Below are positions 1 through 64,000 of a stretch of 64,000 nt of DNA, in pieces. Position numbers and translations under genes: made by a program. The notes beneath the pieces were generated by a model. That model had not been told where the DNA came from, ran no database searches, and saw only the letters and a program-made list of their open reading frames with translations. The stretch spans positions 248,001 through 312,000 of the forward strand of contig NIVC01000014.1 in the NCBI GenBank assembly GCA_002269645.1, written 5' to 3'. The stretch is from Macrostomum lignano. Its lineage: Eukaryota. How positions within the stretch are numbered: the first letter of the stretch is position 1; the number at the start of each line of letters is the position of its first letter.

Positions 1-2138
1 GCTGATGGAGCCGCTGGTCACCTGATAATAGTTGACAGCTCTGGGAGCCACGAATGAGTAGCTGATCAGCTTTCTGCAGTTTGGGAGGGTGGGGATAGTG
101 ATACTGGGGGACGGCTGCCTCATCATTCAGTAAAAGAACGCTTCACGTATCGCTAGTGTTAGTATACTCCTCATATACTACAATAACTAGGTCGTATAAA
201 TGTCACTCACAAAAATGCGCTCACCGACTGTTTCTTCAGTAGTAAAATTAGCGTCTTTTGCTTTTGCTTTTTGAATCTGTACCCAAATCCAGTGACGCGT
301 ATCCATAAAAATGTGTAGGCCTATGAACAGTTAGGAATCTTGCCGACTTAAGTTATTTAATTAGGTCGTTTTTTCTCCTCATTCCTTCGACAGAGTGGTC
401 ACATCAACAAAAGTTCACTTCATTACATATTAATGTTTCCAAGGACAACTAGTTGTGAATGAAGTCCTTGGGTGTTTCATTAGACGCTTCCACTTAAAAG
501 CTGTTAAAATAGTTCCTGTAGGTAATATCATCATGTATGAATGTAAATATAATTTTGACTATGAATCTGTGAAAATCTGTCTCTAATCAGCATTAGTTTT
601 TTTGCCACAGTAGTCCCCCTCACTAAATCACCAGTCACTTTTCTAATGCTCGTTATAAACGAAACGTTTTTATTGTCGCGGATAAGTTGGCTGGTTCCTA
701 GAAAGTGATCAAACGGAAAGACGGAAAGTGCTCATTACTCACAGCTTAGCGCAGTCTGCGCAGAGAACTTCCATTCTCGTCTAATCTATGTTATGTACGT
801 ATCGTATACCTTACATTGGTAGTACATTATTACTTAAATATACTTCAAGCTTGAGTTAATAATAATGTCAATGATATTCACAGCTCTAACGTCCAATTTA
901 TACATGTTAAAGGCAAGCCATGCAGTAGTTTGTAGTCTAGTCTGTAGACTTTAGTGTAATAAGGATATTAGTCTCTTAAAGTATTGATTAAGTAAATTCT
1001 AGAGCCAGTGAAGATTATTTATTCTAATTTATATACTCATTAAAAATTGTTTTTTATTATTTGTTTTTATTGGTTTTTAATATAGGCTTATAACAAAAAA
1101 TTATATGTTAGCCACCCATTGTCTATTATCTTTATTTGGCTTATGTTTTTCTTAGAAACAATATTCTTATTCTTCAATTCTAGATATATTGTCTTATAAA
1201 CTTGGCTAAAGTTTGAGAAGATATGCTACTAAACTTTTAGTTAGTAGCATTAGTTTGGCATCAAGTCTATTTTTTATTTTATAATTAATATGATTTTTAG
1301 ATAAGTTATGCTTAGGCCTATTTAGTTAAAAATATAGACTTTTTCATTGGCCTATATCACTATCAGAGGTTAGTCTAAGCCAAACAAAGAATTTTGATAA
1401 AGTATTTGTTTAATTTCAAGTAAGAAAAGTTAAAATTATAAAAAATTGTATAAAAATAGATTTGTGTTTATGACTGAATTTTTATTCAAATAACATTTTT
1501 AATTCATATGATTATTTTTTGTCTTTGTTGATCTGATCTCTTTTTAGTAGCCATATTGGCTAGGAAATGAGGTTCTGTCCTATCATATATTAAATCAAAA
1601 AGTGACTAGTAATATGTAGCCAAGTAGCTAAATCGAGTATAATGTGTTTTTCTGTCTATAATAGGGGCAGGCAAGCTTTTTTATATAAGGGCTATATAAA
1701 AAACCTAGTGCATGGCTGGGGACCAGGGAGAATAAGCCTATAAAATAAAGGATATATAGGAGAAAAGGGAAGAAAAGAGGAGAGAGGGGAAATAAGGGAA
1801 GAGGGGAGATTAGGGGAGAAGGGAGAGGAAAGGAAAGATGCACAAAGATTGGAGAGAAAGGAGATGAGTGGAGAGGTAGAAGATTAGAAAAAAGAAAGAC
1901 AGGTGTTTCCAAATTGCTATTGCAAAGTTTCAAAGGACCCAATGGCTGGATAGAGAGGCTTCACAGTATGTGGCCCATGGGATGGAGCTTGCCCACCCTT
2001 TGTCTTATCAGCGCTATTCACACTATCAAACCAAAGAATCCATTCTGTTATTTTTTCAGTTTAAACCCCAGTTTTGTGTTTGCTTTCTAAACGATTCTTA
2101 TTGGTTTCGTTTGTCAATTTAGCAACAAGTTATAAAGT

Positions 2139-5100
2139 ATGTCAGTGCTGAGCAGTAGCACAAGCAGTGACTCCCACTTGGTACCATCTTCTGAGCCATC
2201 TGACGAAGCTCTACTCACCTTGGCTGAGAAGCGCGAAAGCTCAGGTGGTCCTGGGGACGAGTACGAACAGGCCAGGGAGGAGCTGCTCAGGTATCGTCTA
2301 CACGAGCGGCACCGAGATTTCATCGACTATAGCGGCTTGAAAGTGTTCTGCGGCACCTGGAATGTTAATAATCAATTTAGCGAAGCCGAAGATCTCACTA
2401 AGTGGCTGCAGTGCGCAGATTCTGCTCCAGATATCTATGCTTTAGGATTTCAGGTAACTGGGAGCGGGGATTATCGGCTCTAGCTGGGAGCTTAGTTCAA
2501 TACTATAGGATTAGCTGCTTGAGCTGAATAAAACAATGGGTGATTGGTGCAAGCAACGTATAATGAATGTACTTAGAGACTGGACTATAAGCCTTAAAAA
2601 ATCTAGTGGCATGGGGATTAGCAGCTCCTTAATGAATGGATTAGCAGCTCTTTAGTGAATGGATTAGCAGCTTCTTAGTGAATGGATTAGCAGCTCTTGA
2701 GTGAATGGATTAGCAGCTCCTTAGTGAATTGATTAGCAGCTCCTTAGTGAATTGATTAGCAGCTCTTTAGTGAATTGATTAGCGACTCCTTCGTTAGCGG
2801 GGATTAGCAACTAAGACCTTAGTGACTATTTGAATAAAAGTTGCAAATCGATCAGCCAAACGTCACTCCCCCAAAATCCTTAAATCAGGAGCTGGACATG
2901 TCCACTAGAAACTACTTATCAACCTACTGCTCCGAGCGTCAGACGCGCTGGTGCGAGCTGTGCCGAAAAGCATTCGCAAACAGCAAAGATTATAAAGTGC
3001 TGAAAACTGTGAAGCTGTTCTCCACTCTGTTAATGGTTGCGGTTAAGAAAGATCTCATTAGTGAGGTTCGCAATTTGAAGTGCGGCGCTCAGGCCACCGG
3101 TCTGATGGGTTTCATGGCTAACAAAGGCGGCACTGCCGTGCGATTTCAGCTGCATGACACTTTGCTCACCTTTGTCAATTGTCACCTGGCTGCTGGGGAG
3201 GAAAAACTCGAGAGGCGCTATGAAGATTACAAGGTGGGTTCGAATTTGTGTTTTGGTTGGTAATGCAAGGTTATTTAAAGGATTGAAAGCTACACAAGGT
3301 ATCTGGTGTCTGAAATACCTGAGAGGTGCATTAGGGTATCTGGTGTCTGAAATACCTGAGAGGTGCATTAGGGTATCTGGTGTCTGAAATACCTGAGAGG
3401 TGTATTAGGGTATCTAGTGTCTGAAATACCTGAGAGGTGCATTAGGGTATCTGGTGTCTGAAATACCCGAGAGGTACATTAAGGTATCTGGTGTCTGAAA
3501 TACCTAAGAGGTACATTAGGGTATCTGGTGTCTGAAATACCCGAGAGGTGCATTAGGGTATCTGGTGTCTGAAATACCCGAGAGGTACATTAGGGTATCT
3601 GGTGTCTGAAATACCTGAGAGGTGTATTAGGGTATCTGGTGTCTGAAATACCCTAGAGGTGTATTAGGGTATCTGGTGTCTGAAATACCTGAGAGGTGTA
3701 TTAGGGTATCTGGTGTCTGAAATACCTGAGAGGTGTATTAGGGTATCTGGTGTCTGAAATACCTGAGAGGTGCATTAGGGTATCTGGTGTCTGAAATACC
3801 CGAGAGGTACATTAGGGTATCTGGTGTCTGAAATACCAGAGAGGTGTATTAGGGTATCTGGTGTCTGAAATACGCGAGAGGTACATTAGGGTATCTGGTG
3901 TCTGAAATACCCGAGAGGTACATTAGGGTATCTGGTGTCTGAAATACCTGAGAGGTACATTAGGGTATCTTGTGTCTGAAATACCTAAGAGGTACATTAT
4001 GGTATCTGGTGTCTGAAATACCTGAGAGGTGTATTAGGGTATCTGGTGTCTGAAATACCCGAGAGGTGCATTAGGGTATCTGGTGTCTGAAATACCCGAG
4101 AGGTACATTAGGGTATCTGGTGTCTGAAATACCTGAGAGGTGTATTAGGGTATCTGGTGTCTGAAATACCCTAGAGGTGTATTAGGGTATCTGGTGTCTG
4201 AAATACCTGAGAGGTGTATTAGGGTATCTGGTGTCTGAAATACCTGAGAGGTGTATTAGGGTATCTGGTGTCTGAAATACCTGAGAGGTGCATTAGGGTA
4301 TCTGGTGTCTGAAATACCCGAGAGGTACATTAGGGTATCTGGTGTCTGAAATACCAGAGAGGTGTATTAGGGTATCTGGTGTCTGAAATACCCGAGAGGT
4401 ACATTAGGGTATCTGGTGTCTGAAATACCTGAGAGGTACATTAGGGTATCTTGTGTCTGAAATACCTAAGAGGTACATTATGGTATCTGGTGTCTGAAAT
4501 ACCTGAGAGGTGTATTAGGGTATCTGGTGTCTGAAATACCTGAGAGGTACATTAGGGTATCTGGTGTCTGAAATACCTGAGAGGTACATTAGGGTATCTG
4601 GTGTCTGAAATACCTAAGAGGTACATTAGGGTGTCTGGTGTCTGAAATACCTGTCGTTACCTGAATTCAGCTGTCTGAGAATCTCACACCTTATATTTCT
4701 ATTCTCAATGAGTATCTCTCCTCTTACATTTCTGATCTTAATGAAAATCTAACTTTTTAGATTTCCAGTCTCAATGAGAATCTCACCCCTCAGATTTTCA
4801 TATCAAAATTTAATTCTTAACTACACAGAGATAGAAGTTCTGTTTATAAAATATTCTGCAATGTACAATTTGTAATGCTCGCAAAACTGATCAACTGCAC
4901 CATAAATGAGATAGTTTAGACTATCCCTCTGAAGCATATTTAATATGTAAGTCTGCGATGATTACATTATCTACTCAGAGTCTGTACAGGCTAATAAACA
5001 CGAACTTTATAAAGTATTTATAAAGCGATAAATTACATTTTTGTTCTGTCTCTATACGTGCCCCCGTTTGATCAATAGTTGTCTTAATGTGTACAGCAAG

Positions 5101-8100
5101 TTTTATCGTTGACAAAGTTTCCCAAAAATATTTCGCTAGTTTATTTAGCCTGTCTCCAACTGAGCACAACTTTAACTACACACGTGTATGGAAAAGGGCT
5201 CTTGACGGAAACACGCTCTGGGGGGTAGTGAAATTCTACCAAAGTACCAAAGTATGCTCTAAGACAAAGTTACTAATGTTTCCTAAAGTGAATGGCTAAC
5301 ATCGCTCATGGATCTGTGCCATTAAAGTACACACGCTCTTAGATCTGAGCCATTAAAGTACACACGGTCTTAGATCTGTGTCATTAAAGTACTCATGGTC
5401 TTAGATCTGGGCCATTTAAGTACACACGGTCTTAGATCTGTGTCATTTAAGTACACACGGTCTTAGATCTGTGTCATTTAAGTACACACGGTCTTAGATC
5501 TGTGTCATTTAAGTAGACACGCTCTTAGATCTGGGCCATTAAAGTACACACGGTCTTAGATCTGTGTCATTTAAGTACACACGCTCTTAGATCTGTTTCA
5601 TTAAAGTACACACGCTCTTAGATCTGTGTCATTAAAGTACACACGCTCTTAGATCTGTGTTTGGGGTTTGGACCTCATGGCTATGAATGGCACAAAAACC
5701 CACCGGCCAATATTTTTAAGTTTGACAAACTCCTTATGAGTTCGTCAGAATGAAATGTTTATTGAAAAGTTTGCCTTAATCACCTACCACAATGTCAGGA
5801 CATTCTGGTGAAGTTGAAGCTATTCAAAACGCAACCAGGGGACGGTTACTCAACTGGCCAGCAGCAGGGCGAGTCTGGCGAGTTCGAGTTCCTGGCTTCG
5901 GACAGCGAGCACCACGCGATGTTCTGGTTTGGCGATTTAAATTTTCGCCTAGTTAGAATTGAACGCGACGAAGTTGAACGACTGGTTAATCACGGGAAAT
6001 TCGATCGATTATTGGACTTTCACGACGAATTGAATCTGGTTAGACAGTTGAAGAAGAAACCGGAGCCGCAGTGGAGCCGCTATGCTGACATGTTTGAAGG
6101 ATTCCAGGTCAGGTTTGATCGCTTCAAGATAACTCTCTAAGCACTACTTTCATCACTTTATTACTAAGTCTCTAAGTAGATTTTTGTAAAATAGTAAAAC
6201 GGCCCTTTTAAGGACACTAAAAATATACAGTTTAGATTGCGTCAGTAAATCATCGAAAGGTATCTACCTCAATAAATAAAAATAATTTGGCAACTTATAC
6301 CACAGTTAATAACTTCTCATTTGGCAGAAGTCACAGAGTCGCTTCAGAGTTGTTGCAGGTAACACAGGTCAAATTGGAAAGAAGTGGCTCTTTACGAGTC
6401 GTCAAAGGTTTTTTAATATTGTCTGCGACTCTGAAACGACTTTGGAACACTTCTATAGTCTATAGTGACACTAGGACAGTAGAGTCGTGTCTGAGGCGTA
6501 CTAGAATCGCTGAGTTGCGTCTAAAGCGCATCTGCGTCACTATGAATTAGAATCGTATTACGCATTTATAACAACTATTTAGTCTAATTGAGTTAGTAGA
6601 AAGTTAAGCGGCGACTCGTTTTTATGATTCTATAAATCACGTGACTCAAAAGTCGCGCCTCCGTCGCATCACAGTCGTTTAAGTCGTTAGAAAGTCAAAA
6701 GAGTGGCTCCAAAGTTGCTAGAGTTAAATTCGATCGAGAGACTATTTTTAACGGGCCTTTTTAAGGGCAATAACGAGTATTTAGCTACTAATACTACTGA
6801 ATTCTCAGTAGCTTAATTGCATATACGATTTTCCCCTCTTAATACAGAAATAAAAAATTAACTTTCATTAATATTAGCACTTCTATATTAAGTAATCACT
6901 ACAGTATTTGTTTGCAAATGTTTGTTTAAAAGAAATGATCGTGAATACTACTGAATTGTCAGTAGTTTAATAGCACACGTGCTTTTTTACCCGCAAACTA
7001 CAGGAAGAGAAAATTAACTTCAAGCCGTCGTACAAATTCGAAGTTGGCAGCAATCAGTACGCTGTGGAGAAATCGCGAATACCCAGCTGGTGCGATCGGG
7101 TACTGTTCCACTCTGCCTCTGTGCCCTGCAAGGTTATTAAGTATGATTGTTTCCTTAGCAACCAGATGAGCGATCACAAGCCAGTGGCCTGCGTGTTGCA
7201 AGTTGACATTGCCAAGGTGAATCAGGAGCGAAGGCAGAGAGTTTATCGCGAGGTGATTAGGCTGATTGATCAGCTGGAGAATGCTATTTTGCCGCAGTGC
7301 GTGCTAGATCCCGGACATGAGGTAATTGAAAGCTTGATTGCATTCGAAATTCGGTAGATTTGGTCATTAATAGGTAAATTCGTAGTAGGTAGATTAGTAG
7401 GTAGATTCAGTAGATTAAATTAGTAGGTAGATTCAGTCATTAGTGGGTAGATTAGATCATTTGTAAGTAGATTCGGTCATTAGTAGGTAGATTCTGTCAT
7501 TAGTGGGTAGATTCGGTCATTAAGTAGGTAGATTCAGTCATTAGTAGGTAGATTCTGTCATTAGTGGGTAGATTCGGTCATTAGTAGGTAGATTCGGTCA
7601 TTAGTAGGTAGATTCTGTCATTAGTGGGTAGATTCGGTCATTAAGTAGGTAGATTCGGTCATTGGTAGGTAGATTCGGTCATTAGTAGGTAGATTCGGTC
7701 ATTAATTGGTTGATTCGGTCATTAGTAGTTATATTAGGTCGTTGATAGGTAGATTCGGTCTTTCATAGGTAGATTCTGTCATTGATAGATAGATTCGGTT
7801 ATTAATAGGTAGATTCGATCATTAGTTATATAGATTCGGTCATTAGTAGGTGAATTCAATAATTATTAGGTAGATTCGGTCATTAAGTAGGTAGATTCAG
7901 TCATTAGTTGGTAGATTAGATCATTTGTAAGTAGATTCGATCATTAGTAGGTAGATTCGGTCATTAGTAGGTAGATTTCATCATTAGTAGGTAGATTCGA
8001 TCATTAGTAGGTAGATTCGGTCATTAGTAGGTAGATTCGGTCATTAGTAGGTAGATTCGGTCATTGGTAGGTAGATTCGGTCATATATTAGTTAAAGTAT

Positions 8101-11100
8101 GTGAATTTAATCATTAGGGTGTCATCTCTAGTTACTAGTAAGTAGTATATTTGGTCATGATTGATTTGGTTATTAGCTGATAAAAGTCCTTTACTATCTA
8201 GCCGATATGTATCGAAACAACAAATAACCAACTGTAGATAAGCTTCGGCCAGGTGGCTTTCTTCGAAACCTACGAGACCGGCGTGTCCTTGCGCAACACT
8301 GGCCGCGTCCCGGTGCGCTGGCATTTCAACGGCAGCGACGCCTTTGGCGGCGACACTTGCCCGGCTTTTATGCGGCTGACGCCAACCACGTCTAGGATTG
8401 ACGTGGACTCGCAACAGTCAATCAAATTGTCGTTGTCGTTGAAGGACAGGCACATTGCCGAGGCGATGCGCCGGTGGGCCGAGGAGCAGCCTAATCCGGT
8501 GTTCAGACCAGAGGACATCCTTGTTGTGGTGAGTCTGGAATCCTGAGAATCTCATACCAGAATCTCACATCAGGATCTCATACTAGAGTCTTACATTAGA
8601 ATCTCATACTTGAGTCTCATACAAGAATCTCACATCAGGATCTCATACAAGAATCTCACATCAGGATCTCATACAAGAATCTCACACCAGAATCTCGCAT
8701 CAGGATCTCATACAAGAATCTCACATCAGAATCTTACATCAGAATCTCACATCAGAATCTCACATCAGAATCTCACATCAGGATCTCATACCAGAATCTG
8801 ACATCAGGATCTCATACTAGAGTCTTACATTAGAATCTCATACTTAAGTCTCATACAAGAATCTCACATCAGAATCTCATATTAGAGTATCATGCAAGAA
8901 TCTCAGATTAGAATCTCGTATTAGAGTCTCATACAATAATCTCTGTTTAGAATCTCATATTAGAGTCTCATACAAGAATCTCACATCAGAATCTCACATC
9001 AGAATCTCACATCAGGATCTCATACAAGAATCTCACATCAGGATCTCATACAAGAATCTCACATCAGAATCTCACATCAGAATCTCACATCAGGATCTCA
9101 TACAAGAATCTCACATCAGGATCTCATACAAGAATCTCACATCAGGATCTCATACAAGAATCTCACATCAGAATCTCACATCAGGATCTCATACAAGAAT
9201 CTCACATCAGGATCTCATACAAGAATCTCACATCAGAATCTCACATCAGGATCTCATACAAGAATCTCACATCAGGATCTCATACAAGAATCTCACATCA
9301 GGATCTCATACAAGAATCTCACATCAGGATCTCATACAAGAATCTCACATCAGAATCTCACATCAGGATCTCATACAAGAATCTCACATGAGGATCTCAT
9401 ACAAGAATCTCACATCAGAATCTCACATCAGGATCTCATACAAGAATCTCACATTAGAATCTCATATTAGTCTCATACAAGAATCTCACATCAGAATCTC
9501 ACATCAGGATCTCATACAAGAATCTCACATCAGGATCTTATACAAGAATCTCACATCAGAATCTCACATCAGGATCTCATACAAGAATCTCACATTAGAA
9601 TCTCATATTAGTCTCATACAAAAATCTCATCGAATCTATTAAAAAATCCCAGGCGCTGTCACCCCTAACACTGCCTCCCCTCCCTGCAGGTGCTCACTGG
9701 CGGGAAGCACTTCTTCCTCATACCACAGGCGGATCTGGTGCCCACCTGTTTCGGCCTGCCACTCGCCGTTGCCTGCCGACTCGCCCGCCCGGTGTCCCGG
9801 CTCGAACCTGACGACCTTCGAGCGGCCATCCGGCTGGCCTATCGCCGTGGCTCGGCCGCGGCGACTGGCGAAAATCCGGACAAATACGACGACGATGTAG
9901 AGAGCGTTTCGGCCAGTTTCGGACAGTTGCCGGGTGGGTGGATTGGGATTTGTGCGTGGATTGGGATAAATGTGTTGAGGATATCCCATAGGTATAAGTT
10001 GGTAGGGGATATCTCATAGGGTATTATTTGTAGGGATATCCCATAGGGATAAATTTGTAGGAGATATTCCATAGGGATAAATTTGTAGGAGATATTCCAT
10101 AGGGATAAATTTGTAGGAGATATTCCATAGGGATAAATTTGTAGGAGATATTCCATAGGGATAAATTTGTAGGAGATATTCCATAGGGATAAATTTGTAG
10201 GGGATATTCCATAGGGATAAATTTGTAGGAGATATTCCATAGGGATAAATTTGTAGGAGATATTCCATAGGGATAAATTTGTAGGAGATATTCCATAGGG
10301 ATAAATTTGTAGCGGATATTCCATAGGGATAAATTTGTAGGGGATATTCCATAGGGATAAATTTGTAGGGGATATTCCATAGGGATAAATTTGTAGGGGA
10401 TATTCCATAGGGATAAATTTGTAGGGGATATTCCATAGGGATAAATTTGTAGGGGATATTCCATAGGGATAAATTTGTAGGGGATATCCCATAGAGATAA
10501 GTTGGTAGGGATATCCCATAGGGATAAATTTGTAGGGGATATTTTATTGGAATGATTCTAATACTCAGGATAACACAAAGAACATTCAAGGTGCTATGGT
10601 ATCTGTGGATCTTGCGGATAGATATAATTATTCCCCTGGATCAACCTCTTCCCACTCCCGCATACTCAGGCTTCCTAACCGAGCCGCAGCCGCTTCCACG
10701 CGAGGTTGTCCGCCTCATCCGTCACATCCGCCGGCACCACCTGACTACTCAGGACCTGCTCACGGACGTGACCAATACCGAAGAGATTCTGCGCTCCGCT
10801 GAGCTGCTTACATCCACAGATCTGATGGACGAACTGCCGTTAGAGTCCATTGCCGGCAAGTCCTACCTGCAGACTCTGTTTGTCTATTTAGAGTGCCTGC
10901 CGGATTCGTTGTTGCCCGAGCCCGGCTCACCCCTGGCCGCTAATCTGCTCTGCTTGGTACTGGATTTGGCCCAGGTGATTTTTTATCATTTATTTATTCC
11001 TCATCTGATCTCTTTTTTACTCGTTTTTAGACCTTCAGTGCTTGACCCGCCCTATTTCCGCCCCTTCCCTTGCTTGACCCGCCCTATTTCCGCCCCTTCC

Positions 11101-11707
11101 TTTGCTTGACCCGCCCTATTTCCGCCCCTTCCCTTGGTTGACCCGCCCTATTTCCGCCCCCTTCCCTTGGTTGACCCGCCCTATTTCCGCCCCCTTCCCT
11201 TGCTTGACCCGCCCTATTTCCGCCCCCTTCCCTTGCTTGACCCGCCCTATTTCCACCCCCTTCCCTTTCTTGACCCGCCCTATTTCCGCCCCCTTCCCTT
11301 GCTTGACCCGCCCTATTTCCGCCCCTTCCCTTGCTTGACCCTCCCTATTTCCGCCCCCTTCCCTTGCTTGACCCGACCTATTTCCGCCCCTTCCCTTGCT
11401 TGACCCGCCCTATTTCTGCCCCCTGATGAACCTCGGTAGTTATAAAAGCGTCTCATCCGCCCCCGCTCCCTGGCAACCGCAGGAGCTGCTGGCCAACTCC
11501 GACAAGAATGGCGTCCACCGCGACCTGCTGTGCCGCCAGCTGGCCAGGGTTCTCTGCAAAGACCAGCCCGCCGGCTCGGAGCCTCGACAGGAGTCCGAGA
11601 GGCGAATTCTCGACTGCCTCAGCCGCTGCCTGTCAGATCAGCCTAGGGAGCCGAGGTTCCGGCTGCCTGCTGGGGCTCTGGGATCCAGCCAGCCTCTGCC
11701 GCTGTAG
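2139..11707 (+). CDS. OCRL: Inositol polyphosphate 5-phosphatase, OCRL/INPP5B family (5-phosphatase + ASH + RhoGAP-like), 8 exons, ~783 aa
   Basis: Exons 2139-2453, 2889-3233, 5799-6107, 7004-7321, 8238-8528, 9690-9933, 10670-10974, 11483-11707; all introns GT..AG with matching phases. Motifs: GTWNVN, GFQ|ELD across the first junction, GFMANKGG, FVNCHLAA, WFGDLNFR, KPSYKF, PSWCDRVL; ASH-like GKHFFL..PTCFG; RhoGAP-like LPREV..L and FLECLPDSL-like segment. An in-frame TAA lies 6 nt upstream of the ATG. OCRL versus INPP5B is not resolved, and the exon 7 acceptor could instead be at 10622. Confidence 0.93.
2630..2790. repeat. 23-bp minisatellite (gaatggattagcagctccttagt), ~7 copies, OCRL intron 1
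   Basis: ttagcag recurs at 2641, 2664 and onward. Confidence 0.9.
3296..4652. repeat. 37-bp minisatellite (gggtatctggtgtctgaaatacctgagaggtgcatta), ~36 copies, OCRL intron 2
   Basis: Period 37 (atctgg at 3301 and 3338); head-to-tail with no spacers. Confidence 0.97.
5310..5660. repeat. 31-bp minisatellite (tagatctgtgtcattaaagtacacacggtct), ~11 copies, OCRL intron 2
   Basis: gatct at 5311, 5342, 5373 and onward. Confidence 0.93.
7378..8085. repeat. 20-bp minisatellite (ttagtaggtagattcggtca), ~35 copies, OCRL intron 4
   Basis: Direct repeats, e.g. 7561-7600. Confidence 0.93.
8546..9628. repeat. 13-bp-monomer minisatellite with alternating agaatctcacatc / aggatctcataca variants, OCRL intron 5
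   Basis: Direct repeats forming mixed 26/39-bp higher-order units. Confidence 0.93.
9975..10545. repeat. 28-bp minisatellite (ccatagggataaatttgtaggagatatt), ~20 copies, OCRL intron 6
   Basis: ccataggg at 10041, 10069 and onward. Confidence 0.95.
11040..11420. repeat. 32-33-bp C-rich minisatellite (cttgacccgccctatttccgcccccttcccttg), ~11 copies, OCRL intron 7
   Basis: cttgaccc at 11041, 11073 and onward. Confidence 0.95.
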
Positions 11708-11841
11708 GGCCCTCTACTGTGCGTGTATAGTAATGCACTAGCTGTGTCTCTCTGCCCTTTTATTCACTCCATTGTGCTTTGTTAGCGCTGGGCTGTCGAT
11801 ATTCTCAATTCCTCAGGTTATCCATCCTGCCAGGTCCTTGC

Positions 11842-12950
11842 GGGCCAGCCTCTCAGATCCTCAGTTGCTGGGCCAGCCTCCCAGATCCCCAGTTGCTGGG
11901 CCAGCCTCCCAGATCCTCAGTTGCTGGGCCAGCCTCCCAGATCCCCAGTTGCTGGGCCAGCTTCCCAGATCCCCAGTTGCTGGGCCAGCCTCCCAGATCC
12001 TCAGTTGCTGGGCCAGCCTCCCAGATCCCCAGTTGCTGGGCCAGCTTCCCAGATCCCCAGTTGCTGGGCCAGCTTCCCAGATCCTCAGTTGCTGGGCCAG
12101 CCTCCCAGATCCCCAGTTGCTGGGCCAGCTTCCCAGATCCCCAGTTGCTGGGCCAGCTTCCCAGATCCCCAGTTGCTGGGCCAGCTTCCCAGATCCTCAG
12201 TTGCTGGGCCAGCCTCCCAGATCCTCAGTTGCTGGGCCAGCCTCCCAGATCCTCAGTTGCTGTGCCAGCCTCCCAGATCCTCAGTTGCTGGGCCAGCCTC
12301 CCAGATCCTCAGTTGCTGGGCCAGCTTCCCAGATCCTCAGTTGCTATGCCAGCCTCCCAGATCCTCAGTTGCTGTGCCAGCCTCCCAGATCCTCAGTTGC
12401 TGGGCCAGCCTCCCAGATCCTCAGTTGCTGGGCCAGCCTCCCAGATCCTCAGTTGGTGTGCCAGCCTCCCAGATCCTCAGTTTCTGGGCCAGCCTCCCAG
12501 ATCCTCAGTTTCTGGGCCAGCCTCCCAGATCCTCAGTTGCTGGGCCAGCCTCCCAGATCCTCAGTTGCTGGGCCAGCCTCCCAGAGTGTCAGTTGCTGGG
12601 CCAGCCTCCCAGAGTGTCAGTTGCTGGGCCAGCCTCCCAGATCCTCAGTTGCTGGGCCAGCCTAGCTCCCAGATCCCCAGTTGCTGAGCCAGCCTCCCAG
12701 ATCCTCAGTTGCTGGGCCAGCCTCCCAGATCCTCAGTTGCTGGGCCAGCCTCCCAGATCCTCAGTTGCTGGGCCAGCCTCCCAGATCCTCAGTTGCTGGG
12801 CCAGCCTCCCAGATCCTCAGTTGCTGGGCCAGCCTCCCAGATCCTCAGTTGGTGTGCCAGCCTCCCAGATCCTCAGTTGCTGGGCCAGCCTCCCAGATCC
12901 TCAGTTGCTGGGCCAGCCTCCCAGATCCTCAGTTGCTGAGCCAGCCTCCC
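11842..12950. repeat. 28-bp minisatellite (gggccagcctcccagatcctcagttgct), ~39 copies, just 3' of the OCRL stop
   Basis: gggccag at 11842, 11870 and onward; source of several repeat ORFs in the track. Confidence 0.97.
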
Positions 12951-13644
12951 ATTGTCAAAAATCTAGCTTGGATTTGTTTTGGTGATTCAATGTCTCTTCC
13001 TCCTGGGTTTTATCCATCATTCCTATCTATTCAGTTTCCATGTGCCAGCTGTGAGCAACTACTACTACTACTTTCCAGTTGTAAGTAAGCAGTTGCGCTT
13101 GAATATTGAATCGCAGATGAATCTGTTTGAAATCGAACACTTCTTCAGTCGTGAACATTAGCAGGTGTTTAGAATGATACCTTGTTTCAGTGAACTCGTT
13201 TTGGCCTAATCAATATTAGAACCAATTTTTCTATGCTTATATTTGTATATTTTAATTGATAAACATTCTCTATTACAACTGTAGGTGTAAGCAGGGTTAA
13301 TTAGTAGGTTTCTTACTTTTGAAAAATTACTCGAAAATAATCTGGTCTCGCTATAACTAATAAGCTATGGGCTTTGTATGTTGTGAATGATCTGAAAAGT
13401 ATTTTTACGAGCAAGCTTTGTTTGTACACACACACAAAAATGGTATATAGATATACTTTATCTTTATATGAAGACATATTAATTAAAGCTAACTCTGCTT
13501 TAGATATCGTAGTATAAAGCTGCCTTATGACATTTTTTCATTTAAGTTTCTAAAGTTTCTAAAGCTGAAGTTTCTACTTTATGCTCCGTAGTTTCACGCT
13601 CCAGCACTCAACAACTTTGATATGAACCTACGCACACTACCCAC

Positions 13645-14165
13645 ACACAAACCAGCTAGCCCTCTGCCCCTATTAAACTGCAATGTACATTCACTGAGAA
13701 CCAAGCCTGCCCAAGCTAGCCATCTGCCCCTATTAAACTGCAATGTACATTCACTAAGAACCAAGCCTGCCCAAGCTAGCCCTCTGCCTCTATTAAACTG
13801 CAATGTACATTCACTGAGGACCAAGCCTGCCCAATCTAGCCCTCTGCCTCTATTAAACTGCAATGTACATTCACTTAAAACCAAGCCTGCCCAAGCTAGT
13901 CCTCTGCCTCTATTAAACTGCAATGTACATTCACTGAGAACCAAGCCACCCCAGCTAGCCCTCTGCCCCTATTAAACTGCAATGTACATTCACTGAGAAT
14001 CAAGCCACCCCAGCTAGCCCTCTGCCCCTATTAAACTGCAATGTACATTCACTGAGAACCAAGCCTGCCCAAGCTAGCCCTCTGCCCCTATTAAACTGCA
14101 ATGTACATTCACTGAGAATCAAGCCTGCCCAAGCTAGCCCTCTGCCCCTATTAAACTGCAATGTA
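13645..14165. repeat. 59-60-bp minisatellite (ctagccctctgcccctattaaactgcaatgtacattcactgagaaccaagcctgcccaag), ~9 copies
   Basis: Successive 60-nt lines 13681-13921 align vertically. Confidence 0.95.
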
Positions 14166-14664
14166 CTTTGTGTGTGAGCCACCTGAACAAGCTGTGACTG
14201 ATAATGGACAAGCGTGTCCAAATCAAATATAGTGCCAGACAGCACTGTAGAATGATGAAAGTCACTGATTATGATTTACCTGATTACACTCAATCTCGAT
14301 AGCAAATTTATTTTTGTTTGCTGGTATTTTTCAATAAGATTTCTAATATATGTTTTTTCCGTATGTTTGTTCTTTATCAAGATAATACATGTTTTAACTT
14401 GTCTATCAACTCAGCTTACTGACAGGCACCCAGTGTTGTTCTGTATTTTATTCCATTTTCTAAATGCTTAGGATATCTGCAAATATACTTGATAAATTAA
14501 TTGGCTTTATGTATGACACTCCAAGCAGTGTTGTCATATGTAAAATGCTAGATTATAAAATTCCTTATTTGCTTATTAAAATTCACTGCGGTGTAATGTT
14601 ATTAAAGTTTGTAAAGCTACTCGAGTTCACATTTTTGCTTTATTCTTCAGTTGAAAATGGTTGA

Positions 14665-15240
14665 CACCCATATGGCTGTAGTATCTTACATCCCATATGG
14701 CTGTGATATCTGACACCTTTCCCTGACACCCCACATTGCTGTGATATCTGACACCCATACGGCTGTGATATCTGACACCTTTCCCTGACACCCCATATGG
14801 CTGTGATATCTGACACCTTTCCCTGACACCCCGTATGGCTGTGATATCTGACACCTTTCCCTGACACCCCGTATGGCTGTGATATCTGACACCTTTCCCT
14901 GACACCCCACATGGCTGTGATAGCTGACACCCCATACGGCTGTGATATCTGACACCTTCCCCTGACACCCCACATGGCTGTGATAGCTGACACCCCATAC
15001 GGCTGTGATATCTGACACCTTCCCCTGACACCCCATATGGCTGTGAAATCTGACACCTTCCCCTGACACCCCATACGGCTGTGATATCTGACACCTTCCC
15101 CTGACACCCCATATGGCTGTGATATCTGACAACTTCCCCTGACACCCCATATGGCTGTGATATCTGACACCTTCCCCTGACACCCCATATGGCTGTGATA
15201 GCTGACACCTTCCCCTGACACCCCATATGGCTGTGATATC
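14665..15240. repeat. 38-bp minisatellite (ggctgtgatatctgacaccttcccctgacaccccatat) with shorter internal-deletion variants
   Basis: ggctgt at 15077 and 15115; each unit has an internal ctgacacc duplication. Confidence 0.93.
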
Positions 15241-15959
15241 AAACACTTTACGCACAGCATTTCGTAAAATTCTACGAATATACGCGTTAATGCTACTATT
15301 GCTACACAAATGGCATGTTTCTCTTTAATAAATATGTACTCATTGTAAATGTATACATAGGTGGTTAGTTGACAGTAGTATTGTGAGTATATTTTAATAT
15401 TTTTCTCAAGTATGAAGCGACACAGTTTGAAATCAGTATAAACTTGAAGAGTTTAACTTTCCGTCACCAATTATGATATAGTAAGGTTTATATATAGGTT
15501 AGATCATGGGTACCTTCGGTTCAAGTTCTGAAACTAAGTAATGATGGGCTTATGGTATATGCAGCTTATGTTACAGTATAGTTAGGTTCGAGTAGTTAAC
15601 AGTCAGAAAATAAGGCCATCAACAATATAAGGACATGACGTGTAATGTTAGATAAATCTGACAGAACAGGAGAGTTGTTATTACAGGACAACTTCAAGGC
15701 TCTAGTCATTCGATCAAGCTCTAATGCTTATAGAAGGCAATGTATAGTATACAGGATAGTTTACTCTACTTTATAATGTACTAAAGTATTCTATTAAGCT
15801 CAGAACTTTTTCTATGCATGTCAGTAATATACACCCAATTGGTTTTGGGCCATAGACAAATGAGCAAAAAGGGCAGGAAAGTGTAAAGACCGATATCTGG
15901 TGTCACAGAGAAAAGCGTCACAGTAACGAGTGTACAGTGGTCTACTGGAGGCATCTGGA

Positions 15960-16240
15960 TGCAGGTGACAACGATAGTCCGCTAAATGACTGATTGGCGC
16001 ACTCTGCGTTGGCCGTCCAGATCACCGGATATGAACTCGATTGAGCCCGTGTGGGATTTCCTGAAGCGCACGATTCGGTGCAACAATCTCTATCCCCCCA
16101 GAACATGGTCCAGCTGTGCAATGCGCTTTCATTCGCGTGGCAACAGCTTCCACAGGGACTTTCTGCGGCGCCTTGTTCGGGAATGCCTCGACGAGTGAGC
16201 GGTCTGTTGGACGCTCGTGGTTGCTATCTATACCTGTTAC
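15960..16240 (+). pseudogene. Tc1/mariner transposase C-terminal remnant (frameshifted, internally deleted)
   Basis: WPSRSPDMNSIEPVWDFLKR matches the Tc1 WPxxSPDLNPIExxWxxLKR motif. A DNDSP (second catalytic D) lies upstream in another frame; QNMVQLCNAL..AWQQLPQ..FLRRLV..MPRRV..LLDARG is spread over frames downstream. Confidence 0.85.
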
Positions 16241-16419
16241 TGGCTGTGCTTTTGACACGTACACAGCGTGGAAATGGGCATGGACTTGTTTCGATGTTCA
16301 TTCTTTGTTGCCTTATTTTGATTGTCTATGGCCCAAACATAGTTAAAAAACTTTCAATCCCTAATCGTTCAGCTAGTGTAGCCTTTTGTGCAGTACGTGG
16401 ACACTTTTCAATGTTGCTG

Positions 16420-17130
16420 AGTGTAGCTTTTTGCAGCCCATTTGGGCCTACGCGCATTTAATTTAATCCAAAATAGGTTTGCCAATGCAATGGAGCTTTT
16501 GTCTATGGTAGCAAGGCTGTCCATAGTTTCATTTGCAATTGCTGCGGGGAGCAAGATCGGCCCCAGAATAGTGGACCATATGCTAGGCTGTCGAACGAAT
16601 TCCATTGGCTTGTGATCCAAGCACTCGACAGAGGTGAACACCCAAAGGACATTGCTGATGGTTGCTGAATGTTAAAAGAAAATATGGTTTGCAGCATCCA
16701 TCAGCGCGTTGAAACTCTGCTGGCAGAGATAGCCTGCGAAAAGGGTGGCAATCGACAAGACAAGTTGCTCGATAGCCTCAGGTCCAACTGCTAGTCGATG
16801 CAGTTGAGACGAACCCTTTGTTTCCGTTGAAGAGTTCCAGTTGGTTATCAGATTTCGACTATCAGCAGAGCTCTGGAAAAGCGACTGAAAATTGTTGGTG
16901 TAGAGACGCTGACATTTTAGCGGTACGCAACAACCTGGAGACAGTTGCGAGAAGGCAAGAGTTTGTACAATGGCTCACTGGCGTTTGGACCAAATTGATG
17001 CTTGTTGGACCAAATTAAATGCCGCTGTGCCAGCTTTGCTACCATAGACAAAAGCTCCATTAGATTGGTAAAAAGTATCTTGGATTAAATCCAATGCGGG
17101 CAAGCCCAAATGGGCTGCAAAAATCGATAC
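16420..17130. mobile_element. Degenerate DNA transposon with ~100-bp imperfect inverted arms and a possible hAT transposase C-terminal remnant
   Basis: 16420-16519 (tttttgcagcccatttgggc..tttaatccaa..atggagcttttgtctatggtagcaaggctg) is the imperfect reverse complement of 17031-17130. The minus strand at 16702-16773 reads IEQLVLSIATLFAGYLCQQSFNAL, resembling the Buster/Charlie hAT motif (LxxFxxTYLCExxFSxL). No TSD found. Confidence 0.55.
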
Positions 17131-17539
17131 TAAAAAGTTGCATATCTATACGAGTATATATGATTGGAGCTGAAAACCGGTAGCAATTCAAGAAAGCGAC
17201 ATTGCACGGACCCAATGAACCTCTAGTTGACTTCAGCAGTAGACCTTGTTGGAATATGGCAACAGAAGTGTTCAGTAATCGCTTGTCAGTCTTGTAGCGC
17301 TTGAAGTAAATCAAAAGTACATCATCGTTAATCAATGCTAGGATTGGCTTGTCTCTCAGTCAAGTTTCTCAATAAGAGATGCACGAGTTGTCTATGGCCC
17401 AACCTGTCTTCATTCTATAGGCTTTCAACCAAAGAGTATTGAGGTCGCCTAGTATAGAGTGCCAATAAGGATGAAAATCTGAAGCCGATTTTTAGAATCC
17501 ACCCACCCACTCCGGTCACCAAGCTTTTTAGTCTATGGC

Positions 17540-18090
17540 ACTTTGGATATCCGTTTCCCGCTGAAAAATAGGGACGGATATTTGCAGGTTCGAATATAGC
17601 GTATCCGGATCCGGATAGGGGCATGCACTTTTCCGAATGAACGGCCGGATATGTCCAGATATGACATTTTATCCGAACTATATCCGGACAAGTTGTATCC
17701 GGACGAATATCGGGATTATCACCCGGATATGTGACTGATCTGGACAAAAATTTCTGGACTTTTCATCCGGATACCGAACTATATTCGGTTACTTGGTTCG
17801 GAAGTATGGTTCGGATACTCTACTATATCCGGACAAGTCATATCCGAACGAATCATCCGGATATGTGGCTCAAATATCCGGCCTTATAGCGCCAGATACA
17901 TTTCCGGACTTTCGTCCGGATTCAATCTACGTATCCGACCGTTTCGTCCGGATACAGAACTATAATATCCGAACAAAACATCCGGATATGTAAAGTTGGC
18001 GTCACTTATCCGAAGAAACTACCGGATATTCTCCAACTGAACGGATACAGGGAATATCCCGCCGAATTTTTTAAAAACCGAACCAAAGTC
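17540..18090. mobile_element. Cluster of ATCCGGAT/TCCGGA palindromic motifs, probably the subterminal region of a non-autonomous DNA transposon
   Basis: About ten TCCGGA plus many atccga/ccggatat variants in both orientations within ~550 bp, with no fixed period; ends and TSD not identified. Confidence 0.45.
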
Positions 18091-18741
18091 CTTCCCTTTT
18101 TTCAACGGGTTTACGAGCTCTACCCGTAGCATGGCAAGAAGCAATTCAAATTACATGTATCGCATTTTTAGGTCCGATTGAAAAAATCTTTGCTTGAAAT
18201 CTTTTTTGATTGAAAAAAAAGATTTCTAGTTCTCACCTATTGTCCTGTTTGCTGAGGCTACATGTACGAGTACCTCAAGCTGACTCTTATAAAGTGCCCA
18301 CAAATAGGTTCAGTGTCTTTAGCCAACAAAAAATGGTCTTAGATCGCAATAAATATAGGTCAATTCAGTCGATTAAATGGACTTACATGAACTTTGAAGA
18401 CTTAAAATGTTTTAGGAATGACAATTAGGTACGAGTACCAGCATGTTAATATTCAATATACCTCTGCATTGTAATAATAACCTATGCATTATTGCTCGAC
18501 ATTATACTGTCGTAGTAATAGCACTAGCGCTTGGAAATCTTCAACATTTAAGAATCTGTTCTGAGGGTACAGTTCTCTTCAAATTTGACCATGGTATATA
18601 AATAGTAATACGAGCGTACGCTCGTAAACTAGCCTTGACGATAACGTAAAGACGTTGAAATGCATTGGCATTATTAAATATTGACATACTGGTAACTACA
18701 CATCGCTTGAAGGCTTATTTCTAAATTTACGATGTAAGTTC

Positions 18742-20682
18742 TCACTTCGAACAAGGAGCGGACAACGACGAGGTTCCAGACTTGACGGACAGAGCCGAAC
18801 CGTAGGTGTCTTCGCGCCTCAACGACGATGACCTCGACGTTGATGAAGAAGTAGCGGCCAGCAGCAGTCTCGGCCCGCCGACCAGACGGGCAAGTCGAAG
18901 TCGGAACGACTTTCGCAGGTAGGGTGCGCTCATGCCATAGGTGAAAATGTTAACGGCATTGTGCAGCAGCATGACAAAATGGGTCGCGTGGATCCAGTAG
19001 TTGAACAATGTTCCATTGCCATTGTTCAACTCATCCGTAACGTCGTAGTAGTTGATGTTCTGCGATCGGAACGCTTCGATCATCTGGACGACGGTGTTCG
19101 GAGCGGTGAAGGCTAGGAAAACGCAGGACACGCCGATGAGCGAGCCGAACGACTTGTCGTCAACGCAGTAGCCGCTTCCTCTTGACAGTTGTCGAAGGTG
19201 TCTGGTTCTGAGCGCGATCAGGGCGCAGTTTCCGGCCAGGACCAGCAGCAACGGAATTACCGGGAACACCAGAGCCAGCCACATCTTCTCCAGGCCGTAG
19301 GAGAAGACTGTAGATTCGTATCGCCAGCACTGGATAAAGAAGTCCGAGTCCAGAACTACGAGACGGTAGCGAGTGAACAGCAGCGGACTGCACATGGCCG
19401 CTACGAGAACTATGAGGCCTAGGATGAGCAGGCGGTGGACTCGTCTAGAATAGAGCGAATGCCAGAACGGTCTAACCAAGGTGGCCAGCTTAGTGTAAGT
19501 CAGCGCAACCACCAGCCAAGCTACGGATCCGGCTGTGAAGATCTCAAAGAATGGAATCAACTTGCAGGTGAGCTGCGACGCCTCCTGAGCGAAGATGTCG
19601 AAGTAGAGCGACAAGATAATTGGTAGCAGGTTGCACCACAGACAGAGCAAGTCAAGCACTGAAAGAGCCAGGAAGTACATGCAGCTGATGCTCTCGGACA
19701 GGTTTACCAAGCTGAACAGCAGCGCAATCAGGTTGCTCACAGTTCCGATGAGTAGCAGGATCGGATAGCCGTATCGGATTAGTTGAGCCACGGCGCTTAG
19801 CTTGCCAGGCAGGGAAGCCTCGAAAGTGGGATTAATCCACATCCTGTTGGGAATTCTGAGCGCGTCGAAATGGCCAAATATGATCAGCTCGATGAATTCG
19901 ATAATCCGATGAGTTGTATTGTAATAGTCGAAGTTACCGCTGCGAGCGACGTGCGAGAGTAACTTGTACTGTAGTACAGAGGTCATGCTGTCGTGATGCT
20001 GACTGCTGCTCTGGCTGTTCGGGTTGCCTCGGGCCAGGTCTTCGAGTTCGCAGCGCGGGCGAAGCAGCAGCCTCGGATCCGACAGCTGCATCAGGAGGGT
20101 TTTGCGACAGTCTGGCGGTACGTCAACCTCGGGCAGGCAGCTTTTAGCGAAGGTGTACAACGTCTCAGCGGTGCGGTCGCCCGAGTGTCTGAGAAGGTTG
20201 CTGTAGGTGACGTAGGGCTGCCCCAGCTGCAGGTAGAGCCTCACGTAGACAAACAAAAACGGCTTGGTGTCGCCGCCGCGAAGGCTCTCGATGACAAAGT
20301 CCATGAGCGTTATAGTGAGCTCCTGCACAGTGGGATAGTTGCTGCCGAATATCAGGCTAGGATAAACTCGAAAATGGCACAGCACATTGTAGTCGCTCAT
20401 CTTGATGCCTTCAAATGCTTGGTTGAACGTTTCAAACAGTTTACTGCGCAGGGTGAACACCAGCTCTGAGAATTGCCGGTATTCGTCTTGCTCCATGACT
20501 TTGACGTACTTTTTCAACTCATTGAGCAGGTGGATCACCTCTGGACGAGTCATATTTCTCTCCGGCAAGTGGTTAAGCATCGCATGAGTTGACTGCGGAA
20601 GCTGCGAGCCGCCTGATGCAGCCACCAGCGGCAGTGCAAGCACCGCAATCAGTAATCTAATTGATGCCAGAATGGAATTCAT
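18742..20682 (-). CDS. Intronless class A (rhodopsin-like, peptide-receptor type) GPCR with signal peptide and long N-terminal ectodomain, 646 aa
   Basis: True ATG with an upstream in-frame TGA; hydrophobic leader MNSILASIRLLIAVLALPLVAA. Seven TMs: GYPILLLIGTVSNLIAL (TM1, N1.50), MYFLALSVLDLLCL (TM2, LxxxD), CKLIPFF..AWLVVALTYTKL..RPF (TM3), TM4, VFPVIPLLLVLAGNC (TM5), VSCVFLAFTAPNTV (TM6), LLHNAVNIFTY (TM7); Ser-rich tail. Confidence 0.92.
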   Translation of the reverse strand: MNSILASIRLLIAVLALPLVAASGGSQLPQSTHAMLNHLPERNMTRPEVIHLLNELKKYVKVMEQDEYRQFSELVFTLRSKLFETFNQAFEGIKMSDYNVLCHFRVYPSLIFGSNYPTVQELTITLMDFVIESLRGGDTKPFLFVYVRLYLQLGQPYVTYSNLLRHSGDRTAETLYTFAKSCLPEVDVPPDCRKTLLMQLSDPRLLLRPRCELEDLARGNPNSQSSSQHHDSMTSVLQYKLLSHVARSGNFDYYNTTHRIIEFIELIIFGHFDALRIPNRMWINPTFEASLPGKLSAVAQLIRYGYPILLLIGTVSNLIALLFSLVNLSESISCMYFLALSVLDLLCLWCNLLPIILSLYFDIFAQEASQLTCKLIPFFEIFTAGSVAWLVVALTYTKLATLVRPFWHSLYSRRVHRLLILGLIVLVAAMCSPLLFTRYRLVVLDSDFFIQCWRYESTVFSYGLEKMWLALVFPVIPLLLVLAGNCALIALRTRHLRQLSRGSGYCVDDKSFGSLIGVSCVFLAFTAPNTVVQMIEAFRSQNINYYDVTDELNNGNGTLFNYWIHATHFVMLLHNAVNIFTYGMSAPYLRKSFRLRLARLVGGPRLLLAATSSSTSRSSSLRREDTYGSALSVKSGTSSLSAPCSK

Positions 20683-21387
20683 GCAGCACTTGAATCAATG
20701 CGCAATTTTGTTCCGCAATCTCTGCCTGCTTTTCGGTGGTTAAGTTTGACGCTTCGCTCTCTTTGCGTGAGAAGCGGAGCAGTTGGCTGTGCAGGCTTGT
20801 GGCAGACTTGGCCTTTTTGCATGAGGTTGAATCTAAGAATCTAGAAGCTACGCCGCTGAATTGGTCTTATCAATGCCTTCACCGGAGGCGTTCTATGAGA
20901 AACAATGGGCGAATTGTGTCCCAGAAAAACAGCAATTTGTCTGTTGATTTCCTTCTTATTAGTGGTTATAGGCAAATTTACGAGTTATTTATTGCCGCAA
21001 TAAATTACACGCTGTCGCAAAAAGTGCTTATAGCTAGTAATAAAATATGTGCCATCACGCATGCACTTATCTTCAAGGCGGATATGTGTAATCGTTTATT
21101 TAATATTATTCAATATCTTACATAATTTAATACTCCCGAGCTATAAACCAAGTAAAATTAACAGTAAGTGTATCCTAGAAATACTAATGGAACTACTATG
21201 TATTAAATTTGAACCTTAGAAAATACTAATCGTGATTAAAAAAGACAGTCATTTAAATGAATCATGCAAGACATGCACTTGGCTCGACCATAGTTTTTTT
21301 CAGTCAAGCTGACAAGCCAATCAAGTGAAGAATCCCGATTTGCTGCAACAGCAGACACTGCCGCGCAGCACTGCACTCGGCCATAGA

Positions 21388-21783
21388 CAGGGGCGTCGCC
21401 ATGGATTTTATGGTGGGGGGGGGGCAAAGCCAAGAATGACTAAATTTTGGCACTCATTTTAGCGCCGCAGGCACTCATTTTAGCGCCGCAGGCACTCATT
21501 TTAGCGCCGCAGGCATTCCTTTTAGCGCCACAGGCACTCATTTTGGCGCCGCAGGCACTCATTTTAGCGCCGCAAGCACTCATTTTAGCGCCGCAGGCAC
21601 TCATTTTTGCGCCGAAGTCGCTATATTTTGGCGCCCTGAAAAAAAATTATTGATTACCACAACGGCTCACAAGGTGGGGTGAAGGGGGGGGGGAAAAAAC
21701 ATTGGCATGTTCCCCCAGAGCTTTTACTGGGGGACATTGGCTGGCCCCCCTGTCCGTCCCCCCCCCCGGTGGCGACGCGCCTG
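21388..21783. mobile_element. 396-bp hAT-type MITE with 14-bp TIRs, perfect 8-bp TSD (gccataga) and an internal 21-bp minisatellite
   Basis: TSD at 21380-21387 and 21784-21791. TIR CAGGGGCGTCGCCA versus CAGGCGCGTCGCCA on the opposite strand (13/14). gcactcattttagcgccgcag repeated ~9 times at 21450-21635. An 8-bp TSD with CAG ends is the established hAT signature. Confidence 0.88.
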
Positions 21784-22330
21784 GCCATAGACAATGCAGC
21801 CAATCAAGTGGTGACCTCCCCATTTGCACTCTCCCACAGACTGTCCTGACTTCGGGTCCAACTATTGGAGTGACTTGCACGACAACTACTCTCCCACGGT
21901 CAATATTTAAGAGTATTTTAAACTAAGGATTCCATCTAACAGGACTTGATGGCTTTATTGTCGATGCATGGTCCATTGCAAGCGAATGGGGATTCTTGAA
22001 CTTGATCGCCTTAATTATCAACAAAAGCAATACTTTTCTAAAGGCTGATATGGGTGCACTAAAGTTTTAGGAATAGGGTCTTTTTACTTAGAATCAAGAG
22101 CATAATATATTACATTTTGCATTTGAATTTCCGTGAAATCTGTGACAGATTCTAAGAAACTGACTTATTATTACAAAAAAACTTTGTGCGCGCGGAGAAA
22201 TCAATCAGTAATAGCAATAGTTATCTGAGAAGCCAATAAATGCATGTCAAACGGGAATAAAATTTGCTAAAAATCTTAACCAAATTGTCTTTTAGAATGT
22301 CACTCACTATATTCAATGAAAATCACGTCG

Positions 22331-22719
22331 TCACTTCTTTCCTCGCTTCTTCTTTCCCGCCGAGTTTTTCTTCTTGCCGCCTCCGGCGCTGCTGGATTTT
22401 TTCTTTTTTGAGCCGGCCGACTTGGCCGATTTCGACGACCGGCCCGACTTGGCCGATGCGCCGCCGACGCCGCGTCGGCCGCTGCCGCGTCCGCTGGCCG
22501 CCTCATCGGCCGGGTCGCGCGGTTTTGTCACGAATTCGACTCGTTTACCCTGGCAACGCTTCTGGTTGCAGACCCGGCACTGGCCCGGCTCCTTCATGCG
22601 GCCGTAGAAGTCGCCAAGTAGGCACTCCTTGCAGAATCGGGTGCCGCACCATTTGCACATGTAGGTCTGCATGAGGCATCGATTATGCTTGCGGTTGTAG
22701 TTCTGGGGAACCCCGAAGT
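22331..22719 (-). CDS. Terminal exon of an uncharacterised protein: CxxC zinc-finger-like module plus Lys/Ser/Gly-rich basic tail (5' exons not located)
   Basis: Acceptor aaaccag| at 22721-22720 gives phase-1 (x)FGVPQNYNRKHNRCLMQTYMCKWCGTRFCKECLLGDFYGRMKEPGQCRVCNQKRC...KKKRGKK*; GC-rich exon-like composition. Confidence 0.7.
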
Positions 22720-22753
22720 CTGGTTTTAGTTTGGTACGGTCTAAGTCTAAGAA

Positions 22754-22990
22754 GGCTGTAGCCCAGTGGTCAGAGCGTCGGACTCACGACTTGAAGGCCG
22801 GGGGTTCGATTCCCGACCCCACTCGGAACAATTTGTGTTTTTGAGCAAGACACTTAACTCTGCGTTCTTCAGTTCACCCAGCTGTAAAATGGGTGCCAGC
22901 ATTAGCTGGGGGTAATTGAGGGTGTGTGTGGCGTAATGTAGTTTGCATGCACGTCTTCCCATCAGGGCAAGTGTAATCAATTATTATTAT
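22754..22990 (+). mobile_element. tRNA-derived SINE with CORE-like central domain, copy 1
   Basis: A box tagcccagtggt and B box ggttcgattcc. The segment gagcaagacacttaactctgcgttcttcagttcacccagctgtaaaatggg resembles the MIR/CORE domain; (tta)n tail; second copy at ~43065. Confidence 0.85.
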
Positions 22991-23024
22991 ATTCTAAATT
23001 GAGGATTGATGAATGTTCTAGTGA

Positions 23025-23585
23025 ATGTTTCAGTGGAATGTTTGTGAAATCGTAGGATGTTTGTGGAATCGTGGAATGTTTGTGAAATCGTAGGATGTTT
23101 GTGGAATCGTGGGATGTTTGTGGAATCATGGGATGTTTGGGGAATAGTGGGATGTTTGGGGAATAGTGGGATGTTTGGGGAATAGTGGAATGTTTGGGGA
23201 ATCGTTGGATGTTTGTGGAATAATGGGATGTTTGTAGAATAGTGGGATGTTAGGGGAATAGTGGGATGTTTGGGGAATAGTGGGATGTTTGGGGAATAGT
23301 GGGATGTTTGTGGAATAGTGGTATGTTTGGGGAATCGTTGGATGTTTGTGGAATCGTGGGATGTTTGGGGAATCGTGGGATGTTTGTGGAATCGTGGGAT
23401 GTCTGGGGAATCGTTGGATGTTTGTGGAATCGTAGGATGTTTGGGGAATCGTGGGATGTTTGTGGAATCGTGGGATGTTTGGGGAATCGTTGGATGTTTG
23501 GGGAATCGTGGGATGTTTGGGGAATCGTGGGATGTTTGGGGAATCGTGGGATGTTTGGGGAATCGTGGGATGTTTGGGGAATAGT
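23025..23585. repeat. 19-bp G-rich minisatellite (gggatgtttggggaatcgt), ~29 copies
   Basis: ggaatcg at 23521, 23540 and onward. Confidence 0.95.
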
Positions 23586-25602
23586 GTGAATTTTAGCCAC
23601 CGTGAAGTTTACAGAATTAAGAATTAGGTAGATAGTATTAGATATTATATAATATATTACGAGCGTACATGTCCTCAACCGGGAGGGCATTAAAGAGTAT
23701 CAGCTACAGCTACAGACCCCTGTCACGTTACGAAACTATGGGGCGTCTCAAAGATTCACAGTTTCACATTCGTGGCAGCTGCAGATGTTTAAACTTACCG
23801 AATCGACAAGGGAGCAGCCCCATCGGCACATGGCAACGAGCAAGCCGCGAGCTCTTGAATGTCTCTGAAAATGACTTGATTTTTAATCTATTGAAGTGTT
23901 GCAGGAACCTATAGAAACCATATAGAATCTGGTCTTTATCGAGCTTTGAATAAAAAACAAATTTTTTTTTCGGCTACACTGTACGAGTTTAGACGGTTAA
24001 GCAGCGTAAAAACGGCTTGCACAACTACCCTCTCTCTCTCTCTCTCTCTCTCTCCCTCTCTCACCGCTGTTGCTAAGGGCGATAGAAAGCAGGCTTTTTC
24101 TGTCTGTCTCTCTCACTTGAGTCGCGCGCAAATGCTAACGCATTCTCAGTAATTGTTGGCCTGTAGCTTTATGCGATCTTTTCTTGCTCCTTTGGCTATT
24201 GGATCGTAGTAGTATTTCTCTCTCTCTCTCTCTCTCTACCTCTTTCTCGACCCCTCCTAGAGCTCTCAAGGCTTTTTTCTCGTCGCTCTCTGCGACCAAA
24301 GCTATACTAGCTATAGCTAGCTATAGGCCCTTTTAAGTTGACGCGTGTGCGCTCTTTTCAAGCCAGTTGAATTATTAAAATGAGCGCGCGGCTGATTTGA
24401 CAGCAAATGCAGAGTCAGGCCGAGAGATGCACGAACAATTCTATCTAATAAGAGGAATCTTAACCTGCATGTAATGGCATAGTTGCATGATGGTGCGCAC
24501 AGACGCAGAGGATTATCCATTTTACTTGGGAATCCCATTTTAACTTTGAGGTACACCGTTGGTCTATGCAGACTAGATATTAAGCCTTGAATTTTGCCTA
24601 GCAGCAATCATACGATTGGGGAGCAATGAAAAACGATCCTGATTGGAACACATGCAGTATACCCTGTAGCTGCGATTGATTTTCCCGCTGCTGGGCTGGC
24701 ATCAGCGAAGTTATATTCTTGAGTCGAGTGCAATAATGCCATCATAAATACATAGCCATTCTAGGCCATGTTTTCCATGAATCCAATTGACTAATTTATA
24801 TGGTACACCATTTGCTGCTCTCAAATCTAATCTATAATCCTAAACAAAAATCAGGTTTCGAAACCAAAATAGACAACAGGCATTTGAGTCGTCGCATCTA
24901 CAACTCTGTCTGCAAAAGGTTAACTACTATATAAGGATTTTAATTTGTATTTTTTAACTTTCAGTCAGCTTTCCTCGTAAAAATTTCTTGCTATGATCGC
25001 TTCTTTGTTTAAGAGTTCGATTTTTATTTGAAAATCATCAAACAACAGCTGCCATTGCTAATGCTATTTCAGGATGTATATTCAGTAGGTATATTGCATA
25101 TTAATAACATATTTATGCATTATATTTACTTATGTCGCTTGCCACATCCCAGTTTGCGTTTTAATTTTGTCATATTTCGAGACCCCATAGCCTATACTAC
25201 TAGAAGTAGTAAGTTTACTTGAGAGTTCAATCAATTAGCTATTTGTAAAAAGCTACGAAATATTCATTCACATGCGCCTTTTGTTGTCACGGGAGCATCG
25301 AGTAAAACAAATGTTTACTTATTTTTGTAATATAAGTAAAATTCCAACTAGTAATTAATTAGTCTAAACAGTCAAAAGTAACTTTTAACTGATTTTTTAA
25401 CCTTTTAAAAAATTTTATCAGGAAATTTTATCAGCTGATCTAAATTAAAGAATTTACTTCTCTTTCGGACGCGTACATTGTTCAATCAACATTTAAGTAT
25501 TTATTTATTTTGCTCTTTAACACTCTAACACTTGAGAGAAAGATAAAAGGTATTCTTGCTTGTTGTTGTCAGACCAATTCATTCAGCAAAAAAGTTTAAG
25601 AC

Positions 25603-28600
25603 ATGGCTGGTAGACATCCTCATTCAAGTGCTGTCAGAGCTTTACAACAGGAGCTCAAAAGTCTAAATGATGAGCCGGTCGAAGGGTTCAAAGTAAAGCT
25701 TAAAGATGAGGACAATATATTTGAATGGGACGTTGCCATTTTTGGCCCACCTGGAACTCTTTATCAGGGAGGATATTTCAAGGTATGACAATAAAATTAT
25801 GGTTTAAATGCTTCTGTTCAATTTTGATACTTGTTTGTTAATGTTATTTGCTTTGCTGCCTTTGCATTGCATAATTTACCAAACTAACCAAGTCTTCAAT
25901 TAAGTCAAGATTATGTGAACCAACCTAAAGCTATTATGTTAACTTTATTTGGGCCTAGATATAAATTAACTACTGGCCTATCGTGGTATTATAATTGTTA
26001 ATTAAAAAGCATCCATTTAGTTAGCACCTAACCTTGGCTTTACCCTTAGTTTATTTTCTGGATATGAAAAATTTAGGTCTAAACAATATAGCTAGTAAAT
26101 TTGAAACCTATATAAGCCAAGAACTAGGACTAGAGTATAGCCCTATATATCAAATCTATATTATTTATAGTAGTCTAGATTTTATTAGAAAAATATCTTT
26201 TTATTACTCTTTATTATTATGTTGGCTTTTTAGCTTTTATATTTATTGAATAAGAAGCCCCCTATTGCTTTTACAAAAATTAATAACCATATGATCCATT
26301 TGAATTCATGCCTAAAGTCTAAGAAAACATTTTTGTTATGTTGCACACATATGCCCAACCTCAAAATTTGTCTAGATTTGCAACTTAGTTTCTTTTGATT
26401 TTGAATTAGTTCCTTCTAATTGCAACTTAGTTCCTCTTGATTGCAACTTAGGTCCCCTAATTGTGACCTAATTTTTACTTTGTATATGACTTTTCTTGCC
26501 TTTCTTGTTTTTTTCTCTTTCTTTTTCTCTCTTTCCTTTCTCTCTCTCTTCTCCCTCCTTTCTTTTACTTTTCTCTTCTTCTTTCTTTTTTCCCCTAATT
26601 TTTTGTTTTTTGTGTTTTTGATTTTGTGACTTACCTTGGCTGGTAGCCATTTCACCCATCTAGTTTAGACCAGTGGCTATATTGTGCTGCAAATTCGCTC
26701 CAGGCTAAAAAATGGTGCAAATATGCAAAAAATTTGACCATGGTGCAAAAAATTAAAGCAGCAGTAAGCGCAAAAAAATAACTTATTTTTCAAATGTTCA
26801 AAAACATTTTTTGATTTTTTACACAGAAAAGAGGGGTTTCTATTAGTTCCAAGCTTTTGTCTATGGCCAACATCAACAAATCTGATGACTCATCACTAAA
26901 TTCAATATCAATTTGCACTCCATATGCCCAAATAAGAGTAGGCTAAATAAAGGAGCATTAGTTTGCACTGCAAAGATTGGTAGGGAGTGGACTATCTAGT
27001 GTTTTAGTATCTGTGAACTAGATTTACAAGTTATACTAGATAATGAAAAGGATATTTTTGGTCACTACTCACTAAGTAGTACATAGACTTGCAGACATTG
27101 CTAGACATCGTAACTGTGTTGTGACTGTCAATATCTTTTTGATAAAAATATATGAGTGCGTGATCATTATAAAAGAGCAGACTTTTTGCCTATGGTACAG
27201 TGTGGAATTTAGCCAAAGAATGATAAGAATTTTCCATATTTTTGTTAAGTATAATGCCTTTTTTAAAGTATCACTCCAGTGTTTTTTTGGGGCTATGTAT
27301 ATACTGATAGCTCAATTTTTTTTGTATTGGCGCAAAAATTTCAGGTTGGCTTGCTATAGCCACTGGTTCGGACGGGTCGGATGGGTATTGGGCAATATGA
27401 CTATGCATATTTTCTGTAATATTTTGGCAAAATAATTTTTGTTTTAAACCATCAATAAAGTTAATATAAATAGATACAATTCTAGCAGAAGAAAAAGCAA
27501 CTTGCACTCACTGCAATATATTAAGAAAAACAGTTAATAGTGATTAAGGAAGAAGAATTCTAAGTCAATATATTTAAAGTATGTTTTCCAAGTTGATTTA
27601 TTTTTTCAAGTGAGGTGAAATACATAAGCATATACAGTATATACCACTAAGAAGCAAAAGTGTTGAGTAAAAGAATACAAAGTAGATCCTAACAGTACAT
27701 ATAAGGTACTGGAGGCTATGACCCACTGATCTCAGTAATGCCCAAGACTAGAAATATATGCAGTACATATACCAGTAGACTATATACTGCTCAGGCCAAA
27801 ATAACAATAGAATGCTACTAGAATAACAGTAGAACGCTGCCTATGAGGGTTTAATTAAATACTTAGAATATATACTGAGAAGAATAATTCTTAAACTAAT
27901 ACTCACATATATACTTGGATCAATACTTAACCTATGCTTAAATAAATACTCAGATTAAAACTTAGATTAACACTAAAAATATTACTTAAACTGATTCTGT
28001 GAAATTAAAAGTTAGGATAATAAATCTATATTAGAATTAGAACAGTATTGGTGGCAACAACATGAGACAAAGTAAGCCCTTTCACAACTTTGGTAAGAAT
28101 TTTAATGAAGAGAAGTAAACCTTGTAACAACTTGGTAGCATTAGTGGAATTTCTAAGAGGGAACAATAAACCTTTGTAGCAGTGGTGGGATTTATAGGTA
28201 GAGAGGAAAAATGCCTATATAAAATTTTTGTCATTTTAAATAAAATTTTATTGTAGGCCTACAATTATACAAAATAGACATTTTTGTAAATTTAATCTCT
28301 TTCTCAATGGCAAAATCTTTAGCTTCTTTTGTTATATAAATAATAACAGAATGTGTTTGGTGTCACAGGGTATATAAAGCATTTAATAAATTATAAAAAT
28401 AGATATTATATTAAAGGAGAGAAAGTTCATTTTTCTGATTATTTTATATATAAAATTTGGATCCATTTTTATAGTGCAAAATTTGCTACTTGATTGTTAT
28501 TGTTTAGTGGCCCAACCAGGAAGGAAATGGAGAGCAATCACCCCTCCCCCTTAGGTGGAGACCTGAAAAAATCAAAGGGAGGCCAAGTAAATTTTCATCA

Positions 28601-30300
28601 AAAAACAAAGCCACCCCCTCTACCCTTCCTTGGTCTTTATCCTCTAGAATCTGCCCCCCTCAACAAATTTCTGGTTGCACTACTATTGATATTGATATTA
28701 ATAATATTAACAGTGCTATTTTTCTTCTTTAGGCTAGTTGACTATTCAATTCGCTTAAATTACCAGTAATTATTTTTCATTGATCCATCAATAGGTGAAG
28801 GTTGGTATTATTAATAATTCATATAGGTAAGCATAGATATAATATATAAAATACTGCGCTCAACACTTTTAGGCCTCAATGCTGTTTCCTATGGACTATC
28901 CATACTCGCCGCCTTCAATCTCCTTCATTTCGAAGATGTTTCATCCTAACATTTATGATGTAAGTAGCCTTATTTCATTGTGTTTTGGCTGCCAGATGGA
29001 CAGGCAGACAGACAGGCAGACAGACGAACAGACAGACGGACAGAAAGACAGACACAGATAGACAGAGAGGCAGACAGACAGACATCAAACAGCCAGATAC
29101 AGACACTACAGACAGACACCACTAAGACGGAAATGCAAAGACATAATGGACGGTAGACTGTACGGTAGCTTTTAAATAATAGAGTGACAAACCATCAAAC
29201 CAGATGACACATCTATCTAACACACAATTTAATTGGCTTCCAGGACGGCAAGGTGTGCATCTCAATTTTGCATCCGCCTGGCGATGACCCAGCCAGCGGT
29301 GAGCTGCCCTCGGAACGGTGGAATCCAACGCAGAATGTGCGCACTATACTACTCAGCGTTATTTCCCTCCTAAACGAGCCCAACACATCTTCGCCGGCTA
29401 ATGTTGACGCGTCGGTCATGTTTCGTAAATGGAAAGAAAACAAGAGCGACGACTATGTGAAAATTGTTGCGTAAGTGGGACAAAAAGGTCAAACCATATC
29501 ATCAGGTCAGACCCTCTTCAACCCTACCATAGTAGGTCAAACCCTTTCAAAAGCTACCATAGGTCAGAACCTCCCCAAACCTACCATAGAAAGTCAGACC
29601 CTCCCCAAGCCTACAATAGGTCAGACCATCCCCAAACCTACCATAGAAGATCAGACCATCCTCAAAGCCTACCATAAAAGGTCAGACCCGCCTCAAACCT
29701 ACCATAGAAGGTCAGACCATCCCCAAACCTACCATAGAAGGTCAGACCCTCCCAAAACCTACCATAGAAGGTCAGACTCTCCCAAAGCCTACCATAGAAG
29801 GTCAGACCCGCCTCAAACCTACCATAGAAGGTCAGACCTTCCCGAAGCCTACCATGGAAGATCAGACCATCCCCAAACCTACCATAGAAGGTCAGACCCT
29901 CCCAATGCCTACCATAGGTCAGACCCTTTCCCAGCGTGAATTTCGTCTCAGAATGCCAACTGTCACTTCGATTCAGACGCAATCACCTTTAACCGCCTAA
30001 CTCCGCCTTAAAACCCGGTGCAGCAAGCAGGTGGAGAGCACCCGTCGAGATGCCGAGGCTGACGGTGTTGTGGTGCCCACAAGAGTGGAAGACTACGTTG
30101 TCAGGCAGACTAGCGGCGTTGACATCGAGGACCAGCATAATGCCTACGACTATCACTATGACGATTATGACGATTATGGAGACGACTGCGACACCGACGA
30201 TTCAGAGGATGCTGACGCTCCGGCAGCCGATGTGACGCAGCAGCCGCCGCCACCGACGCGTCAAAACGGCGCCTCTGCGGCATCGAATCGAGCATCATGA
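25603..30300 (+). CDS. CDC34: Ubiquitin-conjugating enzyme E2 R (CDC34/UBE2R), 4 exons, 256 aa
   Basis: Exons 25603-25782, 28873-28959, 29244-29470, 30024-30300 with canonical gtatga/gtaagt donors and consistent phases. [35 protein letters not shown], catalytic [12 protein letters not shown]34-specific acidic loop [29 protein letters not shown] and an acidic tail. Confidence 0.96.
26671..27365. mobile_element. 695-bp non-autonomous hAT-like element in CDC34 intron 1
   Basis: Perfect 11-bp TIR CAGTGGCTATA (26671-26681; reverse complement 27355-27365); flanking 8-mers gtttagac and gttcggac (6/8) fit a decayed 8-bp TSD. Confidence 0.55.
28995..29120. repeat. (cagacaga)n-type low-complexity repeat, CDC34 intron 2
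   Basis: Repeated acag/gaca units. Confidence 0.8.
29500..29925. repeat. 30-bp minisatellite (accatagaaggtcagaccctccccaaacct), ~14 copies, CDC34 intron 3
   Basis: accatag at 29701, 29731 and onward. Confidence 0.93.
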
Positions 30301-30698
30301 GTTGTCACCCAACCCCTCTCCCTCAGTCATTGTTTGTAGCATTCCCTTTATCCTCCCTTCCCCCTACTGTTATTGGTTACTTCAACTTGCTACTGTGAAA
30401 ATCTGAAATCTTCACTAAATTATCGCTATACACAGATAATATGCATGCGACAGCCACAGGTTTTAGAATAACCAGATCTGTCACTCGCAATTAAAGTTGT
30501 AAAAAATTAGAGCGTCTATTAACACTCTTTTTCAGTAGTTTGTCTACACACTGTCACTTTAATTTGATGTAGCAGCTGAAGTTTCCTTTCCTTCCTCGAG
30601 TTTTGCGGCCTCCGCAGCATATGGGGTTAAGAACAAACAGCAAGCATTTAACTCGATGTACACAATTGAACTCAATACAGTCTGAAGGAGGCAGGCCT

Positions 30699-30900
30699 AA
30701 TCTGGCTCAGCCAATGAGAGAGCAGTAAGGAGAGAGGCAAAGTCAGACAGACGAAAGTCAGTCTAGGTGGCAGGCCCATTCTGGCTCAGCCAATGAGAGA
30801 GTAGCAAGGAGAGAGGTTAAAGTCAAACGGAAGAAACTCCGCCTAGGGGAGGTCCAATCTGGCTCAGCCAATGTGAGAGCAGTAAGGAGAGAGGTTAAAG
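30699..30900. repeat. ~79-bp direct repeat, 3 copies, downstream of the CDC34 stop
   Basis: tctggctcagccaatg at 30701, 30780 and 30858. Confidence 0.85.
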
Positions 30901-32836
30901 TCAGTACCAAGCAGGCAAGAGGAAAGCCAAATTGTTTATCGGCCTGGCTGGGGGCTTAAGCGTCATCTCCTTTCTCTCTTGCTCGCTATCCACTGGATTT
31001 GGCTTCAAGTTTCCTGAAATCTTCCGTCTTAAATTAATTTATTCTTTAATGAATACTTTAGAGCCTGAAGCAGTCTGAAATCGTTGAAGATGCTAGTTTA
31101 ATGGTCTGGTTTTAGAAAACTCTAGGCGACTATTGCAGCTTCAAAATATTTAAATGAACCTTGTTAAATTCGCTTATTCAATAATCGACAAAAAGCGCTA
31201 ATTTAGCTACGGAAAAAGTAGTACTTTAGCACAATTTATGTGCTAATTTCGTACTAAAAGTAGTGCGAAAGAAAGTCAAGCTATGTATTATCTGTGTCCC
31301 TGATAACTTTTATCAGAGCGACGTTAATGTGCGTTTCCTAAATATTAATACTATAGTAATACTAATAGTAATACTTTATCAAAAAATTCTTAAATTATTC
31401 AAGCTCTTGAGTTCACTTATTGAATTTCTTTTCAATAATCTAGGCCTCTGTGTTCTTGTGTGATCATATATGTATAAATTATTAATATTATTATTAACTA
31501 CCTCTAGCATGTTTGTCTGACTATCCCTCTTCTCAGTCTGTCTTTCCCTCAATTACTTTTCTTTCTTTCGTTTTATTTTCTTTATTCCATGCTCCAAAAT
31601 TGTTTGTCCGCTAATATTGTGTCGTCTTTAATAAAATACTTTAAAAATGTTTGTTTTAACTGATCTTCTTGCAAAATTAAGCTTATAGATTGTGTTCTTG
31701 TTCTTGCCGATGACCATTGTGCATCATTGTGCAGCCTCCCCCTGCGTCTCCCCCTCCGTCTCCCCCTGCGTCTCCCCCTCCGCCTTCCCTGCATCTCCCC
31801 TTCCTATCTTCTCTTTCACTCTCTCTTCCGCTTGAAAAAGTACACTCTGACCGTTCTTACCGTTCTCTCTTAACTCTATTGCTGTTCTATTTTTGTCTCT
31901 GACAGTAGACTGGCAAGACCAGGCCTTCCAGTTAATGCCAAGATCGATTTTTCTTGGTGTCAATCTTTAACTTAATCAAAATCATTTTTTGTGTACTCTA
32001 TCTGTATTTATCTATCCTTATAATATGAAGATCGAAAGCATGCTAGATGTACCACTCTGTCTACTTTTACTAGCGCCTAAAATTGTGGCTCTGTACAGCT
32101 ATGCAACTTGGGAATGTAAGTTATGTTTATAGTTAAGCCTGTTTATCCATGCAGTGTGTATGGCGTATCCAAAATTAGTTTTAGGAACAGGTATTTGCGC
32201 ATAGGACTGCGTGTACATATGAATATCAGTTTTCTTTATTTTGTACCATCTAATTAATTATTTCGGGTTGAAATTGTTTGCTTAAAATCATCATTTCATG
32301 TACAATTGTTTGTGCTTAGTTGCGTCTCATTTGAGTTGACTTTGTTTGAAAAGTACATATGGAAAAAGAACATATACGAAAGTGCATATATAAAAGTACA
32401 TTTATAAAATTCATCTGTATTGGATGCTTATAACTTTAACTGAGTTTGGCTGTTTAGTTGATAATTTGAACTGTGACTCTTATTTAAAAGCCTATGGATT
32501 TTGTATTTGTAATTTTATATTTGATTTCTGCACGTTAACAGTATAGCTGTGTCTGTCTTCAATATCGCGTTACTAGGACAAAAATGAATTTACTGAATTA
32601 AAATTTACTTTTATTAAGAGTAAATCTCTTATTGGAAAATATAGCATCATTTTTTGTTTGTTATCTATGATTTGTTTGTAATGGAAACTGTTTAAATTTG
32701 TTTTTACACCGTTGATCCATGCCACTATTCATTTCTGCTTCGACTCACCTGTACTGTACGCTCATGCACCAGTGTTGCTGCGCCAGGCTTTGGTCTAAGA
32801 TACTTTAAATTTTATCAGAATATTCATCATAATCCT

Positions 32837-32996
32837 CTCAGTTGGTGGGCCAGCCTCCCAGATCCTCAGTTGCTGAGCCAGCCTCCCAGATCCTCAGTTG
32901 CTGGGCCAGCCTCCCAGATCCTCAGTTGCTGGGCCAGCCTCCCAGATCCTCAGTTCGTGTGCCCGCCTCCCAGATCCTCAGTTCGTGTGCCCGCCT
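32837..32996. repeat. Second short array (~5-6 copies) of the 28-bp gggccagcctcccagatcctcagttgct unit
   Basis: Same unit and orientation as 11842-12950. Confidence 0.95.
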
Positions 32997-33748
32997 TGGG
33001 TCAGATTCAGTTCTTGACACATTCGCAGTGCAGCAAAACTGGTTGCGCTGTTAATTCTCTCTGAATCATTTTTACGGTGTTTGCTGTTGCACGCTACTAC
33101 TCATATGTATCAGTAGCACAGTGGGGGTTCTAAAAAAGTGATAAAAATAAATTGTTGCAAGTTTCGTTCTTGAGACACTGACCTTTGATGTCACTGCGCA
33201 TTCTTTAATATGCTGCTTAAATTGTCTGTCTGTATGGCATTCTGATTCCAGAACTCGTTCCCACTTTCTGTAGTTTTGTTTGACAACATTGCTTATTAAA
33301 TAAATAATCATACAAAACAAAGACAAATTTGAAGTCAGCTTTACAGAAAATATTTGTCAAAGTTATCCTAATTTCAAAGTAAATCGACTGATTGACACAT
33401 ACAGCTGTTGTTGGTCTGTGTTTTCACTGTCTTCTTCTTTTCTATATCTTGGTAGATCAATTTGAGTGAAAGGAAGTAACTAATAGCATGCATTGTAATT
33501 GCATTATCTCCCTTCCCGAGTGACTTGCATCGCCTGTTATAAAGAGCCTGAGTCTTCCACTCTCCCCTGTAAGTCCCTGCGCGGGACCACAACGCCTTCG
33601 GTTGTCCCCCACAACCAGCGCTGAGGCAATTCTCAGAAGCGTCCAGAGGCACGAAACCTGAAAATACACTGCTCAAAGTTCCCTGTTTAAACGCTATAAA
33701 GATTACCCTGCTCAGTTCTAATGCGTCAATAAAGTATAGCTTAGGACA

Positions 33749-36700
33749 TCAACACATCGATGATGAGGCATCCAGCAGCCGCACAGCCACTCTTCCCTGC
33801 TCCTTGTCGGCGTTGCCGCCCGTGACTGTGACGCAGCCGCTGCCGCCGATGCAGGCGGAGCCGCCGCCTCCTCCAGCGTGGCCGAATCCGAGACCCGCTC
33901 CGCCTCCGCTGAAGCCACCACCGGCGCCAGGAGCTCCTCTTGTGCCGCTAGCGCTGCCGCCACCGCCGCCACCGCCGCCGAATCCGCCGTTGCCGCCACC
34001 GCCGTCGCCGCCGCTGCCGCCGACCCAGCCGTCGGCTACGCTGCCGCCTCGCTCTCCGTCGGTGTTGCCTCGTCTCGGGTTGACGGCCTTGCCGAGCCAG
34101 CCGGCACCGCAGCCGCCGTGGATGTAGCCGGACCCAGTGCGGCTCGGAGTGTTGGAGCCCGGGGCTCCGTTGGTTCCGCCTAAGCCAGAGAGGCGGGAGT
34201 GCTTGCCAATCGTGTCCGAACCGTTGCGTCCGGACTCACCAGGCAGTCCTGTTGTTTGCGTCATTTTATTGGCTTGAGTACATGTCAAACTTGTACTGTT
34301 GGTGTGACATGTAGTATTGCAGAATGTAAAATTCTCAAATTTCCTGTTTAAATTTATCACTGGAAGCACAATACGCTCGTAAAAGTTTCAACTAACGCTT
34401 AAACAAGAAGTGAATTTCACTCTCTAATCCCACATAGCACTTTGGGCACACTCATCTTATACAAGTACACAATACACAGGTGAGCATTGATTATCAACTT
34501 AACTATAAGAATTTCGCTCGCCAAATGGCTAATTTTGCAAAAAGTACATCTTAAGTGGACGTTCACCTCAGACGTCCTTGCCATGAACGAGTATTTTAAA
34601 AGGTGGTATAGTTAGAAACTCGACTGTTGAAACACAAAAGCGGGCCTGTACGTCTGTGGCAAAAACCCCGAGTTCGGGAAGCTCACCGTTTCCACCAGTG
34701 GCGCCACCGCCACCGCCGCCCGCAGCCAGCAGCAGCCGAGTCTCCGATCCGTCGCTTGTCCACACGAAGCTGCCGCCGCCTCCGCCAGGCGCAGCGCCGT
34801 TCACCGATTCGTTGCTGCCCGCCTGTCCGACGGCGATGTCCAATCGGATTCCGGCCGTCAGACTGAAGTTGGCAGCCGCGGTGGCTCCGTGGCCTCCGAC
34901 GGTGCCTTTGGACAGCTTGCTGCCGCCTCTGGCTCCGGCGGCCTCGATGCGGTAGCAGCCGGTGAGGCCGATCTGCAGGTGCTGGACGGACCCGCTGCTG
35001 CCCGTGGACAAGTCTGTAATTAACAACGCGTCAAAAATAGGCATTCTGATCTCAGCTGCATCCAATCCATTACATATCGAATAAGCTAAAGGAAGGATTG
35101 CATGCAGGTAATACCAACTGCTCACTCTTGAACACGACATCGAGCCTGTAGGCCCTCTCTCGGATTAGCTGCTCACCCGGCGGTAAAAATCACGTCGAAA
35201 TGACGTCGATATTCGCCTTTTAAAGACTATCGCCGAATTAGTTGTCGGTTGAACCTTCATTCGACGTCGAAATTTCGATATGAATTATTTTATCTTCTCA
35301 TTAGCCAAATATATCATTTATGATATTTTACAATGTTTTCTTCAACGTGATTGCGATTTTACAAAATTGACCTAAAAATTCAGTACAACAGAGGTTATAT
35401 TTTTTGTTTTAACTCAGCGCTAGATACGCGCATTTTTTAAAAATATCGCCATGCGATGTCGATTTATTATTTTTGATGCCTAACTTATATACATAAATGT
35501 TTAACTTATACTTCTGTATTACGCATGGCAGCTTCTTCCTTTCAATGCATTTTTTATATTTGTGGCTGTATTAATGTGTGATTGTGTGTCATAAATTGTG
35601 TGTATAATTTGGTTTAACATAATATTGCTGCCTAGAGTTTTAATCGTTTATATATGTATAAGCGAATCAATAAAGTAGCCATAAATTTTTTATTGTTTGT
35701 TTTGCTGCCATTGCTGTTAATTATCTTTCCAGTCAAGAGGAACAACAAAGATAATTGTTCATTTTCCTCTTTTATTTGCTTTGCTGTTATTGTTACTTCT
35801 CATTTTTTATTTCACATTTTACATTTTTGAGTGTAGTTCTAGTTAGACTCAATATCATCTTTTGTCCATTATGTCATGCTTTTGCTAGTTCTTTATCAAG
35901 GTCAAAATTGCAGAAAGTAAAGAAGTTGTAGTTTGTGTTTGTAGCATATGCTCATAGTTACAGTAAAAACTAAATTGCAATGGCCAAATAATTGCTGAGC
36001 TCTAAGCAAAAGAAGAAATAATTAAAATAAAGACTGATAGAATAAATATATTTAGTATGTAGTTTTTATAATTGCTTATAAACCCTACCATTCTTTAGTA
36101 TGATGCTATTAGATGTATGTAGTTTAGTATATCAGAGCAGACCATTTTTAGTATATATATTTTGAGATTAGAGATTTAGTATAGGTGCATTTATTATATT
36201 TAGATGTTGCCATTGATTAAGTGTAACTACTGTATTAAATGTATACTCTGTTGCCATTGCGTGTATCCGTGTATCATTGCTCACAGTTTTTCATCGTTTT
36301 TTTCTCATCGTTGCTTTCTGTTCGCAATTGCTGGATGCCGATTTCCATGATCGTTTCCAATTGCTGCTGAATTGGAATTGAATACACGGTACTATACTTT
36401 TTTCATGGTTGCAAGATTATTGCAATTTGCGCGGATAGCAAATGAAACGTCAGCCCTAATTAGCATTTTTATGCCTTAACACTTCTTTTACTGCTTAGAG
36501 TATTTCAGCGTATGAGTTATAAAACTTATGTTCCGTCAGCTGTAAGTTACGTACATGTAGTTTATGGCTAATTGTATGAAACATTGCTATAGCATATTAA
36601 TAATATTAAGTACTAGTATTAACAGCCATAATATTAAAATCGAAAATTTGTCGAAAATCGCCATTTGCTTTCTGTGATCTACGAGTATAAACGACGTCGA

Positions 36701-37224
36701 TTTTTCGCCATCAATAGTGGAAAACACGACGTCGCATACTCGACATCTGATGGCGAAAATTTCGACGTCGAAATCGTGGTTCAAATCGACATGAAATTTC
36801 GACGTCGCTTTTCGACGTCATTTCGACGTGATTTTTACCGCCGGGCAAGGTTGGCCACCGTCCACATGGATTCGTCCGCCTCGGAACCGAGAACTCGCGT
36901 CACGTGACTCGCCGTCGGTCCCAGAGACTGCGACGCATCGTTGATGACGACGAGCTGGCAGGTGGAGGTGCTCTTAGGAACGACTGCCACAGCGCAGCCT
37001 CTCGCTCGGCACCTGAGCAGACAGTCGGGCACCGAAGCGACGTTGGTCTCGGTGATGACGTCACTGCTCACAGTCGGATCGAGCGAGACGGGCAGGGCCG
37101 AGCGGACGAGACGCTTGCAGCTGGGCGAAGTTGTCTGCGGCATCCGCGATGCAGCAACTGCAGCGAGGCAGCAGAGCATACAGAGCCTCAGCCATAGTTT
37201 GAGATCGTCAGTCAATTCCAACAT
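33749..37224 (-). pseudogene. Secreted protein (signal peptide + PAN/apple-like segment + ALK/LTK-type glycine-rich domain) with exon 1 interrupted by a transposon; 417 aa if the element is removed
   Basis: Exon 1a 37224-36846, exon 1b 35173-35126 (donor a|gtgagc), exon 2 35013-34687, exon 3 34248-33749; the phases close to 1254 nt. Motifs: LCMLCCLAAVAA leader, DCLLRCRARGC..C (PAN-like), YRIEAAGARGG, AVGQAG, GGGGGSFV, LLLAAGGGGG, GGFGGGGG, GGGFSGG. The element introduces TAA three codons after the insertion point. Confidence 0.8.
35176..36845. mobile_element. 1670-bp non-autonomous DNA transposon with perfect 34-bp TIRs (CCCGGCGGTAAAAATCACGTCGAAATGACGTCGA) and 2-bp TSD (CA); probably CMC/EnSpm (CACTA)-like
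   Basis: TIRs at 35176-35209 and 36812-36845; CA on both flanks (35174-75, 36846-47); repeated subterminal cgacgtcg palindromes; AT-rich interior with no convincing ORF. The superfamily call rests on my recollection that animal CMC elements have CCC ends and 2-bp TSDs. Confidence 0.9.
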
Positions 37225-37694
37225 GTTTCAGCCCTTCTGCTTCTCGTTTTGAAAAAAATCAACCTGCGAGAATTTTTGCTCCGTCGTTTATGACTGCATG
37301 CATGTTTGTCATGCTTTTTTAATCCGCAAGAGACGCTGCTGGAGCTGCAGTTTCTCTGTCTGTCCAACCAATGGAGACTTTTGGTCGCGTAGGCTGTCTG
37401 TTGCTTCTGCGAGGCTAACTCGAATTGGTGACTCCTCCGTATTTACCTCAGCGAGAGTAGACAACTCTCTGCAAAGCCAAGTCGTCCCACAGGAGGTTTT
37501 CCCGCAGGATTTTTTCATTCGTAATTTCAAGTCAAATTCAGTCTATAGACAATGCTAGTCTAGATTAGAACTAGCCTAGACTAGACTAGACATAAATTAG
37601 ACCAGTTTAAAAACTATTAGAACTAGACCAGATTAGAACTAGACTAGACTAGATTTCAGATCCAATTGGATTTAACTTGAAATTCCGACTGGAA

Positions 37695-37955
37695 AAACCT
37701 GCGGGAAAACCTCGCTGCGGGAAAACCTCACTGCGGGAAAACCTCGGTGCGGGAAAACCTCACTGCGGGAAAACCTCACTGCGGGAAAACCTCACTGCGG
37801 GAAAACCTCACTGCGGGAAAACCTCACTGCGGGAAAACCTCGCTGCGGGAAAACCTCACTGCGGGAAAACCTCACTGCGGGAAAACCTCACTGCGGGAAA
37901 ACCTCACTGCGGGAAAACCTCGCTGCGGGAAAACCTCACTGCGGGAAAACTCTGC
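37695..37955. repeat. 16-bp minisatellite (gcgggaaaacctcact), ~16 copies
   Basis: gaaaacc at 37801, 37817 and onward; one inverted copy (aggttttcccgcagg) at ~37494. Confidence 0.95.
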
Positions 37956-40900
37956 GGAAAATTCTCATAGACCCGTGCTACTCAACAGAAAAAAGTCCGA
38001 GAAACGATCCAATCCAGATTTCAAGCGCACCCTGTCACAGCTTAGATTAGCAAACCATATATACACTGGTCTGCATGCGAAACAATGAGGACTGCGAGAC
38101 CAAAGATCCCTAGCGAGAACAGGACCTGCCCATTACTGCCGTGTGGGGAATTTCACTTTTGCTGGTTATCTAGTGTAGTTGGAACTTTTATATTGCTCCG
38201 CATGATGAAATTGAATTCTGGAAAGCTCGGGTAAAGTTTCGAATTTCTAAAAACGGTACTGCAGAGGGGATAAAGTGTTTTATCTAATGACTCAAAAATA
38301 AAAGGATAAGAGACATAATGGAAATTCTAGCAAAACTCATCAAAAACATGACACAAGCCAGCAGAATGCAACTGCCCTGCTGAAGCTTCAATTTGGTGCG
38401 GAAGAATAAGCTCCAAGATTTTAACTCCCGTTACGTCAAAAAATATTTTTATTGGTAGCTTTTCACAATACATATTTCTTTAATTTTCATTCATTAGGTA
38501 AAATTAATTGCATAAATAATTGATGGGTTTCGACCTTCGGGCTCCTTGTTAGGGAAGCCTTCGGACCTCAGGCTCAGAAATAAATCAATTAGAGACCTGG
38601 CCCCCCACTCCTGTCAGATGGTCAGCCCCATGGTAGCTTGATCGTGTGGCGAGCAGTCTAGGTCCTATAGCTAAGAGAGGGACAGCGAGAGACGAGCAGG
38701 GAGAATTTTGAAAGTAGAAATTAGCTAATCCGCAGATCAACTAACTTGCTGCCACCAGCCCGTGCGCCCTGGCTCACCACACCGGGACTCTCGAAATCGG
38801 GCTTCCGACTAGAAGGGGCTTTGCACTTACCTGCCAACTAGTGTCTTTTTGCTGTCAATCTCGAAGTCATAGCCGATGATAAGGGACACTGCTGGGACTA
38901 GATCGCGTTGGCCATGCAGGTACAGAGGGGACTTGTGCAGGGGATTCTTGCGGTGGCGAGTCTATGGGGTAGCTACATGTACTATTACATTGCTAAATAC
39001 GAAGATATGTACTTTTAGCCTTCAACGCGCCAACTAGCCTCTCATAGCGCTGATGATAGGCTAACTCGAACTTCAGAGACCTCGCATGATTCATTACCCG
39101 AGCCGCTTGGCTAACCTAGAGTGCACAAAGTACATCTCTGGCGCCGATTCTGCACTTCTGGCAGTTTTGCTCACTGATTTGATTGATTGATCGACTGAGA
39201 ACCGCCTTGCCATTGGTCCACTGTGACCGGCGCCTACTAGCTTAGCTACTCATCTGAGCCATCGGCGAACAAAGAACTAAAACCGATAAAAATAACTGTC
39301 AGATTTAACCTTCTCCTTAGATCACTTCACACTTCGGATCGAATTGGAGTTTCAGACTACTGGCAGTATTATTGAATGATTTCTGCCTCAGTAACAGCAC
39401 CACTGAACAAAATGAGCAAAAGTTTGCGCCTAATTCAGCTACTGAAACAGGGGACAGATAGGGAACCACCCAATCAAGCAAGTCTAGGTAGCCTCTCACC
39501 CAACCAATCAGAAACTCAACAGCCGGAGACCAGGTAATCCACAGTGACCGAATCGGCTTGATGCTCTGCAGCTGTAGACTCGGGATGATGCTGTCAAGAT
39601 CTTCACTGTCAGCTAGCAGGTGATGCTCTTCACTTGATGTTCGCTGCTGATGACCGGGGGATTCGTCCTTGATGATGACGGGGGGGGGGTCGCAATCCGG
39701 GGATCAAGAGACGACGGTCAGGCTCCGGGAGGTCTCTAGCTAGGCCAAGTTCCCAGGAGGTTGAGGTCCGAGCGGGCCAAAAACACCGGTTTAAATAGCC
39801 GCCAACTGGACCGCAGTTTGTTATAACAGAACACGTCGATTCTGATTGGCTGAGCCGTTTTGTTAAAATGAGCGTCGAATTTTCTGATTGGCTAAGCTTG
39901 TTGCTACCCAGAATCACGTGACCGAGAGATCCTATCAGTTCCCACAGGGTCGTAAAAAGATGACAGGTGCGGCCATAAATCACTCAAAATCGCAACAAAA
40001 TGATTTATGACTTTTCGCGTAGGATTGACAGAAATTAATGAAAAAATATACATTAGAAAGCTCTTATTAAATAGAAAGTGAAGATAATGAAGAGAAATTG
40101 CTAATCGCTAATCCCAAAGTACTTTTAGGGGTAAAACGCATAGCTGTCAAAGCTGTCACACGCTTGAGTGAATCCGAACAATAGGCTCTGACCTCACAAA
40201 TCTTGATGGCCTGTCAAAACGATGAGAAAAAAGCTACCGCCCGCATCCTCTCAGACCATCTGGCGCCCGTCTCAACACTGAGTGAGGCGCAGGTGGCTGT
40301 CAGACCAGCTTCGAAAGCGATGATTTATGACCCAAAAAGCAATGCCTATGTTATTATGACTACTAGTATGGCCAGACATTATATCTAGTATAGATTCTAT
40401 GACAATTTGCAGAAAAAGGATAAAAATGCCCATCGCCCACTGTTAGTAGGCTAGTAAATTTAGAGCCCATGTGCTAGCGCGGGATTTGGAAAAAAGTGCG
40501 TCCTCATCATAATATCATAAAATGCAGAAATCATCACCCTCGACTAGCGCATGCACACATACATTGTACAGTATATAATACGCTCGTAACAACAGTAAAA
40601 TTAAAGATTTTTGGAGCCGCATTAGCGTTTTCCTTGCATGGATTGCAGTGAAGTATTCCAAATTTTAAAGTCCCTACCATTACTATAACATCACTCTGCT
40701 CTTTGTAGACAATTTTTTAATTCAGAATCTTCTAACTTTTCTATTCTTGGATGGCCACACCCACTGCATTTAGGAGCTATAACGTCAATATCACGAATTC
40801 GCGTGCTGCAGTTTCTATTGCAATTTTTTAATCCTATACGCAGCCTTAAATCAGCACTATATATAGCTTAAATTTACTTTTTCAGTCAAGGTTGGTAGTC

Positions 40901-41106
40901 AGCAATCAGCCTCATTCCTTTATATTTATCGCTGCTTATGTATCTAAAATATATAGATATCGCTGTAGCTCAGCAAACAATTCCAGGAAAATGTGTGACA
41001 GACTGAAACACTCCGGAAATGCATCTACCTTCGCCAAACAACGGAGGCTTTTATGCAAACAACAGAAATTTTAGAGAAATTTTCATTTCGTCTATCATTA
41101 TCTAGT

Positions 41107-41545
<439 letters not shown>

Positions 41546-42174
41546 TGGATGGACGATGGGATGTTGACTGTAACTATTTTTTAATTTTGCGATAGCTTTT
41601 TCATCTCTACCTATAAAAATCACTCATAATTGCTGTGCGTAATGCGTATAGTAATCGTTACCCCATAATTTGATGGATCATTTTTCTTCTCTGCATTTTA
41701 CCAGTCTAGCGAAGTATTATTATTGGTGGTAAATTTCTACAAGCAATGCAAGTTCTGGGAATGAAAATTTTGTGGAAATAGTCTGTACATTTAATCTATA
41801 CTGTGTAACATTTTACGCAGATAATTCGGAAGAGAGTTGTTTTTAACAAAGTATTTAATTTTCTCTATCGCTAGACCGAAAAGTTTGCAAAATTAAAACC
41901 CTTTTGAAAAGAAAAATGTTAAAACTATACATTTTTTTCTTATAATGCTAAGATATAATACCTAATAGCATGAAATCTAATATACAGTTTTTAAATATTA
42001 ACATGTTTGACTTGTAGCGACGTGCTATTTTTCTAAGCTGACCATTGAAAGCGTCGGCACGTGACTAGCGTGAAAATTCTGACACTAATGGCTTCATAAA
42101 TTATTTTATGTTGTATTTATACGATTCTATCATAGCCGTTTCTGCACTATTTTTCAGATTAGAGCGGTTGAACA

Positions 42175-63467
<21,293 letters not shown>

Positions 63468-64000
63468 CCTTTACTTGTACCTTAAAAATAGGTTTGACCT
63501 TCATTTGTACCCTTTTTAGCAATTCACTGTTATGGTGTTTATTATGACCTTCAGTTGTACCTGCCCTGTCTGCTCATAGTTTTGACCTCTATTTGTACCC
63601 TAAGAGAATCGCTCTAATACTGAATGTTCTGCTCCAGTAGTAACTTAAGCTTGTGACGCTATCGAGGACCACCAATTCAAATTTATTTCAAACAAGCACA
63701 ATGGGCTTCCCATGTGTACGAAATGAAAGGAAATAAACTTTTTTCAAAGTTTATACATGATCCAGCTATAACTGTTTGTTTTTTTAAAAAACTTCTGAAA
63801 CATAAAAAAACAACTTTCAAACCTTCTCGAATCAAACGTGCTGCATTTTCGTTAGTCGTTTAGAATTTTTCCTGCTCTAAGGTGTTGTGCTTTTTGTTTA
63901 AAAAATTGCCATATAAACAAACAGCTTCGCTTTGTTTATGGTTTATTTGTGTTATCATTTTTATTTGCTCTGAGACATATCAGTAGTTACATGTTTAATA

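Follow-up and report, generated by a model that had tools for sequence, protein, structure and literature searches.

What becomes of a gene when a DNA transposon lands within its first coding exon: is the product lost, or might the foreign sequence be removed from the pre-mRNA as if it were an intron? This question is raised by a minus-strand gene of the flatworm Macrostomum lignano, located in an extremely repeat-rich stretch of 64 kb (hereafter the window, to which all positions refer). The observations support the insertion of a terminal inverted repeat (TIR) transposon in coding exon 1, accompanied by a 2-bp duplication, in a gene that is otherwise intact. The locus is best read, in our view, as one paralogue carrying a young allele that is null or truncating, with a probability of about 0.8. 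Listed in the direction of the gene, its features are the following:

36846 to 37224, minus strand: upstream part of coding exon 1, with the ATG at 37224, a signal-peptide-like N-terminus and a PAN-like domain; it ends with ...WTVANL and the first base of the following codon
36847 to 36846, minus strand: first copy of the target-site duplication, TG, the last 2 bases of the upstream part of exon 1
35176 to 36845, no strand assigned: non-autonomous TIR DNA transposon, 1670 bp, 32% GC
36812 to 36845, minus strand: TIR at the gene-upstream end (CCCGGCGGTAAAAATCACGTCGAAATGACGTCGA), holding an in-frame TAA (36837-36835) and a GT (36838-36837)
36696 to 36811, no strand assigned: subterminal region with repeated (C)GACGTCG(AAA) motifs and a shorter counterpart at 35210-35275
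35176 to 35209, plus strand: TIR at the gene-downstream end, the same as the other arm at 34/34 positions
35174 to 35175, minus strand: second TG of the target-site duplication, which reads CA on the plus strand
35126 to 35173, minus strand: downstream part of coding exon 1 (..EQLIRERAYRLDVVFK), followed by the donor A/GTGAGC, phase 1
35014 to 35125, minus strand: intron 1, 112 bp, GT-AG, phase 1
34687 to 35013, minus strand: coding exon 2, for the N-terminal half of the glycine-rich domain (YRIEAAGARGG ... GGGGGSFVW ... AAGGGGGG)
34249 to 34686, minus strand: intron 2, 438 bp, GT-AG, phase 1
33749 to 34248, minus strand: coding exon 3, for the C-terminal half of the glycine-rich domain plus the conserved C-terminus (..GRVAVRLLDASSSMC), with the stop TGA at 33751-33749

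The interrupted gene can be reconstructed precisely. Once the element and one TG are removed and the exons are spliced at 35126/35013 and 34687/34248, 1254 nt without internal stop encode 417 amino acids, as an initial annotation of this DNA had anticipated from the phase-1 junctions. The predicted empty site is CT-TG-AG, the sequence across it reading ...AACCTTGAGCAGCTA..., and the resulting protein joint WTVANL/EQLIRERAYRLDVVFKNLSTG aligns gap-free with the M. lignano proteins P0005 (WKVADFEQTVQQRQLKNLTVVLSNSSTG) and P0003 (WKVSDLQKLLNDRKYGNFVFKNSSTG). In the annotated M. lignano gene BOX15_Mlig009354g1 (PAA78312.1) the exon is uninterrupted and both introns occupy the same positions, also in phase 1. 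Besides the insertion we detected no lesion in the gene: its 1254 nt are open, 4/4 splice sites follow the canonical pattern, and residues that are invariant in the family are kept. Exact look-ups found no identical product for six ORFs of the window (the truncated 129-aa ORF, a 646-aa ORF, two exon ORFs and two inside the element), and the databases searched held no protein near-identical to the reconstructed one; a word-indexed search gave no relatives either for the 646-aa ORF, which lies downstream of the gene, or for an integrin FG-GAP exon. An integrin-alpha-like gene is located upstream, at higher window coordinates. A structured RNA or tRNA origin can be discarded, with 0 Rfam and 0 tRNA matches in the window.

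The two domains named in the initial annotation, an ALK/LTK-type glycine-rich domain (GRD) and a PAN-like N-terminal domain, both withstood closer scrutiny. The product of exon 2 alone scores 31.8 bits (E 1.9e-7) against the Pfam family ALK_LTK_GRD (PF12810), whose gathering cutoff is 24.5 bits. When scanned against Pfam, the full-length protein of 417 aa had no match whereas its separate pieces did, a discrepancy probably caused by composition correction. The fold of this domain family is TNF-like with polyglycine-II helices; the reconstructed protein contains glycine runs of 5-8 residues. Likewise, the single reconstructed sequence reaches only E 0.26 against ALK/LTK structures, whereas a profile of 61 family sequences retrieves from the PDB ALK (7nx3, E 1.8e-18), LTK (7nx0, 1.6e-10) and SCD-2 (7lir, 1.8e-10). 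Profile comparisons thus support the assignment to the ALK/LTK-type GRD. Neither a kinase match in Pfam nor a transmembrane segment or kinase after the GRD is present in the ORF, which stops 14 residues past this domain, just where the paralogues end, in agreement with the TM-less, kinase-less architecture proposed initially. For the N-terminal domain, the score against Pfam PAN_1 is 14.1 bits (E 0.044) in the window protein, below the gathering cutoff of 21.4 bits, and the homologous unit in P0123 (aligned with E 2e-9) reaches 23.5 bits, above it. An AlphaFold2 model built from a 17-sequence alignment has a pLDDT of 78 (83-91 in the core), an earlier model from 9 sequences having yielded a pLDDT of 55 and a meaningless Foldseek result. 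The best 24 PDB matches found by Foldseek with the improved model are all PAN modules, including the HGF N domain and plasminogen, with probabilities of 0.89-1.0 (at least 0.95 in 23/24) and E values of only 3e-3 to 1e-1; the HGF N domain 3hms aligns with a TM score of 0.60 and a probability of 1.0. The PAN fold is characterised by a beta-sheet packed on one helix and the cysteine pattern C-x3-C-x4-C ... C, and cysteines lie at positions 68, 72, 77 and 91 of the window protein. The predicted structure therefore points to a PAN-like fold.

The element that separates the two parts of exon 1 is a non-autonomous class II TIR DNA transposon. Its ends are perfect 34-bp inverted copies (CCCGGCGGTAAAAATCACGTCGAAATGACGTCGA, 34/34 identical), whereas 100 shuffled sequences gave 0 matches for such a pair. 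On the minus strand its flanks read ...CCAACCTTG/CCCGG...CCGGG/TGAGCAG, such that TG (CA on the plus strand) is directly repeated; the element, its TIRs and the CA duplication all correspond to what had been described initially. A 2-bp direct repeat has by itself a 1/16 chance of occurring; the duplication is credible because its removal together with the element restores the frame and the paralogues match across the joint. No ORF longer than 65 aa lies wholly inside the element, and none longer than 80 aa overlaps it on either strand except the truncated 129-aa ORF of the host gene. The element's ends hold 7 of the 12 GACGTC sites of the window, and the subterminal GACGTCG repeats are presumed transposase-binding sites. 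Within the 64-kb window there is no further copy of the element or its TIR, BLAST of the element giving chance matches only, both there and in 22 kb of M. lignano sequence; a 22-nt stretch of the TIR occurred 0 times in the JGI metagenomes scanned. The duplication length, the element family and its mobility are accordingly read from a single insertion represented by one copy. The element would be mobilised by an autonomous partner elsewhere.

What does this insertion do to the gene? Reading through into the element gives ...WTVANLARR*, with the TAA at 36837-36835 only three codons into it. In the scenario that we favour, one paralogue in a family that has expanded in this lineage would recently have received a non-autonomous cut-and-paste transposon in the stretch of exon 1 that codes for the linker; the insertion would have duplicated 2 bp, TG when read on the gene strand, and brought in this stop codon. 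Because of its position, the disrupted allele would make at best a 128-aa fragment comprising only the signal peptide and the PAN domain, and its mRNA would likely be degraded since the premature stop lies upstream of two introns. The initial annotation had called the insertion recent, and this stands insofar as the TIRs are perfect and the rest of the gene is intact, which suggests youth; the age itself is bounded only loosely, TIR identity at 72 unchanged sites placing divergence under about 4%. Both recency and loss of function are inferred. It is probable that the insertion segregates as a polymorphism or is restricted to a single haplotype or subgenome, and the loss is probably tolerated because many paralogues are present. 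The element is also probably still mobile, which bears on genome instability and possibly on tool-building in Macrostomum models.

Several other explanations compete with a recent inactivation. In one of them, unlikely in our view, splicing would rescue the gene: the donor GCG/GTAAAAAT in the TIR (GT 36838-36837) and the AG at 35156-35155 in the downstream exon would remove the element from the pre-mRNA, yielding a near-normal product of 413 aa (..ANLARRAYRL..) and making the insertion a hypomorph or a switch, not a null. As initially proposed, this pair does restore the frame and leaves no stop (..NLARRAYRL..); moreover, an M. lignano paralogue has the octamer GTAAAAAT as its actual donor for intron 2, and intron-generating transposons are documented in many eukaryotes (PMC12130899). 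However, 14 of the 176 GT x AG pairs near the insertion restore the frame, so that finding one is no surprise, and in-frame pairs are no commoner than chance predicts. The acceptor needed for rescue is GAG/G behind a purine-rich stretch, whereas 4/4 verified acceptors in this gene and in its paralogue read CAG and follow tracts rich in T/C or in A. Joining the TIR donor to the first AG or CAG past the element (35173, 35170) leads to a frameshift and a stop at about aa 130, the 3' end of the element has no AG, and the exonic donor ACG/GTGGCC (36858) would work equally well with the same CAG, so that the TIR is not special. The transposon acting as an intron-like switch, put forward in the initial annotation, thus recedes to a mere possibility. 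Alternatively, and more speculatively, the element could be the first sighted copy of an active, unclassified macrostomid DNA-transposon lineage that is spliced out via cryptic sites. Such a lineage, which we regard as very improbable, would be marked by CCC...GGG ends, a 2-bp non-TA duplication, GACGTCG subterminal sites and the use of a donor, either GTAAAAAT in the TIR or exonic, with a CAG after the T-rich end; if true, it would show, in an animal, a transposon in the course of becoming an intron. The element resembles introners as a TIR element located in a coding exon, with a credible 5' splice site close to its end, but differs from them in that it does not carry a 3' splice site, and the strongest sites predict no precise in-frame removal. 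Many intronic copies left no sign within the DNA examined, and the introner survey makes no mention of flatworms (PMC12130899).

The remaining explanations concern the gene and the assembly. Being one redundant member of a large family, possibly polyploid, the gene might already have been dispensable or decaying; in that case the element made a neutral hit and did not cause the inactivation. The paralogous family is indeed very large in M. lignano, and this species and its relatives are neopolyploid with haplotypes assembled separately (PMC10733133, PMC10468722); nevertheless, the absence of any other lesion in the open frame, the four splice sites and the invariant residues makes prior decay a rather remote prospect. 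An assembly artefact, in which the gene would have been fused by mistake with a repeat, finds some encouragement in the repeat content of the window, but a mis-join would not yield exact inverted termini between 2-bp direct repeats, nor would cutting these out bring back a conserved frame, and we hold it to be extremely improbable. A recent insertion creating a null or truncating allele remains the preferred reading and would make this locus a clean case of a flatworm exon recently disrupted by a DNA transposon. The case is modest and leaves current understanding unchanged unless surprises emerge at the level of the family or of splicing.

Compared with known transposons, the element's end features fit none of the common superfamilies. 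Tc1/mariner (ITm) can be excluded by the duplication, TG/CA and not TA; piggyBac by flanks (CTTG and TGAG) without TTAA, despite the CCC..GGG ends; hAT, Mutator, P, Merlin and Transib by flanks without a 5-9-bp duplication; and CMC by ends that are not CAC. The closest resemblance is with TIR transposons making short duplications, PHIS (PIF/Harbinger-ISL2EU-Spy) and CMC-Mirage/Plavaka, with which the element shares TIRs, subterminal repeats, a non-coding nature and the 2-bp duplication. The latter falls in the range of 0-4 bp of PHIS (PMC10045372), a group also defined by its PIF/IS5-type transposase, and equals that of CMC-Mirage/Plavaka, and the CCC...GGG ends are like the 5'-CC..GG-3' ends of piggyBac (PMC10045372, PMC12730594); by contrast, the ends differ from TGT.. 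as well as from the CAC.. termini of CMC. Since it is a single copy without transposase, we assign the element to no superfamily.

The architecture of the host gene had been deemed unusual, a judgement that did not survive comparison: the predicted combination of PAN and GRD is common, its secreted layout, PAN then GRD, being shared by about 30 database entries for M. lignano and by proteins of stony corals. The decoy role suggested for it found no supporting evidence in our analysis and, to our knowledge, vertebrate ALKAL ligands are not to be expected in this organism. A literature search on PF12810 and secreted GRD proteins retrieved nothing relevant. Our results bring to attention a large, uncharacterised and putatively secreted family in flatworms and corals, for many members of which the automatic UniProt name "receptor protein-tyrosine kinase" is misleading. 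The M. lignano "Apple domain-containing" and GRD proteins (A0A1I8GEH1 = P0003, A0A1I8HRN4 = P0001, PAA78312.1/BOX15_Mlig009354g1 = P0129) have the same order of signal peptide, PAN-like domain, short linker and GRD, and share with the window gene the C-terminal motif G.V.V.L....C, three coding exons, and intron positions and phase 1. They are only about 35-50% identical to the window protein, which indicates paralogues or distant orthologues, and 0 of them are interrupted at the insertion site. In the corals Porites harrisoni (P0033) and Pocillopora verrucosa (P0047), PAN_1 followed by ALK_LTK_GRD scores above both Pfam cutoffs; these PAN + (EGF) + GRD proteins are, like the window product, predicted to be secreted and kinase-less, but they belong to another phylum, insert EGF or COLFI-like modules between the domains and show about 40% identity in the GRD only. 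This flatworm and coral family suggests that the cytokine-binding module of ALK/LTK is widely used outside receptor kinases. Unlike the ALK/LTK receptors, the window protein has a PAN domain in front and is devoid of transmembrane segment, kinase, MAM, LDLa and EGF; yet its GRD belongs to the same domain family (PF12810; 7NX3, 7N00, 7LS0, 7NX0; C. elegans SCD-2 7LIR) and resembles that of ALK in the Y.I.A.GA.GG, GGGGGSFV, AAGGGGG, GGCGAGW and GGFGGGGGG runs, collinear over about 300 residues.

A 1670-bp element (35176-36845) lies inside coding exon 1 of the minus-strand gene at 33749-37224, which joins a PAN domain to an ALK/LTK-type glycine-rich domain (GRD). Exactly two copies of the terminal sequence CCCGGCGGTAAAAATCACGTCGAAATGACGTCGA, inverted relative to each other, are present in the window (36812-36845, minus strand, and 35176-35209, plus strand), and 100 shuffled controls gave no match even with three mismatches permitted. 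The two copies delimit 1670 bp and the flanks read CCTTG/element/TGAGC, with TG (CA on the plus strand) duplicated. The element has a GC content of 32%, no ORF longer than 80 aa on either strand and, as sole internal structure, (C)GACGTCG(AAA) motifs in its first ~150 and last ~100 bp, its ends carrying 7 of the 12 GACGTC sites of the whole 64-kb window. By this anatomy, it is a TIR transposon of class II, non-autonomous and carrying putative subterminal binding sites. The inverted copies, the TG repeat and the restored ORF all agree with the insertion reported in the initial annotation, and the TIR search for family copies proposed there, as run inside the window, retrieved no further copy or fragment.

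From its ATG at 37224, the minus-strand ORF passes through WTVANL into CCCGGCGGTAAAAAT, which is read as Ala-Arg-Arg-stop (TAA, 36837-36835). Removing the element and one TG creates the joint AAC CTT G/AG CAG CTA and, when two introns are also taken out, an ORF of 1254 nt encoding 417 aa (stop TGA, 33751-33749):

35125-35014, minus strand, intron 1 (GT-AG, phase 1)
34686-34249, minus strand, intron 2 (GT-AG, phase 1)

Three independent results back this model: a tblastn of the 417-aa product against the window, which matched only the four blocks of the gene; the alignment over the joint, spanned without gaps by M. lignano relatives (WTVANL/EQLIRERAYRLDVVFKNLSTG in the window, WKVADFEQTVQQRQLKNLTVVLSNSSTG in the database protein P0005 and WKVSDLQKLLNDRKYGNFVFKNSSTG in P0003); and the annotated M. 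lignano paralogue BOX15_Mlig009354g1 (PAA78312.1), whose exon is uninterrupted at the insertion position and whose two introns share alignment position and phase with those of the window gene (..VVFK/N-SSTG in the paralogue vs ..VVFK/N-LSTG for intron 1, ..PG/MDG vs ..NG/LPG for intron 2). Since the window protein and its paralogues stop at the same C-terminal motif, no extra membrane-anchor or kinase exon is expected; the gene is intact in all features other than the insertion. Some 475 bp upstream of the ATG, there is a 16-bp tandem array of CTGCGGGAAAACCTCA (37699-37950; 15.8 copies, 96% identity).

A Pfam scan of the whole 417-aa protein gave no match. The exon-2 product alone reached 31.8 bits for PF12810 ALK_LTK_GRD (E 1.9e-7, cutoff 24.5), and a 61-member family profile matched the structures of the ALK ectodomain (E 1.8e-18), LTK (1.6e-10) and C. 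elegans SCD-2 (1.8e-10), collinearly over ~300 residues; the GRD call, originally made from motifs, is thus correct. The N-terminal domain is marginal by sequence (PAN_1, 14.1 bits vs a cutoff of 21.4). An exhaustive phmmer search with it (1.84 billion representatives) retrieved only 10 relatives, nine from M. lignano, in most cases with a GRD next; a homologous unit in P0123 (592-689, aligned at E 2e-9) exceeds the PAN_1 cutoff. AlphaFold2, run with an alignment built from these relatives, modelled the domain with a pLDDT of 78 (core 83-91), and the top 24 Foldseek matches of the model in the PDB were all PAN modules (HGF N domain, plasminogen PAp domain), followed by SML-2, Wsc1, Kremen and prekallikrein apple domains, with modest E values (3e-3 to 0.1) and probabilities of 0.89-1.0. 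On this model, we accept the proposed PAN-like domain as a divergent PAN fold. The N-terminus, LWLRLCMLCCLAAVAAS, resembles a signal peptide, as do those of the paralogues, suggesting a secreted protein.

The last strand of the PAN model covers residues 118-123; the insertion point follows directly, in the linker that leads to the GRD. Unspliced, the allele would encode a signal peptide, the PAN domain and ARR (128 aa), and its transcript is likely subject to nonsense-mediated decay because two introns follow the stop. The 72 bases of the TIRs and duplication show no change, which sets the age below ~4% neutral divergence (95% bound); the insertion is young, as first supposed, youth in itself being no proof of polymorphism.

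The initial annotation also proposed that splicing might remove the element in frame from a donor in its TIR (GT 36838-36837) to an AG at 35156-35155. This pair does keep the frame, and GTAAAAAT is the real intron-2 donor of the M. lignano paralogue; however, 14 of 176 combinations (16 GT x 11 AG near the element ends) leave an open frame, and the acceptor is GAG/G following AATCCGAGAG, whereas the verified acceptors of the window gene and the paralogue are CAG in 4/4. The best-looking acceptor, CAG 35171-35169 right after the ATTTTTACC stretch of the TIR, frameshifts with the TIR donor (stop at ~codon 130). With the exonic donor ACG/GTGGCC (36858), it would keep the frame at a cost of six residues (TVANLEQLIR to TLIR, 411 aa), and the same donor with AG 35173-35172 would lose five (412 aa), so that a rescue could do without the element's own sequence. 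Unlike typical introners (PMC12130899), the element itself supplies no 3' splice site. In-frame rescue by splicing is improbable.

The domain order had been considered unusual, a view the family does not bear out: it recurs in the top 12 proteins of the homology search, all from M. lignano, in 9 of the 10 relatives of the N-terminal domain, likewise from M. lignano, and in ~30 entries of this species once cluster members are counted. Secreted proteins that combine PAN_1 and a GRD, some of them with EGF modules as well, also occur in stony corals, where both domains exceed Pfam cutoffs (31.9 and 34.3 bits in Porites P0033, similar in Pocillopora P0047). GRDs abound in metagenomic and bacterial proteins, stand-alone or otherwise decorated (e.g. 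a T9SS-sorted Crocinitomix protein). The close relatives of both domains all come from M. lignano. A decoy for an ALK ligand, the function initially suggested, finds no support; the size and divergence of the family (35-50% identity among members) would better suit proteins with a binding or structural role outside the cell. That earlier reading of splicing and function is speculative. UniProt names for the family include ‘Apple domain-containing’, ‘WSC domain-containing’, ‘PE-PGRS’ and, misleadingly, ‘receptor protein-tyrosine kinase’, a name automatically given to many kinase-less M. lignano GRD proteins (P0007, P0009, P0127, P0128, P0123 and others); P0008 is called ‘Protein kinase domain-containing’ and Pfam detects only a GRD in it. 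The 2348-aa model P0123, with two PAN-GRD units joined to IFT140, is probably a gene-model fusion.

The surrounding window is saturated with minisatellite arrays (12-65-bp units, 10-120 copies, 83-97% identity; 35 TRF rows with score >=200), from which most long ‘ORFs’ of the six-frame list arise. Examples and neighbouring genes are:

3298-4653, 8546-9630, 11838-12951, minisatellite arrays, first half
45638-48015, 53345-55121, 55518-56804, 57176-58277, 61032-62524, minisatellite arrays, second half
2841-3263, plus strand, Exo_endo_phos2 exon, part of an inositol-polyphosphate-5-phosphatase-type domain (Pfam E 7.8e-23)
18742-20682, minus strand, 646-aa intronless ORF, signal-like at its N-terminus, the C-terminal half with several hydrophobic segments
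42690-63467, plus strand, integrin-alpha-like gene, exons over ~20 kb, introns full of minisatellites
42690-42974, plus strand, its GAP-like N-terminal exon
49959-50441, plus strand, its FG-GAP repeats (E 4.9e-15)
near 63003-63467, plus strand, its TM and cytoplasmic tail

Given its signal-like start and hydrophobic segments, the 646-aa ORF may encode a membrane receptor; it had no Pfam match and no relative in a word-indexed protein search, and the FG-GAP exon likewise had no relative in the word-indexed search. The protein databases searched contained no near-identical protein for the interrupted gene or two neighbouring genes (word-indexed search for the neighbours). Repeats are common to the window and M. 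lignano contig NIVC01000695.1 (71-91% nucleotide identity; 4622-5221 and 9125-9355 of L001, the BOX15_Mlig009354g1 locus): 21449-21783, a 21-bp minisatellite plus flank, matches at 80-91%, and 43094-43360 and 22771-22857, another repeat, at 71-84%. One of the common repeats lies directly upstream of the PAN-GRD paralogue there. Together with the M. lignano origin of all close relatives of both domains, these repeats place the window in a macrostomid flatworm.

Among known transposons, the 2-bp non-TA duplication rules out Tc1/mariner, which needs TA, piggyBac, which needs TTAA (although the CCC..GGG ends are piggyBac-like), and all superfamilies with 5-10-bp duplications. A duplication of this length would suit the PHIS group (0-4 bp) or CMC lineages that duplicate 2 bp, although the ends are neither CAC nor TGT (PMC10045372, PMC12730594); in this single case, the empty site CT-TG-AG is palindromic about the duplication. 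We are thus dealing with a non-autonomous TIR element, unclassified at one copy and no transposase, and with a TE-disrupted paralogue, both of kinds already known.
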